Virus record (IMG/VR): IMGVR_UViG_2563366824_000007
Direction: 5' to 3' (one strand)
DNA from: a virus
Lineage: Duplodnaviria > Heunggongvirae > Uroviricota > Caudoviricetes
DNA length: 43,405 nucleotides
Part shown: positions 1-43,405 of the stretch, one piece after another
Layout of the letters: the number at the start of each line of letters is the position of its first letter
How positions within the stretch are numbered: the first letter of the stretch is position 1
The notes under the pieces: model-generated
Told to the model about the DNA's origin: nothing
The model's database searches: none
What the model saw: the letters and a program-made list of their open reading frames with translations, nothing else
Program-made: the position numbers and the translations under genes

Positions 1-933
1 ATGGACAACGACAAAATTGATCAACACAGCGACGAAATTGAAGTTGAGAGCGAAGAAAAAGAGCGCGGCAAAAAAATAGAAATAGATGAAGACCGACTCC
101 CCTCCCGGGCGATGGCAATTCATGAGCATATCCGCCAGGATGGTGAAAAAGAGCTGGAACGCGACGCAATGGCACTACTGTGGTCAGCCATTGCGGCGGG
201 TCTGTCGATGGGCGCTTCATTACTGGCAAAAGGGATATTTCATGTAGAACTGGAAGGCGTGCCGGGCAGCTTCTTGCTGGAGAATCTCGGTTATACCTTT
301 GGTTTTATTATCGTCATTATGGCCCGCCAGCAATTATTTACCGAAAACACCGTGACTGCGGTACTACCCGTCATGCAAAAACCGACAATGAGCAACGTTG
401 GCTTACTTATGCGGTTATGGGGCGTCGTGCTGCTGGGTAATATTCTCGGGACAGGTATTGCGGCGTGGGCATTTGAATATATGCCAATCTTCAATGAAGA
501 AACTCGCGATGCATTTGTCAAAATCGGCATGGATGTGATGAAGAACACCCCCAGCGAGATGTTTGCCAACGCGATCATTTCCGGCTGGCTGATCGCCACT
601 ATGGTATGGATGTTTCCTGCAGCGGGTGCGGCAAAGATTGTGGTGATTATATTGATGACCTGGCTTATTGCACTGGGTGACACCACTCACATCGTTGTCG
701 GTTCTGTAGAAATCCTCTATCTGGTGTTTAACGGCACGCTGCACTGGAGCGATTTCATCTGGCCCTTCGCACTACCTACTTTAGCGGGGAACATCTGCGG
801 CGGCACCTTTATCTTCGCGTTAATGAGTCATGCACAGATTCGTAACGACATGAGCAACAAGCGCAAAGCAGAAGCACGCCAAAAAGCAGAACGTGCGGAA
901 AACATTAAGAAAAATGATAAAAACCCGGCATAA
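1..933 (+). CDS. yfdC: Inner-membrane protein YfdC (formate/nitrite transporter family)
   Basis: 310-aa ORF starting at window base 1; hydrophobic multi-TM sequence recognised as the gene that flanks argW in E. coli K-12-type chromosomes. Confidence 0.85.
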   Translation: MDNDKIDQHSDEIEVESEEKERGKKIEIDEDRLPSRAMAIHEHIRQDGEKELERDAMALLWSAIAAGLSMGASLLAKGIFHVELEGVPGSFLLENLGYTFGFIIVIMARQQLFTENTVTAVLPVMQKPTMSNVGLLMRLWGVVLLGNILGTGIAAWAFEYMPIFNEETRDAFVKIGMDVMKNTPSEMFANAIISGWLIATMVWMFPAAGAAKIVVIILMTWLIALGDTTHIVVGSVEILYLVFNGTLHWSDFIWPFALPTLAGNICGGTFIFALMSHAQIRNDMSNKRKAEARQKAERAENIKKNDKNPA

Positions 934-1008
934 ATGGCGAGGGTTTAAGCAATCGAGCGGCAGCGTACTTACCCCGCAGTCCATTAGCGGGTATACTCAT
1001 GCCGCATT

Positions 1009-1083
1009 GTCCTCTTAGTTAAATGGATATAACGAGCCCCTCCTAAGGGCTAATTGCAGGTTCGATTCCTGCAGGGGACACCA
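1009..1083 (+). tRNA. argW: tRNA-Arg (anticodon CCU)
   Basis: 75-nt sequence GTCCTCTTAGTTAAATGG...GGTTCGATTCCTGCAGGGGACACCA; CCT anticodon in the CTCCTAA loop, T-arm GGTTCGATTCC, encoded CCA end. Confidence 0.92.
1069..1083. repeat. attL core, 15-bp CTGCAGGGGACACCA (3' end of argW)
   Basis: Exact 15-mer repeated at 41702..41716; integrase gene lies immediately adjacent. Confidence 0.8.
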
Positions 1084-1244
1084 TTTATCAGTTCGCTCCC
1101 ATCCGTACCAGTCCGCAAAATCCCCTGAATATCAAGCCTTCCGTATATTCACGGTTCGTCATGGTTCGCGTCAGATCGTTGACAGCCGCACACCATGACG
1201 GGTAAAAAGTGGATAAAATAATTTTACCCACCGGATTTTTACCC

Positions 1245-2402
1245 ATGCTCACCGTTAAGCAGATTGAAGCAGCAAAGCCGAAAGAAAAACCATACCGCCT
1301 TCTCGATGGTAATGGCCTGTACCTTTATGTCCCTGTATCCGGGAAAAAGGTATGGCAGCTTCGCTACAAGATTGACGGTAAGGAGAAAATACTGACCGTC
1401 GGAAAATATCCGCTTATGACTTTGCAAGAGGCAAGGGATAAAGCATGGACTGCGAGGAAAGACATCTCGGTTGGCATCGATCCGGTAAAGGCGAAAAAGG
1501 CTTCGTCTAACAACAATTCCTTTAGTGCGATTTACAAGGAATGGTACGAGCATAAGAGGCAAGTCTGGTCAGCCGCCTATGCGACTGAACTTGCAAAAAT
1601 GTTTGATGACGACATTTTACCTATCATCGGCGGCCTTGAAATTCAGGATATTGAGCCGATGCAACTGCTGGAAGTAATCCGCAGATTTGAAGATCGCGGG
1701 GCAATGGAGCGAGCCAACAAAGCACGCAGAAGATGCGGCGAGGTTTTCCGTTACGCTATTGTCACCGGAAGGGCTAAATATAACCCGGCACCTGACCTTG
1801 CTGACGCCATGAAGGGATACCGCAAGAAGAACTTCCCGTTTTTACCTGCCGACCAGATCCCGGCATTCAACAAAGCACTTGCAACATTTTCAGGAAGTAT
1901 CGTATCTCTCATTGCGACCAAAGTTTTACGCTACACAGCACTAAGAACAAAAGAGCTTCGTTCCATGCAATGGAAGAACGTCGATTTTGAAAACAGGATT
2001 ATCACCATCGAGGCCAGTGTGATGAAGGGACGCAAGATTCATGTGGTTCCGATGTCGGACCAGGTTGTTGAACTTCTCACTACGCTAAGCTCCATCACTA
2101 AACCAGTATCAGAGTTTGTTTTTGCCGGGCGCAACGATAAGAAGAAGTCAATCTGCGAGAACGCGGTATTGCTTGTGATCAAACAAATCGGCTATGAGGG
2201 TCTGGAAAGCGGTCACGGATTCAGGCATGAATTCAGCACAATTATGAACGAGCACGAATGGCCTGCTGACGCTATTGAAGTGCAACTGGCACATGCCAAC
2301 GGCGGATCTGTGCGTGGTATTTACAACCATGCTCAGTATCTCGATAAGCGCAGAGAAATGATGCAGTGGTGGGCGGACTGGCTTGATGAAAAGGTGGAGT
2401 GA
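1245..2402 (+). CDS. intS: P4-type tyrosine integrase (IntS-like)
   Basis: N-terminal arm-binding region and C-terminal catalytic motifs (HGFRH ... Y); sits directly 3' of the tRNA; track ORF begins at GTG 1209, in-frame ATG at 1245 preferred. Confidence 0.9.
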   Translation: MLTVKQIEAAKPKEKPYRLLDGNGLYLYVPVSGKKVWQLRYKIDGKEKILTVGKYPLMTLQEARDKAWTARKDISVGIDPVKAKKASSNNNSFSAIYKEWYEHKRQVWSAAYATELAKMFDDDILPIIGGLEIQDIEPMQLLEVIRRFEDRGAMERANKARRRCGEVFRYAIVTGRAKYNPAPDLADAMKGYRKKNFPFLPADQIPAFNKALATFSGSIVSLIATKVLRYTALRTKELRSMQWKNVDFENRIITIEASVMKGRKIHVVPMSDQVVELLTTLSSITKPVSEFVFAGRNDKKKSICENAVLLVIKQIGYEGLESGHGFRHEFSTIMNEHEWPADAIEVQLAHANGGSVRGIYNHAQYLDKRREMMQWWADWLDEKVE

Positions 2403-2551
2403 CCCACCTTAAATACCGAAGAGCACAAAGCCTTGCAATCCAGTGCAAAGCTTTGCGTACCAGAGTTTTTCCTCATCAACTACCGCAAGTATCGATCGAT
2501 TGAGACTTGGATGATAGACTTCATGCCTTTCAGAACTCATTGATTAAATAA

Positions 2552-2914
2552 ATGTTAAATATATTTGCAAGGTACACCTCGATTGGTGTGCTGAACACAC
2601 TTATACACTGGGTGGTTTTTGGTGTATGTATCTATGCCGCGCATACCAATCAGGCTCTGGCAAACTTCGCAGGTTTCGTTGTGGCTGTGAGTTTTAGCTT
2701 CTTCGCGAATGCAAAATTCACATTCAAAGCATCAACTACAACGATGCGCTACATGTTATATGTCGGGTTCATGGGAACACTGAGTGCTACTGTTGGATGG
2801 GCTGCTGATAGATGCGCACTTCCTCCGATGATAACTCTTGTCACCTTCTCCGCCATCAGCCTGGTGTGCGGTTTCGTCTATTCAAAGTTCATTGTCTTTA
2901 GGGATGCGAAATGA
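2552..2914 (+). CDS. gtrA: GtrA-family bactoprenol-linked glucose translocase (flippase)
   Basis: 120-aa small 4-TM protein, first gene of a three-gene operon next to int; overlaps the next gene by 4 nt. Confidence 0.85.
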
Positions 2915-3828
2915 AAATTTCTTTAGTCGTTCCGGTCTTTAACGAAGAGGCCACGATACCTATTTTTTATAAAACCGTGCGCGAATTTGAAGGGCTTCAG
3001 CAGCATGAAGTCGAGATAGTCTTCATAAACGATGGCAGCAAAGACGCTACAGAATCAATTATCAACGAGCTTGCTGTTGCCGACCCGCTTGTGGTTTCGC
3101 TGTCGTTCACACGTAACTTCGGCAAAGAACCTGCCCTGTTCGCAGGTCTGGACCATGCTACCGGGGAGGCAATTATCCCGATTGACGTTGATCTGCAAGA
3201 CCCTATCGAAGTTATTCCTCACTTGATAGAGAAATGGCAGGCCGGTGCAGATATGGTTCTGGCTAAACGCTCTGACCGCTCCACTGACAGCAGGCTGAAG
3301 CGTAAATCTGCTGAGTGGTTCTATAAACTTCATAACAAAATCAGCACCCCTCAGATAGAAGAGAATGTTGGCGACTTCCGGCTCATGTCTCGCGAAGTAG
3401 TGGAAAACATTAAGCTCATGCCAGAACGAAACCTGTTTATGAAGGGTGTGCTGAGCTGGGTTGGTGGTCGAACCGAAGTCGTAGAATATGCGCGAGCAGA
3501 ACGCGTTGCAGGAAGCACAAAGTTCAATGGATGGAAGCTCTGGAACTTGGCGCTGGAAGGGATCACTAGCTTCTCAACATTCCCGCTGCGCATGTGGACC
3601 TATATTGGGTTATTTATTGCATGTATATCATTTACATACGGTTCATGGATGATAATTGATAAATTAATTTTTGGTAATAATGTACCTGGATACCCTTCAA
3701 TTCTTGTATCAATATTATTTCTTGGCGGCATCCAGTTAATTGGTATTGGAGTGCTAGGTGAGTACATAGGGCGTATCTACGTTGAGGTTAAGCAGCGTCC
3801 AAAGTATATATTAAAGGATAATAAATAA
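2911..3828 (+). CDS. gtrB: GtrB-family bactoprenol glucosyltransferase (GT2)
   Basis: 305 aa with GT2-like N-terminal region (VVPVFNEE ... DGSKD ... DVDLQDP) and two C-terminal TM helices; stop overlaps the gtrC ATG. Confidence 0.9.
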
Positions 3829-5285
3829 TGATTTTCAAAAAACAAATTAAATTTATATTCGTAATTTTATTATTTGCGTCATTATTTATGCTATATCACT
3901 TTGCCAGCTTAAACATATTCCCACCAAATACAGATGCGGCAACAGTGCTTTTGCTTGGTAAGGATATGTCAGAAGGTAATTACTTACTTCATGGATGGAT
4001 GCTATCCACGGTTCCTTTTTACTTTACAGAAGTATCTTTTTATGCGATCGCCTCTATATTATTTGGCTACAGCAGTGAGCTTGCATATATAATACCACCA
4101 GCGATGTATGCTACTGTGATATTTTTGATATACAGGCTGTCTACAAATAAATCATTAGCATTAGCGCTAATTATATTCTACTTTGTTTTTCCTGCTGACA
4201 TGGCTGTTACATCAATGCTTTCAGCGTGCATTCACATGGGTACATACATATTTATCATTGGATGCTTAATATTTACAGAAAAGTATATTAAAACAGAAAA
4301 AATATTATTTGTATACTTTTCAACCATACTGTCCTCTATGGCTATTTTTAGCGATAATATCTCAGTCTATATATACGTTGCACCGCTAACATTAGCAGCA
4401 ATGTTTTTGTTGCACAAGGAAAGAAAAAAGAAATACCTTATTATAATGGCTGGATTGTTTTCTTCATATTTAATTTCCAAGGCGATCGGTTTTTTGTTTT
4501 TAAACCTTGGAAGCTTTACATTGCCAGGACTAACAGATGTAAAGATTGTTGAGTATGACAATATTTTAGTTAATATAAATACCGCAGTAAGTGGAACTTT
4601 ATTGTTTTTTAATGCAGACATATTTGGTGAGCAGATAACACCATCACTGCATCTATTATCTAAAGCAATACGCTTTGCTGGTGTTGTTGCATTAATTTAC
4701 TTCACTTTCAGAAATCTTTTTAAAAACAGAAGCGTTATTGATATATGTTTGTCATTGTCTATTTTAATCATGACATCTGCTTATATTGGTAGTAACCTCC
4801 CAAGAAATATATGGACAATAAGATACCTTGTTCCCGTCTTCATTATGGCAGTAATTCTTTTGTCAAGATCTAAATTTAATAAAAAAAGCATTATTTTATT
4901 AATAGCTTTTTTGGGCATCATATCAGGAATTAAAACAATAAATATTAATGGCTCCACTGATAATAGATACAATCAGATATCATGTATTAGAGAAAAAATC
5001 AACGAGCACAAAGTGAATTATGGATATGCCCCTTTTGCATTTACCAACTCTGTTGGTGTGAATGGAGACATAAAAATAGCAAATATACTTTTTGATAACA
5101 ATGAAATTAAAAGAGACAACTGGCTTACAAATAGCGAATGGTATAACAAAGGAAATAATTTCTTTATTCTTGAGAATAAAGAACAATTGAATATTGTGAA
5201 GAAAATTTATGGTCAACCTGAAGATATTGAAAGTGTGTGTGATGTGATTTTTGTCAAATACAGAAACCACATTTACGTCAAATAA
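3828..5285 (+). CDS. GtrC-type serotype-specific O-antigen glucosyltransferase (specificity unknown)
   Basis: 485-aa polytopic membrane protein in the third position of the gtr operon; AT-rich relative to flanking genes; translationally coupled to gtrB. Confidence 0.65.
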   Translation: MIFKKQIKFIFVILLFASLFMLYHFASLNIFPPNTDAATVLLLGKDMSEGNYLLHGWMLSTVPFYFTEVSFYAIASILFGYSSELAYIIPPAMYATVIFLIYRLSTNKSLALALIIFYFVFPADMAVTSMLSACIHMGTYIFIIGCLIFTEKYIKTEKILFVYFSTILSSMAIFSDNISVYIYVAPLTLAAMFLLHKERKKKYLIIMAGLFSSYLISKAIGFLFLNLGSFTLPGLTDVKIVEYDNILVNINTAVSGTLLFFNADIFGEQITPSLHLLSKAIRFAGVVALIYFTFRNLFKNRSVIDICLSLSILIMTSAYIGSNLPRNIWTIRYLVPVFIMAVILLSRSKFNKKSIILLIAFLGIISGIKTININGSTDNRYNQISCIREKINEHKVNYGYAPFAFTNSVGVNGDIKIANILFDNNEIKRDNWLTNSEWYNKGNNFFILENKEQLNIVKKIYGQPEDIESVCDVIFVKYRNHIYVK

Positions 5286-5557
5286 TTATTTTACCCTGAA
5301 GGAGAAGGTTTATTAAAAGAATTTTCCTTCAGGGTAACATGTATAAGTACATAAATTCGCTACATTTTCGCCTAATAATTTGTTTTACTTCAATGATTAA
5401 TAAACGAAAATAAATTTAAAGTCTAAGTATTAGTACCGTAAGCTCTTTTCCTCGTAGATGTGGTTATGTTCCACCAAACAGGAAGGCCGAGCGTTGTATC
5501 GTAGTATTCAACTGGCACAATTGAAGAGACAGGCCTCTGCGCAGTTGTACCATATAA

Positions 5558-5707
5558 CAAAGATGTCAACGGAGAAATGCAGGCCGCAAACTGACTGATG
5601 ATGAAAAAACGCGGCTGAATGCGGTACTCGACTACATCGACGCAGTGACAGCAGTTGATGCTGACGCTGCGCCTGATATCAACTGGCCCGCTCCCCCGGT
5701 TGCGTAG
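5558..5707 (+). pseudogene. Tail fiber assembly (Tfa) 3' remnant, tfaS-like
   Basis: Open frame with no start translating to ...[40 protein letters not shown], which resembles Tfa C-termini; convergent with and overlapping the intact tfa 3' end. Confidence 0.5.
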
Positions 5708-6083
5708 GCCACTCTATTTCGGGTGCCGCTGAGGTATCAACACGGTTCAGCAGTACCCTGTATTTTTTCCACGCCAGCAGTAACGCCTGTTCATCGTCTG
5801 TCGCCATTTCCAAATCAACGGCATCCTGCAGCGGTGCTATTGTGTTATTTGCTACGGTCAGTAGTGCTGATTTCTGCAGCTCAGCCTCCGCAACTAACGC
5901 GTTGTGAGAGCGTTCTGGGGGAGGTGGCGCGGTAAATACTCCGTCTGAATATGACCAACCGATGCCAGCATCGCCGTTTAACGGAACTAAATTACCAGCC
6001 TCTGGTTTCCATTCAGAAATTCCGTCCCAGATAATGACATTAATAACAACGTTATTATCAACAACTGCATAGATATCATTCAT
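5679..6083 (-). CDS. Tail fiber assembly protein (Tfa family)
   Basis: 134 aa; C-terminus ...[25 protein letters not shown] typical of Tfa chaperones; directly downstream of the tail fiber gene. Confidence 0.8.
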
Positions 6084-7016
6084 TTACATGTACTCCCGAA
6101 TTACCAGCACGCCATTAGCTCCGTGCCCGCCACGTCCTGACGTGTGTGAATAGCTATTATCGTATGCACCCCCGCCGCCGGAGCCAGAGCAAACTCCAGG
6201 ATTACCGCTCAGTTGCCCAGCGCGGCCGCCGCCACCCCAATAGCTCGATGCCCCATTGCCTACTAATAGCGCCTGGCCCGCCTGTCCGTCTGAACCGTCT
6301 CCGCCTTGTTCTGTTTTATAACCGCCAGAGCCTGAGCCACCGCGCCCGCCAGCGGTATTTGTAGCGCCGCCCCATTGCCCACCCTGGCCGCCGAGCGCAG
6401 TTAATGTCATGAACGAACTATTACCGCCATTATTTCCAGACCCTGGCCCATTGGCACCACTACCACCGCTACCAATTGTCACTGTATAGGTCCCTGGCCC
6501 GGCATCGTTGTCTGTCGCATAAATAGTGGCAAAAACAGTACCTCCGGCTCCTCCGCCAGCCCCTGAAAATGTCTGATTTGCGTTCTCCGCGTTACATCCA
6601 CCGCCACCGCCGCCCGCCGCAGTCAGAATAACGTCAATTCGTTTTACGTCAGCTGGCCACGTATATGAACCCGACGATGAAAAAACGACAGTTTTGCTGT
6701 AACGCCCCGAGCCATCTCCCAAACCAAGGTTTTCGAGAGCCGTTTTCACCGTGCCATCCGATTTGATATCGCCAAACGGATTCTTGCGGCTTAACAGCAG
6801 CGCGCGAAGCGCGGTAAGTAGCTGGTCGTGCCGCCCCTTATCCAAGCTGGCACCGGACGCCTCCACAACGCTGCAAAGCTCCTCCTGCAACATGTCAAAG
6901 TAGTCATCATCCAGATCGGTGGCAGGCGTGCAGGTCTGGGGGTTACCACGGGTAAAACCGTTCTTACCCGCGCCGAACTTATCCTTCTGCGCGGTTTTCG
7001 TGTCTATACGATGCAT
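6084..7016 (-). CDS. Tail fiber protein (glycine-rich)
   Basis: 310 aa with extensive GGxGG / GSGG repeats; located between a baseplate gene and tfa. Confidence 0.7.
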
Positions 7017-7019
7017 GGA

Positions 7020-7604
7020 TTACTCCGGATATTTAAAAATTACGTAGGTATGCGACGGGCAGAGTTTGTTAAGCACACACTCGACAACGGTGTCGCCCCA
7101 GATACGCAGTGCGGAATCACAGGGATCGCCACATGTCATCCAGGTGGTGTTGGTGGCAGCTGGCATGTTGACCTGCCAGTAATACCGCCATTCCGGCGCA
7201 TTCACCGCGTCAGTACAGGCCGATGAGCAGGTGAACGTGCTTTTGTCGTATCGCGTGATGTTGGCATCTGGTCTGCCCAGGGCAGCAAGCTGTGCAAGAT
7301 AAAAATTCTCGTTGATGCTGCCCGCCAGGTTAACCTTCGCATCCAGCCGTTGCTGACGCTGACGAAGGGTCTGTGTCCCTGCGGGAATACATTCATCCGG
7401 CAGACCGCACAGACGCTCCCAGCGGTTTATCAGTTCAGTGGTGGTGCGCGGATCCAGCTCCCGCATCAGGGCATCCGCACGCTGATGAACACGGGTTAAT
7501 GACGGTGCCGCACCGGCAATCGCCGGATCGCTGGCTGACCACGCCGGACCGGGGGGCAACAGTGCCGACAACAGACGGATGTAATCATCGTTTGTCACGT
7601 CCAT
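7020..7604 (-). CDS. Mu gp48-like tail/baseplate protein (DUF2313-like)
   Basis: 194-aa ORF downstream of the baseplate J-like gene in conserved Mu-like order. Confidence 0.65.
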
Positions 7605-8653
7605 GAAATCGTCCCCAGAACCGCCAGTTCATTTTTTGCAATGGAGATATTGTCTGCCGGTGCAAGCAACTGATGGCTGTATTCCCCGTTCGCACCGGAA
7701 ATCGCCTCACTGATACGCGATACCTTCAGTTCTCCCTGCGGATAACCATCACGCAGCAGGAACGAACGCAACTCCGCGGTGATGGCAGCCCGTATTTCCG
7801 GTGTGTCCGGCGTCACGCGGATATGAAAATCCACCGTATGTGCCACCGGCCTGAACACATACAAATCAGAGCCTGCCACCGGGGCCAGTGGCTCGATATG
7901 TTGTCTTGCCGCCGTTTCCGTTGATTCTTCCGGAATGGGATTAATCAGGTCACTGCTGGCAATCATCACACCGACAGTTCCCGTTCCCATCCAGTGACGG
8001 TATGTCCATGCGCGGGTAATGCCGGGCACTTCTTTAGCCCAGACGACATAGTCCCCGTCAGCCCCGCCCTGAGGCGTCCAGTAATACCGCTCAATGACGC
8101 GGGCGCGCCACGTTTCCAGCTCTTCAGTATCAAATCCACCTGTCAGGGTATCTGCCACGCCGGAAGACGGCAGACCATTCACCGGCGTGACCAGGATTAA
8201 TGACGTACCGTCGTCAGCGTTACCGACCGCGCCTGCACTTGAGCAGGCGATCGGCACGCGCAGGACACCACCGGAGCTGGTTGCATCGGCAGTTGCCGTG
8301 TACTGAACCAGGTCATCGCGCTGAATCACGCTCCCGGCAGTCACCTTCAGGCCATCGCTGACACCTTCCCAGCGCATATACCCGCTGGCAGCCGTGGCCC
8401 CCTTGCGCGGACACCGTTTCATCGCAGCATGTCGCGCCAGCCAGGACTCATCGCACAGGTCAGGCAGCATATTCATTGCCAGATAATCGATGTACCCGTA
8501 AACCGTATGCAGCGCCGCCGCATACACCTTTGCCCGCACGTCTTCATCCATGCGCCGGAGCGTGTCGCTGACGTCCAGCCTGGCGAATAAATCGTTACGG
8601 AGCATACTGATATTTTCTGCCAGCGTCGGGCGCTGAAATTCACTGTCCGCCAT
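7595..8653 (-). CDS. Baseplate J-like protein (Mu gp47-like)
   Basis: 352 aa; position and size in the Mu-like baseplate block; overlaps neighbouring genes. Confidence 0.75.
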
Positions 8654-9068
8654 GCGTTATCGCACTCCACAGATCATCAAAAGAAATCATTACCGGTCCG
8701 TCACGACGCCAGAGAGTGATACTGTTACCCAGTTCATTAATCCCGGTGCGGCGGATATCCAGATCAATACGGGACACCACGCCGTCATCAATCATCCATT
8801 GCAGGCATTCGCGGATATACCCCTTTACCGTCTGCACCAGCTGATTGGTCAGTTTGCTGCGCTGAAGCAGCCACAGCCGGGAGCCGTAACGGTCATTCTG
8901 TACCGCAGGCCAGGTATCCCCCCACCATCCCATCGGGACGTCGGCGTTGTCATCAGGCTCCGCCCGCCGCCAGGTAAACAGGGAAATCACCACGGCGCGG
9001 GTCAGCGGATCCAGCGGTGCGCTGGCGCAGGTGCGTTTACCGTTCACCGTCAGCCACAGTTCCATCAT
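8640..9068 (-). CDS. Mu gp46-like baseplate protein
   Basis: 142 aa; synteny between the gp45-like and gp47-like genes. Confidence 0.65.
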   Translation of the reverse strand: MMELWLTVNGKRTCASAPLDPLTRAVVISLFTWRRAEPDDNADVPMGWWGDTWPAVQNDRYGSRLWLLQRSKLTNQLVQTVKGYIRECLQWMIDDGVVSRIDLDIRRTGINELGNSITLWRRDGPVMISFDDLWSAITHGGQ

Positions 9069-9613
9069 GCCTCCATCGCTTTATCAGGTTTGTCGGTGTT
9101 ACTGCCCTGACCGTTCTCTCTGTGACGATGCCCGTTATAGGCAAGCCGCATCGCTGACATGGTGGTGCCGCCGGAGTCGCACAGGTCTTTCACCTGTCCT
9201 GTCACTTCCAGGTCCATTTCAAAACGTGCTTTAGGTGAATTGCGAAACGTGATCGTTTTACCTGCACCGTCCACCACGATCCCCTCCCGGGTCAGCGTCA
9301 CGGACTGCCCCTGATCGTCATAGACAGCCACCTCACCCGTCTGCAGCCCTTTCAGGCGGTAGCGCCGGTCCGACACCGTAACAACCACCGCATGAGAACG
9401 GTCGCCATCCGGAAACAACACCACCGCTTCCGCACCGCTGTTTGCCCTTGAGGTAAAACCGTAGGGTTCAAGATGTTCAACCCCTGCTTTGGGTTCACCG
9501 GCAATCAGGGACACATCCACGGTCTGACATTTCGTGGCGGCACTGATGCTTTTCACCACGGCCCGCCCAATCAGGCCGAGGAGTTGTCGCTGCATGGCTT
9601 CAATCGTCCTCAT
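9065..9613 (-). CDS. Baseplate assembly protein V / spike (Mu gp45-like)
   Basis: 182 aa; synteny, translationally coupled. Confidence 0.7.
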   Translation of the reverse strand: MRTIEAMQRQLLGLIGRAVVKSISAATKCQTVDVSLIAGEPKAGVEHLEPYGFTSRANSGAEAVVLFPDGDRSHAVVVTVSDRRYRLKGLQTGEVAVYDDQGQSVTLTREGIVVDGAGKTITFRNSPKARFEMDLEVTGQVKDLCDSGGTTMSAMRLAYNGHRHRENGQGSNTDKPDKAMEA

Positions 9614-10692
9614 CAGAACGGGTCCTCCTGTACTCTGGCTTTTTTCTTTTTCCGCGCGCTGGGGGCTTCGGGTTCAGGCAGATAAGCATCAGGTGGGCCG
9701 ACACGGATTTCCGTCAGGGTGCCGTTCTGGTCCTGAGTAAACGTGACTTCCGAAACAAGCAGTTCGGTATTGTCGAAACCACAGACCGGATCAAAGACAA
9801 TCACCCGCTGGTTGGGCTGCCACAGCGTACCGTTACCCTGTCGCCAACCCTGCACCACATAGGTGGTTTCATCCGTCCGCGCCGCCCGTTGTCGGGCTTC
9901 AAAGTCCGCACGGGCAATACAGCCTGCCCCCGTAGCCTGCCCTGTCTGCCTGATATACATCGGACGGTAACGGGCAATAAATGCGTCCTCTGTGCGGGCC
10001 CGCAGCGCGGTGGTGGTGGCCTCACCGAAATCATCGTCGTTTCCGGCACGCTGCCCCGCCACCTGGTAAACAGAAAACCGCTCCCGGATACTCTTCTCCG
10101 TATCACAGGAAAGGATGTTTTCCCCAAGTACCAGCGCGGTATGTGCCCGCGTTGAGCCAATACCACCAATCACCAGCCTGCCGTGCGGGTCGTCATAAGC
10201 CAGCGCCTGCTGCTGACCGAGTATTTTGTTGATCACCTCAATCACCGTTTCACCGTGATCAGGCTGGACATCCGGAATAACACCCGACGGCGCATCGCTG
10301 TTCACCACCTCAATGCCGAAAGGCGCAGCAAGCGCCTGCGCAATCTGTACCAGCGATCGTCCGTTAAACTGTGTCGGTTCGGCTGCACAGTCAATCAGGT
10401 CAGCAGTCAGACTACGTCCGGCAATACCGGTGCTGACCGAACGGGCATCGTAACGAACGGGGGTCGCCTCCACCCAGCCGGTGATCACCAGCTCATCACC
10501 AATCAGCACTTCCACTTTTGAACCATTTTTAATGCGCGGCTGAAGCGTGGTGATACCCTCATCTCCCGGCCACTGGCGGGTGATCTCCACACTGAAATCC
10601 CGCGCCAGCCGTTCAATACCGGCACCGATGCGCACCGATGTCCAGCCATTCCACTCCCGGCCATTTACCCGTAGCGTGACATTGTCGTTCAT
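9613..10692 (-). CDS. Baseplate hub / tail protein (Mu gp44 P-like, gpD-like)
   Basis: 359 aa; synteny downstream of the DNA circulation gene. Confidence 0.7.
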   Translation of the reverse strand: MNDNVTLRVNGREWNGWTSVRIGAGIERLARDFSVEITRQWPGDEGITTLQPRIKNGSKVEVLIGDELVITGWVEATPVRYDARSVSTGIAGRSLTADLIDCAAEPTQFNGRSLVQIAQALAAPFGIEVVNSDAPSGVIPDVQPDHGETVIEVINKILGQQQALAYDDPHGRLVIGGIGSTRAHTALVLGENILSCDTEKSIRERFSVYQVAGQRAGNDDDFGEATTTALRARTEDAFIARYRPMYIRQTGQATGAGCIARADFEARQRAARTDETTYVVQGWRQGNGTLWQPNQRVIVFDPVCGFDNTELLVSEVTFTQDQNGTLTEIRVGPPDAYLPEPEAPSARKKKKARVQEDPF

Positions 10693-12017
10693 TGCACTGG
10701 CACCTTCAGAGGGATCACCGGCACAAAGCCGGGATGCGTAATGGCATTACGCCGGATAATGTCCGCGTCACGCGCCGCGTTATCAAACCAGGTCGCCGCC
10801 AGCACCAGTGCGGGTAAAACCTCATCCGGTGTGCGCTGAATGATCCGTGCAGACTGTTCAAGGCGCGTGTTGATATCCGCATTCAGATCTGCTTTCACCC
10901 GGCGCAGCGCCAGAAACAGCGCATCGCTGGTTGTACGGGACAACTCCTTATCAATTGCCGTATTCAGTATGTCGCGAATGTCAGTCAGTTCTTCCCACGT
11001 CGGCAGGTCAACCGTGTTTTTCACCGCCGGTGCATTGTTCAGTGCCGAATGCGTGACGGAAGGCCAGCCACTGCTCTGCGCGGGTGTTGTTGTCTGCCCC
11101 ACTGCGGAATTCTGCATCACCGCGAAAGTTGTTGGCGCAGGCAATCGGGTAACGGCATACGCCGCTTCGCTGATTGCGGTCGTACGAAGAGTGCTGGCAA
11201 CCACGTTACGCTGCTGCGTCGCCGTGGCGGTGGTTTTACTGTCCGTTTTCCAGACGCCGCGCGGTTGCAGATCGCTGCCGAGGCTGACACCGGAAAGCGT
11301 TTTGATCATGGTGACCAGGTCGCTGGCGTTACCATAAAGGCGTTTCCCGGTACGCCACATTTTCTGCACCTGCTCAACGAAATTTTTGCCTGACGATGGC
11401 GGCGGCAGAAGTACCGAGATATCCCCCTGCAACAGCCTGGCGGCATCCGATACGGCAGAATCCACCACTTTCATCGCATCAGAAACATACCCCAGCATTA
11501 TGCTGGCATTACCGATAACGTCGTTCTGCACGAAATCCGCCACACCATCGATACTGAAACCGCTGAAGCTGTCACTGATGCAGTCATCCAGTGCAGAACA
11601 GGATGACATCAGCGTCTGCGCCGTCGCCGCACCTGATGTGGGGTAAGAGAGTTCTCCTGCTTCGACAAACTTCAGGTCAAAGCGGACAATACGCCCTTCA
11701 CTCTTCGATGTGCTGACCCGAACCTCTCCGTCAACACAGACTTTCAGCTCACCGTAAGTCGGATGGACAAGCGTGCCGGGACCGGGTTTATTCAGCGCGT
11801 CAATCAGGCGATCGCGCTGGTCAAAGCAGTCATCTCCCACCACATAAGCCGTGATGGACGGGCGGAAAGTGATTTTCCCCAGGTCTTCGGTATAGGGTTT
11901 GTCGCGGTTCGGGTATTCGTGCGTTTCCACACGACGACCGGTTCCCGCACTTTCTTCTTCAACCTTAAACGGCACGCCGCGAAATGACGCGCCCTGAAGT
12001 CTGTCTTTCCACGTCAT
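10689..12017 (-). CDS. DNA circulation protein (Mu gp43 N-like)
   Basis: Track ORF starts at 12059, but its first 14 codons translate a terminator hairpin; in-frame ATG at 12017 (MTWKDRLQGASF...) preferred. Confidence 0.75.
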   Translation of the reverse strand: MTWKDRLQGASFRGVPFKVEEESAGTGRRVETHEYPNRDKPYTEDLGKITFRPSITAYVVGDDCFDQRDRLIDALNKPGPGTLVHPTYGELKVCVDGEVRVSTSKSEGRIVRFDLKFVEAGELSYPTSGAATAQTLMSSCSALDDCISDSFSGFSIDGVADFVQNDVIGNASIMLGYVSDAMKVVDSAVSDAARLLQGDISVLLPPPSSGKNFVEQVQKMWRTGKRLYGNASDLVTMIKTLSGVSLGSDLQPRGVWKTDSKTTATATQQRNVVASTLRTTAISEAAYAVTRLPAPTTFAVMQNSAVGQTTTPAQSSGWPSVTHSALNNAPAVKNTVDLPTWEELTDIRDILNTAIDKELSRTTSDALFLALRRVKADLNADINTRLEQSARIIQRTPDEVLPALVLAATWFDNAARDADIIRRNAITHPGFVPVIPLKVPVQ

Positions 12018-12030
12018 ATAAACTCCGGAT

Positions 12031-12053
12031 ATAAAAAAACCCGCCGAAGCGGG
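12031..12053 (-). terminator. Rho-independent terminator after the lipoprotein moron
   Basis: Minus-strand hairpin CCCGC-ttcg-GCGGG followed by a 7-T run, 18 nt downstream of the lipoprotein stop. Confidence 0.65.
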
Positions 12054-12070
12054 TTTCATTAAATTATCGC

Positions 12071-12748
12071 TTATCTAAAGTTACTTATTACCCGATACCT
12101 TATGCTTTGGTTACTCGCATCAAGTACTTCGAATTTAGCCCCTTTATAGCCAATTGTTTTAGACTCCGCGAGATCATACTCAACATCGTTGTTGAAGGCC
12201 GGGCGTGCTGTATTCGATGAAAATTCACGATATCCAATGTTGATTTTGTTTCCGACCCTTCCGTTGTAAAGCAGAGCTTGCTGGAAAGATGAATCACCAC
12301 TGATATTCAGAGTAACCTTTTCGATAGGCATGTTAGTTTCACAGTTGGTAACACCGAAAACTGTTATTACACATAAGGCATTCTTTTTCTTTTCTACCAT
12401 GATGCCCTGCCACATATCGGCAAGGGCTGCCTTTTCCACATTGGCTGAATCAGCACCGTTTGTGAGAAAGTAATAATCAGCCTTGTTATCCTCACCAACC
12501 TTTTTCAGCATCCCCGGAGTGATCGTATACGCCCAGGAAATTCTCGCAGGAGCATTAACCTTCAGACCTTCAAACCTCTGTGACACCCCCTGCTTAATCA
12601 TTGAATCACCGACATAAGCTGTATTAATGCTTCCTACAGGAGGTTCACTATAATTTTCTGTTTTTGGTAAATAATTGTACTTCGGAGAGGTACATCCCCC
12701 GAGTAAAAGAGCCATGCCGACAACTGAATAAATTGTTAAGACTTTCAT
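12071..12748 (-). CDS. Lipoprotein of unknown function (moron in tail module)
   Basis: Start at ATG 12748 gives MKVLTIYSVVGMALLLGGC..., a signal peptide with lipobox LLGGC; AT-rich relative to neighbouring tail genes; has its own terminator. Confidence 0.7.
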   Translation of the reverse strand: MKVLTIYSVVGMALLLGGCTSPKYNYLPKTENYSEPPVGSINTAYVGDSMIKQGVSQRFEGLKVNAPARISWAYTITPGMLKKVGEDNKADYYFLTNGADSANVEKAALADMWQGIMVEKKKNALCVITVFGVTNCETNMPIEKVTLNISGDSSFQQALLYNGRVGNKINIGYREFSSNTARPAFNNDVEYDLAESKTIGYKGAKFEVLDASNQSIRYRVISNFR

Positions 12749-12829
12749 ATCCCTATTCCCATCATTAAAGTATCGGACTAATCCTACCAAGAACCTGCTA
12801 AACGACAAAACCCGTGTTTAAGCGGGGTA

Positions 12830-14671
12830 TCAGCCCCCCATACCAAATCGGGTGTAGCCAACGTCGTGATTCACGTCGATACCGCTGGATCGCGTTTCCA
12901 TAACCCGCATACCCGGAGGCGAATTCACAAAAGAGACCTTGATCTCACCGTCAACTTTTGGCGCAGAAGCTTTGTTAATCATGAAGGGATTCGGGCCTGT
13001 GGCATCGGAGGCGTTGTTTGCCTGAGCCGGATCCATGGCCGGATAAGGTGTGTATCCCCGCGCCGGGAATCCCGTCCCATAAGCATCATAAGCACCCGCG
13101 CCCCACTGCGCAGAGTTAATGGCATCGACCGTGTCACCGGAACTGTCGGTAAACCACTCAATAATTGGCTTCAGCTTGTCCCACATATCCTGAAACCACT
13201 TAACAACCGGTCCCCAGTTATTGATTACCATCCCCAGCGGCGACCAGGCAAAAACCTTCTTCAGAAGTTCCCAGCCAGCCTCAAAATAAGGACCAATGGT
13301 TTCCCAGAGCTTCTTGAAATAAGGTCCGACAACATCCCAGTTAGTGATAATTAATCCCGCAGCCAGGGCTATCGCCGTCGCAATCATTCCAATCGGCGTC
13401 ATCGACATGATCCTGCTGACAATACTGATGGCCCCGCCAACGCCCATCAATCCCAGTTTCAGAATCGCAAGACCGGCAGCAAGCCCGACGACGCCGCGAA
13501 TAACCCGGGGATTTTCATCCGCAAACTTCGTGAATTTTTCCCCTAACTCCCCCAGCCATTGCGTGATATTTTTGGCGTCACCAGAAAATGCGCCGCCAAT
13601 AGCCGCAAGGCCGTTAGTTGCGGTCCCCGTCATTGCCTCCCACAGGTTGGACAGCGTACCAAGCTGGGCCTGAACACGTTTATTCAGGCTGGCCTGTTTA
13701 TTCATCTTCTGCTGGATCTGATCGTAGCCATCCTTTCCTTTATCGATTAGTGCATTGACCACCTGAAGGGTTTCGGCATCATCACCAAATATTGCCTTAA
13801 GTACACCTGTTCGCTTAACGTCGGTCAGTTTTCGCAGCTTTGCCAGTTGCCTGAACATGTTATCAAGACCGCCAAAACTTCCTTTGCCGTCAGTAAAATC
13901 GAGCTGTACCCCGAGTTTCTGGCGGGCCATGACTTTATTGACGTCCCTGATTTTCTTAACGCTTAATCCGGACTGGATAACTTTTCGCAGGGCATTACCT
14001 GCCGACTCCCCGTTCATCCCCATCTGATCCATCATGACGCTGATGGGGGCAAGGCTCTGTGCAGCCTGAAGACCCTCCTTGTTCACCATCTTCAGAACAG
14101 AACTGGTTTTAGTGAAGAAGGACAACATGTTGGTATCGTCAACGCCCAGATAAAACGCCTTCTGGATAGTGTCGAACAGCCCCATCATGTCTTCTGACGC
14201 CGTTCCGGTAGCATCCTGCATCTTTGCAGCAAACTCAGCAGCCGCTTCCGGTGTTTTTTTCAGTTGTACCGCAAGATAAGCTGTCGCTTTACCCACACCA
14301 CCCAGAATGTTTTCTGCCGGGATCCCCTGACGCACCAGCATCTGCATCATGTTCTGGAAATCAGCCGTTGTACCGGGTAGCTGGTTACCCAGACCAATAG
14401 CCAGTTTATTGATGTCCTGAAAGCTCTTTCCAACCTCGCCGTTCGCATCCATCATGGCGACTTTCAGCCCGGTGGCGGCGTTTTCCTGATCGGCATAAGA
14501 TTTCAGGGAAAGCGTCAGACCCGCAGCCAGTCCGCCACCAAGCGCCAGCCCACCCTGTGACGCTTCTTCCGCCTGGCGTTTAAATCCCCGGATTTTCTTT
14601 TGCATTTTCGACAGCGCGGGAGAAAGCCTGTCGACACCGGTGATCAACGCCTTAAGCTCAAATTCAGCCAT
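12830..14671 (-). CDS. Tail tape measure protein
   Basis: 613 aa, Ala/Gly-rich with helical N-terminus and hydrophobic central segment; downstream of the chaperone frameshift pair. Confidence 0.85.
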   Translation of the reverse strand: MAEFELKALITGVDRLSPALSKMQKKIRGFKRQAEEASQGGLALGGGLAAGLTLSLKSYADQENAATGLKVAMMDANGEVGKSFQDINKLAIGLGNQLPGTTADFQNMMQMLVRQGIPAENILGGVGKATAYLAVQLKKTPEAAAEFAAKMQDATGTASEDMMGLFDTIQKAFYLGVDDTNMLSFFTKTSSVLKMVNKEGLQAAQSLAPISVMMDQMGMNGESAGNALRKVIQSGLSVKKIRDVNKVMARQKLGVQLDFTDGKGSFGGLDNMFRQLAKLRKLTDVKRTGVLKAIFGDDAETLQVVNALIDKGKDGYDQIQQKMNKQASLNKRVQAQLGTLSNLWEAMTGTATNGLAAIGGAFSGDAKNITQWLGELGEKFTKFADENPRVIRGVVGLAAGLAILKLGLMGVGGAISIVSRIMSMTPIGMIATAIALAAGLIITNWDVVGPYFKKLWETIGPYFEAGWELLKKVFAWSPLGMVINNWGPVVKWFQDMWDKLKPIIEWFTDSSGDTVDAINSAQWGAGAYDAYGTGFPARGYTPYPAMDPAQANNASDATGPNPFMINKASAPKVDGEIKVSFVNSPPGMRVMETRSSGIDVNHDVGYTRFGMGG

Positions 14672-14846
14672 GTGTGCGTTTCTCCTGCTCTATCCTGTTT
14701 GCCTGACTGACCAGCAAGGGAATTTCACTGATCGGCATATTCAGCAATTCGAAGGGATTAATGCGCCAGTAGCTGGCGCAGTCAAAGAAGCGATCAGTGA
14801 GGTATTCAGCCGTCAGGCCTGGAGGAAAAAACCAGCCACAAGCCAC
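14664..14846 (-). CDS. -1 frameshift extension of the tail assembly chaperone
   Basis: Overlapping -1 frame ORF passes through the same TTTTTTC site (plus-strand 14825..14831) and ends at the tape measure start; lacks its own ATG (track start is GTG). Confidence 0.5.
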   Translation of the reverse strand: MACGWFFPPGLTAEYLTDRFFDCASYWRINPFELLNMPISEIPLLVSQANRIEQEKRTHG

Positions 14847-15082
14847 GCCGCTGCATTCAGGTCTGCCGGAGACATCTGGTCGACAGAGCTTTGCGGCACT
14901 TTCGCCAGCCGCACAATGTATTTCGACACCACATGCGCCAGAAGTCTGACGGACTCATCCTGATTCATCTGGTAGGGATACCCCAGCTCGCGGACATCTT
15001 TCCCGGTGGGCTCATCAAACTCCAGTACGGAGAGTGTCTCGCCATGAGCGGTAATCGGTTTCTTTAACTCAAGCTCTTTCAT
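14813..15082 (-). CDS. Tail assembly chaperone (Mu gp41-like)
   Basis: 89-aa ORF between the tube and tape measure genes; contains slippery heptamer T_TTT_TTC near its 3' end. Confidence 0.7.
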   Translation of the reverse strand: MKELELKKPITAHGETLSVLEFDEPTGKDVRELGYPYQMNQDESVRLLAHVVSKYIVRLAKVPQSSVDQMSPADLNAAAWLVAGFFLQA

Positions 15083-15438
15083 TACTGGTAATCCCCTTCT
15101 TCACCGTGGAACTCAAGATCGACCGTGCCTTCTTCGGCATTATGGTTCGCTTCGCCGTGCAGCCAGGCAGACGACAGTACATAGACCTGACCGTTCGCCA
15201 GCTCGGCAGTGATGGTCATCTCATCAGACGAGGTGATTTTGCTCACCGGAAAATTCTTCGGCACCTTGAAGGTCCCTTTGACATAAGGCGCACGGTGAGT
15301 TTCCTTGCGGTCCACTGAACCGTCCAGGCCGATGATGTCATCATTGACCGTCCTGTTCATGGGCACCTCAATGCCGCCGGTCAGCGATAGCTGCTGACCG
15401 TCAATTTTGAAATAACAGGTTCCCCCGATACGGGCCAT
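15082..15438 (-). CDS. Tail tube protein (Mu gp40-like)
   Basis: 118 aa directly downstream of the sheath gene; stop/start coupled. Confidence 0.8.
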   Translation of the reverse strand: MARIGGTCYFKIDGQQLSLTGGIEVPMNRTVNDDIIGLDGSVDRKETHRAPYVKGTFKVPKNFPVSKITSSDEMTITAELANGQVYVLSSAWLHGEANHNAEEGTVDLEFHGEEGDYQ

Positions 15439-16934
15439 TATGCGGACTCCTCTGAATACTGAAGACGGAACTGGTTAACCACGGCAAAGACACGCAACTG
15501 GTTAACATAGTCAGGCGGGAACAGCGTGTTCAGGCGGTTCGGATCGCTGGCATCACGCTCCACAACCAGGTACTGCTTGAACAGTTCGTAGTTTTCCACG
15601 ATCCCCGCACGCTCAAGCTGACGGTAGGTTGCCAGCAGTTCCCCTTTGATCACCGCCGGGGTGACAATCGCCTGACCGGGACCAAAGCGGGTACCGTCAC
15701 TGGCAAGCTTGTGACGCCCGTACTTACTGGTAATGACGGATTTCAGTTTGCGCAGCACATACGCGCTGGTATGCAGCGTCTCGCTGTCGAGGTAGCTGTT
15801 ATCCGCAACCCCGTAAGCATTTTTCCTGTACGTGGTGACATCACGCTGAATGCGCAGTACCCCGCTTTCGACATACGCCGTTGCCACGCCATGAGACAGC
15901 AGGGTCTGCTGCTCGGTCATCGTGAACCGTTTCCCCTTCGGCGCAGGCAGCATACCCACCAGCTCACCGGTCTGCGTGGGACGTGCCGGATCGTTGCGGA
16001 TAAACACCGCTGCGCGGGCGGTACGGCTTGCCGCCAGCTCGTCGGCAGGTGTCTGGGTTTCTTTTTCGTACCCCGCCAGGGTAATGTGCTGCTGGTTAAA
16101 CTGGTCACCTGCGGTCACCAGTTCTGACAGCGTACCGGTCTTTGCCGTATACACATGACCATACAGCTGACGCGCATAGCTCCAGCGACCGCTGGTATCG
16201 TTCATCTCGGTCACCAGCGTGTTAACGGAGGCCGTGTCGTTGAACGGCAGACCGATATAATCAAACGGCTCATCCGCCATTGCAGCCACCGCACCGGTGA
16301 GAACAGGAGCGCCCGTTCCGGCGGTACCCGTCGCCACAGCAATCTGTACACCCGCTGGCAGCACTTCGCCCCCACCAAAGCCGTAGTAATTGAGGCTGAC
16401 AGGAATTTCATTCCCGCAAAGTCCCTTATGACGCGCGGTCAGTGTGACCACGCCAGCCGAAAATGAGGCCGTAAACGGCAGGGCCGGAACGGCATTGATA
16501 GCATCCTGGATACTGCTGGCAATGGTCGCGACGTTATCGCCGTTGGTCACCGGTGCCTGCACGCGGGTACGTCCCACATACACATTCACCGTGCCGGTTT
16601 CGGTTGCCGCCCCGGTCACCGTCAGAGTAACCGTTGCCGCCGCGCCTGTGGCTTCCGGAACGGCAATCACATACAGCTCGCCAAACGGGTCGGTCTGGCG
16701 ATAAGCCTCGACCATACGCGCCAGCTGACTTCCCGCACCACAAATCTGGCGTGCATAGTCTGCCGACGGCATCAGCACCAGACTGTTGGCAACAATCTCT
16801 GCACCGTTATTGGCGTGACCAATCAGCAACGATGCTCCGCTGTCCTGTGCAGTATTCGCCGCCTGGTTATCCATTTCCGCATAAAACAACGGAACCAGCG
16901 TATTCGACGGAATGGTGTTAAAGCTTATCGTCAT
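15438..16934 (-). CDS. Contractile tail sheath protein (Mu L-like)
   Basis: 498 aa; N-terminus MTISFNTIPSNTLVPLFYAEMDN typical of myovirus sheath proteins. Confidence 0.88.
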   Translation of the reverse strand: MTISFNTIPSNTLVPLFYAEMDNQAANTAQDSGASLLIGHANNGAEIVANSLVLMPSADYARQICGAGSQLARMVEAYRQTDPFGELYVIAVPEATGAAATVTLTVTGAATETGTVNVYVGRTRVQAPVTNGDNVATIASSIQDAINAVPALPFTASFSAGVVTLTARHKGLCGNEIPVSLNYYGFGGGEVLPAGVQIAVATGTAGTGAPVLTGAVAAMADEPFDYIGLPFNDTASVNTLVTEMNDTSGRWSYARQLYGHVYTAKTGTLSELVTAGDQFNQQHITLAGYEKETQTPADELAASRTARAAVFIRNDPARPTQTGELVGMLPAPKGKRFTMTEQQTLLSHGVATAYVESGVLRIQRDVTTYRKNAYGVADNSYLDSETLHTSAYVLRKLKSVITSKYGRHKLASDGTRFGPGQAIVTPAVIKGELLATYRQLERAGIVENYELFKQYLVVERDASDPNRLNTLFPPDYVNQLRVFAVVNQFRLQYSEESA

Positions 16935-17088
16935 CGGTATTCACCTTTTTATTCACGCGCCGGATATCACCCGCTGCTTCACGGCGCAGCCAGTAGTTGT
17001 TCTCGTCAACATTTCGCCCTTCGGCGGGCAAAAGGTCGCCGCGGGCAGGGTCAGGCACTGACCGCCCTTTAACAGGTTTCACAAACAT
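16918..17088 (-). CDS. Small basic protein preceding the sheath gene (Mu gp38-like position)
   Basis: 56-codon ORF MFVKPVKGRSVPDPARGDLLPAEG... with GAGGA ribosome-binding site; below the ORF-track length cutoff. Confidence 0.4.
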   Translation of the reverse strand: MFVKPVKGRSVPDPARGDLLPAEGRNVDENNYWLRREAAGDIRRVNKKVNTDDDKL

Positions 17089-17096
17089 GAGGATCC

Positions 17097-18913
<1,817 letters not shown>

Positions 18914-18917
<4 letters not shown>

Positions 18918-19420
18918 CTGTGTCGTCGCTCCGGCTTCAGTGATTTACGCAATTCCCGCGCCAGAAAATAGCGTGTCCAGCTGCGGTTCTTTTCAAGAGT
19001 TTCCACCATAAAGTTATTACGTGGAGCCAGCCGCCAGCCGCTGCCACCGGATGCACCACGATGATGGCTACGACGACGTTTTGCTCCTCCCCGGACACCA
19101 AAAAACAGAAACGCCGGATAGAAGTCACCAGAGATCATCCGGTTCCCCTTCCCGTTGCGCTGGTTAGGGGCAATGCGTGTCATAAAACCGGCTCGCTTTT
19201 TACTGGCTCTCGGCACCATGTAACCAATCGAACGAGCCAGACGTCCGGTCTGATAACCGGGATTTTCACCCGGTGCCGACCGCGCACGGCGCATCACCAG
19301 CCGACGGGCATCACGCATATGACGCTGCCCAATCGTGACAAACGCCCGCCGGACACGGGCGCGGTTAAAGCGCATCTCCGCGGGCTGCTGAACATCAACG
19401 TGAAAAAAGGGAGTCGCCAT
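18914..19420 (-). CDS. HK97 gp10-like head-tail morphogenesis protein
   Basis: 168-aa ORF with GGAGG ribosome-binding site; synteny in the head-tail joining block. Confidence 0.6.
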
Positions 19421-19805
19421 TGCTGCCTCCGTGACTCTGCGTAAATTCGCCCAGTTCCGTACACTCCAGCAGCAGAAAGCGCCGCGCCCCGTTCAGATCG
19501 CGCTGACGTTTCACCCGGTACACACTGTCACCGCAGACCACCTCATAATCAGCGGTGATCCCCCGGCGGTAGCGAATGGTGATGTAATGGGTGATGGCGT
19601 CTCCAGTCTGCGCGGTTTCCTGCCAGGTGGTGGCACTGGTCTGGATAACCTTCGCCCATGTCCGGAACGTAACCGGGTATTGATGCTCCACGCCAAAGTT
19701 ATCCGCGGGCATATCCACCCGCTGGCGGATCAGGACGCGTTTATTCAGTTCACCGGGGTCCGGCAGAATGTAGGTTGCGCTGGTCTGCGCCTGACGAATT
19801 TTCAT
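19395..19805 (-). CDS. Head-tail adaptor / head closure protein
   Basis: 136 aa; ATGA-coupled to the upstream gene; position after the connector-like gene. Confidence 0.6.
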   Translation of the reverse strand: MKIRQAQTSATYILPDPGELNKRVLIRQRVDMPADNFGVEHQYPVTFRTWAKVIQTSATTWQETAQTGDAITHYITIRYRRGITADYEVVCGDSVYRVKRQRDLNGARRFLLLECTELGEFTQSHGGSNGDSLFSR

Positions 19806-20125
19806 TGCGGAAAGTACCTGTACGGGCCGACAAGCCAGCCAAAACTCTGCGGCATGTCGAGTTTCTCCACTTCCGTAACCGACGAGCGGTTTTCGTAAAA
19901 ATGGCTGATAAGCATCAGCATCCCCAGACGAATATCATCCGGCAGGTGCAGCCCGTCCGGATCGCTGTCCGGAATGGTTTCATCCGGTGCATAGAGCTTC
20001 CGGTTCAGATACGTTTCCGTCCGCTTTTGCGCCGCACAGGCCAGCAGTTGCAGATGGCGGTCATCAGCATCGAAATCCTCATCCAGCCGGAGTTGGGCTT
20101 TAATCTCTTCCATTGTCAGAAGCAT
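19802..20125 (-). CDS. gp6-like head-tail connector protein
   Basis: 107-aa acidic protein immediately after the capsid module. Confidence 0.6.
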   Translation of the reverse strand: MLLTMEEIKAQLRLDEDFDADDRHLQLLACAAQKRTETYLNRKLYAPDETIPDSDPDGLHLPDDIRLGMLMLISHFYENRSSVTEVEKLDMPQSFGWLVGPYRYFPQ

Positions 20126-20127
20126 AC

Positions 20128-20328
20128 TCAGCCCTCTTTACTGGTCGTGGCTTTTTTCTCTTTTGCCGCTTTACTGCTTTTTGTACTGATTCCGCGCTCT
20201 GCTAACCCGGCCTGAAGTGCAATCTCCTGCACCCGGGCAGGAAGCGCCCCGTCGTCATACTCACCGGCCCGAATGACCTCAACACGCATACCGTCCGGTG
20301 ACCATTTCAGATCTTGTTTCAGGATCAT
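20128..20328 (-). CDS. Small hypothetical protein downstream of the major capsid gene
   Basis: 66-aa ORF with ATG start and Lys-rich C-terminus; tightly packed between the capsid and connector genes. Confidence 0.45.
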   Translation of the reverse strand: MILKQDLKWSPDGMRVEVIRAGEYDDGALPARVQEIALQAGLAERGISTKSSKAAKEKKATTSKEG

Positions 20329-20376
20329 GATTCTTCACCCGTCAGAACAGGGGCGCGGTTCCGCGCCCCTGAGTGA

Positions 20377-21582
20377 TTACGCCGCTGCAATCTTCAGCAG
20401 TTTGATGGCCTGCGAATCGACCAGCATCCCGCCGGTGCGCTTGGTGGTATAAAAACCGACAAACGGTTTATTGGTGTACGGGTCACGCAGAATGCGGGTG
20501 CCGATACGGTCAACGATGGTGTAACCCCGTTTGAAGTTACCAAATGCAATGGCTTTCGCATCAGCGGCGATATCCGGCATCTGTTCGTTTTCAGCGATAC
20601 CGTAACCCGCCAGAGAGGACGGCTGCCCCAGTTCCAGCCCCGGACGCCACAGATAGTTACCCTCGGTGTCTTTCAGCAGACGGATGGCAAACAGGCTGTT
20701 GTTGTTCATCATGAACTTCGCGCCAGTGCGGTGTGCCTTACGCAGCGTGTAAATCAGTTTGATAATGGCGTCTGCGGTCACCGCCGTCGCTTCGCCGGAT
20801 ACAATATGCTGAAGTTTGCCGAACGCCCGGACCTTATCGGTTTCATCAGTGGATTCATACGCCAGGAACCCTTTCGGCTTCTTGGTACCATCGCCGGTGG
20901 TAAAGGCAATTTCTTCCTGTTCGGCAAATTCGGTTGCCAGCTCGCTGTTGATCCATGCTTCCACGTTGAAAAAGGCATCATCCAGCATTTTCTGGGTAGC
21001 CTGCGGGTTACCGTAGATTTCCCCCATGAAAGGTTCAATCAGTCCCAGTTTTGAGGTGGCAGTCTGGGAGCGCGCGTCAGTCTCGCCAACCCATCCGGAA
21101 GCCGTGCCGCCCAGATTCACCAGTTTTTTGTAGTCGGAACCGCCAACGGTGATCACCGTGGCTTCCTGGCGCATCACCACTTCATCTTTCAGCAGGGTAA
21201 GAATGTTGCGATCCAGTGCTTCCGGCACGGCATAGCCGCCGTCTTCATCGGTGCCCACCTGTAATGCCTTGCGCTCCAGATCGCGCAGACCATCTTCACG
21301 GCCTTTACGCAGGAAGCCCACAAACGCTTCTTTATGCTCGGTGGCCAGTTTATTTTGCGCACCACCTGCCGGACGTTTCAGCTCAAGAAGCTCTTTTTCA
21401 AGATCGCTTTTGAGGTTTTCCAGCTCGCTGAGTTTCCCGTTCAGGGTTTCCACCTGCCCGGCAAGTTTGCCTTTTTCCTGCTCAATCGCATCCACGCGCT
21501 TGTCGTTCTTTGCTTTGAAGTCGTCAAACTTCTGCTGCAGCTCCTGCGCGACCTGTTCGACATCTTTAATATCAACCGCCAT
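20377..21582 (-). CDS. Major capsid protein, HK97 family
   Basis: 401 aa with N-terminal coiled-coil delta domain followed by a capsid fold-sized region; AGGAGA ribosome-binding site; follows the prohead protease. Confidence 0.9.
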   Translation of the reverse strand: MAVDIKDVEQVAQELQQKFDDFKAKNDKRVDAIEQEKGKLAGQVETLNGKLSELENLKSDLEKELLELKRPAGGAQNKLATEHKEAFVGFLRKGREDGLRDLERKALQVGTDEDGGYAVPEALDRNILTLLKDEVVMRQEATVITVGGSDYKKLVNLGGTASGWVGETDARSQTATSKLGLIEPFMGEIYGNPQATQKMLDDAFFNVEAWINSELATEFAEQEEIAFTTGDGTKKPKGFLAYESTDETDKVRAFGKLQHIVSGEATAVTADAIIKLIYTLRKAHRTGAKFMMNNNSLFAIRLLKDTEGNYLWRPGLELGQPSSLAGYGIAENEQMPDIAADAKAIAFGNFKRGYTIVDRIGTRILRDPYTNKPFVGFYTTKRTGGMLVDSQAIKLLKIAAA

Positions 21583-21596
21583 CGTATTTCTCCTGA

Positions 21597-22283
21597 TTAG
21601 AAGTTCAGATTTTTCAGTGCATTCAGTGCAGAGCCCACATCCTCAGCGTCGCGCAGGGACAGTGCGCCATAGCCCCCGGCCATGAATGCTTTGGCCTGGG
21701 TACGGGAGAGTCCGACATCACGCAGGACTCTTTCGATTTTTTTCTGTTCGGGGATTTCCCCGCGGGCCAGTGCGTTCTTGACGTCGCTGATCCGCGCCTC
21801 GTCGTTAGACGGGAACGTCACCAGGCTGACTTCCCAGAGGTCGATTTCTTTCAGCAGAAAGGCTTCTTTGCTCCGGTCGTATTCCCAGTCTTTCAGGACA
21901 TACCCAATAGAAAGGCCGGTTAACGAACCGGCCTTCATGTGTGCATGTGCGCGTTTTGCGAGGGGATCATCATCAATAAGCAACCGTCCCCTGACGTAAA
22001 GCCCGACATCGTCTTCCTTCATTTCGGTGTAAACACCGATGGGTTCATCCATGCGGTGCTGCCAGAGCAGCGCAGGTAACGCTTTTCTGTCACTCCACGC
22101 CCGCAGGGAAGCAGCAAATGCCCCGGACATCACCACATCATCGTGGCTGTCCTTTACACCAAAGACGGAGCCATACCCTTCAAACTCACCGGAGTCACTG
22201 ACAGATTTCAGACTCAGCGGTACATCAAGACGTTGTTTCGTCTGCATTGGCGTTATCCTTCTGCTTACCGGCTTTACTGCCAT
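21597..22283 (-). CDS. Prohead maturation protease (HK97 family)
   Basis: 228 aa between the portal and capsid genes in canonical HK97 order. Confidence 0.85.
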   Translation of the reverse strand: MAVKPVSRRITPMQTKQRLDVPLSLKSVSDSGEFEGYGSVFGVKDSHDDVVMSGAFAASLRAWSDRKALPALLWQHRMDEPIGVYTEMKEDDVGLYVRGRLLIDDDPLAKRAHAHMKAGSLTGLSIGYVLKDWEYDRSKEAFLLKEIDLWEVSLVTFPSNDEARISDVKNALARGEIPEQKKIERVLRDVGLSRTQAKAFMAGGYGALSLRDAEDVGSALNALKNLNF

Positions 22284-23466
22284 CGGAGGGTTTCGTGGTC
22301 ATGTTCATCGGTGTGAGATAGACATCCCCACCGGGACGCGGATTCATATCTTCCAGGTCGCGGCAGTCATTGGGAGAGTAAATTCCCCAGTTGATCCCGG
22401 TAGCGTAGGCTTCAAAACGGGACTTCATATCCCCGCGCAGTAAGGCCCCGGCGTTAAATTTGGCGTAATAAACGCCCTGCTTACTTTTTCGTACCAGTCC
22501 GGTGTTGATCCGCTGCTCAATGCGGGTCAGATACGGCACCAGTGAATAGTTGATAAATCCCAGCCCCAGCTCTTCGATATTGTTGAAGGTGGCGCGATCG
22601 GTGTTCTGCACCATGTGCAATGGCACACGGAACAGACGACAGATTTCTTCAAGCTGAAACTTGCGGGTTTCCAGGAACTGGCTGTCCTCTGCGTTCAACG
22701 CCATCGACTTCCAGTCCAGCCCCATCTCAAGGATCATCGGGCGGTGAGCATTGCCAAGCCCGGTGTGACGCTCCTCAAAATCTTTCTTCAGACGCTCATA
22801 AGCCTGATCCGACAGCGTCTGCTCTGTACGCAACACACCGGACGTCACCGCACCATTGCTGAACAGTCTGGCCCCGTGCTCTTCGGTCGCCGCTGCCAGC
22901 GATATTGCCTCGCGGGCATAGGCGATGGGATTCAGTCCCACCAGACCGTCCAGCGTCAGCGTGCGCACATGCCAGATATCCTCCTGGGTCAGCACATCCG
23001 TGGAGCCGTCCGGGAATGTGACCTGATAGACCGGCTCCCAGCTACTGTTAAGCTTCGGTACCACACAGCCGGGATCGACGGGCAGCAGTTCAGCCACTTC
23101 GCCAAATGCTTTCACTTTGTAGGCGTAAAAGTTTCCCCGCAGGCACAGACAGGTGACCACCAGCTCCCAGAACTCCTGCGGCGTCATATAGCCATTGGGA
23201 TGCGTGGAGATCAGCTTATGCAGACGTTCGCCAGTGGCTCTCTGCTTCAGGCTGCCGTTCAGGTGATACAGGTTGCAGGGCAACATCCCGACCGACTCCG
23301 CCAGCACCCTGACGCAGGAAAAAACCGCCGTCAGTCGCATGGCCCGCTGGCTGCTGATCTGCTTTCCGGTATAGGTGTCGTAGGACAACCCGATAGCATC
23401 CGCCAGCTCTGCTGGCGTGGTCACCGGTGCGTCACTTTTTCGTTGAAATAATCCCGAAAAGAACAC
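22225..23466 (-). CDS. Portal protein (HK97 family)
   Basis: 413 aa; follows the terminase large subunit; track start is GTG. Confidence 0.88.
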   Translation of the reverse strand: MFFSGLFQRKSDAPVTTPAELADAIGLSYDTYTGKQISSQRAMRLTAVFSCVRVLAESVGMLPCNLYHLNGSLKQRATGERLHKLISTHPNGYMTPQEFWELVVTCLCLRGNFYAYKVKAFGEVAELLPVDPGCVVPKLNSSWEPVYQVTFPDGSTDVLTQEDIWHVRTLTLDGLVGLNPIAYAREAISLAAATEEHGARLFSNGAVTSGVLRTEQTLSDQAYERLKKDFEERHTGLGNAHRPMILEMGLDWKSMALNAEDSQFLETRKFQLEEICRLFRVPLHMVQNTDRATFNNIEELGLGFINYSLVPYLTRIEQRINTGLVRKSKQGVYYAKFNAGALLRGDMKSRFEAYATGINWGIYSPNDCRDLEDMNPRPGGDVYLTPMNMTTKPSDGSKAGKQKDNANADETTS

Positions 23467-23648
23467 TATTTACCTCCGCCGACAGACGACTGTGTACGGT
23501 CGAGATATCGCGCCACCAGCCACGACCAGAACAGGCACAACGCCCCGGCAACAACAAACCCCGCCGGGGGATAAATCAGCCAGGCACCATACGCCAGCAA
23601 AAGCACCCCCAGCACGCCCACCAGAGGCGCGAGAATCAGCATGATCAT
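23466..23648 (-). CDS. Small two-TM membrane protein between terminase and portal
   Basis: 60-aa hydrophobic ORF with GAGGT ribosome-binding site, packed between the TerL stop and the portal start. Confidence 0.45.
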
Positions 23649-23659
23649 AATTACCTCAG

Positions 23660-25393
23660 TTAAAGCGAGCGGATCCCGTAGGACTCAATGTGGTCGGACA
23701 GCGTGTCTTCTTTCTCATACAGCATGGCTCTGCCAACCGCCATAATCAGCGCAACTGCACCATCGATTTTGTTTTCCGCCTGCTCTTTGACGGGCTTCAC
23801 CACATCATCGTTACCCGGAATGGTTTTGCCGACCACGTTGCCGATACACCAGGTCATGATGGGATTGCCATCATGATGAAAGCGCCCCGATTCAATTGCC
23901 GCTTCCAGCTCTTTCATCGGGTCGGACATGTTGGTGTAGTTCTGAATGATGGTGATGGGATTCAGGTCTTCATCAGCAAGGTCATGTGACAGCCCGGTCG
24001 CCCCGAAGGGGTCGATGGGTGACTCGCTGACCGGGCTGATTTTGTTCGCCGCTTTGGCCTCTTCGAGGATGTAGCGATAATCCACCTCTGCACCATCGGT
24101 AACGGTCAGGACGCCCATTTCCACCCATTTCTGAAAGCGTTCGGCTGTCCGGCGATCTTCATTTTTCTCGACGCTGTACACCGTGTCATACGGTACCCAG
24201 AAACGCGGGGCCACACTGTAGTAATGCGTTTTACCGTCAATCTCGCGGGTATAAAGTCGCGCCATGCTGTTCATATCCAGCTTACGGGCCAGGTCAAAGG
24301 CCAGAATGCACGGCTGCCCCTCGAACTGCTCAAGGGTCAGTGATTTATCCTCGCAGCTCTGCCAGCTCACCAGGTTGAAATACGCCGAACGCGCCGACAC
24401 CCAGATATTGAGGTGTTTTGTTTTAAAGACGTTTGCCAGACGGGCGTTATTTTTCGCACGCTGCTGCTGACTTAACAAAAATTCGCGATAAACCGACACG
24501 CCAATATTCGGGTTAGCTTTTTCCAGCACCTGCGGGTCGGTCCAGTCATCGCCTTCGTCAACGGTATAGATAATCCCGAACAGTTCATCGTTGGGTACCG
24601 ACCCGTTGAGCATCTCGATAACTTCCCGTCGCTTGTCGTAGCACGGCCCCTCAATGTTGTACCCGGCAGTAGTAATGGCCCACATCAGTGGCTGACGTCG
24701 CGCCCCCATCCCGGTAAGCATCGTGGTGTAAAGCGCATCGGTGGCGTGCTCGTGATATTCATCCACCACCGCACAGTGGGGTGATGAACCATCACCGGGG
24801 TTACCGATCAGCGGTTCAAACCGCGCGCCATCCTCCGGACGATTCATGTTTGAGGCGTTAACCTCAATCCCGAACGCTTCCGTCAGCATGGGTGTGCGTT
24901 TACACATCAGTCGCGCCGGGCGAAAGACTTCCCACGCCTGTTTCTCTGTCGTGGCACCGGAATACACTTCCGCGCCAAACTCGTTATCACAGGCAAAACA
25001 ATACAGGGCGACACCGGCAGAGATTGCCGATTTGCCGTTCTTACGGGGGATTTCAGTATACACCTCCCGGAAGCGGCGCAGCCGGGAGCCTTTATTGACC
25101 CAGCCAAACGCGCAGCAGATCACAAAGAGCTGCCACGGCTCCAGCGTGATGGGCATCCTCTTGAATGCCCACTCCCCCTTGGTGTGCGGCAACAGCTGAA
25201 TAAATTTCGCGGCCCGTTCAGCCAGGTCCTTGTCGAAGCGGTAACGAAACGACTTACTTTTTTCCGCCATCAGGTCATCAAGATGGCGCTGGCAGGCCTG
25301 AATCACAAACTGGCAGGCCACAATCTTTCCGCGCACAACATCACGGGCATACTGATTGGCAGCATTTACGTTGGGGTAAGATTTCCGGCTCAT
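23660..25393 (-). CDS. Terminase large subunit
   Basis: 577 aa with ATPase-like N-terminal half and nuclease-like C-terminal half; ATGA-coupled to the small subunit. Confidence 0.9.
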
Positions 25394-25884
25394 GACTCGA
25401 TGATTTTCAGAAACGGGTTAGTGGCTTTCTTCTTCCCCGCCAGGCCAATCAGACGCTGGCGGCTGCTGGGGTCGAGTCCGAGCATTGCCCCCGTACTGCT
25501 CATCTCGGACTCCTGTTCTTTTTTGGCGGTCAGCTCCGGATTTTTGACCATACCGCCCATTGCACCGGTGATGGTGTTGCCCTGTCTGGCAATATTTTTC
25601 ACGGCACGTCGCCAGAACTCGTAGGCCACGCACCACCGCTCAAGCACCGCGAGGTCAGTCACGCACAGCAGGCCCTGACCGCAGAGTTCTTTGGTTGTCA
25701 GTTGCCACATGATCGTGGCGAGAGGGAGATCTTCTTCAGCGAACCACTCCGGTGGCTCAACACCTTTGATGGGCGTAAAAACAGGTTCATCTTTATTCAG
25801 GGCTCGCTTGCCGGGGTTTCCGGCCAGCGCCTTGCGCGCCGTTGGCTTGGGGCGACGCCCGGAACGCCCCGCCGTTCCAGCCAT
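25390..25884 (-). CDS. Terminase small subunit (P27-like)
   Basis: Basic N-terminus [14 protein letters not shown]; ATG at 25884 with AGGAG ribosome-binding site preferred over track GTG 25893. Confidence 0.8.
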
Positions 25885-26009
25885 ATGCGGCACTCCTGGT
25901 TAAATTTCATTTTTCGCGGGTATAAAAAAACGATGGGGCGGGCAGTCCGGAAGACGTCAGGTCACAGGGATTTGACCCGTCCCTCCCCTCTGGCAGTGGG
26001 AACTGGTTC

Positions 26010-26360
26010 TTACTTCAACCGTTCACGGGCCGTCTTCGCCTTATGACACGGCCAGCACAGGCTCTGCAGATTGCTGTCGGCATCAGTGCCGCCATGCGCT
26101 TTAGGGATGATGTGGTCAACGGTTTTCGCCTCACGTACCACACCACCACGCAGACATAACTGACACAGTCCTTTGTCACGCTTGAGCACACGTTCACGGA
26201 TAACATCCCATTTCGAACCATAACCGCGCTGGTGTCTGGACTGGCCCGGCTTGTATTGCTTCCAGCCTTCACTTTTGTGGCTTTCGCAATAGCCTGACGG
26301 GTCAGTTGTGGTATGGCGGCAGCCGCGAACACGGCAGGCTTTTGGGGTTCGTGGTGGCAT
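26010..26360 (-). CDS. HNH endonuclease (packaging-associated)
   Basis: Cys/His-rich HNH motifs (CxxC ... DHIIPKAHGG ... CWPCH); ATG at 26360 with GGAG ribosome-binding site preferred over track start 26429. Confidence 0.82.
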   Translation of the reverse strand: MPPRTPKACRVRGCRHTTTDPSGYCESHKSEGWKQYKPGQSRHQRGYGSKWDVIRERVLKRDKGLCQLCLRGGVVREAKTVDHIIPKAHGGTDADSNLQSLCWPCHKAKTARERLK

Positions 26361-26425
26361 GCTGGCTCCAATAAAAAGCCCCGCGACGCGAGGCTTAGAC
26401 AGAAAAAACACCGGATAAGATCTGG

Positions 26426-26629
26426 TCATTCTTCCTTTTTAATAATGACTTCTCGAGGGCGCAATTGTTGGATAGCACGACAAATACAATATGGAATAAC
26501 TGCCCATGCTACTCCCATTGCTGCACCTGCAGCCTGTTGTGGAGCACTCTGAGCACCGAAAACCCCGAGGATTCCTTCAATAAATCCAATAGCACTACAC
26601 AAAAGACTGATGACCCAGAGAATTTTCAT
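26426..26629 (-). CDS. Small membrane protein of unknown function
   Basis: 67-aa ORF with ATG start, two hydrophobic segments and a charged C-terminus; AT-rich. Confidence 0.4.
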   Translation of the reverse strand: MKILWVISLLCSAIGFIEGILGVFGAQSAPQQAAGAAMGVAWAVIPYCICRAIQQLRPREVIIKKEE

Positions 26630-26746
26630 AAACCCAAACTCCTTTTAAATAAACACATTACTAGGATAATTCTCATAAAATGTTAGTAAAGTATTTTCAG
26701 GAAAATAGCGTATCACTGCCTATTTTTGACACTGATGCTGGGATAA

Positions 26747-27121
26747 TTATTCCGATCGCTGGAGTTGCTCATGATGATACAGAGCGAGAATCAGGTCATA
26801 AGACCCTTGCCTGTCTTTGTAACCAGTTTTATCAACCAATTCAGCTTTACTGATTCCGGGTAAATCAAGAATCAGATTCGCAACTTCAATTGCCCTTTGG
26901 TACAACTTACCGCCTTTTTTCTCCCCATGCAGTGGTTTTACATTCTTCAGGTAACCGCTATCCGCCAGGGCGAGAAATGTTGCCCTTGGGCATATCTTCT
27001 TTCTTGACGATTCGCTTTCTGTAACCTCTGCGATAGCTGCATCCCATGCATCACGAGGAGTCATTGAGCTATCAGCCACCAAATGATAAGCGATTAAAGC
27101 AACGTGAGCGTATTGAGACAT
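26747..27121 (-). CDS. Hypothetical protein between the lysis and packaging modules
   Basis: ATG at 27121 (MSQYAHVALIAYHL...) in frame with the longer track ORF that starts at GTG 27172; AT-rich; no recognised family. Confidence 0.5.
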   Translation of the reverse strand: MSQYAHVALIAYHLVADSSMTPRDAWDAAIAEVTESESSRKKICPRATFLALADSGYLKNVKPLHGEKKGGKLYQRAIEVANLILDLPGISKAELVDKTGYKDRQGSYDLILALYHHEQLQRSE

Positions 27122-27159
27122 AATGCATCCATATACAAAAATCTTATGATAAGACTTTT

Positions 27160-27603
27160 CTAATATGAACACTGTGATCTCACATATTCTTGCAGGCCAT
27201 TCAATTGGTTAGTTATGGTTTCGATGCGCTCTCTGAGAACGAAATAATCCCGTTGAGCGGTGTCAGTAAGTCTGGGGCTGGAAGCATCATCCACGCCGGA
27301 GGCGGCGGTGGTTTTATGCTTGTCCGGACAGACTGCTTTGACGTGCAGCCACTTACGACCAGCAGAAACATCAGCACGAAGACTTTCGATAGTCGCGTTA
27401 GCATCAGCAAGCTCCTTTGTGTATCTGGCGTCGAGTTCAGCTACATCATGTTGACGCTTCTGCATGTCAGCGATGATGGATGTGGCTTTGTCGCGCTGTT
27501 CTTTGTAGGTCATGGCGTTATCACGGTAATGATTAACAGCCCATGACAGGCAGACGATGATGCTGATAACCAGAGCGGAGATAATCGCGGTTACTCTACT
27601 CAT
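27160..27603 (-). CDS. Rz-like i-spanin
   Basis: N-terminal TM anchor followed by coiled-coil periplasmic domain; ATG 27603 overlaps the endolysin stop (ATGA); contains the embedded Rz1 frame. Confidence 0.75.
27213..27404 (-). CDS. Rz1-like o-spanin (lipoprotein, embedded in Rz)
   Basis: +1-frame ORF inside Rz; [20 protein letters not shown] lipobox signal and proline-rich mature part (PPPPPAW). Confidence 0.7.
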
Positions 27604-28097
27604 TGTTGCCCCCACAAACAGACTTCACGCTCAATCTCACGGCGAGTCATCAGCCCTTTCCATTGCTTACCGCCAGCGTATGTCCAGCGCCGTAGCTGAT
27701 CACATGCGCCTTTGATATCGCCCTGGTTTATTTTGCGAAGAAGTGTCGATGTTCTGAAATTTCCAGCACCAACGTTGTAAACGAACGAGTAAAGAGCGCC
27801 GCGCGTTGTTTCCGGTATATCGACTTTGATGTACGGGTTAATTTGTCTGGCGACAGTGGCAAGGTCTTTATTCAGGAGGGCTTTGCATTCTGCTTCGGTA
27901 TACGTTTTACCGAGCATAATGTCTTTTCCGGTATGCCCGTAACATACAGTCCATACACCAACGATATCTTTATATGGTATGTAGCTGACGCCTTCCAGAC
28001 CATCGTTACCACTTGGGCCAGTGATTAACACAGATGCTATAGCAATAGCCCCGCCACCAATAGCCGCAGCAACGGCTTTTCGTAATGATGGAGGCAT
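27600..28097 (-). CDS. SAR endolysin (phage-21 R-like lysozyme)
   Basis: 165 aa; N-terminal weakly hydrophobic Gly/Ala-rich signal-anchor-release domain followed by a lysozyme-like region (E-D-T motif area); directly follows the pinholin. Confidence 0.85.
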
Positions 28098-28312
28098 TAT
28101 TCACCTCTCGCAGCCTTGCGCTTATCTTCTTTAATCTTGAAATAAAGGTTTGTCAGGTACGTCAGCAGGCCAAATACCAGGCTACCCAGCACACCTATTG
28201 CTGCCCACTGTGAGGGCGTGACTTTATCGAGCAGCTGTAAAAACCAGTAGCCAGCACTGCCTGCGGAGGTGCCGTAGGCAATGCCCGTTGTTAACTTATC
28301 CATAGATTTCAT
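28097..28312 (-). CDS. Pinholin (phage-21 S-like class II holin)
   Basis: 71 aa [26 protein letters not shown]... with two TM domains, dual-start motif (Met1/Met4) and C-terminal KAARGE. Confidence 0.85.
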
Positions 28313-28500
28313 AGCCTCACCTCCGCAAATAACGGATGGTGTACACGGTTCGGAACGAAGAGGAAAGGTATAGAAGTTACATTAGCGTAAGGCTTGAACA
28401 TCTATTCAAAAAGAAAAACGCCAGCGATTATTCTGGCGTAGCTGAAAGCATCATACAATTATCAAATACGAAAATTACAAAATCATTAAAACGCATCACG

Positions 28501-29232
28501 TTACATCATGTCTTTTTCTAAAAAAAATCTTGATGAATATTGATGGGGAGGAACACCAAAATATCTTCTGAAAACACTCACAAAATATGACGTGTTTTCA
28601 TAACCGCATATCTCAGCAACTTTTCCAACAGAATATAAATTGTAACTTAATAACCTTTCCGCCATCACCATTCGCTCTTCAAGAATTAACTTACTAAATG
28701 ATAAGCCTTCGTGCTTTAATTTTCTTTTTAACAGACTTTCACTCAGATACAGTCTTGAAGATATATCACAAAGTCTCCATGCTGCAGATATATCCGTGTG
28801 AATAATAGCCTTAACTTTACTTCCTAAACTATTAAGACATCCAAATAAAAAACTTTGCACTATTTTCTCTGAAGATAAGATAGCAAGACATGCAAGTGAT
28901 ATTTGATTTCTAACAAAATCCACAGTTCTGCCATCACAATTCAAGCATGCAATCAAGTTCTTTAACAATGAAAAATCTTCACATTCCACCATCAAGTATG
29001 CCGGATAAAACCTTCTTACAGAAAAAGGTGAGAGTGTGTTGCTTTTAAAGAAATCATTAACTGTTTTCTCTTCAACATCTACGATCATTACATGATCTAT
29101 ATTTGATGAAAAAAAATCTTTTAAATTGTAATCAATGAGAACAGCACTTCCTTTTTTAAACAAAATATCTTCTTTACCAATTCGGACATCAAACGAGTTC
29201 AACACCAAAATGATAGAACATATGTATGGCAT
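28501..29232 (-). CDS. AraC/XylS-family transcriptional regulator
   Basis: C-terminal AraC-type HTH (...GKVAEICGYENTSYFVSVFRRYFGVPP...); very AT-rich; ATG at 29232 with AGGTGG ribosome-binding site preferred over track GTG 29241. Confidence 0.8.
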   Translation of the reverse strand: MPYICSIILVLNSFDVRIGKEDILFKKGSAVLIDYNLKDFFSSNIDHVMIVDVEEKTVNDFFKSNTLSPFSVRRFYPAYLMVECEDFSLLKNLIACLNCDGRTVDFVRNQISLACLAILSSEKIVQSFLFGCLNSLGSKVKAIIHTDISAAWRLCDISSRLYLSESLLKRKLKHEGLSFSKLILEERMVMAERLLSYNLYSVGKVAEICGYENTSYFVSVFRRYFGVPPHQYSSRFFLEKDMM

Positions 29233-29583
29233 ATTATCCACCTGATATCATTGGGGTTACACCAGGTAAGTATAGGTGGAAAATCAATATTCGCCAGTTC
29301 AACAATAAGGAAAATTTCATTGCATCACAAGTATAAAATTATGTATTTAACTCACAAAGACAAATTATTAAACCAATCTGTTATATTATATATAGCTGCG
29401 TGGAATCATAATATTATATATTTTGACTGGCATGTTTACCAACTTTAAGTTGCATCTCAATTGTTTCTTCAGCGTAAACAGAGTTTTTATACAAACTGAC
29501 ACTCTGGGTATCATAGTGTAGTTTTTACGATTGTAAATATCCTGCATGCAGGAACTCATCCTTTTGGATGATATCGCATACAA

Positions 29584-30543
29584 TTAATTTACCATCAGTC
29601 TTAGAGCCAGTTCGTCCGGATAGGGATCGAAGTAATTCTGTGTAAGCAAGTAATCATTAGGATACTCACCCAGATAATGCTTCAGCAGAGTCAACGGCGC
29701 AAGAAGAGGTAATGTGCCAGAACGATAGTTAAGTATAACCTCGCTCAACTCTTTACGCTGGCGTGTACTTAAGTAGTTACTAAAATACCCCTGTATATGC
29801 ATCAGCACATTCGTGTGATTTTTACGTGATGCAGGTTTTCTGAGAATCGCCATCAGCTTATCACGATACACCTCAAAGTATGATTCAAGGTCCGCCCACT
29901 CGTGTATTGCAGCCACAAATGGTCCCATATCTTTATAGCCTGCCTGACTATGCGCCAACAACTGAAGCTTATAACGACTATGAAAAGCTAATAACTCTCT
30001 TCTTGATAATTTCTCCTTGTAAAGGTGATTGAGCTCATGCAAAGCAAAAACTCTTTCAACAAAATTCTCACGAAGCACTGGATCATGTAATCGCCCATCC
30101 TCTTCAACCGGTAGCCAGGAAAACTTTTCCATCAAAGTACTCGTAAATAGTCCCACTCCATCTTTACGACCTCGATTACCATTTTCATCATAGACACGCA
30201 CGCGCTCCATGCCACAGCTGGGAGATTTAGCACAAACCACAACCCCCGATACATCCTTTAATTTGTCCATATAAGAACGACTAAACTCTGTCATTCTCTC
30301 TGTCACATCCTCATTCTGGTCGTGGCTGAAACACATCCGTATATTTCCTTGCGTCGAGCGCACAAGACGTAGAGCAGGACGCGGAACTGGCAGCCCTATA
30401 GCCATTTCCGGACATACTGGTCTGAATGTTACCCATTCCACTAATTTGTCCATTAAAAAGTCAGCTCTTTTGTGACCACCATCAAAACGAACAGCAGAAC
30501 CGGCCAAACAACCGCTGATTCCAATCACAGGTTTTTTTATCAT
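29584..30543 (-). CDS. DUF523 (TudS-like) - DUF1722 (YbgA-like) fusion protein
   Basis: 319 aa; N-terminal Cys-containing motifs (GISGCL ... CPE ... CAKSPSCG) consistent with a TudS-type Fe-S domain, YbgA-like C-terminal half; GGGGGAG ribosome-binding site. Confidence 0.65.
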   Translation of the reverse strand: MIKKPVIGISGCLAGSAVRFDGGHKRADFLMDKLVEWVTFRPVCPEMAIGLPVPRPALRLVRSTQGNIRMCFSHDQNEDVTERMTEFSRSYMDKLKDVSGVVVCAKSPSCGMERVRVYDENGNRGRKDGVGLFTSTLMEKFSWLPVEEDGRLHDPVLRENFVERVFALHELNHLYKEKLSRRELLAFHSRYKLQLLAHSQAGYKDMGPFVAAIHEWADLESYFEVYRDKLMAILRKPASRKNHTNVLMHIQGYFSNYLSTRQRKELSEVILNYRSGTLPLLAPLTLLKHYLGEYPNDYLLTQNYFDPYPDELALRLMVN

Positions 30544-30735
30544 ATTCTCCCCCTTGACTAATTCATTAACACATAAACTGTGTAGTGCACGGAATAAATT
30601 GCCTTTCTGGCGTCATCACTGACAATTTTTCTGTTATGGACTATTCCTAATATAGTATGAAAGTTCTTTAAGTGATCGGTCGTAATCATCTATCTTTCAT
30701 ACTTACTCTCAACTATCAAAAGTACAGGATTTATT

Positions 30736-31260
30736 ATGAAGTTATGGCCTGTGTTGACTGGCATTGCACTCTCTTTCACTCTTATAGCATGTAAGGCCCC
30801 GACACCACCTAAAGGTGTGCAGCCGATTACAAATTTTGACGCCAACCGCTACCTCGGAAAATGGTATGAAATAGCTCGCCTCGAGAACCGGTTCGAACGT
30901 GATCTGGAACAGGTCAGCGCTACTTATGGAAAACGGAACGACGGAGGGATTCGTGTACTTAACCGTGGATACGATCCAACGAAAAATAAATGGAGCGAGA
31001 GCGAAGGTAAAGCATACTTTACTGGAGATACTAAAACTGCAGCATTGAAGGTTTCGTTTTTTGGCCCCTTCTATGGTGGCTATAATGTAATCAAACTGGA
31101 TGATGAGTATAAGTATGCTCTTGTCAGTGGTCCGAACAGAGAATACCTATGGATTCTGGCAAGGACCCCAACTATTCCAGATAAAGTAAAAGCAGACTAT
31201 GTGCGAACCGCTCAAAAGTTGGGATTCAATGTCAATGAATTATTATGGGTTAAACAATAA
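30736..31260 (+). CDS. blc: Outer-membrane lipocalin Blc paralog
   Basis: 174 aa; lipoprotein signal (LIAC) and lipocalin motifs (NFDANRYLGKWYEIARLENRFER ... FFGPFYGGYNVI ... YLWILAR) closely resembling E. coli Blc. Confidence 0.85.
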   Translation: MKLWPVLTGIALSFTLIACKAPTPPKGVQPITNFDANRYLGKWYEIARLENRFERDLEQVSATYGKRNDGGIRVLNRGYDPTKNKWSESEGKAYFTGDTKTAALKVSFFGPFYGGYNVIKLDDEYKYALVSGPNREYLWILARTPTIPDKVKADYVRTAQKLGFNVNELLWVKQ

Positions 31261-31288
31261 AATCCCTACCCGAAATAATACTTATTAG

Positions 31289-31315
31289 AAAAAAACCAGC
31301 CTTTGGGGAGGCTGG
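31289..31315 (-). terminator. tR'-like intrinsic terminator downstream of the late promoter
   Basis: Minus-strand hairpin CCAGCC-loop-GGCTGG followed by a 7-U run; about 60 nt downstream of the putative late start. Confidence 0.55.
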
Positions 31316-31374
31316 CTAAATCAGGAAACAAGCTGTTATATGGTAATAACTACGTTGCGATTCCAACATTTAAA

Positions 31375-31403
31375 ATGTTAGACTAATGACAATCAGACAG
31401 CAA
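31375..31403 (-). promoter_or_regulatory. Putative Q-dependent late promoter (PR'-like)
   Basis: Minus-strand TTGCTG -17 nt- TAACAT beginning 13 nt after the Q stop codon. Confidence 0.4.
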
Positions 31404-31415
31404 CTTTTCCTTTAA

Positions 31416-31793
31416 TTATTTCGAACAATCAGCATCCATCTCCAATCGGAGATCCAACACCATCAGCATACCCTCCACTACGCCCTCAGCTTTCTGGAGC
31501 ATCCTGCCAACCCAACAATCAGATCGCCCATGCTTACGTGCAAGCGCCATAAAAGTCATGCCGCCGACATAATAGTCCACCAATAAATCATGCAAATCGC
31601 TGTTGTTCTTTTTCAGACGGGCCATGCACCCGCAAATGATCATCGCGTCATCGTCACAACATTGTGGGCGAGATTTTACTTTTGAAGGAATTAATCCCTT
31701 AAAACCGGCGGCAATGGACGACCAGGTCACATCTTCATGATTATTAGCCGCCCACGCTCCCCAACGCTCAAGAACCATCTGAATATCACGCAT
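31416..31793 (-). CDS. Antitermination protein Q (QuuD-like)
   Basis: [33 protein letters not shown]... with Cys cluster ([12 protein letters not shown]), recognised as DLP12 QuuD-type Q; ATG 31793 preferred over track TTG 31808. Confidence 0.75.
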
Positions 31794-31810
31794 CAACTTT
31801 CTCCACAAAA

Positions 31811-32806
31811 TCAGGCCAGCACGCCAGTTGCCAGCGCACGATCGATAAAACGAAATATCAACTCCAGCTGGGAGCCATACTTCTCTTCAAATGCCGCGGT
31901 ATCCGCATGCAGCTCGTCGTGATGCTTTCTGCACAAAGGCAATACAAAGAGGTCATGCGCTTTTGTACCCATTCCGCCCTGACCGTGGCCTATCAGGTGG
32001 TGGGGATCATCAGCAGGCTTTCCACAACATGCACACGGCTGTGTCTTAACCCAGCGCGTGTACTTTTCGTTAACCCAGCGGCGACGTTTTGGGCGTAACA
32101 TAAAAGACTCCGGCGACTCCGGATCCACTTTCAGCGCCAGCACCTTTTTCACTTTATCCTGGATGATGCTGGTGGCAGGAACCGAAGGAACAAGGTCACT
32201 TTCCCGGGTGACAGACGGCACAACAGGCTTCGGTAATCTCAGTGCCTTACGGGCTGCACTTTCCGGCAAGGCTCCCGCCAGGTCATTACGAACCAGCCAC
32301 CAGCACAGTTCCGGCATTGTCACAACGTGACTGTCATCAAAACCGAGATCCCGACGCACAACAGACAACACCCAGCGGGCACAGTTATCCGTTGCCATTG
32401 ATTCCAGCCGTTCCGTGAACTGATCGCGCAGCTGGTTATCACAGTGCCAGCACAGACGGATTGCACCCGGCGCGTGTCGCATTGTGGTCATGTTCTCGCT
32501 GTGCCAGTCGGAATGAGGCCACTGGCAGCCTTTTTCACGAAGTAACCAGCTTTCAAGACATTCCACGCCACCAGCACGACGGATCACTGCCTCATTGCGG
32601 AACACGGCCCGAACGGCAGGATCATCCGCCAGCGGTTGTGATACCGCCGGAACGGCACCACTGGCGAAAGATGAATAACGCTCCGGCTCAGGCTCCAGCA
32701 GGACACGCCCCTGCATAAACAGGGGCATCAGCTCTGAACCGGGTCTGAACAATACGATCCCCATACGCGGGGCAATTTCAGGGGTCAGTAGTGCTCTCAC
32801 GGTCAC
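31811..32806 (-). CDS. DUF968-like protein with C-terminal Cys/His cluster (putative nuclease)
   Basis: 331 aa; C-terminal CxxC ... HHLIGHG ... CRKHH motif; start uncertain (track GTG 32806, in-frame ATG 32764). Confidence 0.6.
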
Positions 32807-32807
32807 C

Positions 32808-33617
32808 TCAATGAACGGTATCGAGCAGCTTTAACAGCTCAGGGAATCGGGATTCGAAGAAGTGTGGCTGCGTCTCGCGCGGATTTGCGGGACTGGTGAT
32901 GTTCTTGCCGAACATGCAGCCTTTCGCTGTCAGCGACCAGAATTTTTTGATGTTGTTAATCGCGGTACGGCTGTATCGTTCGCGCTGCTCGACGATCCCC
33001 AGCTTCACCATCTGGTGATATGCCTGATTAGCCGTCAGGCGGATACCATACTGTTTCAACAGTGCACTCAGTGACAGTGTCGGGCGACTTGAGCCATCGT
33101 GTGCATCAGCAGGAGCATCAATGGCATAGCGCGGTGCCAGATTCGGTAAGCCAACAGCCTCCTGGAGTTTCTGACAGGCACCAAGCACTGATGAGTTAGA
33201 CAGGTTTAATTCCCGGCGCATAAAGTCCAGCAGGATCACACCAGCCTGCATCTTGTCAGCAGCCTGCCCGGATAATTTTTCCGGTGCGCTGGTTACCATA
33301 TCGAAAGTACGGATTACCTTCAGATGGAATGACGGGCTGATCCACATTGCATAGGCATACACCAGTTCTTTGCAGACATACGTCCCCTGGTTATTTCCGC
33401 CATTAATGACGCTAACTGGTTGATTTTGTTCCAGAGGCGGAATTCCACCCTCGGTGAAAAGTTGTTCAATCAATTCACAGGTTTGCTTATTGGAGATCCA
33501 GTATTTCGGGCGGTTTTTTTGTTCTCCCCCGGCTGCCCTGTGCAGATCGTTCAGGCTGTAACGCCCATAAGCATCACGACGAACTTCAATACCATCAATG
33601 ACCATCAGATTATTCAT
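32808..33617 (-). CDS. KilA-N domain protein
   Basis: 269 aa; N-terminal region typical of KilA-N DNA-binding domains in lambdoid early operons. Confidence 0.6.
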   Translation of the reverse strand: MNNLMVIDGIEVRRDAYGRYSLNDLHRAAGGEQKNRPKYWISNKQTCELIEQLFTEGGIPPLEQNQPVSVINGGNNQGTYVCKELVYAYAMWISPSFHLKVIRTFDMVTSAPEKLSGQAADKMQAGVILLDFMRRELNLSNSSVLGACQKLQEAVGLPNLAPRYAIDAPADAHDGSSRPTLSLSALLKQYGIRLTANQAYHQMVKLGIVEQRERYSRTAINNIKKFWSLTAKGCMFGKNITSPANPRETQPHFFESRFPELLKLLDTVH

Positions 33618-33636
33618 ACTTCGTTTCTCCTCTTAA

Positions 33637-34026
33637 TCAGGCGGCTGCACCCGCCGTTTTCTCGTACTTACTGATAGTTATCTCGACCTTCCCTTCCGGG
33701 ATAACCGGTCCCCACTCCACCAGCATTCTTTTCACCTGGCTGTCGTCTTCCCACACACCCGCGTGGGTCAGGGCGTCAAACAGCGCCTTGTTATAGTTGT
33801 CCAGATCGCGGATCCGGTTATCCGGAGGAAACAACACGATCTCCACTGAAGCAGGTGCCGACGTTGGTTTTGGCAGACGACGTAACTGCTCAACTATTGC
33901 TGCACACGCCGCGCTCTGGAATTTTCGCCCCGCCGCGCTTATCAGGCTCTTACCTGCAAACGCCCCTTTGTTGGGGTGTCGCCAGTACGTGTTCACGCTG
34001 GGCGGAAAAGGCAGTATCAGCTTCAT
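33637..34026 (-). CDS. rusA: Holliday junction resolvase RusA
   Basis: 129 aa with RusA hallmarks (PPSVNTYWRH ... RDLDNYNKALFDAL ... DDSQV). Confidence 0.85.
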   Translation of the reverse strand: MKLILPFPPSVNTYWRHPNKGAFAGKSLISAAGRKFQSAACAAIVEQLRRLPKPTSAPASVEIVLFPPDNRIRDLDNYNKALFDALTHAGVWEDDSQVKRMLVEWGPVIPEGKVEITISKYEKTAGAAA

Positions 34027-34349
34027 ACTTTCAGGCCTCTCTCATGTAACCAGTGAGCTGCACGCAGCCTGGCGTTCACCTCACCGGCAAGCAGTGCGCG
34101 GATAATCCCGGCCGCCTCGCTGTCGTCGTCCTTCACTGCGGTATAAAGCGTGATACCCCGGGCCACACCACGCTTTATCGTGATGACGCCTTTTTTCTCC
34201 AGAGCTCGAAGATGCTCCACCGCTGCATTCACTGAACGGTATCCCAGCATGGTTGCCACCTCCTGATTGGTTGGCGGGAAGCCACGTTCTTTCTGATAAG
34301 AAATCAGCATATCCAGCACCTGCTGCTGGCATTGAGTTAACGTCGTCAT
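34023..34349 (-). CDS. LexA-like winged-helix DNA-binding protein
   Basis: Resembles the LexA N-terminal domain (QQQVLDMLISYQKERGFPPTNQEVATMLGYRS...); ATG 34349 preferred over track GTG 34382. Confidence 0.55.
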   Translation of the reverse strand: MTTLTQCQQQVLDMLISYQKERGFPPTNQEVATMLGYRSVNAAVEHLRALEKKGVITIKRGVARGITLYTAVKDDDSEAAGIIRALLAGEVNARLRAAHWLHERGLKV

Positions 34350-34837
34350 TAAGCCCCCACGTAATTCCCTGACAGATACCACTCATCACCCGATGCAGCG
34401 CGCTTGCTGCTTTTCCGTAAGCACCGCTCACGACGCGCAAGAAAATTGTTTCGCTCTTGCTGGGAGTGGCTTTCACGGAATGCCGCCATCCACACCGTTG
34501 CAGCACGACGGTATAAGCCCCTTGACTCCAGTTCTTCAGCCTGGCGGGTCAGGCACAAAATCACCCGGAGATCGTTAGTGCCGACATAGAAATTGCGCAC
34601 AGGTCTGGTTTCACGAACTGGTTGTGGTTCCGGCTCCTGCGCTCTCTCAGTCAGGCGCGGGAAATGTCTGCGTGTATCTCCTTCACAACGGTGAGCCACA
34701 CGCCCACTCTGACGTAACTTGCTTGCTGACTGCAGAACGCGCTGCCGTGAGTAACCTGCAAAAGCATCCGCAACGTCTCCGGAAGTACACCCCGGATGGG
34801 CTTCAATGAATTTCTGAACGTCATTTAACAGACTCAT
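34349..34837 (-). CDS. Hypothetical early protein, possibly DNA-binding
   Basis: Basic Arg-rich ORF translationally coupled in the early operon; ATG 34837 preferred over track GTG 34843. Confidence 0.5.
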   Translation of the reverse strand: MSLLNDVQKFIEAHPGCTSGDVADAFAGYSRQRVLQSASKLRQSGRVAHRCEGDTRRHFPRLTERAQEPEPQPVRETRPVRNFYVGTNDLRVILCLTRQAEELESRGLYRRAATVWMAAFRESHSQQERNNFLARRERCLRKSSKRAASGDEWYLSGNYVGA

Positions 34838-34839
34838 GA

Positions 34840-35781
34840 TCACCCCCTGAATCCTGCCGGGATCTGGCTGTAGTCCACGTTGTCGTAACTGGATTTGAAG
34901 TACGGGTCTTCGCGTTTTTCGGTGTACGTGCTGACGGACGGTGATAAGCGCAGGGAAAGCTCATCCCATTTTTCCCGCAACTTCGACGGGCTGAGCACGT
35001 TACGGCACCAGAACGGATCGCGGTTGACGCGGCTGTACATCTCGCAGATTTGTTTGTGAGTACGACCATCCTGCACACACATCAGGCGAATTTCGTTTGC
35101 CCAGGCTGTCCAGTTCGGTTCTTTGGGACGAACCACCTCGCCGTCACATTCGGCGGCCTGCTCGTACAGGGCGATGATTTTTTTCCAGAGCCACTGTGCG
35201 CAGGTCAAATCATCCTGCGTTCCCCACTGGCGCTTTTTAGGGCTGAATACAACCGCATCAGGATGGCGAGTTAAAAACTCCTGTTCAGCCGTCTGCGTGT
35301 CCGGTTGCGAAGCGTCCGGACGAGAAGTATTTTTATCTGACGGATCATGTTTTGATTTTACTGACGGATCCCCGCCAGATTCTGACGGGTGAAAACCCGC
35401 TTTTTTGCCAGATTTCGACGCATCAAATTTTGACGGGTCAGATTTTGATGCGTCAGATTTTGACGGGTCAGAATCTGACAGTTGAGAAAATGCCGCTGCC
35501 TGAAGCTTCGCAACGTTAAGCTGATAAACATTCGACGCATTGCGGTTACCCTGGCGACGCGCCTTACGCGTTAACCAGCCTTCTGCTTCCAGCCGTGCGA
35601 TAGCCGTTCTGACGGTACTCATCCCCGCGCCAATCTGGCGGGCAATGGTTTCAATTGATGGCCAGCACACACCTTCGTCATTACTGAAATCAGCCAGGCG
35701 GGCCATAATTGCCACGCTGGATAACTTCATGCCTGATGCAGCGCAACCATCCCATACATAGCCGGTTAATTTAGTGCTCAT
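34840..35781 (-). CDS. Replication initiation protein (lambda O-like organiser)
   Basis: N-terminal HTH region, central repetitive linker (DPSKSDASKSDPSKFDASKS) encoded by iteron-like DNA repeats, conserved C-terminal domain. Confidence 0.75.
   Translation of the reverse strand: MSTKLTGYVWDGCAASGMKLSSVAIMARLADFSNDEGVCWPSIETIARQIGAGMSTVRTAIARLEAEGWLTRKARRQGNRNASNVYQLNVAKLQAAAFSQLSDSDPSKSDASKSDPSKFDASKSGKKAGFHPSESGGDPSVKSKHDPSDKNTSRPDASQPDTQTAEQEFLTRHPDAVVFSPKKRQWGTQDDLTCAQWLWKKIIALYEQAAECDGEVVRPKEPNWTAWANEIRLMCVQDGRTHKQICEMYSRVNRDPFWCRNVLSPSKLREKWDELSLRLSPSVSTYTEKREDPYFKSSYDNVDYSQIPAGFRG
35351..35482. repeat. Iteron array (putative replication origin) inside the O-like gene
   Basis: About 7 tandem ~15-bp units of consensus CAGATTTTGACGGGT, e.g. 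35375..35390, 35424..35438, 35439..35453, 35454..35468. Confidence 0.7.
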
Positions 35782-35790
35782 GACCGACCT

Positions 35791-36129
35791 CTATTTCCCT
35801 GAATTTACGACGAAACTGTTCGAGCGGGCTGAAGCACTCATGCTCATAGCCTTCGCGGAGGTAGATAACTCGTTGTGTTTCCGGCTCCCAACGAATGACT
35901 CTGACGGGCACTCCGTAGTGATCTTTGAACCAGCGGTTAACTTGTCGCAAAGGACTGTCTCCTTCTGCCGGTTGAAATCACCCACAGCCCACTCAGCAAA
36001 GCTGTGGGTTACAATTTCCCTGTCACCTGGTACATTAACTGCATAGCAATACTCCACCTTCGCTTTTCCACCCGGTACAGGAAGCGCAATCAGTTGCGAG
36101 CGACGGTAGTGTGTTGTTAAACTGTTCAT
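35791..36129 (-). CDS. Hypothetical early protein
   Basis: 112-aa ORF whose ATG overlaps the upstream gene stop (ATGA), ending 10 nt before the O-like gene. Confidence 0.5.
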
Positions 36130-36734
36130 GCGTTAGTTTCTCCACAGTCACGACACGCCACGGCGCCCGGAGCTGCACACTCGCGGGCGTCATTACTTTC
36201 TGAAATGCAAAAGATTTTGTAGACCAGTGCTGCATGCTCCTGCAGCTTCGAAATTGAGAGATACAGCTCGTCGTTAATTGCTGTCTTCTCATGCGGTTCC
36301 ACCACACCGTCTTCGATTGCCGAACGAATCTGTCTGGAATAACTGCCAATCTGTTCAATGACTTCCAGCAGGCGCTGGTTAATATCCGCGTTGTCCACAT
36401 CCTCGACGTCAGGAAGAGACACAAAGACGCCATTTGCAGACTGCGCCACAGCGTCAGCAATGAAGTGAGTTCCACCAGCACGTTGCAAAATCATTGCCCA
36501 TCCCAGCGGGAAAATCTGATCGCCATCGGCACGAAGGCGGTTAAATAATGCGTTTTCTGTTACATCCAGCCAGTCAGCTGCTTCAGCGTAACCACCCGGC
36601 AACGCTGCGATAGTTTTTCTGACAGCTTTCACGTACCACTCAGGCTGTTTTTCTACTTTCCAGTGATGCTTACCCACGGTTAGCCTCATCGTTCTGTGGT
36701 TTCTGTTAATCGATTTATCCATTAGATTTTTCAT
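36126..36734 (-). CDS. Early regulatory-region protein at the cII/YdaT position (function uncertain)
   Basis: Track ORF 36126..36791 starts at GTG; in-frame ATGs at 36734 and 36722; no clear ribosome-binding site; follows the cro-like gene. Confidence 0.45.
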
Positions 36735-36915
36735 AAAGCTCAGGTTTAAATGGCAACCGTCCGCAAGTTCTATATGCAGCTTCTGCTGCACGTCCTTTTG
36801 GAATTAACTGGCCCGGACGGTTTCGCCACTGATAAACGGCTTCAGTTGTTATGCCGAAAAAAGCAGCAACTTTCTCAATACTGCCGAAGTAGCTTTCGAT
36901 ATCGTCAGTTGTCAT
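36715..36915 (-). CDS. Cro-like HTH regulator (YdaS/Cro family)
   Basis: 66 aa with HTH (VAAFFGITTEAVYQWRNR); GGAGGG ribosome-binding site; divergent from cI. Confidence 0.75.
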   Translation of the reverse strand: MTTDDIESYFGSIEKVAAFFGITTEAVYQWRNRPGQLIPKGRAAEAAYRTCGRLPFKPELYEKSNG

Positions 36916-36925
36916 ACGCCCTCCA

Positions 36926-36990
36926 AACTAAGTTTTATTAGATGCTAATTACAAATCTATCTTTGGTCAATAAAAACTAAGATTACTTAG
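36926..36990. promoter_or_regulatory. OR-like operator/promoter region between cro and cI
   Basis: Palindromes ATTAGatgCTAAT (36937..36949) and CTAAGattaCTTAG (36977..36990) plus an AACTAAG half-site; minus-strand TTGACC -17- TAGCAT promoter overlaps the first palindrome. Confidence 0.6.
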
Positions 36991-37012
36991 CAATTCAAGA
37001 AATGGTGCTCCT

Positions 37013-37639
37013 ATGGAAACGGTTGGTCAGCGTATAAAAGCTCTGAGAAGAGTTACCGGAACGTCCCAGAAAGAATTGGGTAAATTTTGTGGAGTAAGCG
37101 ACGTTGCTGTGGGGTACTGGGAGAAAGACATCAATACTCCTGGTGGGGAGGCACTTTCGAAATTAGCGAAGTTCTTCAATACGTCAATAGATTACATTCT
37201 TTATGGTGCTGAGTTTGAAGGCAAACTCGTCACAAACATGCGCAGAGTTCCTGTAATATCGTGGGTTCAGGCTGGGCAGTTTACTGAGTGCAGGGCAGCA
37301 GAAGTGTTTAGTGAAGTGGACAAGTGGGTAGATACATCATTAAAGATTGGTGATAACTCATTTGCATTAGAGGTTAAAGGTGACTCCATGACTAACCCTA
37401 ATGGCCTCCCAACAATACCAGAAGGCGCAACAGTGATTGTAGATCCAGATGCAGAACCTCGTCATGGAAAAATAGTCATCGCTCGACTTGATGGAACAAA
37501 CGAAGCTACAGTAAAAAAATTAGTCATCGATGGCCCTCAAAAGTTTTTAGTGCCATTAAATCCTCGGTATCCCAACATCCCTATCAATGGTAATTGCCTT
37601 ATCATTGGTGTAGTCAAAGGAGTTCAATACGAACTCTAA
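37013..37639 (+). CDS. CI-like repressor (HTH plus S24 LexA-type autopeptidase domain)
   Basis: 208 aa; N-terminal HTH (QKELGKFCGVSDVAVGYWE), C-terminal peptidase region with GDSM serine motif and a downstream Lys. Confidence 0.88.
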   Translation: METVGQRIKALRRVTGTSQKELGKFCGVSDVAVGYWEKDINTPGGEALSKLAKFFNTSIDYILYGAEFEGKLVTNMRRVPVISWVQAGQFTECRAAEVFSEVDKWVDTSLKIGDNSFALEVKGDSMTNPNGLPTIPEGATVIVDPDAEPRHGKIVIARLDGTNEATVKKLVIDGPQKFLVPLNPRYPNIPINGNCLIIGVVKGVQYEL

Positions 37640-37653
37640 GACCTCTCTTCTCT

Positions 37654-37721
37654 AACTAAGGCACCGAACTAAGAAAAGTTTGGTGTTTTCTCTTGCCATA
37701 ATAACTAAGTTAAGTTAGATT
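37654..37721 (+). promoter_or_regulatory. OL/PL-like operator-promoter downstream of cI
   Basis: Three further AACTAAG repeats (37654, 37667, 37703) and a rightward TTGCCA -17- TAGATT promoter (37693..37721) with half-sites in the spacer. Confidence 0.5.
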
Positions 37722-37845
37722 TTATATCAAAGATAACGAACAGGCAGGACGCCCACGAAGTAGCCGCCTGGGGCATATGACGTCCAGGATGATTCGTTGA
37801 GTCATGTTGTGCCACCAGGCACTCATGTTAAAGCAGGTGTATGAA

Positions 37846-38121
37846 ATGAAAGTCCAGATTTTAAACAATAACTGTGAAGTCGTTTGGTCATACGACATAG
37901 CCGCCCCTGTAGATCAGAGCGGCGATAGCTGGACCAATGGGAAACATCAGATTATGGCTGGAGTTGTGTTCTCTTTACGCCGTGCTTTGGAACAGGCTGA
38001 AGTATTTCCATCAGACCCTGAATGGAAATGGCCTTTTTCTATTTGTCCAAATTCGGAGAGCACATTTCAGAAAATTGGTCAGAAAGTCGCACTCGAAGAG
38101 CATCAGCCAACTGTTTCCTGA
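37846..38121 (+). CDS. Hypothetical protein, first ORF downstream of cI
   Basis: 91-aa ORF from ATG 37846 with AGGTG ribosome-binding site (track start 37804 lacks one); AT-rich; no recognised family. Confidence 0.5.
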   Translation: MKVQILNNNCEVVWSYDIAAPVDQSGDSWTNGKHQIMAGVVFSLRRALEQAEVFPSDPEWKWPFSICPNSESTFQKIGQKVALEEHQPTVS

Positions 38122-38284
38122 TTTTTTCAGGTAACTCGTCGGCATCGCAGAAACAACAACGCTCGATCATGTTGAAAGCCGATTCGTAGAACTGTTTCTG
38201 CTGAGTGTCGCTGAGACAGGAAAAGAGCGACGTTACGATGATTTTATTAATTGCATTATCAAGTTCTTTTTCATCAAAAGTCAT
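38039..38284 (-). CDS. Hypothetical acidic protein, convergent with and overlapping the previous ORF
   Basis: 81-aa ORF with ATG and AAGGA ribosome-binding site; 3' end overlaps the plus-strand ORF by 83 nt; Cys pair CCFC; AT-rich. Confidence 0.45.
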   Translation of the reverse strand: MTFDEKELDNAINKIIVTSLFSCLSDTQQKQFYESAFNMIERCCFCDADELPEKIRKQLADALRVRLSDQFSEMCSPNLDK

Positions 38285-38539
38285 TTGATTTTCCTTTTAT
38301 GTATACGGGCTTAAAAGGATACCACCGAGCCTGAAGTGGTGAAAAGACAGGCACATAACAGCTAAGTATTTTCAACCAAAGAGAATCCTTAGCGTTGTGG
38401 TGAATGCGGCTCAGCGCACGCGGGTTAAGGTTGAGGCTGACAGTCGACCTTCTGTGGATACCCACCCGCCTGGTGTGCAACCTTCGCCAGGCACCGGGAG
38501 GCACCCGGCACCACAACTTTATGCTGTGTGTAGTCTTGG

Positions 38540-38584
38540 CGGTACCAGCTTATACCCTTGCTTCCGGCTGGTACCGTCCTTTTT
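38540..38584 (+). terminator. Intrinsic terminator in the early leader (tL1-like)
   Basis: 10-bp GC-rich stem CGGTACCAGC / GCTGGTACCG with 17-nt loop, followed by CC-TTTTT. Confidence 0.6.
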
Positions 38585-38673
38585 ACAAAACAGAGAAGAG
38601 CATCACCGGACGACGGGCTCATAACCCAATCCATCCGGGCGGCAGTCACCGCAGGTGTTCTTCTCTGTTTTGT
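38585..38673 (+). other. Long perfect inverted repeat (15-19 bp stem, about 50-nt spacer) upstream of yfdP
   Basis: ACAAAACAGAGAAGA at 38585..38599 pairs perfectly with TCTTCTCTGTTTTGT at 38659..38673; the stem extends with G-U pairs. Confidence 0.6.
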
Positions 38674-38721
38674 GGAGAAACTAACCGACCTTGCAGGGTC
38701 GATATGATGAGGAGCAGCAAA

Positions 38722-39084
38722 ATGGCTAGCGAACGCAGTACTGATGTGCAGGCATTTATCGGGGAGCTGGACGGCGGCGTATTTGAAACCAAAATCGGCG
38801 CAGTTCTCAGTGAAGTCGCTTCCGGTGTGATGAACACGAAAACCAAAGGTAAGGTCTCGCTCAACCTGGAAATCGAACCGTTTGATGAGAACCGAGTGAA
38901 AATCAAACACAAACTCTCATATGTTCGCCCGACTAACCGCGGGAAAATTTCCGAAGAAGACACCACCGAAACGCCGATGTATGTCAATCGCGGTGGTCGC
39001 CTGACTATTCTGCAGGAAGACCAGGGACAGTTACTGACTCTTGCCGGTGAACCTGACGGAAAACTCCGCGCAGCAGGTCGTTAA
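38722..39084 (+). CDS. yfdP: YfdP-like early protein
   Basis: 120 aa from ATG 38722 with GAGGAG ribosome-binding site; the track ORF's 5' extension from 38404 is Arg/Cys-rich and covers the structured leader. Confidence 0.7.
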   Translation: MASERSTDVQAFIGELDGGVFETKIGAVLSEVASGVMNTKTKGKVSLNLEIEPFDENRVKIKHKLSYVRPTNRGKISEEDTTETPMYVNRGGRLTILQEDQGQLLTLAGEPDGKLRAAGR

Positions 39085-39149
39085 TATCGTTTTTAATTAA
39101 CTGATTATTTATCTCATCACTGAATATCTTTATATAGTGAGGACTTATT

Positions 39150-39974
39150 ATGTCTCAGAACTTAGACGCAACCGCAATTAATCAAATCCATGCCCTTATT
39201 TCTGCTCAGGGTGTTAATGAAATTATCAGTAATATTGGTGCCGATGCTGTGGCATTGCCTGAGAATTTCCGCATTCATGATCTGGAAAAATTTAATTTAA
39301 ATCGCTTCCGTTTCCGTGGTGCGCTTTCCACTGCCAGCATCGATGACTTTACCCGTTATTCTAAAGATCTTGCAGATGAAGGCACCCGCTGCTTTATCGA
39401 TGCTGATAATATGCGTGCCGTCAGTGTGCTTAACCTGGGTACTATTGATGAACCAGGTCACGCAGATAACACCGCCACACTCAAACTGAAAAAGACAGCA
39501 CCGTTCTCTGCTCTGTTGTCTGTTAACGGCGAGCGTAACTCCCAGAAGTCACTGGCAGAATGGATTGAAGACTGGGCCGACTATCTTGTGGGCTTTGATG
39601 CTAATGGTGACGCTATTCAGGCAACAAAAGCGGCTGCGGCTGTCCGTAAAATCACGATTGAAGCAAACCAGACCGCTGATTTTGAAGATAATGACTTCAG
39701 CGGCAAACGCTCCCTGATGGAGTCTGTCGAAGCGAAGACCAAAGACATTATGCCAGTGGCATTTGAATTTAAATGCGTTCCGTTTGAAGGTCTGAAAGAA
39801 CGTCCGTTTAAATTACGCCTCAGTATTATCACTGGCGATCGTCCTGTACTGGTTCTGCGCATTATTCAGCTGGAGGCGGTGCAGGAAGAAATGGCTAAAG
39901 AATTTCGTGATCTGCTTGTTGAGAAATTCAAGGACAGCAAAGTAGAAACCTTTATTGGTACTTTCACCGCCTGA
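39150..39974 (+). CDS. yfdQ: YfdQ-like protein (DUF2303)
   Basis: 274 aa, the size of K-12 YfdQ; GTGAGGA ribosome-binding site. Confidence 0.75.
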
Positions 39975-40101
39975 TTTCATTACTGCAAATGCCCCTGCGG
40001 GGGCATTTATGGAAACGTAATTTACTCAATAATCGCCGGATGGTGAGGGATTCTTTTTACCAGAATTCAGCGCGGTGCAGCGCATATACGTGGAGAACAA
40101 A

Positions 40102-40638
40102 ATGTCATTTATTAAAACTTTTTCCGGGAAGCATTTTTATTATGACAGGATAAATAAAGACGACATCGATATTAACGATATCGCGGTTTCCCTTTCAAAT
40201 ATCTGTCGCTTTGCCGGTCATCTTTCGCACTTCTACAGCGTCGCCCAACATGCGGTTCTTTGCAGCCAGCTGGTGCCGCAGGAATTTGCTTTTGAAGCGT
40301 TAATGCATGATGCAACAGAAGCGTATTGCCAGGACATTCCCGCACCACTGAAACGCCTTCTTCCTGACTATAAACAAATGGAAGAAAAAATAGACGCCGT
40401 AATCCGTGAGAAATACGGGTTACCCCCAGTTATGAGTACGCCCGTGAAATATGCCGATCTCATCATGCTGGCAACCGAACGCCGCGATCTCGGGCTTGAT
40501 GATGGCTCTTTCTGGCCTGTACTGGAAGGTATCCCGGCAACAGAGATGTTCAACGTGATTCCACTGGCACCGGGCCATGCCTACGGGATGTTTATGGAAC
40601 GCTTTAACGAGTTATCGGAGTTACGCAAATGCGCATGA
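40102..40638 (+). CDS. yfdR: HD-domain 5'-deoxynucleotidase YfdR-like
   Basis: 178 aa from ATG 40102; HD-type metal-binding motif (H ... HD ... D); track start is GTG 40075. Confidence 0.75.
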   Translation: MSFIKTFSGKHFYYDRINKDDIDINDIAVSLSNICRFAGHLSHFYSVAQHAVLCSQLVPQEFAFEALMHDATEAYCQDIPAPLKRLLPDYKQMEEKIDAVIREKYGLPPVMSTPVKYADLIMLATERRDLGLDDGSFWPVLEGIPATEMFNVIPLAPGHAYGMFMERFNELSELRKCA

Positions 40639-40991
40639 ATGTTTTCGAAATGGAAGGGTTTCTTCGTGGGAGATGTGTACCGCGAGATCTGAAAGTAAAT
40701 GAAACAGATGCTGAATACCTAGTGCGTAAATTCGATGCGCTTGAAGCTAAATGTGCAGCACAGGAAAACAAAGTAATACCAGTGTCAACTGAACTGCCAC
40801 CAGCAAATGAAAGTGTTTTGTTATTCGATGCTAACGGAGAAGGCTGGCTAATTGGCTGGCGTTCTCTCTGGTACACCTGGGGACAAAAAGAAACCGGAGA
40901 ATGGCAGTGGACATTTCAGGTCGGGGACCTTGAAAACGTCAATATAACTCACTGGGCAGTAATGCCAAAAGCACCGGAGGCTGGAGCATAA
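40629..40991 (+). CDS. yfdS: YfdS-like protein
   Basis: 120 aa; overlaps the yfdR stop; Trp-rich C-terminus. Confidence 0.7.
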   Translation: MRMNVFEMEGFLRGRCVPRDLKVNETDAEYLVRKFDALEAKCAAQENKVIPVSTELPPANESVLLFDANGEGWLIGWRSLWYTWGQKETGEWQWTFQVGDLENVNITHWAVMPKAPEAGA

Positions 40992-41296
40992 TGACCACTT
41001 TTACCGACAAAGAACTGATTAAAGAAATTAAAGAGCGTATCAGCAGCCTTGACGTGCGAGACGATATTGAGCGCCGTGCTTATGAAATCGCACTCCTATC
41101 TCTGGAAGTAGAACCAGATGAACGCGAAGCTTATGAATTATTCATGGAAAAGCGTTTCGGTGACTTAGTAGATCGTCGGAGAGCAAAAAACGGCGATAAC
41201 GAATACATGGCATGGGATATGACTCTCGGTTGGATCGTCTGGCAGCAACGAGCTGGTATCCATTTTTCAACAATGTCACAGCAAGAGGTGAAATAA
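40991..41296 (+). CDS. yfdT: YfdT-like protein
   Basis: 101 aa; start overlaps the yfdS stop. Confidence 0.7.
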   Translation: MTTFTDKELIKEIKERISSLDVRDDIERRAYEIALLSLEVEPDEREAYELFMEKRFGDLVDRRRAKNGDNEYMAWDMTLGWIVWQQRAGIHFSTMSQQEVK

Positions 41297-41352
41297 TGGA
41301 GCCATACAGCCTCACACTCGATGAGGCCTGTCAGTTTCTTAAAATATCCTGA
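41296..41352 (+). pseudogene. Truncated AlpA/Xis-like excisionase remnant (ypdJ-like)
   Basis: 18-codon ORF MEPYSLTLDEACQFLKIS* resembling the N-terminus of AlpA-family excisionases, cut short by a stop. Confidence 0.45.
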
Positions 41353-41392
41353 TCTACCATCGCCGTCATAGAGCGTATTTTTATTACCTGAT

Positions 41393-41408
41393 TTGCAGGT
41401 TCGATTCC
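41393..41408 (+). repeat. Orphan 16-bp copy of the argW T-arm segment (TTGCAGGTTCGATTCC)
   Basis: Exact match to tRNA positions 1045..1060, located about 300 bp inside attR just upstream of torI. Confidence 0.6.
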
Positions 41409-41427
41409 CTATTCGGAGATAGCACTC

Positions 41428-41628
41428 ATGCAACACGAACTACAGCCTGATTCACTGGTTGATTTGAAATTCATCATGGCTGATACTGGCTTTGGTAAAA
41501 CCTTCATCTATGACCGGATTAAGTCCGGCGACCTGCCAAAAGCCAAAGTTATCCACGGGCGAGCAAGATGGTTATATCGTGACCATTGTGAATTCAAAAA
41601 TAAGCTCTTAAGCCGCGCCAATGGGTAA
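41428..41628 (+). CDS. torI: Excisionase / recombination directionality factor TorI
   Basis: 66 aa MQHELQPDSLVDLKFIMADTGFGKTFIYDRIKSGDLPKAKVIHGRARWLYRDHCEFKNKLLSRANG (winged-helix Xis-like); GGAG ribosome-binding site; adjacent to attR. Confidence 0.85.
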   Translation: MQHELQPDSLVDLKFIMADTGFGKTFIYDRIKSGDLPKAKVIHGRARWLYRDHCEFKNKLLSRANG

Positions 41629-41701
41629 AATAGCGGGTAAAATATTTCTCACATCTAAAAAACACCATTCCAATCAATCCCCTGCTGCTTCAAGTAGATG
41701 T

Positions 41702-41716
41702 CTGCAGGGGACACCA
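41702..41716. repeat. attR core, 15-bp CTGCAGGGGACACCA
   Basis: Exact direct repeat of the argW 3' end (1069..1083); flanking bases differ. Confidence 0.8.
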
Positions 41717-42157
41717 GATACCCTTCAAACCAAATCTACCTTCACCCCGTAAAAGATGGGTTTAGCAGCGCACTTGCCCTATATCTACTCATTTTTACTG
41801 CAACAGGTTGAAATCTCAGCACTGTCAGAAAGCGCTGATGACTAAACAGCCCTGGGCCGGGAGATGTAACCATCATACAGAATCCTGATAGCGAAATATG
41901 GCGTGACTCGATACTTCACTCTGCAATGCATTCCTTGATGAATTCGCAGGCCCGTGATACTCGGGACAGGTCGCTGAATGACGACAATGTCCTGGAAATC
42001 AGCGAACCGCGTATCCGGAGTACATTTGAGCGACTGTACCAGAACATGAATGAGGCGTTTGGATTAGGTGATTATTAGTTGGGCTAAGCATTTTTGTATT
42101 ATTATTTTCCGGTTGAGGGATATGGAGATATCGACAACAACCGGAAAAAGTTTACGT

Positions 42158-43405
42158 CTATATTGCTGAAGGTACAGGCGTTTCCATAACTATTTGCTCG
42201 CGTTTTTTACTCAAGAAGAAAATGCCAAATAGCAACATCAGGCAGACAATACCCGAAATTGCGAAGAAAACTGTCTGGTAGCCTGCGTGGTCAAAGAGTA
42301 TCCCAGTCGGCGTTGAAAGCAGCACAATCCCAAGCGAACTGGCAATTTGAAAACCAATCAGAAAGATCGTCGACGACAGGCGCTTATCAAAGTTTGCCAC
42401 GCTGTATTTGAAGACGGATATGACACAAAGTGGAACCTCAATGGCATGTAACAGCTTCACTAATGAAATAATCCAGGGGTTAACGAACAACGCGCAGGAA
42501 AGGATACGCAACGCCATAATCACAACACCGATAAGTAATGCATTTTTTGGCCCTACCCGATTCACAAAGAAAGGAATAATCGCCATGCACAGCGCTTCGA
42601 GTACCACCTGGAATGAGTTGAGATAACCATACAGGCGCGTTCCTACATCGTGTGATTCGAATAAACCTGCATAAAAGACAGGAAAGAGTTGTTGATCAAA
42701 AATGTTATAGAAAGACCACGTCCCCACAATAAATATGACGAAAACCCAGAAGTTTCGATCCTTGAAAACTGCGATAAAATCCTCTTTTTTTACCCCTCCC
42801 GCATCCGCCGCTACACACTGGTGACCCTTATCTTTAAAACGCATGTTGATCATCATAAATACAGCGCCAAATAGCGAGACCAGCCAGAAGTTGATATGGG
42901 GACTGATACTAAAAAATATGCCGGCAAAGAACGCGCCAATAGCATAGCCAAAAGATCCCCAGGCGCGCGCTGTTCCATATTCGAAATGAAAATTTCGCGC
43001 CATTTTTTCAGTGAAGCTGTCAAGCAAACCACATCCCGCCAGATACCCCAGGCCAAAAAAGAGCGCCCCCAGAATTAGACCTACAGAAAAATTGCTTTGC
43101 AGTAACGGTTCATAAACGTAAATCATAAACGGTCCGGTCAAGACCAGAATGAAACTCATACACCAGATGAGCGGTTTCTTCAGACCGAGTTTATCCTGAA
43201 CGATGCCGTAGAACATCATAAATAGAATGCTGGTAAACTGGTTGACCGAATAAAGTGTACCTAATTCCGTCCCTGTTAATCCTAGATGTCCTTTCAGCCA
43301 AATAGCGTATAACGACCACCACAGCGACCAGGAAATAAAAAAGAGAAATGAGTAACTGGATGCAAAACGATAGTACGCATTTCTGAATGGAATATTCAGT
43401 GCCAT
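42158..43405 (-). CDS. cscB: Sucrose permease (LacY-family MFS oligosaccharide:H+ symporter)
   Basis: 415-aa 12-TM protein starting MALNIPFRNAYYRFASSYSFLFF...; ATG at the window end; csc genes are known to sit at the argW locus in some E. coli. Confidence 0.75.
   Translation of the reverse strand: MALNIPFRNAYYRFASSYSFLFFISWSLWWSLYAIWLKGHLGLTGTELGTLYSVNQFTSILFMMFYGIVQDKLGLKKPLIWCMSFILVLTGPFMIYVYEPLLQSNFSVGLILGALFFGLGYLAGCGLLDSFTEKMARNFHFEYGTARAWGSFGYAIGAFFAGIFFSISPHINFWLVSLFGAVFMMINMRFKDKGHQCVAADAGGVKKEDFIAVFKDRNFWVFVIFIVGTWSFYNIFDQQLFPVFYAGLFESHDVGTRLYGYLNSFQVVLEALCMAIIPFFVNRVGPKNALLIGVVIMALRILSCALFVNPWIISLVKLLHAIEVPLCVISVFKYSVANFDKRLSSTIFLIGFQIASSLGIVLLSTPTGILFDHAGYQTVFFAISGIVCLMLLFGIFFLSKKREQIVMETPVPSAI

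Follow-up and report, generated by a model that had tools for sequence, protein, structure and literature searches.

A predicted P22-type OL/PL region with its own operator sequence, and a conserved structured RNA at the predicted transcript start, downstream of a prophage cI gene

The non-coding DNA that follows the cI repressor gene at positions 37640-37730 of the window (the whole 43 405-nt stretch of viral DNA analysed here) very probably bounds a P22-type immunity module, with an OL/PL region, on its 3' side, packing three functions into ~90 bp. The promoter within it is most likely an ordinary P22/lambda-style repressible early promoter accompanied by two putative repressor sites, and what the sequence predicts is a new operator specificity inside an already known type of switch. 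The predicted transcript opens with a conserved three-helix RNA. The features are listed in Table 1.

Table 1. Features of the immunity region, the predicted PL transcript and other elements named in the text (window coordinates)
Feature	Position	Strand	Remarks
tRNA-Arg(CCT) gene	1009-1083	+	Left end of the window
cro	36715-36915	-	66 aa; ORF list; Pfam P22_Cro, 4.4e-11
OR region	36926-36992		Three 18-bp sites, 67 bp
OR1 (putative)	36926-36943		AACTAAGTTTTATTAGAT; cro-proximal
OR2 (putative)	36950-36967		TACAAATCTATCTTTGGT; weak, middle site
OR3 (putative)	36975-36992		AACTAAGATTACTTAGCA; cI-proximal
PR (predicted)	-35 36970-36965; -10 36947-36942	leftward	Promoter scan
cI repressor gene	37013-37639	+	208 aa; ORF list, Pfam
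First AACTAAG copy	37654-37660	+	Not conserved
cI intrinsic terminator (predicted)	37658-37692	+	13-bp hairpin 37658-37670/37677-37689, then U-rich UUUUCUC
OL2 candidate operator	37667-37684	+	AACTAAG-AAAA-GTTTGGT; consensus match 11/14
PL promoter (predicted)	37693-37721	+	-35 TTGCCA 37693-37698; 17-bp spacer; -10 TAGATT 37716-37721
OL1 candidate operator	37703-37720	+	AACTAAG-TTAA-GTTAGAT; consensus match 12/14
Conserved three-helix RNA	37735-37798	+	64 nt; 5' end of predicted PL transcript
P1 closing helix	37735-37740/37793-37798	+	Compensatory changes
P2 small hairpin	37743-37753	+	GGC-AGGAC-GCC; invariant; pairing putative
P3 hairpin	37767-37771/37784-37788	+	Compensatory changes
Small ORF	37846-38118	+	Directly past the RNA element; convergent with the next, ~80 bp overlap
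Small ORF	38039-38284	-	Convergent with the preceding ORF

In the window cro and cI are divergent, and the next gene leftward of cro encodes a CP76/CII-type regulator. The cI product joins an HTH_3 domain (Pfam, 1.1e-10) to a Peptidase_S24 domain (9.2e-28) of the LexA-like, self-cleaving type. PL lies just past the cI stop codon on the same strand and is directed away from cI. The cro-cI-PL module is carried by 519 of the 5426 complete E. coli genomes as well as by phages vB_EcoM-689R6, vB_EcoS-569R4 and Kati, and the same module is found in mEp460_4F5 (95% DNA identity) and LLS (77%). The operator specificity of LLS was stated as unknown in a 2025 study of that phage (PMC12315714), and we found no description of the AACTAAG operator type, or of the RNA element, in the literature searched.

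The initial annotation had placed three AACTAAG copies immediately after the cI stop, at 37654, 37667 and 37703, and all three are there on the + strand (37654-37660, 37667-37673 and 37703-37709). Two further copies lie in the cro-cI gap, at 36926 and 36975, and the sixth copy of the 43 kb is inside the tRNA-Arg(CCT) gene on its - strand. Were the copies merely chance or low-complexity repeats in AT-rich DNA, with a fortuitous promoter match, there would be no OL/PL at all. The bare count is compatible with this, the six copies comparing with an expectation of 3.8 and 15 shuffled sequences out of 100 reaching that number, and the promoter scan returned four sites in the real region against 4.0 in shuffled sequence, making the hexamers alone weak evidence; moreover, the 37654 copy is not conserved. 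The distribution of the copies speaks differently, since five of the six fall within 784 bp around cI (Poisson P ~1e-8). The longer pattern ACTAAG-N5-TTAG (at most one mismatch) likewise has six matches, five of them around cI, a number reached in none of 100 shuffles. Only four 18-mers in 43 kb match AACTAAG-N4-CTTAGTT at 11 or more of 14 positions (36926, 36975, 37667 and 37703), all in non-coding DNA flanking cI, where a first-order Markov model expects 1.35 per 43 kb. As this consensus was partly derived from the very sites scored, the independent support for the operators is their conservation across species. The sites and promoter are kept across genera whose cI proteins are 63-90% identical while the flanking DNA diverges, and their register is identical to that of the annotated OL1/PL of P22, which leaves the chance explanation scarcely credible.

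The phylogenetic footprint of stacked flanks is the main evidence for OL/PL. We stacked on the -10 hexamer 16 aligned loci, comprising the window, mEp460, LLS and 13 genome loci. The 15 orthologous loci encode cI proteins 63-97% identical to that of the window, with a graded series from 90% (Enterobacter) to 63-65% (Providencia, Proteus) supplied by scanning each species through a single genome. Every one of the 16 loci, which range from E. coli to Proteus and Providencia, retains both promoter hexamers, the 17 bp between them and the spacer operator, with the consensus TTGAC(C/A)-17-TAGATT; the exceptions are TTGCCA in the window and TAGCCT in one locus. At OL1, ACTAAGTTAAGTTAGATT recurs without change in mEp460, LLS, Enterobacter, Kosakonia, Kluyvera and Rahnella, and beyond the -10 many loci, LLS among them, have unrelated DNA. 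A search of IMG/VR with cI returned 80 loci whose repressor is identical in all, which makes them uninformative as a footprint; in each of the 80 the same PL precedes the RNA element.

The rightward TTGCCA-17-TAGATT promoter of the initial annotation was recovered by the promoter scan with a score of 9/12. Its predicted start lies near 37728 (+/-2), the mapped P22 PL start being 7 nt past the -10. That the spacer carries the half-sites, as had also been suggested, holds for the 37703 copy; the copies at 37654 and 37667 are upstream of the -35. The 7-mer half-site itself gives way, as the unit, to an 18-bp two-fold symmetric site, AACTAAG-N4-CTTAGTT, to which cI dimers would bind. OL1 runs from spacer position 5 to position 17 and on through five bases of the -10. 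In the mechanism we propose, PL would be a sigma-70 promoter firing in the direction of cI and driving the early-left operon, and a cI dimer on OL1 would exclude RNA polymerase because it would sit over the spacer and most of the -10. To judge from its domain family, the S24 domain of cI would bring about self-cleavage of the repressor upon SOS induction, releasing both PL and PR.

The layout agrees closely with that of phage P22, whose record annotates OL1-3, PL, its transcript start and nutL directly 3' of c2, with OR1-3 on the opposite side. Both follow the order cro, OR, repressor, OL/PL and early-left operon, cI and C2 share 47% identity over 205 residues (E 2e-65), and Cro is a P22_Cro family member. 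In both phages the operators are 18 bp long with a 7-4-7 layout and a TAAG core. With a slash marking the start of the -10, P22 PL reads TTGACC-ATTT-AATTAAG-AAGT-CT/TAAATT and that of the window TTGCCA-TAAT-AACTAAG-TTAA-GT/TAGATT; in both phages OL1 (AATTAAG-AAGT-CTTAAAT in P22) begins 4 nt past the -35 and its right half forms the -10. OL2 starts 35 bp from OL1 in P22, by our side-by-side reading, and 36 bp in the window. The three OR sites, spaced 23-25 bp, occupy 66 bp in P22 (18+5+18+7+18) and 67 bp in the window, and OL and OR lie ~750 bp apart in the window, as in P22. The OL/PL reading of the initial annotation is therefore upheld both by conservation over the 16 loci and by the annotated c2-OL-PL arrangement of P22. 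The two phages part company in the sequence recognized. The P22 half-site is ATTTAAG/AnTTAAG and that of the window AACTAAG, and the recognition helices (SNVAISQWE in P22, SDVAVGYWE in the window) differ at four of nine positions; the predicted immunity specificity of the window thus differs from that of P22. The window further differs from P22 in having no supported third OL site, in an OL2 merged with a terminator hairpin, and in the absence of gene 24 (the N analogue) and nutL, with a structured RNA following the start instead.

The likeness to lambda, whose repression is cooperative and involves looping, is more general: two operator clusters flank the repressor gene, operators overlap PL, and the repressor is of the LexA-like self-cleaving kind. 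OL and OR are however ~2.3 kb apart in lambda compared to ~750 bp here, the lambda operators are 17 bp rather than 18 bp long and unrelated in sequence, and the window has no rex genes between cI and OL, nor a supported third OL site.

Between cro and cI, the OR layout (18+6+18+7+18) is kept in 16/16 loci. In each of them OR3 comes close to a perfect palindrome, AACTAAG-ATnA-CTTAGTT; the cro-proximal site reads nnCTAAG-N4-nTTAGAT across loci, and the middle site, overlapping the PR -35, has the weaker form AACCAAT-N4-CTTTGGT. A search for PRM gave as its best -10 candidate a TAAGAT within OR3, with no matching -35. These three sites, of the same family as OL1 and OL2, would control PR and PRM.

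The second candidate operator, OL2, ends 8 bp upstream of the PL -35 and starts 36 bp upstream of OL1. In enteric phages this site sits within the intrinsic terminator of cI, at which the cI transcript is predicted to end (hairpin 37658-37689 plus U-run). A simple terminator scan missed the structure, and the SfV record carries an annotated terminator at the same position. The versions from the window, mEp460 and LLS fold alike, at -15.1, -15.6 and -14.0 kcal/mol (z -3.15, -5.9 and -4.0), and LLS keeps the stem by compensatory changes (CACCGAAC/GTTTGGTG becoming CATCAAAC/GTTTGATG). The 37667 copy of AACTAAG is in our reading both part of the predicted terminator stem/loop and the left half of candidate OL2.

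Such a double role raises the question whether the 37667 copy is kept solely as part of the terminator stem, with OL1 as sole operator and PL a single-site promoter devoid of cooperativity. OL2 has a poor right half (4/7), and in enteric orthologues, which keep the left half, the site always coincides with a hairpin that is itself kept by compensatory changes. Yersinia proxima, Providencia and Proteus argue against this: here the OL2 position is a well-formed, free-standing palindrome outside any hairpin, 33-34 bp from OL1, and P22 likewise has an OL2, at 35 bp in the side-by-side reading. In LLS the left half AACTAAG is preserved where the stem changes, and the right half TTTGGT is a variant that recurs in OR2. 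We consider a single-operator PL unlikely. With OL2 retained as a second candidate site, cooperative repressor binding is plausible. OL1 and OL2 are separated by 33-36 bp and the OR sites by 24-25 bp, a difference of about one helical turn; the OL spacing, being the OR spacing plus roughly one turn, would keep the same helical phase, and from this spacing OL2 would probably help to fill OL1 cooperatively.

The remaining copy, at 37654, is probably not an operator. It reads AACCAAA in the 95%-identical mEp460, is absent in loci L212 and L215 and is shortened to CTAAG in LLS and L211; its would-be right half, CGAACTA, matches the consensus at 3/7 positions, and the site would overlap OL2. It was rejected on these grounds and would be a lineage-specific by-product outside the switch. 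A third OL site was sought both here and 24 bp upstream of OL1, and neither position was supported. The operator cluster of three copies envisaged initially is hence reduced to two supported sites, OL1 and OL2, with the 37654 copy, absent in mEp460 and several orthologues, falling away.

The + strand genes past PL run from an orf33-like gene through yfdP-, yfdQ- and yfdR-like genes to an excisionase gene (xis, 41428-41628). PL fits as the promoter of this whole early-left operon, since the promoter scan found no other + strand promoter-like site from 37700 to 43405 and the operon ends with the excisionase. No product of the operon matches an antiterminator family in PHROGs or Pfam. PL might instead be a real but constitutive, 'moron'-type promoter for the orf33-like gene, its repeats bound only by Cro or some other protein, for instance the CP76/CII-like regulator. 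The genes immediately downstream would suit such a role in that the two small ORFs of Table 1 fall into PHROG families with no assigned function (phrog_3195 and phrog_3311) and are separated from yfdP by a non-coding stretch of 430 nt. It is nonetheless very unlikely, given that the same 18-bp family makes up the three cro-cI sites, which are classical repressor and Cro targets, that an operator over the -10 has the geometry of repression, that the scan gave no other + strand promoter that could serve yfdP through xis, and that the homologous P22 sites are annotated as C2-binding.

Several other features of the window were observed along the way. A - strand terminator-like hairpin (38340-38321) lies upstream of the - strand small ORF. 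The GC-rich non-coding stretch upstream of the yfdP-like gene (~430 nt, 38290-38720, + strand, especially 38372-38587) shows conservation in SfV and, in part, in LLS; its Rfam match to STnc100 stays below threshold (42.4 bits, gathering score 47, E 1.4e-7), a weak match at 38525-38579 is DicF-like, and the stretch may be an sRNA or a processing region. Mid-prophage, at 17402-17524 (+), there is a full-length Rfam match (150 bits) to the Hfq-binding sRNA IsrC. The K-12 isrC gene adjoins flu (Ag43) in CP4-44, and the prophage may for that reason carry similar cargo. The tRNA gene at the left end of the window and, at the right end beyond the excisionase, a long membrane-permease-like ORF (42158-43405, - strand, read by eye only) complete the picture, and suggest that the window is a whole prophage at an argW-type site, like KplE1/CPS-53 of K-12.

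The structured RNA at the head of the predicted PL transcript emerges from comparative analysis only, the single-sequence fold of the element not being significant (z -1.04). Our alignment holds 56 distinct versions and is almost gap-free. Over these 56 sequences 95.5% of cells are paired, against 70% in shuffled alignments and 22-45% in slid controls; 11 of the 14 pairs are changed on both sides, and the covariation score is 0.64 compared to 0.18 after shuffling. Compensatory changes are abundant in P1 and P3, and the P2 pairing stays putative because its sequence is invariant. The loops are nearly invariant as well (GCCCACGAAGUAGCC, GGCAUAYGAA and GGAUGA). A covariance model built from the 56 elements has a single hit in the window (87.4 bits, E 8.6e-30), and Rfam, at gathering as well as permissive thresholds, gave no match for either the operator region or the element, the sub-threshold one to STnc100 being the sole match in the vicinity.

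The element is widespread and modular, being coupled to many immunity regions in N-less lambdoid prophages of the Enterobacterales. It was found in 1851 of 5426 complete E. coli genomes, where it is unannotated among the matches listed, including the e14 prophage of K-12 between ymfK (cohE) and ymfJ. Covariance hits lie just past cI homologues in Kluyvera, Kosakonia, Yersinia, Photorhabdus and Xenorhabdus, the element is also present in the terminal repeat (pre-early region) of T5-like Providencia phages, and in mEp237 the kil gene lies directly 3' of it. Homology of the window to SfV, SfII, SfIV, ST64B and phiNP starts abruptly at 37735, ~7 nt past the predicted start, and extends from the same position to phages of Yersinia, Pantoea, Klebsiella and Pectobacterium, all of these relatives being of other immunity types. 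SfV and e14 (ymfK/cohE - ymfJ) illustrate this well. Like the window they have a repressor, a terminator, a TTGACA promoter with repeats in its spacer, the same RNA element and an orf33/ymfJ-type gene, but their repressor and operator repeats (ATGTACC-type) are different, amounting to heteroimmunity, and homology begins only at the transcript start. Conversely, the same cI/OL/PL module occurs with unrelated leaders after the -10, and no element, in LLS (L002), L211, L213, L229 and L230; there is therefore a mosaic joint at the transcript start. In LLS, the DNA after the -10 (3455-4005) contains other GC-rich hairpins.

A sigma-70-like promoter lies within 60 nt upstream of 53% of distinct element instances, compared to 2% of random positions, and P1 most often begins 12-15 nt past the -10. 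The assignment of the element to the + strand rests on this promoter coupling, wobble-pair counts being undecided between the strands. It sits where N/nutL would be, in one copy per phage and with none downstream of PR. Intrinsic terminators are depleted on the transcribed strand in the 360 nt past the element (3/112 contexts against 14% of random stretches). An antiterminator followed at once by its terminator is for that reason unsupported.

A cis-acting antiterminator role is one hypothesis for the element, drawn by analogy with the put RNA of HK022. Both are ~65-70-nt structured RNAs near the PL transcript start of an N-less lambdoid phage, and by eye they share the short strings CGAAC..GGC and GGAUGA. 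However, put consists of two adjacent stem-loops without a closing helix (PMC9378689), whereas our element is a closing helix around two hairpins. Membership of the put family was rejected: the covariance model misses putL and putR, which we located by eye at about 28240-28320 (-) and 29450-29530 (+), and its best HK022 hit (E 1.5) lies elsewhere. A put-like role in cis is attractive because of the promoter coupling, the modular spread and the lack of an N-type protein in the PL operon; the absence of similarity to put and the depletion of downstream terminators do not favour it. PreS/LPR1, an sRNA of the lambda early-left operon that was also considered, is located elsewhere and is unrelated to the element.

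There is some likeness to the leaders of other lambdoid phages. By eye, those of lambda and P22 PL have CAGCAGGACGC in common with the element's 5' part, and the first ~15 nt of both transcripts (AUCAGCAGGACGC...) resemble its 5' part ACAGGCAGGACGCC, with a possible AGGAC-loop hairpin (in lambda at about 260-283 of L291, - strand). The covariance match of the P22 PL leader is insignificant (7.9 bits, E 1.9; best P22 hit, L290 524-592, - strand). The likeness may be a remnant of common ancestry.

For the immunity group to which this prophage belongs, carried by roughly a tenth of complete E. coli genomes, the analysis provides a candidate operator code, AACTAAG-N4-CTTAGTT, and a promoter map, and the code predicts which prophages are homo- and which hetero-immune. 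The design is compact, with a single stretch of DNA doubling as terminator stem and candidate operator. The RNA element is potentially more important than the operators, as a third of complete E. coli genomes contain it, laboratory K-12 among them, and it is unannotated among the matches listed. We tentatively propose, as a possibility less likely than not, that the first ~70 nt of the PL transcript are an undescribed RNA that replaces N/nutL and modifies RNA polymerase in cis, independently of protein. If true, it would constitute a second class of put-like processive antiterminator.

Follow-up and report, generated by a model that had tools for sequence, protein, structure and literature searches.

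A convergent, 3′-overlapping pair of protein genes in a variable cassette slot at the head of the early-left operon of an SfV/e14-type lambdoid prophage

Introduction

In phage lambda, the rexAB genes lie between cI and OL/PL and are co-transcribed with cI, and SieB, the product of the prophage gene sieB, is a membrane protein. These two loci are among the points of comparison used below. According to work cited in PMC7067206, sieB is lysogen-expressed and controlled by an antisense RNA, sas; the sieB/esc/sas system is that of P22 and lambda. In Staphylococcus aureus phage 80alpha, the lysogen defence gene tha is accompanied by a small overlapping antisense inhibitor gene, ith, and antisense transcription renders expression of the two mutually exclusive between lysogeny and lysis (Rostol et al. 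2024, PMC11087260). BTP1-like prophages carry bstA, a lysogen-expressed gene downstream of the repressor locus, together with aba, a cognate and co-inherited self-immunity element (PMC8585504).

Expression data bearing on such layouts are available for several lambdoid prophages. In Escherichia coli K-12, ymfI-ymfJ and sieB-ydaF are core convergent overlapping transcripts, detected in at least 50% of 58 RNA-seq sets, and ymfJ/ymfI is listed as an excludon (PMC12288877). The e14 gene ymfJ is induced on derepression, with its RNA and protein rising late in the SOS response like those of other e14 genes under CI-like control, and ymfI RNA at this late stage undergoes a modest rise (log2 of about 2) and no fall (PMC11002266). 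In ST64B, stress that induces the prophage switches on the genes beyond CI as well as an sRNA (PMC7067206).

Here we analyse a pair of small convergent open reading frames (ORFs) in a 43,405-nt stretch of caudoviricete DNA (IMG/VR record IMGVR_UViG_2563366824_000007; hereafter the window), an SfV/e14-type lambdoid prophage. The pair, referred to below as the module, consists of a plus-strand gene and a minus-strand gene whose 3′ ends overlap. Defining features of the Rex, SieB, toxin-antitoxin and Tha families were looked for and not found, which places the module outside all four.

Results

The pair lies beyond the repressor transcription unit

The window carries int and gtrABC at 1.2–5.3 kb and, on the minus strand at 34.8–36.9 kb, cro, a cII-like gene and an O-like gene, which are followed by a cI-type repressor gene on the plus strand (Table 1). 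The initial annotation had placed the two ORFs at the rex position, directly downstream of the repressor. The terminator hairpin that ends the cI transcript, a palindromic operator and a PL-like promoter are all located between cI and the plus ORF, and the pair has to be moved out of the rex position for this reason. The SfV record annotates a terminator at the same place as the hairpin, and the operator motif CTAAGnnnnCTTAG, with at most one mismatch allowed, occurs in the 43-kb window only at 36928 and 36977 (OR, between cI and cro) and at 37705. Because the cI terminator, an OR-type operator and the PL-like promoter intervene after cI, the plus gene is very probably the first gene of a repressor-controlled early-left operon, the position held by N in lambda. 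The minus gene sits antisense inside the early-left operon, in the slot where Rac has sieB, and the order of elements is cI, plus gene, opposite minus gene, STnc100-like sRNA and yfdP. In relatives, the plus gene comes first or second behind the repressor and invariably points in the early-left direction, with xis-int further on; the repressors vary (S24-type or short HTH-only), as do the downstream genes (yfdPQR, kilR-gam, DUF1482-exoVIII or ydfE), and a Kil-like match in these early-left operons is weak.

Between the PL-like promoter and the plus gene lies a conserved structured RNA, the leader of the early-left transcript, which is found in many phages without annotation there. RNAalifold analysis of 18 leader variants reveals compensatory changes at 8 of 14 pairs and U·G wobbles that fit the plus strand only, and the leader matches no Rfam family. 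A terminator scan flags 37756–37740 on the minus strand, a reading that we reject because the wobble pattern favours a plus-strand RNA. Assignment of the leader as an HK022 put homologue or as one of a nut-like pair was likewise rejected, a covariance model having found no second copy in the window and none in HK022.

Table 1 Features of the repressor-proximal region and the module (window coordinates)
Feature	Position	Strand	Evidence or remark
cI-type repressor (HTH_3 + Peptidase_S24)	37013..37639	+	Pfam PF00717 9e-28, PF01381 1e-10
Terminator hairpin ending cI transcript, then UUUUCUCUU (U-run)	37658..37689	+	Fold −15.1 kcal/mol, z −2.6
PL-like promoter, TTGCCA-17-TAGATT	37693..37721	+	Promoter scan; points rightwards
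14-bp palindromic operator, CTAAGTTAAGTTAG	37705–37718	.	Overlaps −10 of PL-like promoter
Leader RNA of early-left transcript, structured and conserved; forms left flank of cassette slot	37735..37799	+	65 nt, three helices
Plus gene (SfV orf33 core, phrog_3195)	37846 (ATG)..38121 (stop)	+	First gene, very probably, of early-left operon; 91 aa
Minus gene (phrog_3311), predicted three-helix protein	38039 (stop)..38284 (ATG)	−	Antisense within early-left operon; 81 aa
Dual-coding 3′ overlap	38039..38121	.	83 nt; phase analysis and invariant columns in both protein alignments
Conserved 5′ region of minus gene, two hairpins	38285..38352	−	Alignment of 10 loci
Candidate antisense promoter, TTGGTT-16-(TGt)TATGTG, in conserved right flank	38352..38379	−	Read from sequence
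STnc100/PasD-like prophage sRNA region, right neighbour of slot	38372..38587	+	Rfam RF02076

Both ORFs are conserved and under purifying selection

The two ORFs face each other and overlap exactly as first described. Each also has the good ribosome-binding site claimed for it, AGGTG located 7 nt upstream of the plus ATG and AAGGAAA upstream of the minus ATG. The description of the ORFs as AT-rich stands in direction only, as the GC content of the module is lower than that of the window by a modest amount (42.8% vs 49.9%). From ATG to ATG, seven loci have a module of exactly 439 nt, free of indels although only about 67–70% nucleotide-identical to the window, a conservation well beyond chance. 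This span is seen in Salmonella (L004), in three metagenomic or isolate lineages (L006, L009 and L010/11), in Yersinia (L096-98) and in Klebsiella (L099). In three more distant versions (L100, L101 and L102; 26–46% amino-acid identity) both ORFs are kept and convergent with overlaps of 137–149 nt, and across relatives the overlap ranges from 74 to 176 nt. For both proteins, database searches brought up diverged homologues, and a contig with one always has the other; the pair co-occurs at all loci examined, in five genera and down to 26–46% amino-acid identity. Homologues of the plus gene (33–64% identity) occupy the same position in other lambdoid prophages, and those of the minus gene are found in Salmonella, Klebsiella and Yersinia. 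A scan of genome representatives with the plus alignment returned one spurious locus only, and a viral-contig scan returned 80 near-identical copies that added no diversity.

The pattern of substitution changes along the module. At offsets 0–191, mean pairwise variation in the three codon phases is 0.25, 0.15 and 0.42, with the peak at plus codon position 3; at offsets 276–438 it is 0.21, 0.48 and 0.16, with the peak at minus codon position 3. In the plus-only part, the plus frame has a Nei-Gojobori pN/pS of 0.33, compared with 1.73 for the wrong-strand control; in the minus-only part, the minus frame has 0.27, compared with 1.38. Both genes are thus under purifying selection, as indicated by the switch in codon-phase periodicity and by the two pN/pS values compared with controls of 1.4–1.7, and both ORFs are almost certainly real protein genes. 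Within the overlap, variation is low in all three phases at offsets 225–255, a quiet core of 30–45 nt, and the overlap core at 38071–38115 is constrained in all three codon phases, encoding ..GQKVALEE.. on the plus strand and ..ALRVRL.. on the minus strand.

The ATG and Shine-Dalgarno sequences of both genes are conserved at all loci. Because every plus homologue begins with MKVQ, the true plus start is 37846, and the 98-aa form of SfV orf33 and phrog_3195, which starts at 37825, is over-extended. The plus stop codon is not conserved among homologues; the 122-aa plus ORF present in some of them was rejected as the true protein, since its extension is most variable at plus codon position 2. The N terminus is extended in two distant plus homologues, and the added part has a weak resemblance to a separate small gene that follows the module in L009.

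The proteins match only families of unknown function

The sole family matches of the two proteins are to PHROGs listed as ‘unknown function’, namely phrog_3195 for the plus protein (3.8e-65, profile positions 8–98 of 98) and phrog_3311 for the minus protein (1.2e-55, profile positions 1–81 of 81). Pfam, NCBIfam and PADLOC searches give no match for either protein, in agreement with the initial annotation, which had recognised no family. Both proteins are acidic, hydrophilic and soluble (pI 4.6–5.0). The best AlphaFold2 model of the minus protein has three helices at a pLDDT of 77.6, the other four models reaching 58–63. The plus protein is modelled poorly (pLDDT 62), as a beta-hairpin with helices after it. 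HHpred and structure prediction had been proposed as a check on the pair; with structures predicted and profiles searched, neither model nor profile found a solved relative of either protein, and the fold searches came back empty. A resemblance to toxin-antitoxin or abortive-infection loci had also been suggested, and it finds no direct support in these two small, acidic, soluble proteins that match no defence family.

Several apparent leads were discarded. Source records call the minus protein “cation transport regulator ChaB” or “phage tail protein”; both labels are spurious, with no Pfam ChaB match. The RCCFCDAD motif of the minus protein was rejected as a metal site, since only one Cys is invariant in distant homologues. 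A match of the plus N-terminus to a beta-propeller protein (P0070) reflects a repeated beta-hairpin motif and not homology.

Unrelated cassettes fill the slot between fixed flanks

In e14/SfV-type phages, similarity to the window ends at about 37798 and resumes at about 38316–38322, and different genes occupy the interval. The e14 slot holds ymfJ on the plus strand and ymfI on the minus strand, overlapping by 63 nt. In EC19 and phage Kati, a 68-aa plus-strand gene meets an ECs1072-family minus-strand gene with an overlap of 29 nt. For SfII and PhiR29_1, the only gene annotated in the slot is on the minus strand, mEp460_4F5 has only a plus-strand HTH gene, and ST64B shares the leader with an empty slot. 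In Yersinia, the module and a ymfJ/ymfI-like pair are arranged in tandem. In Rac, racR, ydaG and ydaF are followed by the opposite gene sieB (4-nt overlap), the KilS sRNA and kilR. Comparison by hhalign with YmfJ, YmfI, the ECs1072-family protein and SfII_36 reveals no homology between the cassette proteins. This variable slot heads the early-left (PL) operon of e14/SfV/Rac/Qin-type lambdoid prophages and is a cassette hotspot, its flanks being fixed in e14/SfV-type phages. The place had been called a hotspot from the start, and it is one in the sense of variable accessory genes, with unrelated cassettes between the same flanks. A pair is not obligatory for the slot, because plus-only, minus-only-annotated and empty slots exist.

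The right flank carries a candidate antisense promoter

The conserved region upstream of the minus gene folds into two hairpins, hairpin 1 at 38321–38340 (ACCAC/GTGGT) and hairpin 2 at 38293–38318 (CCTTTT/AAAAGG), the latter covering the Shine-Dalgarno sequence, which is paired in the minimum-free-energy fold. To the eye these hairpins are suggestive, but their covariation is no better than in shuffled alignments and not significant, and the fold z-score is only −1.3. The letters of hairpin 2 change from cassette to cassette, where it lies beside or over the Shine-Dalgarno sequence, and from 38316 rightwards the sequence is common to unrelated cassettes. A candidate minus-strand promoter can be read in this shared flank, where a consensus promoter scan makes no call. 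The same stretch also precedes e14 ymfI, SfII_36 and the ECs1072-family gene: the minus-strand upstream sequence containing TTGGTTGAAAATACTTAGCTGTTATGTGCCTGTCTTTTCACCACTTCAGGCTCGGTGGTAT is nearly identical before ymfI and SfII_36 and recognisably related before the ECs1072-family gene. Its 3′ part (GCCTGTCTTTT together with the ACCAC/GTGGT hairpin) travels with the module even in diverged backbones. We read this as a conserved putative antisense promoter and leader that would serve whichever minus-strand gene fills the slot. The neighbouring STnc100/PasD-like region matches RF02076 over its full length at 42.4 bits (gathering score 47; E 3.7e-7).

The module is common and mostly annotated on one strand

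At a coverage of at least 80%, the module is present in 425 of 5,426 complete E. coli genomes (about 8%), ETEC H10407 included. A single coding sequence is annotated under the module in 59 of 60 sampled RefSeq records, and in the one record inspected in detail, a 100% identical chromosome, the single PGAP coding sequence is the plus ORF. SfV annotates the plus ORF only (orf33), with a mis-set start, and phage vB_EcoM-720R4 annotates the minus ORF only. The minus gene thus appears to be left out of most RefSeq annotations despite its carriage in about 8% of complete E. coli genomes. Co-inheritance of the two genes is in part trivial, in that overlapping genes are inseparable by recombination.

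Discussion

Proposed working of the pair

We propose that the variable slot heading the early-left operon is filled here by a mobile two-gene cassette. The plus gene would be transcribed first from the PL-like promoter and, because this promoter is apparently controlled by the repressor, its product would appear only upon derepression or infection. Transcription of the minus gene would probably start at the right-flank promoter and pass through the two-hairpin 5′ leader, so that its product could be made in the lysogen. Because the genes converge and overlap, and no terminator-like site lies between them, each transcript would be antisense to the other; the antisense control foreseen in the initial annotation is a natural consequence of this layout. 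After induction, strong transcription from PL would pass across the minus gene as well as its promoter, and during lysogeny the minus transcript would oppose PL leak. Phase-opposed, mutually interfering expression of this kind is, in our judgement, rather likely. The published data on relatives speak for control of the plus strand by PL and for transcription on both strands at the slot, and not for clean reciprocal expression. The rise of ymfI RNA in the SOS response does not fit a simple shut-off of the minus-strand gene.

The two proteins would most likely form a matched pair, in which a lysogen-phase accessory protein, possibly of exclusion type, is relieved or replaced by an early-lytic partner. 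A cognate pair is the most economical model because each cassette brings its own early gene and its own antisense gene and because the pair is intact under selection across five genera and very different backbones. The same logic has been demonstrated for Tha/Ith (PMC11087260) and, by way of an RNA and an internal product, for P22 sieB/esc/sas (cited in PMC7067206). To the overall picture of a lysogen-phase accessory protein with a cognate, phase-opposed early-lytic partner we assign a probability of roughly 0.45. That the pair would serve exclusion or self-immunity is a narrower proposition, and one we hold to be unlikely.

Alternative readings

Two alternatives concern what the locus is, and we give both very little weight. 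If one ORF were the gene and the other an opposite-strand shadow ORF, the one-sided annotations would be explained, PGAP and the SfV record giving the plus ORF only and other pipelines the minus ORF only, and antisense frames of genes are indeed often open; but the switch in phase periodicity and the low pN/pS of each frame in its exclusive part, together with an ATG and Shine-Dalgarno sequence conserved for both ORFs at all loci, leave this reading next to no room. A rexAB-like exclusion system at the rex position, expressed in the lysogen with the repressor, is no more tenable and is contradicted by the sequence. It draws on the map, where the pair comes directly after cI, and on relatives with a true rex-position gene, such as that for the 384-aa HSDR_N protein in L004. 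That very gene, however, precedes the leader and the module, and in the window cI is separated from the plus ORF by terminator, operator and promoter. Neither protein is similar to RexA, RexB or any PADLOC model, both are soluble and without a membrane partner, and ymfJ, the counterpart in e14, is expressed in the manner of a lytic gene released from repression (PMC11002266).

The remaining alternatives accept both genes and concern how they are related. The main one holds that an early-left gene and a lysogen-expressed moron are functionally independent, that their overlap arose by compaction between two fixed convergent promoters without terminators, and that they travel together as they are inseparable. 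Physical overlap alone would account for co-inheritance; the slot also exists in plus-only, minus-only-annotated and empty versions; overlap length varies from 74 to 176 nt with no conserved plus stop; and the 122-aa plus extensions are unconstrained in the plus frame. Against independence, both genes are intact and purifying-selected at all loci, in very different backbones and down to 26–46% identity, the start-to-start span stays at 439 nt despite about 30% nucleotide divergence, and several unrelated cassettes in the slot repeat the design of a small plus gene with a convergent minus gene. We lean against independence while taking it seriously. A guard pair with the roles reversed, in which the plus gene encodes a harmful early host-takeover factor and the minus protein, its antisense RNA or both act as the lysogen's antidote against PL leak, a toxin-antitoxin-like scheme in convergent form, seems quite improbable to us. 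In its favour, the antisense minus transcript would cover the plus gene in full, the hairpin covering the Shine-Dalgarno sequence suggests regulated translation, and toxic genes such as kilR occur in these early-left operons, where the weak Kil-like match was also seen. Yet neither protein is similar to a toxin or antitoxin family, the layout is not a co-directional autoregulated operon, and the plus protein is acidic, without a recognisable enzymatic motif and with a model too poor to offer anything structural in favour of toxicity.

Implications

Whatever its function, the module provides a clean case of two purifying-selected proteins that share a dual-coding stretch. The hotspot lies in very common prophages of E. 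coli, Shigella and Salmonella, e14 of K-12 included, and if the pair works as proposed, the slot would be a well-delimited hotspot for mining uncharacterised cassettes. A wider reading goes further and takes the pair for an exclusion/self-immunity system not recognised before: the 81-aa helical protein, produced in the lysogen from a promoter and leader that the phage group conserves, would block incoming phages or otherwise reprogramme the host, the 91-aa first-early protein and the PL antisense transcript would neutralise it so that the resident prophage could develop, and the interval from leader to sRNA in e14/SfV-type prophages would be a dedicated hotspot in which a universal antisense promoter serves swappable cassettes of effector and early antidote (ymfI/ymfJ and the ECs1072-family/68-aa pair being further ones), with overlaps locking the partners together. 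We regard this reading as unlikely. The pair, should it work as proposed, would supply a Gram-negative lambdoid example of the logic of defence in lysogeny and self-immunity at induction, so far represented by Tha/Ith and BstA/aba.

Comparison with known systems

Lambda rexAB resembles the module as a prophage accessory locus adjoining the repressor gene. It differs in that it is co-transcribed with cI upstream of OL/PL, has genes in the same direction and includes the membrane protein RexB, none of which applies here. BstA/aba differs in that aba is a DNA element inside bstA and not a protein gene, and BstA is large and without similarity to either protein. Type II toxin-antitoxin systems also differ from the module, whose genes are convergent and match no toxin or antitoxin family.

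Tha/Ith is alike in that a prophage accessory gene and a small gene overlap on opposite strands, the small partner in Tha/Ith protecting the prophage from its own system. Tha, however, is an RNase of the HEPN type encoded in the cI operon, and ith is driven by a constitutive promoter of its own. The module has the opposite polarity, in that its large regulated operon would hold the lytic gene. The module proteins resemble neither Tha nor Ith, and a HEPN domain was not found (no Pfam match, empty fold searches).

The Rac sieB-ydaF locus has the same map position, with repressor, small early-left gene or genes, 3′-overlapping convergent gene, sRNA and kil-type genes in succession. By synteny with Rac, the minus gene takes the location of sieB, facing the small early-left genes that come right after the repressor and PL. 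The products differ: SieB of Rac has 162 aa, compared with 81 aa for the soluble, acidic, helical minus protein, which has no sequence similarity to it, and Pfam, PHROG and PADLOC searches of the pair found no SieB homology. YdaF (DUF1391) is unrelated to the plus protein, and the overlap in Rac is just 4 nt compared with 83 nt here.

The e14 ymfJ/ymfI pair has no detectable homology to the module in either protein (hhalign probability <1%) and is likewise uncharacterised. It shares with the module the same slot, the left leader, the right flank including the region upstream of the minus-strand gene, and a convergent arrangement with a 63-nt overlap. As in an excludon, the transcription units of the convergent genes must overlap in the module, with coding regions that share 83 nt and no terminator-like site between them. 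Both protein families and the dual-coding pair are uncharacterised, and the architecture is of a known kind, that of a prophage accessory excludon at the sieB slot with a noncontiguous antisense arrangement of the Tha/Ith type.

Leader RNA at the head of the early-left operon

The variable cassette slot holding the convergent gene pair (the module) is bordered on its left by a conserved, structured leader RNA that carries no annotation and has no family in Rfam (see table). It folds into three helices, with compensatory changes at 8 of the 14 pairs among 18 variants, and its U.G wobbles are compatible with the plus strand only. The same element is found in e14, SfV, SfII, ST64B, Yersinia YeP phages, Citrobacter phiNP and Pantoea AH07. 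A second copy was not found on the PR side, and comparison with the HK022 put region gave no match. The leader may serve in processing, antitermination or regulation.

Features in the window and in a module-carrying Salmonella prophage (L004)
Feature	Coordinates	Strand	Remarks
Integrase, then gtrA, gtrB and 485-aa low-GC type-specific gene	1209-5285		
Low-GC (30-44%) island	28500-31300		adjoins lysozyme gene
Conserved structured leader RNA, ~65 nt	37735-37799	+	directly downstream of PL-like promoter
Upstream region of minus-strand cassette genes	38316-38380	-	5' hairpin at 38321-38340
STnc100/PasD-like prophage sRNA region	38372-38587	+	RF02076, full-length match; 42.4 bits, slightly below gathering score of 47
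HSDR_N-domain protein, 384 aa	L004 2552-3706		true rex position, between repressor and leader

Right border of the slot

On the right, the upstream region of the minus-strand cassette genes and the sRNA region are arranged back to back. The former is nearly identical before the unrelated minus-strand genes e14 ymfI and SfII_36, recurs in a related form before the likewise unrelated ECs1072-family gene, and looks like an antisense promoter with leader that is universal to the slot. The sRNA region has a weak DicF-like match at its 3' end (38525-38579). Neither the K-12 'ymfH' CDS nor the PGAP 'frameshifted hypothetical protein', both of which overlie this STnc100/PasD-like RNA, is likely to be a protein gene.

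Cassettes and gene variants in relatives

In Yersinia (L096-L098), one prophage carries two different convergent overlapping cassettes in tandem (3336-3826 and 4001-4439), in the sequence module, leader element, ymfJ/ymfI-like pair. The HSDR_N-domain protein of the Salmonella prophage has only a faint PADLOC match, to a type IIG REase-MTase N-terminus (E 0.006).

Homologues of the plus gene all begin with MKVQ, at 37846, so the SfV orf33 annotation and the phrog_3195 profile, which take in 37825-37845, begin 7 codons too early. Distant plus-type proteins (L100 3501-4079; P0064 and P0065) bear an extra N-terminal 'MEFKDLP...' stretch of ~85-90 aa, weakly similar to a 66-aa gene that stands on its own downstream of the module in another relative (L009), which may hint at a fusion.

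Other accessory gene groups

The low-GC island encodes an AraC-family regulator, a DUF1722/2-thiouracil-desulfurase-like protein and a lipocalin, and is likely a moron cluster. The 485-aa type-specific gene has no match in Pfam; the group to which it belongs, beginning with the integrase, is an O-antigen serotype-conversion module of the same kind as those in SfV and CPS-53.

Follow-up and report, generated by a model that had tools for sequence, protein, structure and literature searches.

The 437 bp upstream of yfdP (positions 38285-38721) form a conserved cassette of non-coding RNA within a prophage's early-left operon. Three structured modules make up most of it: a pseudoknotted domain of the STnc100/PasD class (module A), a conserved single-stranded stretch with an intrinsic terminator (module B) and a long branched hairpin (module C). 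The cassette is a hybrid of the DicF and STnc100 families, without a promoter of its own and below the cut-offs of both family models. It resembles known prophage small RNAs and is not a new kind of element. The literature searched, which excluded older dicF papers, yielded no description of the cassette, of its pseudoknot or of the adjacency of DicF-type and STnc100-type modules.

Location of the cassette

The window, by which we mean the whole stretch of 43,405 nucleotides that was analysed, is an SfV-like prophage at argW. Around the 437 bp it is collinear with the Shigella phage SfV, which matches these bases at 98.2%. The following landmarks define the setting.

1009-1083: tRNA-Arg(CCU) gene, found with ARAGORN and Rfam
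36715-36915, minus strand: cro
37013-37639, plus strand: gene for a cI-like LexA-family repressor
37693-37721, plus strand: PL-like promoter TTGCCA-17 nt-TAGATT, adjoining cI and outside 38285-38721
37735-37798, plus strand: conserved 5' element of the PL transcript (AACGAACAGGCAGGACGCCC...GGATGATTCGTT)
37846-38121, plus strand: orf33, in converging overlap with the 81-aa ORF
38039-38284, minus strand: 81-aa ORF with a good Shine-Dalgarno sequence, which sets the left border of 38285-38721
3' of the 437-bp stretch, all plus strand and in this order: yfdP, yfdQ, yfdR, yfdS, yfdT, torI (xis)

The order cro, cI, leader, yfdP to torI therefore places the 437 bp in the early-left operon of a lambdoid prophage. 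A consensus scan of 37500-39300 found one promoter-like site on the plus strand, at 37693-37721. The heptamer AACTAAG occurs six times in the window, and five of the six copies flank cI (at 36926, 36975, 37654, 37667 and 37703), with a repeat overlapping the promoter; this pattern fits OR and OL operators. We infer that 37693-37721 is PL and likely the start of the transcript that contains 38285-38721.

The first-pass annotation called the 437 bp a leader. They are only the distal part of one, the leader measuring ~1 kb from the PL-like promoter, and the left border at 38285 rests on a predicted minus-strand ORF. Either orf33 on the plus strand or the 81-aa ORF on the minus strand, or both, may be real; conservation cannot judge them because both are confined to four near-identical phages. 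The accompanying statement that this is the longest non-coding stretch of the prophage was correct: in the RefSeq annotation of a prophage with a 100% match to the 437 bp, the 600-nt gap before yfdP is the largest in the 40 kb listed, the next being 351 nt. Within and beside the modules, we distinguish these features.

38321-38340, plus strand: small leader hairpin CCAC-CGAGCCTGAA-GTGG, kept in relatives
38361-38393, plus strand: hairpin directly 5' of module A (GCTAAGTATTTTC / GAGAATCCTTAGC), with 13-nt arms that are 85% complementary
38394-38517, plus strand: module A, pseudoknotted STnc100/PasD-class RNA domain of the promoter-less subtype
38394-38402 / 38509-38517: P1, closing helix of module A
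38427-38433 with 38478-38484: module A pseudoknot, AAGGUUG with CAACCUU
38469-38475 / 38485-38491: P4 of module A
38494-38508: P5 of module A, CCGGG-AGGCA-CCCGG
38518-38584, plus strand: module B, conserved single-stranded stretch and intrinsic terminator
38518-38537, plus strand: 5' part of module B, single-stranded and seed-like (TTTATGCTGTGTGTAGTCTT), with a possible RNase E site at its start
38538-38584, plus strand: 3' part of module B, intrinsic terminator with 13-bp stem, 15-nt loop and U5
38585-38673, plus strand: module C, 20-bp stem and three-way junction, a candidate RNase III site in read-through RNA
38614-38627, plus strand: module C tip, CGGGCTCATAACCC (CGGGCUCAUAACCC as RNA), the same 14 nt as positions 29-42 of the initiator tRNA of E. 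coli
38674-38681, plus strand: GGAGAAAC, conserved, 3' of module C
38686-38701, plus strand: hairpin with a TGCAG loop
38710-38715, plus strand: Shine-Dalgarno sequence GAGGAG, preceding the yfdP ATG at 38722

Module A, an STnc100/PasD-class domain

A permissive Rfam run on 701 bases aligned STnc100 (RF02076) with 38372-38587 over its full length (model positions 1-206 of 206; 42.4 bits, E = 8.6e-08), short of the gathering cut-off of 47 bits, and the whole window also gave no STnc100 hit at threshold. The closing helix, the internal hairpins, the hairpin with the invariant CACCGGGAGGCACCCGGCACC, the tail and the terminator all aligned, and the fold is pseudoknotted as in STnc100/PasD. At the gathering threshold, Rfam recognized isrC and tRNA only in the whole window, and neither DicF nor STnc100 in twelve related loci; the cassette is thus invisible to standard annotation.

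Module A occurs once in the window. A pattern scan for the invariant CACCGGGARGCACCCGGCACC identified at least 120 viral contigs, from which 80 unique copies were taken, and P1, P4, P5 and the pseudoknot are common to the window and these 80 family sequences. Because a MAFFT alignment of module A fell out of register in the interior, covariation was counted with position-anchored scripts. Across the 80 unique sequences, position 3 of P1 is A-U in 35 and G-C in 37, and position 2 is C-G in 29, U-A in 29 and U-G in 10. The pseudoknot joins a stretch ~30-38 nt from the 5' end to a loop, that of the hairpin preceding the invariant motif. Among 62 unique sequences, this stretch pairs over at least 6 bp with its own loop in 85% of cases versus 22% for foreign loops, and 41 different complementary pairs occur, among them AAGGCUG with CAGCCUU in the Cronobacter phage phiES15 and UGGUUAU with AUAACCA in phage P1.

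Many members of the Rfam type have a sigma-70 promoter (TTGAC.-17 nt-TA...T) that ends ~7 nt before P1, followed after the domain by the tail and terminator. In contrast, the window belongs to a second subtype, GAAUGCGGCUNAGCGCACGCGG, which is promoter-less and lies inside leaders, as also in ST64B, phiES15, mEp460 and the P1-like phages, where module A sits between upl and tciA in the ban operon. The plus strand of 37722-38721 holds no promoter-like site, so none adjoins module A. The first hairpin differs as well, with GAAUGCGGCUCAGCGCACGCGG where STnc100 has GAAUCCCCCUGUGCGGAGGGG. Genomic place is a further difference: module A is found in an early-left leader beside cI, whereas STnc100/PasD lie in the late region, downstream of Q or stx (PMC12370729; bioRxiv 10.64898/2026.05.13.724894). 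PasD, which the same preprint links to STnc100, is an abundant Hfq-dependent small RNA in EPEC, as seen by Northern blot and RIL-seq (PMC8550237). Since no promoter adjoins module A, RNA of the present cassette should, unlike PasD, be silent in the lysogen. BLAST boundaries gave the impression that modules B and C travel without module A in mEp460-type phages, an idea that we dropped on finding a diverged A domain in mEp460.

Module B, a single-stranded stretch and terminator

The intrinsic terminator was initially described as a 10-bp GC stem followed by U5, and its arms (38540-38549 / 38567-38576) are indeed 100% complementary. The stem extends to 13 bp (38538-38550 / 38566-38578) with nine G-C pairs, then C and TTTTT (38580-38584), which is the GC-rich hairpin directly before CUUUUU expected of an intrinsic (Rho-independent) terminator. 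Folded alone it reaches -22.4 kcal/mol (z = -4.9 versus shuffles), and its pair probability within 38394-38584 is 0.999. The loop of 15 nt is unusually large and atypical, and the consensus scan, limited to loops of 3-8 nt, missed the terminator for this reason. At the same position relatives have GC-rich stems of other sequence, each followed by a U-tract, and TGCTGTGTGTAGTCTT recurs before the different terminator stems of ST64B, phiES15, phiNP and many viral contigs.

The Rfam DicF model (RF00039) aligns the region of 38518-38537 to the DicF 5' region and scores 19.7 bits (E = 0.1) at 38525-38579, below its gathering score of 48 bits. Covariance-model searches, proposed in the first-pass annotation as a check, thus matched the region to STnc100 at 42.4 bits and to DicF at 19.7 bits, both under the cut-offs. 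The suggestion that the region might encode a small RNA is strengthened by the full-length STnc100 match, the DicF-like tail, the terminator of its own and the shared operon place. In a pairing test with ftsZ (-70..+45), shuffled sequences did as well in duplex energy (fraction 0.83), so no signal emerged; this test is weak because its positive control, DicF itself, was not significant (0.18), a sign of low power.

Module C, a long hairpin with a tRNA-like tip

An inverted repeat directly after the terminator had been reported as a perfect 15-bp repeat with a spacing of about 50 nt. The perfect 15 nt are there (38585-38599 / 38659-38673), but the spacing is 59 nt. Allowing mismatches, the arms lengthen to 25 nt (38585-38609 / 38649-38673; 84% complementary) with 39 nt between them. 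Module C folds at -45.5 kcal/mol (z = -8.3 versus shuffles) with 20 consecutive stem pairs, and this predicted stem has the approximately two helical turns (at least 20 bp) of an RNase III substrate, in agreement with the size class first suggested. Conservation of the repeat in related phages, which had been left as a decisive point, was borne out by compensatory changes. The RNAalifold consensus of 14 diverse copies contains 32 pairs, seven of them with compensatory changes; at columns 10/107, for example, seven sequences have G-C and seven C-G. Module C begins immediately past the U-tract in nearly all relatives, and it has no Rfam match in the window or in the twelve related loci.

The tip of module C consists of three G-C pairs and the loop CUCAUAA, the core of the anticodon arm of initiator tRNA. 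Its 14 nt are the longest substring common to the tip and metZ, and the only shared 11-mer or longer in the whole window. A tRNA gene at this place was considered and rejected: ARAGORN finds only tRNA-Arg at 1009-1083, and the metZ match spans just 14 nt. The invariance of the tip in our alignment is partly by construction, because copies were fetched with the exact pattern; variants found by BLAST have one base different at the tip. ST64B has CATTACCC, a Klebsiella phage AATCC and locus L027 one extra A. Beyond module C, the order GGAGAAAC, hairpin with (T)GCAG loop and Shine-Dalgarno sequence is kept before different first genes in relatives.

Conservation across prophages and likeness to dicBF

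Of 5426 complete E. coli genomes, 2786 match at least part of the 437 bp and 1814 contain at least 80% of it; the annotation in these genomes is a hypothetical or frameshifted protein, which the RNA reading corrects. In SfV, ST64B, phiES15, phiNP and mEp460 the cassette is flanked by the cI-like repressor gene on one side and by the first gene of the early-left operon on the other. A control element dedicated to the yfdP-T operon, as first envisaged, does not fit this distribution: the first gene after module C is yfdP/sb37-like in some relatives and RdgC-like or another in others, and the same cassette also precedes kil. CPS-53 of K-12 was considered as a proxy locus, for which public transcriptomes could have been used, and set aside; K-12 lacks the cassette there, and homology begins only at ~38702.

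The closest known counterpart is the dicBF region of the Qin prophage. In MG1655 the order is dicA, ydfABC, a 3' end like that of domain A, dicF, an A-type domain and dicB. K-12 dicF scores 76.7 bits with the DicF model. The sequence 5' of dicF ends like the A domain of mEp460-type phages, and the A-type domain after dicF (locus L237, 2947-3087), just before dicB, is a sub-threshold STnc100 match of 34.1 bits. Because A-type sequence flanks dicF on both sides, DicF is module B of the same kind of cassette. Like the element studied here, DicF lies inside an untranslated part of an early-left operon, 3' of a cI-like repressor gene (dicA), with a terminator at its end; the window has the corresponding succession of cI, PL, leader, terminator at 38584 and yfdP. 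The two are also built alike: the 5' stretch is single-stranded, the stem reads GGCGGTA(C/T)CAG, the loop is long and a U-tail follows.

The likeness extends to what follows. According to one report, which cites Faubladier et al. 1990, DicF has a 5' end made by RNase E and occurs as a terminated 53-nt form and as a 72-nt form that RNase III generates from the full-length dicBF RNA (PMC5069750). In Qin the closing stem of the A-type domain is extended to 21 bp and starts 8 nt past the dicF U-tract, so that nt 72 of the DicF transcript falls within it. STnc100-type domains flank both elements, and a stem of at least 20 bp follows both U-tracts, in Qin at the RNase III end. RNase III processing, also put forward in the first-pass annotation, agrees by analogy with the DicF precedent and with the 21-bp Qin stem at the 72-nt end (PMC5069750).

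The systems also differ. The single-stranded stretch is UGCUGUGUGUAGUCUU in the window versus UUCUGGUGACGUUU in DicF, and targets may therefore differ from those of DicF. Furthermore, module C supplies the long stem past the terminator here, and in Qin the extended P1 of the A-type domain does.

Proposed mechanism

We lean, with moderate confidence, towards reading the 437 bp as the distal untranslated leader of the PL operon, which encodes RNA and not protein and carries a cassette of an STnc100/PasD-class domain, a DicF-type tail and a hairpin; it would most likely work like the dicBF locus of Qin. Loss of the cI-like repressor at induction would let PL fire. Part of the PL transcripts would stop at the terminator at 38584, and a cut just 3' of module A, at AAC|UUUAUG, would set free a ~65-nt small RNA (38518-38584). 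RNase E prefers RN|WUU, and the letters of AAC|UUUAUG fit this motif. Without this cleavage, the terminated product would keep module A at its 5' side, as in STnc100. The ~65-nt RNA would regulate mRNAs of the host or the phage by pairing with them, presumably with Hfq. In RNA that reads through, RNase III would cut in module C, which would part the small RNA from the yfdP-yfdQ-yfdR-yfdS-yfdT-torI message and leave the latter with a short structured 5' end.

On this account DicF and STnc100/PasD, which have been treated separately, are adjoining modules of one leader cassette, found in K-12 dicBF as well. The model predicts a small RNA specific to induction with a seed unlike that of DicF. It also offers a testable explanation of the published RNase III end of DicF (PMC5069750): the cut would fall in the next structured domain, within its lengthened closing stem. 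The STnc100-type pseudoknot and the initiator-tRNA-like tip of module C provide handles on how temperate phages arrange long leaders.

Alternative explanations

A less probable reading, though one to be weighed seriously, makes the region a cis-acting insulator or attenuator with no trans-acting RNA. The terminator would stop polymerases left unmodified at the start of PL, a nut- or put-like element near PL (37735-37798) would license read-through, and modules A and C would be structural parts of the leader. The element at 37735-37798 gives this idea its substance. Its sequence stays the same across the window, SfV, ST64B and phiNP despite differing operators, and at least 120 viral contigs, with 99 unique contexts, contain a 27-mer of it, mostly ~10 nt past a sigma-70-like promoter and with various immunity types, a position like that of nutL or putL; its stems covary. 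Relatives that share the operators of the window carry a perfect boxA, GCTCTTTAACAA, after the 5' element. The prophage has no annotated N-like gene, a Q-family antiterminator being the only antiterminator present, and the leaders of ST64B and mEp460 run to 600-800 nt with terminators and no convincing ORF.

Against the insulator, the boxA hexamer GCTCTT is absent from 37700-38730 of the window, and mEp460 has the cassette without the 5' element. At locus L302 a separate putL-like sequence follows the 5' element, which is therefore probably not itself a put. The conserved single-stranded stretch before the terminator would also be needless for an insulator. A boxA ahead of module A was entertained as well: many promoter-less relatives have UGCUCU just 5' of P1, but the window has AAUCCUUAGCG; given this and the lack of GCTCTT in its leader, we discarded boxA at this locus.

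Two well-studied leaders allow a comparison. The phage lambda N leader contains nutL and a stem cut by RNase III before the N start. In the window, too, a long structured stem follows the early-left promoter and precedes the first gene, in a transcript subject to control by termination; unlike lambda, the window has no N gene, boxA or boxB, and a terminator and small-RNA unit precede the stem. HK022 put RNA consists of two stems at positions 3-72 of the PL transcript. HK022 putL shares with our locus a structured PL-leader RNA shortly 5' of a U-rich stop, HK022-like repressors and the lack of N. The likeness in sequence is limited to two short words in the 5' element, ACGAAC and CAGGAUGA, with folds that are not comparable, and the HK022 PL/PR region has no motif in common with modules A or C; the comparison established no homology, in sequence or fold, of any module with HK022 put. 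Nor can module C suppress the terminator as putL would, because it lies past it.

The dicBF-like model leaves part of the conservation unaccounted for: modules A and C contain invariant parts, which suggest that they do something other than pair with targets. We entertain, tentatively and with no great expectation, that the two modules do more than carry an antisense tail, A as a recognition domain and C as a cis-regulatory or decoy RNA. Module A has a compact fold and occurs in lambdoid phages, in P1-like phages and in the leader of K-12 dicB; as a mark of phage operon leaders it could be recognized by a protein, RNA polymerase or a ligand, and if so, DicF and STnc100/PasD would be parts of one modular RNA system. 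By its tip, module C might bind a factor that reads initiator tRNA, for instance MetRS, a VapC-type nuclease that cuts this tRNA or, with IF3, the 30S P site, and would then control the first early-left gene or protect the host initiator tRNA.

A riboswitch-like domain, in which module A senses a ligand or protein and so governs either termination at 38584 or how the next gene is translated, is very unlikely. Module A is built like an aptamer: a helix closes it, it contains a pseudoknot, and bases in its junction and loops are invariant. A terminator follows it here, and in Qin (dicB), P1 (tciA) and locus L121 it is directly followed by a Shine-Dalgarno sequence. Such a switch is not supported, however, because no competing antiterminator helix was found: the best pairing of the 5' arm of the terminator with upstream sequence gives -14.2 kcal/mol versus a shuffle mean of -13.9 kcal/mol (p = 0.40), compared with -23.8 kcal/mol for the two arms of the terminator, which has the near-certain pairing given above. 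These values also speak against the antiterminator raised as a possibility in the first-pass annotation. In addition, terminator stems vary among relatives while the spacer is kept, the downstream genes are mutually unrelated and the own-promoter subtype accumulates as abundant Hfq-bound small RNAs (PMC8550237).

Least probable is a decayed protein gene or a site acting as DNA (a cruciform or protein-binding palindrome): RefSeq places a frameshifted hypothetical pseudo-CDS at the equivalent of 38397-38707, a mechanical ORF of 226 aa extends into yfdP and the inverted repeats are equally symmetric as DNA, but Pfam and PHROG have no family for the long ORFs across the region, 1-nt indels separate its homologues, and the compensatory substitutions are strand-specific and include G-U pairs, present in conserved helices of modules A and C, that would be mismatches on the other strand and in DNA, a pattern that contradicts both readings. 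The lack of database matches and the indels also uphold the early remark that the long Arg/Cys-rich ORF is not protein-like. The fold of the whole region points the same way, with -184.1 kcal/mol and z = -7.4 versus shuffles on the plus strand, a stronger signal than that of the minus strand (z = -3.8).

Structure in the RNA extends 5' of module A. The small hairpin at 38321-38340 recurs with substitutions in phiES15 and at locus L219, likewise 5' of module A, and ST64B has a different hairpin (TAAGAG/CTCTTA) at the place of 38361-38393. The hairpin at 38321-38340 was also flagged as terminator-like on the minus strand, where its T-run is not conserved.

A conserved element at the start of the presumed PL transcript

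The leader of the yfdP operon is presumed to be transcribed from the early-left promoter PL, and the first part of this transcript carries three features:

37735-37798, plus strand: conserved RNA element that opens the presumed PL transcript
37846-38121, plus strand: ORF that has a Shine-Dalgarno sequence and belongs to a PHROG family of its own
38039-38284, minus strand: ORF that likewise has a Shine-Dalgarno sequence and belongs to a separate PHROG family

A 27-mer from the first element is present in at least 120 viral contigs, representing 99 unique contexts, and in most of these the element lies about 10 nt 3' of a sigma-70-like promoter, accompanied by many differing operator types. Covariation was detected in two stems, and no Rfam family corresponds to 37735-37798. 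Two relatives (L127 and L219) carry the element followed by a hairpin and a perfect boxA (GCTCTTTAACAA), and at a further locus (L302) HK022 putL-like sequence is found 3' of it. Element 37735-37798 may be a nut-like site.

The two ORFs are convergent with an overlap of 83 nt, and both were found in four near-identical phages only; in relatives, another minus-strand gene occupies the site. The pair looks like an accessory module inserted within the PL leader.

Related domains and motifs in other phages

Module A, the promoter-less STnc100/PasD-type domain at the 5' end of the cassette, has counterparts of the same promoter-less subtype in the ban operons of P1 (L003 1502-1625) and RCS47 (L007 2502-2626), where they are flanked by upl and tciA. 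In P1-like phages, this operon also contains tRNA genes, and part of it carries a dicF-like annotation. Contigs L020 (~2330-3272), L071 (4464-8511), L027 and L089 each harbor several STnc100-type domains, with three copies inside 1 kb in L020. Immediately 5' of the closing helix, many promoter-less module A copies display a boxA-like UGCUCU(Y)NYCG, as seen in P1, RCS47, L075, L086, L096, mEp460 (L236 2846-2857) and phiNP, whereas the window has AAUCCUUAGCG at this site.

Long terminator loops of module B, the DicF-like tail and terminator (loop at 38551-38565 in the window), share with those at the same site in relatives a YCCC(U/G)U motif, found as ACCCUUG, ACCCGUG or UCCCGUU. DicF has CUCCGUG at this site.

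An STnc100-type domain was also detected, below threshold, at the Qin locus of E. coli K-12:

L237 2943-3087: STnc100-type domain between dicF and dicB, 34.1 bits

Its closing stem is lengthened to 21 bp and spans nt 72 of the DicF transcript, the position at which RNase III generates a 3' end of DicF according to a published account (PMC5069750). On the 5' side of dicF, the end of the sequence resembles that of a further A-type domain.

At the tip of the module C hairpin, 14 bases (38614-38627) are identical to the core of the initiator tRNA anticodon arm (metZ positions 29-42). Klebsiella phage RCIP0034 (L004, ~2500-2580) harbors a similar element downstream of Q, after tRNA-Asn and tRNA-Arg.

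In a comparison with K-12 CPS-53 (L240), common sequence upstream of yfdP was confined to the last ~20 nt (window 38702 onward), and unrelated sequence beside yfdO stands in place of the entire cassette in CPS-53.

Elsewhere in the window, a full-length Rfam match (150.2 bits) to isrC, an Hfq-binding RNA first reported from Salmonella, was found at 17402-17524 on the plus strand.

Follow-up and report, generated by a model that had tools for sequence, protein, structure and literature searches.

In the noncoding DNA before TorI-family excisionase genes, the most conserved sequence copies the T-loop of the tRNA into which the phages themselves integrate. We examined this sequence, which we call the T-loop box, at the right end of a prophage integrated at argW, within a 43,405-nucleotide stretch of DNA (the window). 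A preliminary description, made from the sequence without database searches, had read this end as a relic recombination junction. One part of that reading holds, in that a relic recombination joint exists here between a xis stub and the torI module; the other part, in which a copied tRNA segment marks an att scar, does not. This region is very probably the normal right end of an argW prophage of the KplE1/HK620/Sf6 type, and it carries two unrelated features, a mosaic joint and a T-loop box borne in the torI leader.

Layout of the prophage ends and the mosaic joint

The integration target, argW, is a tRNA-Arg(CCU) gene at positions 1009-1083 on the plus strand, the 3′ part of which is regenerated by the phage. 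ARAGORN called it as tRNA-Arg(CCT) and detected no second tRNA in the window. Immediately 3′ of argW and in the same orientation lies intS (1245-2402, plus strand), encoding a P4-type tyrosine integrase with the Pfam domains Arm-DNA-bind_3, Phage_int_M and Phage_integrase and with 62-83% identity to the integrases of related phages. A repeat search placed the 15-bp core, CTGCAGGGGACACCA, at 1069-1083 (plus strand) in attL, and the identical 15 bp recur at 41702-41716 as the attR core. The 16th base is T in attL and G in attR; for K-12, the core is stated as 16 nt (PMC2951348). By mapping the sequence onto section 8 of the same paper, we located five predicted TorI sites in the P′ arm of attL (1089-1179, plus strand). 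The first block (1089-1116) contains CAGTTCGC (1089-1096) and CAGTCCGC (1109-1116), and the second (1152-1179) contains CGGTTCGT (1152-1159), TGGTTCGC (1162-1169) and CAGATCGT (1172-1179). Judged from sequence only, these sites match the published spacing, two blocks of 8+12+8 nt and 8+2+8+2+8 nt, and the published cores GTTCG, GTCCG and GATCG (PMC2951348). The intS promoter has been mapped in this P′ arm, where TorI represses PintS via the TorI sites (PMC2951348).

Directly 5′ of the attL core, the argW T-arm segment TTGCAGGTTCGATTCC (1054-1069, plus strand) forms the B arm of attL. It covers the end of the variable region, the 5′ strand of the T-stem, the T-loop and the first two bases of the 3′ strand of the T-stem. 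As the preliminary description had noted, an exact copy lies at the right end (41393-41408, plus strand), followed by torI and then the attR core; this 16-mer represents the T-loop box as it occurs in E. coli. Pattern search and a repeat finder agreed on exactly these two copies in the window. With up to two mismatches allowed, 0.01 matches to TTGCAGGTTCGATTCC are expected by chance, and none of 100 shuffles reached at least two. The match between argW and the 16-mer is genuine, not chance. It was also correctly described that the two tRNA segments, contiguous in argW, are split by torI at the right end: in the tRNA they abut and have only base C1069 in common, whereas at the right end 293 bp separate them. 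Positions 41399-41408 make up the family-conserved core of the box, GTTCGATTCC, and a conserved C follows at 41409.

The last prophage gene, torI (41428-41628, plus strand), lies upstream of attR and encodes a recombination directionality factor (RDF), or excisionase, that is 100% identical to TorI, HK620 HkaC and Sf6 gp18. Its Shine-Dalgarno sequence, GGAG, was placed from sequence and alignment at 41415-41418 on the plus strand, 6 nt past the box. The P arm and core of an attR that functions in vitro correspond to 41605-41716 (plus strand), as judged from section 3.6 of PMC3509656, the repeat annotation of HK620 attP and the sequence itself. The left primer used for that attR, CTCTTAAGCCGCGCCAATGG, maps to 41605-41624, arm-type repeats GGGTAAAAT lie at about 41623-41643, and the core equals argW 1069-1083.

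All of this agrees with the KplE1 (CPS-53)/HK620/Sf6 module (attL-intS ... torI-attR) studied by Panis, Ansaldi and co-workers. The integrase is the same, TorI is 100% identical, and the 15/16-bp core, the five TorI sites, the arm-type repeats and the orientation to argW are shared. In K-12 KplE1, the stub, the 16-mer and torI are arranged identically to the window. While the module itself is the same as in KplE1, the prophage that it closes here is full-length, about 40.6 kb, as opposed to the 10.2-kb K-12 remnant. The recombination module is well studied, and this copy of it is ordinary. The literature on the module calls PtorI non-characterised, and we found no mention of a tRNA-like box in the torI leader in those parts of it that were accessible.

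To the left of the box, the last intact gene of an SfV-like early-left segment is a yfdT-like open reading frame (40991-41296, plus strand), annotated yfdT in E. coli genomes. Its TAA overlaps the ATG of a stub (41296-41352, plus strand) that reads ATG GAG CCA ... ATA TCC TGA, with 18 codons (MEPYSLTLDEACQFLKIS) before the stop. The preliminary description had called this stub Xis-like; it is the 5′ end of a xis gene of the SfV/P22 type and the left side of the mosaic joint. In SfV, SfII and SfIV, the 5′ region of xis matches 41200-41352 at 96-97% nucleotide identity, and full-length SfV Xis, of 116 aa, begins MEPYSLTLDEACDFLKISRPT and contains a Pfam HTH_17 domain at residues 6-36. The stub recurs in K-12, where its ATG has become ATA. 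There it is annotated as the pseudogene ypdJ; the PGAP annotation does not include it.

Homology to SfV, SfII and SfIV spans 41200-41352, and homology to HK620 and Sf6 begins at 41378. From there to 41716, HK620, Sf6, Kapi1 and others align at 97-99%, and IME10 aligns from 41283. Between stub and box, at 41353-41392 (plus strand), lie the joint region and a decayed copy of the module's intrinsic terminator with a T-run (CGCCGTCATAGAGCGTATTTTTATTACCTGAT), where the torI-attP-intS module begins on the left. A terminator scan predicted none in this interval of the window. At the equivalent site, the scan found an intact hairpin, GCCGCCtgatGGCGG+T6, in HK620, and IME10 and IMG/VR prophages have the intact hairpin CCGCATcaATGCGG+T7. 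On these alignments, the stub and the 16-mer sit in different mosaic segments with the module's own decayed terminator between them. An SfV/P22-like lambdoid phage very probably contributed the early-left arm, which was broken 18 codons into xis and joined to the torI-attP-intS module. Such an edge recalls lambdoid mosaic boundaries ('bsq2' in the Sf6 record), in that the box likewise marks the left limit of a module swapped among otherwise unrelated phages. Stubs of P22/SfV-type xis abut the box in E. coli, Salmonella phage g341c, Enterobacter and K. aerogenes, and their break points differ. Unlike such boundaries, however, the box is conserved where all left-hand sequence differs and the exchange partner is not evident.

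The T-loop box is phage-borne and more conserved than its surroundings

The exact 16-mer is found in the genomes of HK620, Sf6 and IME10 as well as in K-12 KplE1. It is also exact in 48 of the 51 IMG/VR prophage copies that contain the torI start, and this near-universality in prophage ends points to a conserved functional element and not to a scar. Because it is present in the virion genomes of HK620, Sf6, Kapi1 and IME10, it was not made by integrations at this chromosomal argW. We conclude that the box is phage-borne and older than this lysogeny. It is also dispensable for excision in vitro, as the published attR of 135 bp, which starts at 41605, about 200 bp downstream of the 16-mer, works without it (PMC3509656). 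The idea that the inner repeat might serve as a recombination site found no counterpart in nature: we ran a chimeric query for each of the two products that recombination between the copies would give, and 0 of 5,426 complete E. coli genomes covered the junction, so the box is unused for recombination there.

The box extends well beyond E. coli. We found it in about 18 of about 33 distinct modules across Enterobacterales, namely in Serratia, Citrobacter, Pantoea, Edwardsiella, Enterobacter, Phytobacter, Hafnia and K. aerogenes, and in Salmonella phage g341c and the Erwinia phages Midgardsormr38 and phiEt88. Its consensus, (C)AGGTTCGATTCC(C), stands 4-13 nt (mode 6) 5′ of the Shine-Dalgarno sequence of TorI-family excisionase genes and always in the sense orientation. 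Pairwise identity averages 96% within the box, compared to 38% and 47% in its flanks. The box has been tandemly duplicated twice, independently, and it is kept with RDFs that are 36-39% (phiEt88) and 30% (P0118) identical to TorI. In phiEt88, the P′ repeats are of the GATGTAACC type and the arm sites are GCGGGCATAA, instead of GTTCG and GGGTAAAA, and the box is retained, so its presence does not depend on the specificity of the RDF or of the arm sites. The box is therefore much better conserved than either its flanks or the excisionase, and it is probably under selection. About 15 modules lack it, and in two of them, L096 and L112, the difference resembles a precise indel of about 27 bp.

All TorI-family matches that we found target argW-type cores. 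Pseudomonas homologues of TorI stand in a different gene order, with the integrase convergent. A profile scan for integrases in IMG/VR returned only E. coli relatives at 98-100%. By eye, the box resembles the 'tor box' of TorR at only about 5 of 10 positions.

A candidate cis element and its possible origin

One possible reading, which we put forward tentatively, is that the box is a cis-regulatory element. It would duplicate the T-loop of the target tRNA just ahead of the ribosome-binding site for the excisionase, and would set the level of excisionase and hence the stability of lysogeny. As a leader element of the TorI-family excisionase genes of argW-targeting phages, it would have been kept for its effect in cis on excisionase expression. 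Some factor would then read the argW T-loop sequence in the box as a linear motif. If the box is functional, it would offer a mutable handle of 10 bp on how prophage excision is controlled, and KplE1 of E. coli K-12 has it too.

Candidate readers are the core-binding domain of the integrase, for which the box would be a B-arm mimic, and a tRNA-binding host enzyme acting on the mRNA. We consider recognition of a linear motif the likeliest mode, although still a doubtful one, with the integrase core-binding domain as the sole module-encoded candidate that fits all lineages. To this domain the box might look like the B arm of attB; bound there, just ahead of the torI ribosome-binding site, it might damp read-through expression of torI. 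The integrase is suggested as the partner because, in the phages compared, integrases are conserved at 62-83% identity where RDFs range from 36 to 88%. Several points weigh against this proposal. The C arm of attP has drifted to GATGT(C/A), apparently a better core-type site, while the box retains the weaker B-type GATTCC, and a lone half-site would be an unusual operator. More generally, the modules without the box indicate that any function it has is dispensable.

As to its origin, the box probably derives from tRNA or att sequence in an ancestor of the module. The preliminary description had offered, as a second alternative, the capture of the torI module by recombination within an older att site. 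Such a capture could have happened only in the distant past, in an ancestor common to all modules of the family. It bears on origin alone and is compatible with the explanation favored here. We regard it as a conceivable but tentative history, in which an RDF gene and the P arm were inserted or duplicated into a longer ancestral attP copy of argW. That attP would have comprised the T-arm and the 3′ strand of the acceptor, leaving one T-loop as the box and a degenerate second T-loop beside the core. Consistent with this, the RDF gene in most modules stands between two T-loop-like sequences in direct orientation, namely the box GGTTCGATTCC on one side and, directly left of TGCAGGGGACA in attP or attR, xATTCGATGTA on the other. 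Additionally, tRNA identity extends to the left in E. coli (TTGCAGG...) and to the right in Serratia and Pantoea (...CCTG), and such side-differing extensions are expected if a longer ancestral copy decayed.

Other observations disfavor such a capture. Among the modules, we found no intermediate in which the T-arm and core are contiguous without an RDF, and relic status alone cannot account for 96% conservation of the box. Descent of the box from the tRNA is itself inferred from an identity of 12-16 nt only, with nothing tRNA-like beyond. We compared the leader from box to ATG with the tRNA 3′ end (TGCAGGGGACACCA) by semi-global alignment, using 67 ribosome-binding regions of the window as controls. 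The scores of 14 lineages fell within the control range, so the tRNA likeness of the leader does not exceed that of ordinary ribosome-binding regions, and we rejected it as a decayed tRNA 3′ end. If the box is only a relic, it records the placement of the excisionase gene within an older tRNA-like att region.

Other readings of the 16-mer

One unlikely alternative is that the box acts in the torI mRNA, either as a T-loop (GUUCGAUUC) read by a tRNA-binding factor such as TruB, TrmA or a nuclease or by masking the Shine-Dalgarno sequence and so tuning translation. The fixed sense orientation and the spacing of 4-13 nt (mode 6) to the Shine-Dalgarno sequence would suit this model, as would a conserved part consisting of two closing G-C pairs and a 7-nt loop, and UUCC pairs with GGAG in several MFE folds. 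However, no stem is conserved. RNAalifold returned 0 pairs, MFE z-scores were near 0 (-0.47 to +0.56), and the box has no Rfam match. T-arm-like helices with 7- or 8-nt loops were paired in 45-54% of cells, which is no better than in shuffles or slid controls. The argW-specific ATT is also invariant in the loop, which is unexpected for generic readers of T-loops. On these results we rejected a conserved RNA structure and, with ARAGORN calling only argW and the leader scoring within the control range, a tRNA gene or pseudogene fragment as well.

It is quite unlikely that the box (AGGTTCGA) adds a sixth site of the TorI type, at which the excisionase would control its own expression. In favor of this, GGTTCG is also the hexamer of attL sites I3 and I4 (cGGTTCGT and tGGTTCGC). 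Published cores of such sites read GTTCG, GTCCG and GATCG, PintS is repressed via such sites (PMC2951348), PtorI is described as uncharacterised, and tandem duplication is typical of RDF sites. Compared with sites I1-I5 of attL, however, the box differs in its flanking bases, A and A where all five have pyrimidines, and its conserved stretch is longer, running 5 nt past the 8-bp TorI site through ATTCC. It is also a single site, yet TorI binding is described as cooperative (PMC3509656). Furthermore, the box persists in phiEt88 with another type of RDF site: the P′-arm repeats of this phage are GATGTAACC, GCGTTACC and GCGTAAAT, and GTTCG occurs nowhere in its attP. Covariation between the box and the site type of the module's own P′ arm accordingly fails in phiEt88, and it is trivially satisfied in HK620, Midgardsormr38 and g341c, which are of the GTTCG type.

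The repeats recognized by cII have the canonical spacing TTGC-N6-TTGC and flank a weak -35 element. It is very improbable that the 16-mer belongs to a cII-dependent promoter of the pI type that transcribes int at lysogenisation. The spacing is noncanonical, with TTGC-N5-TTGC in HK620 and TTAC-N5-TTGC in the window and K-12, and most other lineages lack the TTGC repeats while GTTCGATTCC is invariant. We also rejected a sigma-70 promoter over the box, as no sigma-70-like promoter was detected there in the window or in HK620. Such a promoter has nonetheless been annotated: the HK620 record places a 'promoter, phage integration' and a 'cII protein' site over TTGCCTGATTTGC, and the Sf6 GenBank record has pI at the matching place. 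These annotations were made by analogy with pI of Lambda and P22, which is activated by cII(C1) and overlaps the start of xis, and the position before the excisionase start is indeed shared. Unlike in those phages, int has a promoter of its own downstream of attP, and that of intS has been mapped to the P′ arm (PMC2951348).

Least probable by far is the first alternative of the preliminary description, serial or nested integration at argW. Taken literally, two elements would have entered argW in this chromosomal lineage, one after or within the other, and torI would belong to the inner or the outer one. The 16-mer and the attR core are adjoining segments of one tRNA and a truncated xis lies close by, but free phage genomes and other genera have the box, a terminator separates the mosaic segments of stub and 16-mer, no second integrase accompanies torI between the repeats, and recombination products are missing from the 5,426 E. 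coli genomes. The polarity is wrong as well, since a tandem insertion repeats the core or 3′ tRNA segment, and an attR-type relic should hold the core with the 3′ tRNA remainder, whereas the 16-mer is a non-overlapping B-arm segment 5′ of the crossover core. tRNA-like repeats within a prophage end are by themselves no sign of serial integration, tempting as that misreading is. The scars of serial integration in genomic islands and polylysogens do likewise place a tRNA-derived repeat inside an element near its att site. They repeat the core and the 3′ tRNA remainder and bound separable elements, whereas the box bounds only torI.

The recombination module and its tRNA-like segment

The window contains argW and a prophage of ~40.6 kb, and ARAGORN identifies argW, a tRNA-Arg(CCU) gene at 1009-1083, as its only tRNA. 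The 16-mer TTGCAGGTTCGATTCC has two exact copies (repeat family D15), one within argW at 1054-1069 and the other at 41393-41408. At a tolerance of up to two mismatches, chance alone would give 0.01 occurrences in the window, and the match to argW is not due to chance. Likewise, the attR core CTGCAGGGGACACCA at 41702-41716 repeats argW 1069-1083 (repeat family D6). The two segments are contiguous in argW, with C1069 common to both; at the right end they are separated by 293 bp, and torI (41428-41628) lies in between. To their left is an 18-codon ORF, the stub (41296-41352), which encodes MEPYSLTLDEACQFLKIS and whose ATG overlaps the stop codon of a yfdT-like gene. The stub, 16-mer, torI and attR core named in the preliminary description are therefore all in place, none of them by chance.

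The arrangement in K-12 MG1655 is identical apart from ATA in place of the stub ATG, and the 16-mer, long present in the K-12, HK620 and Sf6 records, is not new as a sequence. The integrase gene intS (1245-2402) encodes Arm-DNA-bind_3, Phage_int_M and Phage_integrase domains, and the torI product shares 100% identity with K-12 TorI, HK620 HkaC and Sf6 gp18. In the attL P' arm, five putative TorI sites match the published spacing and cores exactly (PMC2951348): CAGTTCGC, 12 nt and CAGTCCGC, then, further on, CGGTTCGT, TGGTTCGC and CAGATCGT with 2 nt between each. Every sequence-level feature that we tested as defining the KplE1/HK620/Sf6 module, described by Panis, Ansaldi and co-workers (PMC2951348, PMC3509656), is present, and judged by its sequence the locus is a full member.

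Conservation of the T-loop box

We gathered loci (L-numbers) for TorI-family excisionases, or recombination directionality factors (RDFs), from phage records, from one genome per species and from look-ups of distant homologues. A T-loop box with the consensus (C)AGGTTCGATTCC(C) lies 4-13 nt (mode 6) upstream of the RDF gene's GGAG in E. coli, Serratia fonticola (L094), Citrobacter (L095), Pantoea (L097, L101), Edwardsiella (L100, L102), Enterobacter (L113-L115), Phytobacter (L120), Hafnia (L207), Klebsiella aerogenes (L208, L209) and Salmonella phage g341c. Erwinia phage phiEt88 has it as well, with an RDF that shares 36-39% identity with TorI. Two unrelated modules carry it as a tandem duplication: Erwinia phage Midgardsormr38 (L003, 2486-2516; ACAGGTTCGATTCCCGTCAGGTTCGATTCCC, 17-bp period) and a metagenomic module (L210/L211, ~460-485; CAGGTTCGATTCCCTGGTTCGATTCCC, 13-bp period) with an RDF only 30% identical to TorI.

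The box is missing from ~15 other modules among the collected loci. Boxless Dryocola L096 (~1465-1500) and Enterobacter L112 (~1465-1503) read terminator-TTTTTTATTGCCyGGAGG-ATG, retaining the upstream terminator and TTTTTTATTGCC with GGAGG-ATG directly after. Compared with HK620, this looks like a clean ~27-bp indel spanning the box, as if the box had been deleted or had never been inserted; CTGG direct repeats border the corresponding stretch in L093.

Across a 14-lineage alignment, GTTCGATT is invariant but for one substitution. Pairwise identity averages 96% over GTTCGATTCC, compared to 38% in the 12 upstream columns, 47% in the spacer to the Shine-Dalgarno sequence and 58% in the first codons. 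In the E. coli 16-mer, the box is joined by four more tRNA-matching bases (TTGC); the nearest relatives (TTCCAGG...) are one base off, while in Serratia and Pantoea the tRNA identity is extended on the right side instead (...CCTG). Because a neutral relic could not remain 13/13 identical where RDFs share 30-40% identity, the box is probably under selection. The literature that we could search and read makes no mention of the tRNA-like box or its family-wide conservation. Apparently, this known module has a conserved, tRNA-derived leader element that has so far gone undescribed, and the box offers a small, testable entry point to the control of excisionase in a model prophage.

Many TorI database entries (P0004-P0016, P0020-P0025) are N-terminally extended, at 83-141 aa compared to the true 66 aa. 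Evidently, an ORF continues across the leader and box into torI in some contexts, and these gene calls should not be read as longer isoforms. For the same set of phages, integrase identity is far higher than excisionase identity (73% vs 36-39% in phiEt88 and 62% vs ~47-51% in g341c; alignments A2 and A5). RDF sites and arm-type sites switch type alongside (GTTCG/GGGTAAAA vs GATGTAACC/GCGGGCATAA).

Origin of the box and the mosaic joint

The box most simply descends from tRNA/att sequence, because a match of 12-16 nt at this position is not expected from convergence. A second, degenerate T-loop copy sits directly left of the core in the attP/attR of most modules (xATTCGATGTA followed by TGCAGGGGACA, compared to GGTTCGATTCC followed by TGCAGGGGACA in the tRNA), so two direct T-loop-like copies flank the RDF gene. 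This leaves room for capture of the RDF gene inside an older, longer att copy. The preliminary description had suggested such a capture of torI; it does not hold as an event at this locus and could only have been an ancient one in the module's ancestor. The T-loop-like phage side, at 41690-41701 in the window, recurs in L003, L088, L093-L099, L108 and L210. Together, xATTCGATGTA and GACACC on the right form an imperfect inverted repeat about TGCAGGG, which suggests core-type sites and a 7-bp overlap region.

The 16-mer had originally been read as a scar of serial or nested integration at argW, an interpretation that we largely set aside because several results contradict it. Free phage DNA carries the 16-mer, which is therefore older than any integration at this locus; in the IME10 virion genome, the xis remnant, terminator, exact 16-mer and torI follow one another as they do in the window. 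The exact 16-mer is found in 48 of 51 IMG/VR prophage copies with the torI start, single substitutions account for the other three, and the left-hand contexts are of at least three kinds. The polarity is also wrong. An attR-type junction, with the tRNA read left to right, retains the core and the 3' tRNA remainder, whereas the inner copy is sequence 5' of the core (the B arm) that normally stays at attL. Moreover, tandem integration should duplicate the same core rather than a neighboring, non-overlapping segment. Using chimeric queries (argW 5' half, 16-mer and torI leader; inner left flank, 16-mer, core and P' arm), we found neither junction covered in any of 5,426 complete E. coli genomes. 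In vitro, excisive recombination used a 135-bp attR substrate (PMC3509656, section 3.6), and its published left primer, CTCTTAAGCCGCGCCAATGG, maps to 41605-41624, ~200 bp downstream of the 16-mer (PMC3509656). In everything that could be tested, the locus differs from a serial-integration scar.

The stub and the 16-mer also fall in separate mosaic segments, with no tRNA sequence in the joint between them. By blastn against phage genomes, 41200-41352 matches SfV, SfII and SfIV at 96-97% identity over the orf28/xis 5' region, and 41378-41716, which includes the 16-mer, is 97-99% identical to HK620, Sf6, Kapi1, HK633 and others. Based on this identity and on the N-terminus of full-length SfV Xis (MEPYSLTLDEACDFLKISRPT; 116 aa, HTH_17 domain at residues 6-36), the stub corresponds to codons 1-18 of an SfV/P22-type xis. 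In related copies, the two segments are separated by an intrinsic terminator, GCCGCCtgatGGCGG then six T in HK620 (terminator scan) and CCGCATcaATGCGG then seven T in IME10 and many IMG/VR prophages. The window and K-12 have a decayed version, CGCCGTCATAGAGCGTATTTTT, in which no terminator is predicted.

Upstream of the box lie shortened P22/SfV-type xis 5' ends, reading MESHSLTLDEAC... or MEPYSLTLDEAC..., in E. coli (41296-41352 in the window), Salmonella phage g341c (L087, ~1701-1760), Enterobacter adelaidei (L113, ~1411-1450) and Klebsiella aerogenes (L208/L209, ~420-470). The break point is different in each of the four, reflecting either repeated swaps of xis-int-attP and RDF-attP-int modules at this position or one old joint eroded lineage by lineage.

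Candidate functions of the box

All box-bearing modules share the target tRNA and a well-conserved integrase (integrases are 62-83% identical where RDFs of the same phages are 36-88% identical), and the conserved block stops precisely where the B arm meets the core. For these reasons, we tentatively propose, while considering it rather doubtful, that the box serves as a linear motif for a factor recognizing the argW T-loop. The integrase core-binding domain would be the most economical candidate; to it, the box would mimic a B arm, placed shortly before the ribosome-binding site of the RDF gene. However, the box has kept GATTCC, whereas drift has changed the C arm of attP to GATGT(C/A), and a single half-site would be an odd operator.

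A TorI operator is an attractive alternative, as the box shares the hexamer GGTTCG with attL sites I3 and I4, and repression of PintS by TorI acts via such sites (PMC2951348). Nevertheless, phiEt88 retains the box despite P'-arm repeats of another type (GATGTAACC, GCGTTACC, GCGTAAAT), box conservation runs on through ATTCC, and the flanking bases depart from the pyrimidine pattern of the five known TorI sites. Given its position near the Shine-Dalgarno sequence, the box may also have a role at the RNA level; MFE z-scores for its leader are near 0, and Rfam gave no match.

PtorI has been described as non-characterised (PMC2951348, Fig. 1 legend). Although a cII-dependent pI promoter is annotated at this site in the records of HK620 and Sf6, its TTGC repeats are spaced N5, the window and K-12 have TTAC as the first repeat, and other lineages conserve the box but not the repeats. 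No sigma-70 consensus promoter is supported at the box, nor is further tRNA similarity downstream of it. A tRNA or T-arm-like RNA fold is not supported either, as RNAalifold found 0 pairs and candidate stems were paired in 45-54% of cells, which does not exceed the controls.

Downstream of attR, the gene at 42158-43405 (minus strand), which continues past the window end, encodes a LacY-family sugar/H+ symporter (Pfam LacY_symp, E 7e-193). It may be the sucrose permease gene cscB of the csc locus; K-12, unlike the window, has dsdC after torI. Finally, a 30-nt unit in four overlapping copies at 35409-35483, equivalent to ~5 copies of the 15-bp tandem repeat CAGATTTTGACGGGT (repeat family D1), could represent replication-origin iterons of the prophage.
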